Shown here: piece after piece, positions 1 to 13,226 of the stretch | Position numbering within the stretch: position 1 is the stretch's first letter | How the letters are laid out: the number at the start of each line of letters is the position of its first letter | Origin: Octopus sinensis | Lineage: Eukaryota | Assembly: GCF_006345805.1 (NCBI RefSeq) | Contig: NW_021826322.1 | Location: 1 to 13,226, forward strand | Length of the DNA: 13,226 nt | Direction of reading: 5' to 3' | Translations under genes and position numbers: made by a program | Notes under the pieces: generated by a model | Told to the model about the DNA's origin: nothing | Databases searched by the model: none | What the model saw: the letters and a program-made list of their open reading frames with translations, nothing else

Positions 1-19
1 TTATCGCTATCCTCATCAT

Positions 20-165
20 CGCCATTATTATTATTATCATTGTTGTTATTATTTTCTTTATTAGTATTGTTGTTTTCGTATTTATTATTATTATGTTGGT
101 CATCATCATCCTTATCATTTTCATCATCATCATCATCTTCATTATCATTATCATTATTATACAAA
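20..165. repeat. Degenerate (TTA)n/(TCA)n trinucleotide tract
   Basis: Runs of tta/tca/ttg triplets read directly. Confidence 0.9.
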
Positions 166-459
166 ATATTCATAATTTACAATTAGATGATGGATGACAA
201 AAACAATTAAACAAAAGGGGAAGTCGGCAAGCAACAAAACGGGAAAAGAATCAGACGCCCTCTCTCTCTCACACACATCCACCAAAACACTTAGATGAAC
301 TAGAAAAACAGCAACTAATACAATTTCAAAAAGTTTTTAAAAAAGGATGAAATTCGCCAAGAAATTGAAAATCAAAAAAAAATATCAACGCAAGTATTAA
401 AAAAAATGCACAAAGATAAAAATAAAATAATTATAAGATGGGAGAGAAAAGAGACAATA

Positions 460-460
<1 letters not shown>

Positions 461-519
<59 letters not shown>

Positions 520-552
520 TGATGATGATGATGATGAGGAGGAGGAGGAGGA
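461..552. repeat. Compound microsatellite (AAT)n-(GAT)n-(GAG)n
   Basis: Read directly. Confidence 0.95.
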
Positions 553-709
553 TATAGCTTTTACAGTAACAAGCTATGTTTTATCAATGATGTTGGTCAT
601 AAAAATTAAGAAGTAAGATTTAAAAGGAGCCAACTCGAACTGGAGTTTGAATCGTCTTAATGTCGTGCCAAATTTAACAAACTTTAAGTGTCTAACAAAC
701 AAACAAAAA

Positions 710-711
<2 letters not shown>

Positions 712-758
<47 letters not shown>

Positions 759-973
759 TAATAATAATAATAATAATAATAAGAAGAAGAAGAAGAAGGA
801 GGAGGAGGAGAAGAAGAATGATAATAATGACAATGATGATTGTGATGATGATGATGATGATGATGATAATTAGTAATAACTATAATAATAATGATGATAG
901 TAAGAATAATGTTAACATTGAAAATAATAAGCATAATGATAATAATAACAACAACAACAACAACAACAACAAC

Positions 974-1027
<54 letters not shown>
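712..1027. repeat. Compound microsatellite (AAT)n/(AAG)n/(GAG)n/(GAT)n/(AAC)n
   Basis: Read directly; explains the poly-I/N/R/M ORFs at 647-1042. Confidence 0.95.
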
Positions 1028-1029
<2 letters not shown>

Positions 1030-1206
1030 AATGTGCCAATAAGTACTATTTTATTTGACAGAAAATTAAATTAAGTTATGGACAATGTGTTTAAAAACTA
1101 ATTAGAACTGCGCTGCCTTGGTTGTTGGTTTTTGCTTGTATCTGCTTTTGTTTTCTTTATAGTTCTTTACGAAATGAAGCTTCATTATTTGTCCTATGTT
1201 AAAAAT

Positions 1207-1207
1207 T

Positions 1208-1249
<42 letters not shown>

Positions 1250-1295
1250 TGTGATGAAGACGACGATGATGAGGGGATCAGGGCGTCGGTGGCAG

Positions 1296-1328
<33 letters not shown>

Positions 1329-1500
1329 CGATGAGGATGAGGATGACTATGACGATGATGATGATAAGGACGATGACGATGAGCATGAGGAGAATGAGGG
1401 GAATGAGGAGAAAGAAGAAGAGAAGAAGAAGAAGAAGAAGAAGAGAAGAAGAAGAAGAAGAAGAAGGAGGATGAGGATGAGGAGGATGAGGGGGAGGAAG
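1207..1500. repeat. Compound microsatellite (AAT)n/(GAT)n/(GAA)n/(GAG)n
   Basis: Read directly; explains the ORFs at 1102-1585. Confidence 0.95.
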
Positions 1501-1874
1501 AGTTGATAACAAGTTTATTAGTTCCGTCAAGAGAAATTCCGGAATACATAAACACTCTCATTGCAACATGGCAAAAAACAAACAAAGCATGTAGACAGCA
1601 GATGAAAATATATGATATGCGTCTTCATTAAACAATCACATAGATCTCAAAGTGAAATAAAACAACTTTGTAGAGTGCAAGTGATGGCAGGATACCGTAC
1701 ATATGTAAGTACTAAATTCAATTTGTGACCACGGATCCGACTCATCAGTGGACCTTGGTTTGGCGTAATTATAGAACAGTTAACACGAGTGACGTTAAAA
1801 ACTTACGACAGCTGTTTCAGTACAATTTTATTTAATGTAAAATATAACATCATAATATATCGTCTACCATCATA

Positions 1875-1911
1875 GACGCAGGAGTGGCTGTGTGGTAAGT
1901 AGCTTGCTTAC
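1875..1911 (+). mobile_element. 5' piece of a tRNA-derived SINE (called family A here), cut by the 1912-4199 insertion
   Basis: gacgcaggagtggctgtgtggtaagtagcttgcttac matches the start of the uninterrupted copy at 5883 (ggagtggctgtgtggtgagtagcttgtttac); contains the A-box-like tggctgtgtgg. The SINE resumes at 4200. Confidence 0.9.
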
Positions 1912-2020
1912 AGGTTGCTTCTGCGCATGTGCAAGTCTGTGTTGTGCTTGACACCGAAGATGTAAGACGTGTTTTTGAAAGCCGTCTTAAATTGAAGAAT
2001 TTTGAATACTCAGCCGTAAG

Positions 2021-2565
2021 GTAAGAATTTTGGGGGTCTAGTGGGGACCTGTTGTATGTTGCAAATTATTTTTACAAGCAACAAGTCCTCACTAGGCTCT
2101 AGTCTGCCGGAGGCTGAGTGAAAAAAATTATTCACTTAATTGTGAAAATTATTGGTTTGGTTGGCTTATCCTGCCAAACTTTTGTTTGAAAATAGTGTTG
2201 TTCCTGTTAAGAAGTACCTAGAAGAAATTTGGAATGTTTTTTTTAACTGTTTTACAGTTGTGTTAAATTTTGGCCGTAACGGTGAATTAAGAATTTTGTT
2301 TGAGAATTCTTCTTGTGAATTCTAGTGGGCGTATCTCGCCCCCACCAAAAAAATAAGAATAAGCCATTTGGATTACCTTTTTGGAGTATTACACAAAGGA
2401 TTCCCTGTCTGTGCTATTTGTAAGATTTTTCTTTTACTTTTCCCTTCTTCTATTATTTCTTTCTTTCTAAAAATGTTTGGTTCATTCTTTTCATTACTTT
2501 AATTCCAGTTTCCTCCCCTCCCCTTTAATTTGTTTTATTTTTATTTGGTTTAATTTTCTTGGCAG
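2021..2565 (+). other. Putative spliceosomal intron in the 5' UTR of the ORF1-only element
   Basis: Donor AAG|GTAAGA at 2021; pyrimidine-rich stretch ~2425-2560 ending ttttcttggcag| at 2565; ATG follows at 2602. No transcript evidence. Confidence 0.5.
2033..2100 (+). other. 68-nt RNA stem-loop in the element leader
   Basis: 2033-2054 pairs with 2079-2100 at 21 of 22 positions (4 G-U pairs, one C-A mismatch); short inner stem ttgcaaa/tttacaa. Confidence 0.65.
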
Positions 2566-2601
2566 ACTGTCTTTTGAACTACTTTTGAACTGTTTTTTGA
2601 C

Positions 2602-3874
2602 ATGGCAGAGAAGGAACTTAAAAAGAAAAACTCTGTCTTAGAGTGGGAAATTAACCCGCCTAAGCAATGGTTAAAAGATATGGAAGAGAAGACGATGGTA
2701 CTTAGAACATATTCTAAAGTTCTTAATTCCATCACCGTCTTTCCAAAACAAGTCATAAAAAATGAACTTAAAGAACATTTGTCCTCTGTAAAATATATAT
2801 CCCGTGGTGTCAAACATGCAACCGTATGGTTGCTGTTTGACAACGGGGAAAAAGCTCGCCAGTTTGCGAGTCAGCCTTTAGAAGGCAAGGAAATCCTGTT
2901 TCTCCCGTCATATTGTGGAAGAAAATTAATACGAGCTTGGATATGTGGGCTCCCCCCGAGCACCGAAGCGGATTGGATTGAAGATACCATCCGACGGGGA
3001 CTGGGAGATGGCGGGCCCAGTCTCTTAAATGTAAGAGTATTACCGGCGGTCGATTGGGAAGGGTCAAAAGCGATTTTGACCCTGTGGACCCCATCGGCAG
3101 CAAAAAGAACTGGTTTTTCCAAATTTCTTGAAAATGGCTGGCTACAGGTATCCGGTGATACTTGAGGGACGTCCTCCAAAGTGTCACTCGTGCCTGCAGC
3201 CAGGCCACATTAAAAGGAACTACCCAGGACCATGGTAAGGTCCTGGAACAGTCACCAGATGCCACCTCCCCTACCCGGTCAAGGGAGAGGTGGATGTAGT
3301 CGAGGAGGCTTCAGCTTCCTCAACTCAAAAAGGATTAAAAAGGAAGAAGGCGGGCAACAATAGTTGCACGCCGAAGGAACCTAGGGCTTCGGGAGGCGGG
3401 GGAGAGTCTCCGGACAAAGCGGAAGGGCTCCACTCTCCCGAAGCCAGGAAGAAAAGAAAAAAAAGAAAGAAGAAGAACGGGTCATCTCAGCAGGGAGATG
3501 ATGTGCCGACTGCATGTCCCGAAGTTGTGCCACCCATGGTGGAAGAAACCACCCCCACCCTTAAAGATGATCAATTAATTATCTTTTTCTACAAGGGCGG
3601 GGAGGTGGAAAAAATAGTAGAAGAACTTAAAGAAACAGTAGATATGCCCTTCACACGGGATCCCGAATGGCCTCCGCAGATAGCTGTGGAGGTCATAAGG
3701 TTACCCTTGTGGGAAAGGCTTAAAGGATTTGGGGAGGAGTGTCGCATATGGCCGGGTGGCCCTTACACGACTTACATGTCCTACATGAGTGAGGCATGAG
3801 AAATGGCGGGATACAGGAACTCAAGCGGCATTGAAGATAATGATGAATATATCGATGGATATATCGAAGAGTAG
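2602..3874 (+). pseudogene. Decayed gag/ORF1-like nucleic-acid-binding protein (RRM-like N-terminus, CCHC knuckle, basic segment, C-terminal domain), ~420 aa reconstructed
   Basis: Frame 1 from ATG 2602 (KTMVLRTYSK...VWLLFDNGEKARQF...RAWICGLPP). A +1 shift near 3080-3110 leads to frame 2: FPNFLKMAGYRYPVILEGRPPK-CHSCLQPGHIKRNY (3182-3223, CX2CX4HX4 with the last Cys as TAC, one transition from TGC). In-frame TAA at 3236, then the 3290-3799 ORF in the same frame, TGA at 3797, and 24 further in-frame codons to TAG 3872-3874. Confidence 0.8.
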
Positions 3875-4199
3875 GAGGCGAAAGACCCTCGTTACAGAGT
3901 TTGAAACTTCACCTTATTGGACTATTTTGTAGTGGTTTATAACCTCAATTTTGTGTTTTAAGAAAGAAAATAGAAAATATGTTAAGTAAGAGGTTTTAGT
4001 GCCTCCTCCTTGTAAAAGGTTCGAAATCTTATATTGATTTAAAAAAAAAAAAAAAGAAAATATGTTTTCGAAAAAAATCCAATCGGCGGGTGTTGGGTTT
4101 CGTCTCTCATTTATTCATTATAATTCATTTTCATTCATTAATGTGATTGTCCAGCCCGCAAAGCTCTTTGTACTGTCTATATGACAAATTTATGAAATA

Positions 4200-4486
4200 A
4201 AGTAGCTTGTTTACCAACCACATGGTTCCGAGTTCAGTCCCACTGCGTGGCACATTGAGCTAGAATCTTCTACTTTAGCCTCGGTCCGACCAAAGCCTTG
4301 TGAGTGGATTTGGTAGACGGAAACTGAAAGAAGCCCGTCGTATATATGTATATATATATATATATACAAATTGAGATAGGGGTTGTAAATGCAACCCTCC
4401 ATGGGATAACATATATCCAATATACTGTAGTGAAGTACCCAACAAGTTAATACAATTTGTTTAGATGTATTTTCTCATGTTTTATT

Positions 4487-4535
<49 letters not shown>

Positions 4536-4790
4536 TATATATATATATAATTATATATATAGATGCGTGTGTGTGTTTCTGTGTCTGTGTTTGTCCCCCT
4601 AGCATTGCTTGACACCGATGCTGGGTGTTTATGTACCCGTTACTTAGCGGATCGGCAAAAAGAGACGGATAGAATAAGTACTGGGCTTACAAAAGAAAAA
4701 GTCCCGGGGTCGAGATGCTCTATTAAAAAGGCGGTGCTCCAGCATAGCCGCAGTCAAATGACTGAAACAAGTAAAAGAGAAAGAGAGAGA
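4200..4790 (+). mobile_element. Remainder of the interrupted family A SINE (B box, body, central TA/TG tract, 3' domain)
   Basis: Collinear with 5900-6354: gagttcagtccc B-box-like, gtgagtggatttggtagacggaaactgaaagaagcccgtcg, 3' end gcagtcaaatgactgaaacaagtaaaagag. Confidence 0.92.
4367..4488. mobile_element. 122-bp unique segment inside the SINE's central (TA)n tract, unclassified (possibly a Penelope-like terminal fragment)
   Basis: Flanked by (TA)n on both sides and absent from the other family A copies; the class is a guess. Confidence 0.45.
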
Positions 4791-5129
4791 TAGGGTAAAC
4801 TTTTAAACACAGATATTAAGCGGCCGATCTGGACACACACATATGAGATTGGAATAATGTAGGAGATTCATATAAAATCTTTCTTATGGTATCATTAATT
4901 GCATAATTTTTATACGGATTCCATTAACGTCTTAGAGTACGCTTTGCAGTTATTGTTACATCGATCATTGCGTCGTCAACATCAAACGTCTGATCTTGAG
5001 GAGGAAATAGTAAATTAATTGATTGTTAATTACCAAAATGAGTTGTTAGGTAGAGCTAAATATGAACTGCGAGTACATTTAGTAGGCCATTCTCCATATA
5101 GATGTCAAAAGAGGAATTATATATATATA

Positions 5130-5169
<40 letters not shown>

Positions 5170-5180
5170 TTTGTGTGTGT

Positions 5181-5487
5181 GGAGGCGCAATGGCCCAGTG
5201 GTTAGGGCAGCGGACTCGTGGTCGTAGGATCGCGGTTTCGATTCCCAGACCGGGCGTTGTGTGTGTTTATTGAGCGAAAACACCTAAAGCTCCACGAGGC
5301 TATGGCAGGGGTTGGTGGCGATTCCTGCTGTACTCTTTCGCCGCAACGTTCTCTCACTCTTTCTTCTGTTGGCCTGCTCGCTTAGCCAGCGGGGAGGCGT
5401 CACTTGAAGGCTTAAACAATGCGAAGCGCATTGTAACCAGCGATGTGTAGAAACATCTGATAGACTGGCCGTTCACATGATAACTTG
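5181..5487 (+). mobile_element. tRNA-derived SINE (family B) embedded in a microsatellite
   Basis: A box tggcccagtgg (5191-5201), B-box-like ggtttcgattcc (5234-5245), then a ~240-nt non-tRNA body ending in (TA)n. May correspond to the tRNA-Arg-derived octopus OR families (not verified). Confidence 0.8.
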
Positions 5488-5533
5488 ATATATATATATA
5501 TACATACACATACATACACACACATATTAATTT

Positions 5534-5762
5534 TACGAGAGGGTGCTGAAAAGTTCCTGGCTTTGGTGAAAACAAAATACCTGAAAATCAGTTAATTATG
5601 ATTATATTTCGCATGTTCCCCTGTCAGGTTAACACACTTATTGCATCGGTGCTTCCGTTTTTACCAGCCCTGTAATAGAATTCGGAGGGTTGGGCCACCG
5701 ACCAGGCTTTCGCGATACTCTTAAAGCCAGAAATCTTTTCATCATTCCCCCGCCCCCTCGTA
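5534..5762. mobile_element. Tc1/mariner-type MITE with TA target duplication
   Basis: Left end TA-cgagagggtgctgaaaagttcctggcttt; right end aaagccagaaatcttttcatca[ttcccccg]ccccctcg-TA is its imperfect reverse complement with an 8-nt insertion; no transposase. Confidence 0.8.
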
Positions 5763-5882
5763 CATTAACAGAGAGATAAAGAAACAAAGAAAAGCGTGGG
5801 GGGTGTATAAGCGTCTTCAGGTTGTCTGTGGTTAAGAACTTATTCGACAACTAAACAATCATAGTTCAAAGAAATTTCCAAA

Positions 5883-6354
5883 GGAGTGGCTGTGTGGTGA
5901 GTAGCTTGTTTACCAGCCACATGGTTCCGGGTTCAGTCCCACTGCGTGGCACCCTGGGCAAGTGTCTCTTACTATAGCCTCGGGCCGACCAAACTCTTGT
6001 GAGTGGATTTGGTAGACGGAAACTGAAAGAAGCCCGTCGTATATATGTATATATATATATATGTAAACAGTAAAAATAAATACAGACATGGACAAGAACA
6101 TGAAACACCAAAGAGACGACACAAGAACCGCAGGACATGCGTGTGTGTGTTTGTCCCCCCTAGCCTTGCTTGACAACCGATGCTGGTGTGTTTATGTCCC
6201 CGTTACCTAGCGGTTCAGCAAAAAGAGACCGATAGAATAAGTACTGGGCTTACAAAAGAATAAGTCCCGGGGTCGAGTTGCTTTATTAAAAAGGCGGTGC
6301 TGCAGCATGGCCGCAGTCAAATGACTGAAACAAGTAAAAGAGTAAAAGAGTAAA
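5883..6354 (+). mobile_element. Full-length family A SINE
   Basis: tRNA-like head (tggctgtgtgg, gggttcagtccc), body, central TA/TG tract, 3' (gtaaaaga)n tail; high identity to 1875-1911 plus 4200-4790. Confidence 0.93.
6065..6136. other. 72-bp unique A-rich segment inside the central tract of the second family A SINE
   Basis: Lies between (TA)n and (TG)n; unrelated to the insert at 4367-4488. Confidence 0.5.
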
Positions 6355-6597
6355 CGATGATAAAAAGCTTCGAATTTTAGAAGCGGATCAAAAAGAAAAG
6401 AAAACTGAACAGTACGTACTTATTTAGTTGCGCAGATATTTTAGTATACATATAAGCAACTATACACAAGACAGAGTGAGTCCAAATACAGCACCGGTTG
6501 TCAAACGGAAACTAATTTTTAGTCATATTCCTGGACGTTATTCCGAATGGCCGTTCTCTCACTGCCTCTTCCTGTCAAATGCGCATGCTCTTTACAT

Positions 6598-6830
6598 CTA
6601 TTTCTTTATTGCCCACAAGGGGCTAAACATAGAGGGGACAAACATGGACAGACATAGTTATTAAGTCGATTATATCGACCCCAGTGCGTAACTGGTACTT
6701 AATTTATCGACCCCGAGAGGATGAAAGACATAGTCGACCTCGGCGGAATTTGAACTCACAACGTAACGACAGACGAAATACGGCTACGCATTTCGCCCGG
6801 CGTGCTAACGTTTCTGCCAGCTCACCGCCT
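6598..6830 (-). mobile_element. SINE (family C)
   Basis: Reverse complement of 8968-9187 nearly end to end; B-box-like gagttcaaattcc. Confidence 0.9.
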
Positions 6831-6985
6831 TTGTATCAACGTTATTTGCATAAGAGTATGTAAATATATATATATATGTGTATGTATATGTATGTGTGTA
6901 TAAGTATTGTGTGTGTGTGTGCGTACAACGTGCTTTCCCTCAATTTCCTCCTAACAGATTAACTCGCATACCCTTGGTCTGGCAT

Positions 6986-7061
6986 AGGTACCGTTCTGTG
7001 GGACTGAACCCGAACTCATACTGTTTCAAAACCAGCTTCCAAACCACACATCCGGCCTTGC
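6986..7061 (-). mobile_element. Diverged tRNA-head fragment related to family A
   Basis: Reverse complement reads ggatgtgtggtttggaagctggtt...gttcgggttcagtcccac, alignable to the family A head. Confidence 0.6.
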
Positions 7062-7708
7062 ATCTAAGTGTGTGTGTGTGTGCGTGCGCGCGCGGGCATT
7101 TGTGCGTATGTGTGTGTGTGTGTGTGTGCGTGTAGGCATGCTCGCATCGTCTATTTAGGAATTTAGGTATGCATTTAAGCGTCTATATCGATATGTGTCT
7201 ATGTGTGTGTATATGTGTGCGCCTGTGTGTTTGTGCGTGTGCCTGTGTGTGCATGTGTGTGTGTGTGTGTTTGCATGTGTGTGTGTGTGTGAGTGTGTGT
7301 GTGTGTGTGTAATCCTAGAAACTCACTCATCTCATGGGGTTCCTATGATGGAAGTATATTGCGTACGATCAAATGATAAAATATACAAGATAGTTAATTT
7401 CTCGGTTCTTGTTGTTATTGCAGCTGTCTTGATTCATTCAGATTGGAACAGAATATCATTCGATCTTGTAGATAAATTTTAAATTTAAATTTAAATAGAT
7501 AATCTCCTGTCATTATTAATTTTTGTGTGTGTACAATATTTTTATGAATATCTAAATTGGACTTCTTATAGGAAAATAAGTTAACCCATTCTTCATTTAT
7601 TTATTTTGAACATTTATCTAACTCAACTACGAAAAGCTTATTTAATAATCTTGCCAGTGCGAGTAATGCCCTTTTTAAGAAGGCCTCTTTCATTCATTGT
7701 TCGTTTAT

Positions 7709-8107
7709 TTCATTTACCTGTTTCAGTCATTAGATTGTGACCATGTTGGAGCAACACCTTGAAGGATTTTTGTGGGCCGAATCGGCCCCAGAGTTTAGTA
7801 TTTTTTGCGAAGCCTGGTACTTATCCTATCGGTCTTTTGTGGAACCGCTAGGTTACGGGGACTTAAGCACACCAACACCGGTTGTCAAGCGATGGTGGTA
7901 GACACACACGTATATATTGCATATATATGCGCGTATGCGTGTGTGTGTGTGTATGTGTGTGTGTGTGAAGTATGTATGTATATACACATAGGTCGGGTTT
8001 CTTTCAGTTTCTCTCTACCAAATCCATTCACAAAGCGTGGAAGGTGCCACGCAGAGGCACAGAACCCGGAAGCATGTGGCTTAGAAGAAAACTTTTAACC
8101 ACATAAC
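7709..8107 (-). mobile_element. Older, diverged family A-related SINE with an internal deletion
   Basis: tgtttcagtcat, cctatcggtctttt, accggttgtcaagc, tttctttcagtttc, ctaccaaatccattcacaaagc and gtgccacgcag are reverse complements of family A landmarks, in order. Confidence 0.85.
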
Positions 8108-8354
8108 AACGCGTATTTTGTAAATATTTTCACATAAACTGTAAACAGGAAGTGAATTTTGAAGTACAATGTTTATTAAAACAAACTAAACAGCGACGTA
8201 TTCTTTCTCATTGTCACTAATGCCGTCATACTCTTAAGAAGTATAGCATTCTAGAAGATATTTCTATTTTTCAGATTTTGTTTTTCAATTGCTACTGTAT
8301 ACAGAGACACAACATTATATTCCTAACGCTATTGATATAAGTACCAAATCCAAT

Positions 8355-8583
8355 TTAACCCTTTAGTGTTTGCATTATTCTGCCAAAATTAATGCCTTTT
8401 AATCCACATTGTTTTGTACTAATCAAGTATTATCTTGTAGCTATGAGATTTTGATGAGGTAGCTGTTAATTTTTAAAACGATATTGTAGGGTTGGTGTGA
8501 GAGACCAGATCTCACCAGTTTGAACATAAAACAGGCAGAATACTTTTGGCCGGATATGGCCTGTTTAAATGCTAAAGGGTTAA
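8355..8583. mobile_element. piggyBac-type MITE (TTAA target duplication, CCC termini)
   Basis: TTAA-ccctttagtgttt ... aaatgctaaaggg-TTAA (TIR 11/13); subterminal inverted attctgcc/ggcagaat; 221 bp between the TTAA copies. Confidence 0.8.
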
Positions 8584-8661
8584 ACCGTAAATCCGATTCA
8601 GGGTTGATTCTAGGTGCGGCGTTGGTTTAAAAAAAGAACACAAGTAGGGTTTTAAAAAGAA

Positions 8662-9625
8662 CACAACCATCTCCTGTTCCTAGATGGCGAAGGCAAATCC
8701 TTTGAAGTCGAATGTAATGTAGCTATCAGAGGCCAAGGAAAGACAACTTTTCCTGTCAATGCTGTTGCTTTCCTTAGCTTATGGGATATGTAGTCATGTA
8801 TTGCTTTTTGCTGGTATGCTGCTTGCTTCTTCTCCAAGCTTCTGATTAGGTAGCTTAGTGTTATGTCACGCATTATAACGATATACTTTGTCGTCTGCGT
8901 GACTGGCTCCAACGGCGTACTTCGCCGGCTGACTCCACTCGTTTTGTCTGTCCTCTATTTATTTGTGATGGCGAGCTGGCAAAAACGTTAGCACGCCGGG
9001 CGAAATGCGTAACCGTATTTCGTCTGTCGTTACGTTGTGAGTTCAAATTCCGCCGAGGTCGACTTTGCCTTTCATCCTTTCGGGATCGATAAATAAAGTA
9101 CCAGTTTCCCACTGGGGTCGATGTAATCGACTTAATCCCTTTGTTTGTCTCCTCTATGTTTAGCCTCTTGTGGGCAGTAAAGAACTATATTTATTTGTGG
9201 TGGAACAGCGCACTTCTCTCACTCGGAGTGCCCTCCACAACAGATAGCTAGCTTCATTTGGATCGTATGAGACAGTTGTATTCTCAGAGTACTTGTTTAG
9301 TACTTCCCGAACTCCGGAAATGTTCTAGATCTCACTTTAGAGTATGCATGGAATGTACTCATATATTTCTTTACTGTTCAACAGGTTTCCCCTGAGTGAT
9401 ACAAAGCGACATTCAATGACTGTTTGGCCCAACCTCATGGATCTTATTGTGTTGCTATTGATGCGGAAGTTACCAGTGCTGGTCAATTTTTTTTTACATT
9501 TGATGACGAGGATGCGGATCTCGTCTAGTATCCAGTTCAATATCCCAAATGTTGGTACTGCAAAAGTATTATGAGATATGGTCCTGTTAAATGCAGGCAG
9601 CTCTGATTTCCATATTTTCCAGAGC
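8662..9625 (-). pseudogene. Relic of an R4/Dong-like (restriction-like endonuclease clade) non-LTR retrotransposon ORF, RT thumb region to pre-zinc-finger region; split by a SINE
   Basis: Minus-strand IWKSELPAFNRTISHNTFAVPTFGILNWILDEIR...KKLTSTGNFRINS and ECRFVSLR; beyond the SINE, QQKAIHDYISHKL, then after a frameshift IDRKSCLS...YITFDFKGFAFAI*EQE. The order matches my recollection of R4/Dong ORFs (N.FAVP..FGI..W, K.LHG, EG...AIQEQ). Confidence 0.7.
8968..9187 (+). mobile_element. SINE (family C) with a perfect 12-bp target-site duplication
   Basis: tatttatttgtg at 8956-8967 and 9188-9199; homologous to 6598-6830. Confidence 0.92.
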
Positions 9626-9899
9626 CACATATGTATGCATGTATCTACGTAGGCATATATATGTATGTATGCATCTATGTATACAGAACCAAAGAGAGAC
9701 AGACAGATAGACAAAAAGAAAGTAAAAGACAGGTAGACAAGGGTATCATCTATGAATATAAAGTCTATGGTTAATTGAATATCAAAGATAAAAGCTATTG
9801 CAGATTAATTATTGTATATAATTAAGAAAAATCTATAATCATTTCTGTTAGTATTAGAATATAAAATGTATATTTTCTGAAATTGAATGATTTGTTATT

Positions 9900-10430
9900 T
9901 CTGTGCAGCTAATTTAGTTCCTATTACAATAAAAGAAAAGCAATTGAAAGGGATTATTGAAGAAGAATTGGCAGCAAATATAGATGCAATGAGTGCATAT
10001 GTTTTTATGATATGTTTGTAAAAGGAATAATAAATGTTAAGAACATACGTGTGTGTTGGTGCTGTTGCCGTTAAACTTCAAAGAAACGAGCAATTGTAGA
10101 TTAATGGCTGAGGTATTTCATTGAGGAATATGAAATACAAACATTAATTTATGTTGGTATAATAAGGAGAAAAATTATATATTAACTCTGATTGTTGTAA
10201 AAAATTAGTTTGTATTATAAGGAAATAAAACCCGAGTTTTATGGGAGGAAAATAATAGCTAAATACAGGTTTCATAGGTACGACCATCATGATAAAAGTA
10301 TATTTAATGCAATTGAATAAATAATGGTTAGTAATAATATGTTAGTAACTATGGATATAAAAAAATAAGGAAGGGGAATTAGAAGCAAATATAGGTCTGT
10401 TGCGTACGAACTTTTTAGTATTGTATTGGT
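9900..10430 (+). pseudogene. Possible highly decayed L1/Tx1-type RT N-terminal relic
   Basis: Scattered collinear peptides in different frames: IIEEELAANIDAM, NYILTL, TGFIGTTIM, LVTMDIKK, SVAYELFSIVL, loosely echoing ITEEEL..AI, NWRPITL, QTGF..GR, L..D.EKAFD.V.W.FL. Weak. Confidence 0.35.
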
Positions 10431-10547
10431 CGAGGATATATATATATATATAGTTTTTCTATTTGGTTAAATACATAAGTAAATGAGTGAAAATAGAACC
10501 GGTGTGTTAAATAATAAGTACGAAAAGAGAATGGCTCTCCCCAGATG

Positions 10548-10598
<51 letters not shown>

Positions 10599-11406
10599 AT
10601 ATTTCGGAATGGTCATATTGCAGTTTAGCCAATAAAACACACACGCACTATATATTTGGTGTTATTTTGCTTCAGTGATATTATTTTTTTACATTAATCT
10701 CAATCTTATTTCGACCAAAGTTCTTCGTCACACTCTGTGACCGCATCAGTGGTCCTTTGTTTTGTTCTCACCTATTTTTGTCATTCCTTACTAACGTCAG
10801 CCATTTTGTATTTCTATTGTATGTCTTCATTGCGCATGCTTATATCTCTATGTGCGTCTATGTTTATTTAGTGTGTGTGTGTGGGGGGGATGCCTGAATA
10901 TTGTATCTTCTGTTTATATACATTCTTGTAAGTTGTATTTTGTTTTTGTTGTTGTTGCTTTTGTTCTAATTTTGTTCATGTGCTTACATCCACCCATTAT
11001 TATCATCACATATGCTTGTATGTATGTATAACAACAATATTAGTAATAGAATAATAATCTAATCGAAAAAAAAAAAAAAAAATATAGATATATATATATA
11101 TATATATATACCTACATACATATCACACACACATATACACATATACATATATATATATACCATACATGATATATATACATATATATATTATTCATTTCTA
11201 TTTCTATTTGTTTATTTATCTGTGTATTTATTATGTTTTCAGGATCCTCTATCGTCATATGTTGTGTGTGTGCTATTGCTCCATTCTAGTTTTTCTATTC
11301 AGGCTAGGTTTATTTTCTATTATATGTGTAGCTTCTGTAATTTGTCTAATGTTGCATCTGTTCTATGTGTGGACAATATCTTAATCTCTATGTTATTGAT
11401 TGATCC

Positions 11407-11574
11407 GAACAGGAACACAGGGGATCAATCAATAACATAGAGATTAAGATATTGTCCACACATAGAACAGATGCAACAATTAGACAAATTACAGAAGCTA
11501 CACATATAATAGAAAATAAACCTAGCCTGAATAGAAAACTAGAATGGAGCAATAGCACACACCACAACATATGA
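11407..11574 (+). pseudogene. C-terminal 55 codons of a PLE GIY-YIG endonuclease
   Basis: EQEHRGSINNIEIKILSTHRTDATIRQITEATHIIENKPSLNRKLEWSNSTHHNI*; R.I.EA..I....P.LN is the typical GIY-YIG C-terminal signature of Penelope ORFs. Confidence 0.8.
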
Positions 11575-12049
11575 CGATAGAGGATCCTGAAAACATAATA
11601 AATACACAGATAAATAAACAAATAGAAATAGAAATGAATAACTATATATATGTATATATATCTATGTATGTGTATATATTATATATGTATATGTGTATAT
11701 GTGTGTTTATATGTATGTATATATATTTTTTTTCGATTAGATTTATTATTATTATTACTAATATTGTTGTTATACATACATACAAGCATATGTGATGATA
11801 ATAATGGGTGGATGTAAACACATGAACAAAATTAGAACAAAAGCAACAACAACAAAAACAAAATACAACTTACAAGAATGTATATAAACAGAAGATACAA
11901 ATATTACAGGCATCCCCCCCAACACACACACTAAATAAACATAGACGCACATAGAGATATAAGCATGCGCAAATGAAGACATACAATAGAAATACAAAAT
12001 GGCTGACGGTTAGTAAGGAGAGACACAAATAGGTGAGAAGAAAACAAAG

Positions 12050-12090
12050 GACCACTGATGCGGTCACAGTGTGACGAAAGAACTTTGGCC
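12050..12090 (+). ncRNA. Variant minimal hammerhead-ribozyme-like motif in the PLE terminal repeat (mirror copy at 10713-10754, minus strand)
   Basis: gacca-CUGAUGCG-gucac(agu)gugac-GAAA-gaac-UU-uggcc (uggUc in the mirror copy). The core departs from canonical CUGANGA. Confidence 0.5.
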
Positions 12091-12285
12091 GAATAAGATT
12101 GAGATTAATGTAAAAAATAAATATCACTGAAGCAAAATAACCCAAATATATAGTGCGTGTGTTTTTTTTGCTAAACTGGCATTATGACCATTCCGAAATA
12201 TAACATATCTGTTTCAACACACGACTTCACATAAAAAATCTTGCACAACAAATTTAAACGTATATATATATATATATATTATATA

Positions 12286-12327
<42 letters not shown>

Positions 12328-12351
12328 TATATATATATATTTATATATATA

Positions 12352-12565
12352 TGTACACACAAACATATAGGGAGATTTCACAAAAAAAAACCAAAAAGAC
12401 GAAGACAGGTGTTGTAGAAAACAAACAGATGTATTAGTAAAACGCCCGGGAAGTGAAAAAGTCTTTAACGTTTCGAGCCTGCGCTCTTCCACAGAAAGTA
12501 ACAAAGAAATAAGGAGAGAAAATAAAGAATGTGTAGTGGCTAGCGATCTATCATGGCGAATATAT
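12352..12565 (-). mobile_element. 3' terminal fragment of a second PLE-like family between microsatellites
   Basis: Bounded by (TA)n and (ATGC/ATGT)n; the minus strand has a hammerhead-like motif cuuu-CUGUGGAA-gagc(gcag)gcuc-GAAACGU-U-aaag at 12462-12499; no ORF. Confidence 0.55.
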
Positions 12566-12569
12566 TTAT

Positions 12570-12705
12570 ATGCATGCATGCATGTATGTATGTATGTATG
12601 TATGTATGTATGTATGTATGTATGTATGTATGTGTGAATGTAAGTATACATATGTTTGCTGTTCTTAAAATTCGATTAGAGGTAATTCCGAAATTAACAA
12701 AACTA

Positions 12706-12745
<40 letters not shown>

Positions 12746-12792
12746 TGTACACACACACTCACACACACACACATACACACATATATATATAC
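12570..12792. repeat. (ATGC)n/(ATGT)n, (TA)n and (CA)n microsatellites with a short unique spacer
   Basis: Read directly. Confidence 0.9.
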
Positions 12793-13133
12793 ATTCTAAA
12801 ATATATTTTCCAACTAAATGTGGTGTTCCTGTTGGTTTTAGCCGCACGAAATCATCTCCTTGAGCTGGCCAACGACATACTGTTTCTGATTAGTATTTGC
12901 GTGGGAGGTCATCGTTCTCATCTCTAACCTTACGTGATACACACAGACCCGGGTTTCTGCGTATCTCACACAAGGTTAGAGATGGCGGCGATGACCACCT
13001 TCACAAATACTAATCTGACACAGACGATGTGTCGTTGGCCAGCTGGAGTAGTTGTCTTCCTGTGGACAAAAACAACAGTAACACCGTCCTCTATAGGACC
13101 ACCACATTTAATTAGCAAATGTATTTTACGAAT
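12793..13133. mobile_element. ~340-bp imperfect full-length palindrome (fold-back MITE), unclassified
   Basis: Centred on ccc/ggg at 12950/12951. Paired blocks include catctctaacctt/aaggttagagatg, gattagtatttg/caaatactaatc, agctggccaacgaca/tgtcgttggccagct and taaatgtggtg/caccacattta. Confidence 0.8.
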
Positions 13134-13226
13134 CTGTGCTGCTACTGTTTATCTGTCGCTCAGAGATTTAATATAACTTATCTCTCTTTTTAGATATATT
13201 CTTTTGTCCTTTCACTTGTTTCAGTC

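What the first reader, a model, noticed from the sequence alone, without database searches (positions are those of the whole stretch)
1912..4199. ORF1-only ('half-LINE') retroelement with a 15-bp TSD and no reverse transcriptase
Seen: a discrete 2,288-bp insertion bounded by a 15-bp duplication, containing a single ~420-codon frame (RRM-like region, CX2CX4HX4C-type knuckle, lysine-rich segment) followed directly by an AT-rich 3' region, with no EN/RT coding remnant. Known: TSDs of this length fit target-primed reverse transcription; RRM plus CCHC ORF1s typify L1/Tx1 elements; ORF1-only HAL1 elements are described mainly from mammals. Inference: this is an independently derived HAL1-like non-autonomous family that kept its own ORF1 and borrowed ORF2 in trans. 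I do not know of one described in cephalopods. This copy is dead (1 frameshift, 2 internal stops, Cys-to-Tyr).
Basis: partly seen in the sequence, partly recalled or inferred. Interest (0 to 1): 0.85.

Follow-up and report, generated by a model that had tools for sequence, protein, structure and literature searches.

The report
ORF1-only LINE derivative inside an octopus SINE
A dead 2.3-kb retroelement that carries only the RNA-binding first gene of an octopus LINE and no reverse transcriptase sits inside a SINE, and its only two known relatives abut the same SINE position, so it is probably a parasite of a LINE, possibly one with a preferred landing site.

Summary
Window 1912-4199 is a discrete insertion that splits an ordinary octopus SINE. 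It is bounded by a 15-bp duplication (14/15 identical), and an uninterrupted SINE copy at 5872-6065 shows the empty site.

It holds one ORF (2602-3799): two RRM-like folds, a CCHC knuckle, a lysine-rich linker and a conserved C-terminal module. No endonuclease or RT remnant is present.

The ORF belongs to a superfamily of octopod proteins that elsewhere sit directly upstream of APE-endonuclease/RT/zf-RVT ORF2s of L1/Tx1-type LINEs. It is therefore a LINE ORF1.

Two further copies of the same family turned up in Octopus sinensis. They share the 5' end, show dN/dS of about 0.2, and have no ORF2 after them. Both have lost their 3' parts, so "ORF1-only as the transposing form" is likely but unproven.

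- The copy is disabled by three small indels (+4, -2, -1), not by one frameshift plus two stops.
- The TGA at 3797 is the natural stop.

New finding: all three copies are preceded by the same SINE head, joined at the same position. This suggests Tx1-like target preference.

The RT donor was not identified. Verdict: a new member of a known kind (HAL1/HeT-A-like), of moderate interest.

The parts
1872..1911 (+). 5' part ('head') of the host SINE, interrupted at 1911
   Evidence: Aligns to generic SINE copies in the window and in O. sinensis loci (D20, 7, 46, 99, 101).
1897..1911 (+). Left copy of the target-site duplication, AAGTAGCTTGCTTAC
   Evidence: It is 14/15 identical to the right copy. 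The intact SINE at 5899-5913 carries this sequence once.
1912..1920 (+). 9-nt filler AGGTTGCTT at the 5' junction; an imperfect repeat of the target AGCTTGCTT
   Evidence: Absent from the L001 and L007 copies, whose element sequence begins at the equivalent of 1921. Its origin is an inference.
1921..2601 (+). 5' untranslated region; its 5' terminus CTGCGCATGTGC is shared by all three copies
   Evidence: BLASTN from 1912 onward matches L001 9479-9737 and L007 15730 onward. Three-way alignment.
2602..3799 (+). ORF1 (about 398 codons, disabled); natural stop TGA at 3797-3799
   Evidence: About 65% amino-acid identity to P0001 (O. sinensis) and about 60% to the L007 copy. The stop is conserved at the same codon in L007.
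2662..3108 (+). Two tandem RRM-like modules (residues about 21-169)
   Evidence: AlphaFold2 pLDDT 87, pTM 0.74. Foldseek top hits are tandem-RRM proteins raver1, IMP3 RRM12 and hnRNP A1 UP1, E = 5e-4 to 1e-2. dN/dS is 0.08 against L001.
3098..3105 (+). Lesion 1: 4 extra nucleotides relative to L001, shifting the frame by +1
   Evidence: Alignment A12.
3182..3223 (+). CCHC zinc knuckle, CX2CX4HX4[C>Y]. Lesion 2, a 2-nt deletion at 3222/3223, lies inside the last Cys codon
   Evidence: Pfam zf-CCHC E = 0.011, below the cut-off. The knuckle is intact in L007 (CYRCLESGHIKKNC). The deletion is seen.
3280..3283 (+). Lesion 3: a 1-nt deletion that brings the reading back to the frame of the C-terminal half
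   Evidence: Alignment A14 and translation.
3446..3475 (+). Lysine/arginine-rich linker (RKKRKKRKKK)
   Evidence: The equivalent basic stretch occurs in P0001 and in distant ORF1 homologues.
3566..3796 (+). Conserved C-terminal module of unknown fold
   Evidence: 43% identical to L007 17281-17622, E = 9e-23. dN/dS is 0.47. No database relatives. hhalign against the C-terminal modules of distant ORF1s is not significant. AlphaFold2 pLDDT 38.
3800..4199 (+). AT-rich 3' region with an internal A-run (4041-4060); ends ...TTTATGAAATA with no poly(A) tail
   Evidence: Positions 3800-3848 are still collinear with L007. Positions 4104-4153 resemble the 3' UTR of the ORF1-only element in L004: Smith-Waterman score 18 against 9.7 +/- 1.6, reached by 1 of 2000 dinucleotide shuffles. 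No match to the canonical LINE tail.
4200..4214 (+). Right copy of the target-site duplication, AAGTAGCTTGTTTAC
4215..4366 (+). Remainder of the host SINE
   Evidence: Window 4201-4366 (this remainder plus most of the right duplication copy) is 91% identical to 5900-6065 (D16).
5872..6065 (+). Uninterrupted paralogous SINE copy, used as the empty-site reference (not part of the element)

Best explanation
WHAT IT IS. The insert is a dead copy of a non-autonomous retroelement derived from an octopod L1/Tx1-group LINE. It keeps the 5' UTR, the complete first ORF and a short 3' region, and lacks ORF2.

LIKELY MECHANISM.
1. The unit is transcribed from its 5' UTR, or read through from the SINE it sits in.
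2. Its ORF1 protein (two RRM-like modules, one CCHC knuckle, a basic linker, a C-terminal module) coats its own RNA.
3. An APE-endonuclease/reverse-transcriptase ORF2 protein supplied in trans by an autonomous LINE nicks the target and copies the RNA in by target-primed reverse transcription. This leaves a 12-15-bp duplication.
4. The family appears to land preferentially at one position of an abundant octopus SINE (top strand ...GTGGT|AAGTAGCTTGYTTAC|CAACC...). This is the kind of target preference known for Tx1-clade LINEs.

SHOWN: the insertion and its duplication; the LINE-ORF1 identity; the absence of ORF2 in this copy; a multi-copy family with a shared 5' end; purifying selection on the ORF.

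INFERRED: trans-mobilisation; ORF1-only as the family's transposing form; the target preference; the promoter.
For: - Insertion, duplication and empty site.
- Tandem RRM-like fold. CCHC knuckle.
- Profile search gave 75 hits, almost all of those traced being octopod proteins of the same layout.
- Four of those hits lie directly upstream of ORF2s carrying Exo_endo_phos + RVT_1 + zf-RVT: L002, L003, L005 and L006.
- The L005 ORF2 matches human LINE-1 ORF2p end to end, E = 4e-42, against 1e-19 for R2.
- The autonomous Argonauta element has a 15-bp duplication.
- No EN/RT similarity in the window, nor downstream of the two O. sinensis copies.
- The three copies share the 5' terminus.
- dN/dS is 0.20 (bootstrap 0.13-0.30) against L001. 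For window versus L007 (N- plus C-terminal parts) it is 0.19, and for L001 versus L007 (N-terminal part) 0.23. The C-terminal module is also constrained.
- A second ORF1-bearing, ORF2-less element of 1.73 kb with its own 15-bp duplication exists in O. vulgaris (L004).
- All three copies are preceded by the same SINE head joined at the same position within 4 nt, with unrelated DNA further upstream.
- SINEs make up 11.6% of the O. vulgaris genome and L1-Tx1 families are annotated there (PMC13282606).
- Tx1-clade LINEs are known to target specific repeats, including transposons (PMC4494074).
- The related LINE in L002 is flanked on both sides by (ATT)n.
Against: - Only three copies are known, and the two O. 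sinensis copies lack their 3' parts. Neither a shared 3' end nor family-wide absence of ORF2 is demonstrated.
- The window's 3' end does not carry the tail CCCTTGTGG(C)NAATAAAGAAAT shared by the related autonomous LINEs, the L004 element and a second SINE family. No RT donor is identified.
- The C-terminal module could not be linked to the C-terminal modules of the LINE ORF1s.
- The SINE-head association could mean instead that the head travels with the RNA. All three heads carry TTGCTT, whereas four of the generic copies examined carry TTGTTT, although two diverged generic copies in L002 also carry TTGCTT.
- Head and 5' UTR divergence do not discriminate between the two readings.
Confidence: 0.55

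Rival explanations
1. One-off deletion derivative. A normal bicistronic L1/Tx1-like LINE inserted here, or its RNA was internally deleted, and ORF2 was lost in this copy alone. On this reading the family's transposing form is a full-length LINE.
For: Distant relatives of the ORF are all ORF1s of bicistronic LINEs. The other two family copies are truncated before or just after the ORF1 stop, so they cannot show what followed. The L004 ORF1-only element looks like a deletion from the ORF1 linker to the 3' UTR, which shows that such deletions happen.
Against: The break would have to fall neatly between the natural ORF1 stop and a 3' UTR. About 50 nt after the stop are collinear in the window and L007, and neither leads into an ORF2. 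No ORF2 remnant lies downstream of any of the three copies. LINE families normally leave mostly 5'-truncated copies rich in ORF2, yet all three finds here are 5'-complete and ORF2-less. There is an ascertainment bias, however: the copies were found through ORF1.
Confidence: 0.2
2. The SINE head is part of the transposed RNA. This could be 5' transduction or co-transcription from a master copy lodged in a SINE, or a composite 'SINE-with-cargo' mobilised through the SINE's own tail. On this reading the shared junction is inherited, not a target preference.
For: L001 and L007 have nearly the same junction (TTGCTTCC...). All three heads carry C where four of the generic SINE copies examined carry T, and the window's right duplication copy carries T. 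Heads are not clearly better conserved than the adjacent 5' UTR. Co-transcription with the target is known for site-specific LINEs (PMC4494074).
Against: In the window the element is followed by the exact continuation of the SINE with a 15-bp overlap, and the re-joined SINE is as close to the family consensus (92.9%) as ordinary copies. The element copies differ from one another by 30-38%. So at least this copy really entered a generic SINE at that site. A head carried in the RNA does not exclude site-specific insertion; for R2-type elements the two go together.
Confidence: 0.15
3. Retrocopy (processed pseudogene) of a host gene domesticated from a LINE ORF1, comparable to mammalian L1TD1.
For: Very few copies are known. 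P0001 is annotated as a gene with three transcript isoforms in O. sinensis RefSeq. dN/dS is below 1.
Against: All three copies are broken (P0001 has Cys>Phe in the knuckle and a premature end). No intact parent was found in the proteomes of O. sinensis, O. vulgaris or O. bimaculoides, or anywhere else. There is no poly(A) tail. All copies retain the same 5' UTR and abut the same SINE site, which fits a transposable unit and not random retrocopies.
Confidence: 0.07

Closest known systems
HAL1 ('half-L1') elements of mammals
   Same: A non-autonomous LINE derivative that encodes only ORF1p and depends on an autonomous LINE's ORF2p. HAL1 arose several times independently (PMC5753468, citing Smit 1999 and Bao & Jurka 2010).
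   Different: HAL1 derives from mammalian L1, with a Type II ORF1 (coiled coil, one RRM, CTD; Pfam Transposase_22) and a poly(A) tail. This element has a Type I-like ORF1 (two RRM-like modules plus CCHC) with an extra C-terminal module, has no poly(A) tail, and occurs in a cephalopod. Family-wide ORF1-only status is not yet shown.
HeT-A telomeric retrotransposon of Drosophila
   Same: A non-LTR element that encodes only a Gag/ORF1-type protein with zinc knuckles, lacks pol, and relies on an RT from elsewhere. It is strictly targeted (PMC5537684).
   Different: HeT-A belongs to the Jockey clade, transposes to chromosome ends without a nick, and has a host function. Here the insertion is internal, has a target duplication, and no host function is indicated.
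Tx1-clade target-specific LINEs (Tx1L, Keno, Kibi, Koshi, Tx1-Mar)
   Same: L1-group LINEs with RRM/CCHC-type ORF1s. Many insert at one sequence, including other transposons (Tx1D, Mariner-N4_AMi), and mobilise non-autonomous partners to the same target (PMC4494074; PMC5203782). L1-Tx1 families are annotated in O. vulgaris (PMC13282606).
   Different: Those elements are autonomous, and clade membership is defined by RT phylogeny, which cannot be applied to an element without RT. The SINE preference here rests on three copies.
Octopod L1/Tx1-like LINEs found here (L002 and L003 Octopus, L005 Argonauta)
   Same: Their ORF1s are the window protein's distant homologues (23-28% identity, same layout). 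The Argonauta element has a 15-bp target duplication.
   Different: They carry a 1,100-aa APE + RT + zf-RVT ORF2 and end in the tail ...CCCTTGTGG(C)NAATAAAGAAAT. The window element's end does not match that tail.

Membership tests
LINE ORF1p, Type I (RRM + CCHC; Khazina & Weichenrieder classes as summarised in PMC5203782) | At least one RRM fold | tested here: met
   The AlphaFold2 model (pLDDT 87) has two beta-alpha-beta-beta-alpha-beta modules. The best Foldseek PDB hits are tandem RRMs. Pfam RRM models do not hit, so the fold is non-canonical at sequence level.
LINE ORF1p, Type I (RRM + CCHC; Khazina & Weichenrieder classes as summarised in PMC5203782) | CX2CX4HX4C zinc knuckle after the RRM region | tested here: met
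   Present at 3182-3223 with the last Cys lost to a 2-nt deletion. It is intact in L007 and in distant homologues.
LINE ORF1p, Type I (RRM + CCHC; Khazina & Weichenrieder classes as summarised in PMC5203782) | Homologues encoded immediately upstream of an EN/RT ORF2 in one element | tested here: met
   True for the distant homologues P0002, P0003, P0059 and P0079. Not true for any copy of the window's own family.
ORF1-only non-autonomous LINE (HAL1-like in the broad sense) | No EN/RT coding sequence between the target-site duplications | tested here: met
   tblastn with two ORF2s found nothing in the window. Only 400 bp follow the ORF1 stop.
ORF1-only non-autonomous LINE (HAL1-like in the broad sense) | Many copies sharing both termini, each with its own duplication and none with ORF2 | tested here: inconclusive
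   Three copies share the 5' terminus and none is followed by ORF2. The two O. sinensis copies are 3'-truncated, and the source genome could not be searched.
ORF1-only non-autonomous LINE (HAL1-like in the broad sense) | ORF kept under purifying selection | tested here: met
   dN/dS is 0.19-0.23 overall and 0.08 in the RRM region. The pN/pS 95% bootstrap interval stays below 1 in all comparisons.
ORF1-only non-autonomous LINE (HAL1-like in the broad sense) | 3' end shared with an autonomous partner LINE | tested here: not met
   Tail and 3' UTR profiles from L002, L003, L004 and L005 do not hit 4061-4199 (E > 1). The only link is a local similarity to the L004 3' UTR. The true partner may simply not be among the few loci available.
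HAL1 proper (mammalian L1-derived) | ORF1 of the L1 Transposase_22 type (coiled coil, RRM, CTD) | tested here: not met
   No Transposase_22 hit even at E <= 10. The architecture is RRM-RRM-CCHC. The resemblance to HAL1 is functional, not membership.
Tx1 clade / target-specific LINE system | RT-domain phylogeny placing the element in Tx1 | not testable with these tools
   The element has no RT. For the related autonomous LINEs, only 'L1 group' could be shown: full-length match to human L1 ORF2p plus zf-RVT. No reference RT set was available for a tree.
Tx1 clade / target-specific LINE system | The same sequence in more than 20% of flanks (criterion used in PMC4494074) | tested here: inconclusive
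   Three of three 5' flanks are the same SINE head joined at the same position within 4 nt, and one of one readable 3' flanks is the SINE remainder. The sample is only three copies, and the head could be RNA-borne.
Processed pseudogene of a host gene | Poly(A) tail at the 3' junction and an intact parent gene elsewhere | tested here: not met
   The element ends ...ATGAAATA directly at the duplication. No intact parent was found in any proteome searched.

The most novel reading that the evidence does not exclude
An old lineage of RT-less, ORF1-only retroelements in octopods. Its synonymous divergence between copies exceeds 1. On this reading it has stayed under purifying selection while inserting specifically at one nucleotide position of an abundant SINE. 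That would make it a parasite of a LINE that itself nests in the LINE's other parasite, possibly with its own ORF1p (unique C-terminal module) or a co-transcribed SINE head contributing to target choice.
Probability: 0.3. Interest if true: 0.6.

Novelty: new member of a known kind. Interest (0 to 1): 0.42.

Why it matters
ORF1-only LINE derivatives are well documented only in mammals (HAL1) and Drosophila (HeT-A). A cephalopod example built on a Type I (RRM-CCHC) ORF1 would show that losing the reverse transcriptase while keeping the RNA-binding protein is a recurrent route for LINE parasites. It would also give a natural test of what ORF1p contributes in cis.

Octopus genomes are unusually rich in SINEs and LINEs, and LINE activity there is under active discussion. 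A SINE-site-specific family would add a safe-haven targeting strategy to that picture. It would also offer a defined target sequence for studying the endonuclease of an octopod L1/Tx1 element.

If the family turns out to be a few deleted copies, the finding is ordinary.

Tried and rejected
- Pfam on the ORF pieces gave only a sub-threshold zf-CCHC hit. A PDB sequence search with the profile gave nothing meaningful.
Piece A and P0001 each returned only P0001. The C-terminal module returned nothing.
- The window's ORF is not on record as a called gene, so the source assembly could not be identified.
- hhalign of the C-terminal module against the 'FPxDVG' C-terminal modules of distant ORF1s was not significant.
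- AlphaFold2 on the C-terminal module with four rows gave pLDDT 38, which is unusable.
- A test for a 3' tail shared with autonomous LINEs used three nhmmer profiles. None hit the element's end. Instead they found a second SINE family in the window.
- A search for the missing 3' UTR or SINE remainder downstream of the L001 and L007 copies found nothing above shuffles.
- BLASTN of the 3' region against the available loci found only A-runs.
- The divergence argument (SINE head versus 5' UTR) was dropped, because with gap-tolerant alignment the two are similar: 81-86% versus 78-79%.
- ARAGORN and Rfam did not recognise the SINE as tRNA-like, so 'tRNA-derived' is not claimed.
- Loci L004-L006 never appeared in the script sandbox, so they were analysed through the ORF and sequence tools and by pasting short stretches.
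- No collection of cephalopod genomic DNA can be searched by DNA similarity with these tools, so copy number could not be measured.
Full report
1. THE OBSERVATION

The window is octopod DNA, rich in microsatellites and SINEs.

SINE homology runs up to 1911, stops, and resumes at 4200. The 15 nt before the break (AAGTAGCTTGCTTAC, 1897-1911) recur after it (AAGTAGCTTGTTTAC, 4200-4214). An uninterrupted copy of the same SINE at 5882-6065 matches 1880-1911 (94%) and 4201-4366 (91%) and carries the 15-mer once. It therefore serves as an empty-site reference.

When one duplication copy is removed, the re-joined host SINE is 92.9% identical to a consensus of generic copies. Those generic copies are 93-96% identical to that consensus. 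The 2,288 bp at 1912-4199 are thus a discrete insertion into an ordinary SINE copy, with a 12-15-bp target-site duplication. The first three nucleotides of the duplication (AAG) could equally be element sequence.

2. ANATOMY

One long reading frame starts at ATG 2602.
- There are four extra nucleotides at about 3098-3105.
- There is a 2-nt deletion at 3222/3223, inside the last Cys codon of the knuckle. This is why that codon reads Tyr.
- There is a 1-nt deletion at about 3281.

Read in the ancestral frames there is no premature stop. The TAA at 3236 is out of frame. The TGA at 3797 coincides with a TAG at the same codon of the L007 copy, so it is the natural stop. The ORF is about 398 codons.

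An AlphaFold2 model of residues 1-187, built on 61 aligned homologues, has pLDDT 87 and shows two beta-alpha-beta-beta-alpha-beta modules. Its best PDB matches are tandem-RRM proteins: raver1, IMP3 RRM12 and hnRNP A1 UP1 (E = 5e-4 to 1e-2). TM-scores are low because the relative orientation of the two modules differs.

After the RRM-like region come:
- the CX2CX4HX4C knuckle (3182-3223; Pfam zf-CCHC E = 0.011);
- a basic linker (3446-3475);
- a roughly 77-residue C-terminal module (3566-3796).

The C-terminal module is conserved in L007 (43% identity, E = 9e-23). It has no other relatives, no significant profile match to the C-terminal modules of other ORF1s, and no confident fold.

The last 400 bp are AT-rich, contain an internal A-run, and end without a poly(A) tail. 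tblastn with a degraded ORF2 and an intact 1,132-aa ORF2 from related LINEs finds nothing in the window.

3. WHAT THE PROTEIN IS

A profile of the N-terminal region, searched against 1.84 billion representative proteins, gave 75 hits at E <= 1e-3. The ones that could be traced are mostly from Octopus sinensis, O. vulgaris, O. bimaculoides and Argonauta hians. They have the same layout: an RRM-like region, one CCHC knuckle, a basic or low-complexity linker, and often a C-terminal module.

Their genomic contexts settle the identity:
- In O. sinensis (L002) the homologue is followed by a degraded Exo_endo_phos + RVT_1 + zf-RVT ORF2.
- In O. vulgaris (L003) it is part of a head-to-tail array of full LINEs with an intact 1,132-aa ORF2.
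- In Argonauta (L005) ORF2 starts 38 bp after ORF1, and the 5.4-kb element has a 15-bp duplication, TCTTCAACTTATGTT.
- A marine-metagenome contig (L006) shows the same arrangement.

The Argonauta ORF2 aligns end to end with human LINE-1 ORF2p (E = 4e-42). It aligns with R2 proteins only over the RT (E about 1e-19). The superfamily is therefore the ORF1 of L1-group LINEs. L1-Tx1 is the L1-type superfamily annotated in O. vulgaris (PMC13282606). RRM/CCHC 'Type I' ORF1s are those associated with Tx1 and plant L1 (PMC5203782). Assignment to the Tx1 clade proper needs an RT tree, which I could not build.

4. THE FAMILY

Only one close protein exists in the 5.8-billion-protein collection: P0001 (O. 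sinensis LOC115225585, 65% identity). Its locus, L001, holds a copy collinear with window 1912-3602 at 64-70% nucleotide identity. That copy then breaks off.

A 44-residue match inside the chimeric gene model P0011 led to a third copy, L007 15730-17675. It is collinear with window 1912-3848 at 62% identity and carries several stops and frameshifts.

All three copies start at the same element nucleotide (CTG[C/T]GCATG...). None is followed by EN/RT sequence on the same strand.

Pairwise dN/dS values:

| Comparison | dN/dS |
|---|---|
| Window vs L001, all 282 codons | 0.20 (bootstrap 0.13-0.30) |
| Window vs L001, RRM region | 0.08 |
| Window vs L007, N- plus C-terminal parts | 0.19 |
| L001 vs L007, N-terminal part | 0.23 |
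| Window vs L007, C-terminal module alone | 0.47 |

Synonymous sites are near saturation. Most of the divergence between these copies therefore happened while the ORF was functional.

The criterion 'other copies continue into ORF2' is not met either, but it is only weakly tested. Both O. sinensis copies have lost everything beyond the ORF, and no 3' UTR or SINE remainder can be found downstream of them.

Supporting context comes from O. vulgaris locus L004. It carries a different subfamily's ORF1 (389 aa, intact) followed by 512 bp of 3' UTR and no ORF2. The whole 1.73-kb unit is bounded by TGCTGGGTTCG[T/G]CTA. ORF2-less, ORF1-bearing retroposed units therefore occur more than once in octopods.

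5. A NEW OBSERVATION: THE SINE HEAD

In all three copies the element is directly preceded by the first 40 nt or so of the same SINE. The junction is at the same SINE position within 4 nt, and the DNA upstream of the head is unrelated.

If insertion were random, the chance per copy of hitting that position and orientation is of the order of 0.116 x 9/300 x 0.5, or about 2e-3. This is my estimate; the SINE share of 11.6% is from PMC13282606.

Two readings remain.
- Target preference. This is known for Tx1-clade LINEs and the non-autonomous elements they move, including preference for other transposons (PMC4494074). In line with this, the related LINE in L002 is flanked on both sides by (ATT)n, and L003 is a tandem array.
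- The head travels with the RNA. In favour: all three heads have TTGCTT where four of the generic copies examined have TTGTTT (though two diverged generic copies in L002 also have TTGCTT), and the window's right duplication copy has TTGTTT.

The window copy at least is a real insertion into a generic SINE. The two readings are not exclusive, since site-specific LINEs such as R2 are co-transcribed with their target. Head-versus-UTR divergence did not discriminate between them.

The 9 nt at 1912-1920 (AGGTTGCTT) are absent from the other copies. They look like a partial repeat of the target, made when the 5' junction formed (inference).

6. THE 3' END AND THE MISSING PARTNER

The autonomous LINEs in L002, L003 and L005, the L004 element, and a second SINE family present twice in the window (6600-6830 minus strand, 8965-9186 plus strand) all end in ...CCCTTGTGG(C)NAATAAAGAAAT. 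The window element does not. Three profile tests gave no hit at 4061-4199.

Its 3' region shows only a local similarity to the L004 3' UTR: 4104-4153, Smith-Waterman score 18 against 9.7 +/- 1.6, reached by 1 of 2000 dinucleotide shuffles. The RT donor is therefore unidentified, and trans-mobilisation is inferred from the structure, not demonstrated.

7. COMPARISON AND VERDICT

In function the closest parallels are:
- HAL1, an ORF1-only L1 derivative that arose repeatedly in mammals (PMC5753468);
- Drosophila HeT-A, which is Gag-only, lacks pol and is targeted (PMC5537684).

It is not a member of HAL1 proper, because it has no Transposase_22-type ORF1. The literature searches found no ORF1-only LINE described in cephalopods, but those searches are limited to open-access text.

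I rate it a new member of a known kind. My confidence that it is a LINE-ORF1-bearing retroposed insertion is about 0.95. My confidence is about 0.55-0.6 that ORF1-only is the family's transposing form, and about the same that the SINE preference is real.

Interest is moderate. It would rise if the genome-wide census (next steps 1-2) confirms a SINE-site-specific, RT-less family.

Noticed in passing
window 6600-6830 (- strand) and 8965-9186 (+ strand): There are two inverted copies (92% identical) of a second SINE family. Its 3' tail, GTCCCCTCTATGTTTAGCCCCTTGTGGGCAATAAAGAAAT, is the same as the 3' tail of the autonomous L1/Tx1-like LINEs in L002, L003 and L005. This is a LINE/SINE tail partnership (I1, 67, 81, 82).
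   Followed up: partly
L003 (O. vulgaris OX597840.1), 2584-17026: This is a head-to-tail array of at least three full-length LINEs with a period of about 5.28 kb. One has an intact 1,132-aa APE + RT + zf-RVT ORF2 (4058-7453) and may be an active element.
   Followed up: partly
L004 (O. vulgaris OX597833.1), about 7925-9651: A 1.73-kb unit carries an intact 389-aa ORF1 (P0008 family), no ORF2 and a canonical LINE tail. It is bounded by TGCTGGGTTCG[T/G]CTA, making it a second ORF1-only retroposed element.
   Followed up: partly
L002 (O. sinensis CM016872.1), 9720-9778 and 15345-15385: The degraded bicistronic LINE here is flanked on both sides by (ATT)n. This hints at microsatellite-targeted insertion, as in the Tx1-clade elements Kibi and Koshi.
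   Followed up: no
L005 (Argonauta hians), 7788-7802 and 13247-13261: A nearly intact 5.4-kb LINE has a perfect 15-bp target duplication, TCTTCAACTTATGTT, the same length as in the window.
   Followed up: yes
window 3797-3871; L007 17623-17670: Both copies have a stop at the same codon (TGA in the window, TAG in L007), yet stay alignable in frame for about 15-24 codons after it. This could be nucleotide-level conservation or a read-through extension.
   Followed up: no
L007 (O. sinensis CM016865.1), gene model for P0011: The annotated 376-aa protein is a chimera. Its first coding part comes from the third copy of this retroelement family, and the rest from an LTR-retrotransposon integrase (Pfam rve).
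   Followed up: yes
window 1921-1932; L001 9489-9500; L007 15743-15755: The conserved 5' terminus of the element, CTGCGCATG(T/C)G, resembles the GCGCATGCGC (NRF1-type) palindrome. It may be a promoter element placed at the transcription start. The resemblance is recalled from memory and was not tested.
   Followed up: no
window 10656-12146: There are nested inverted repeats around about 11,400, the inner two near-perfect: 10901-11048/11753-11900 at 99%, 11188-11266/11563-11641 at 100%, 10656-10737/12065-12146 at 84%. This is either a large palindrome or an assembly artefact.
   Followed up: no
window 4625-4787 and 6188-6350: A 163-bp repeat (93% identical) follows both SINE copies at a similar distance. 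It also occurs in O. sinensis (L001 20725-20773). The SINE may be longer or composite, or the repeat may belong to an associated family (D17, 32).
   Followed up: no
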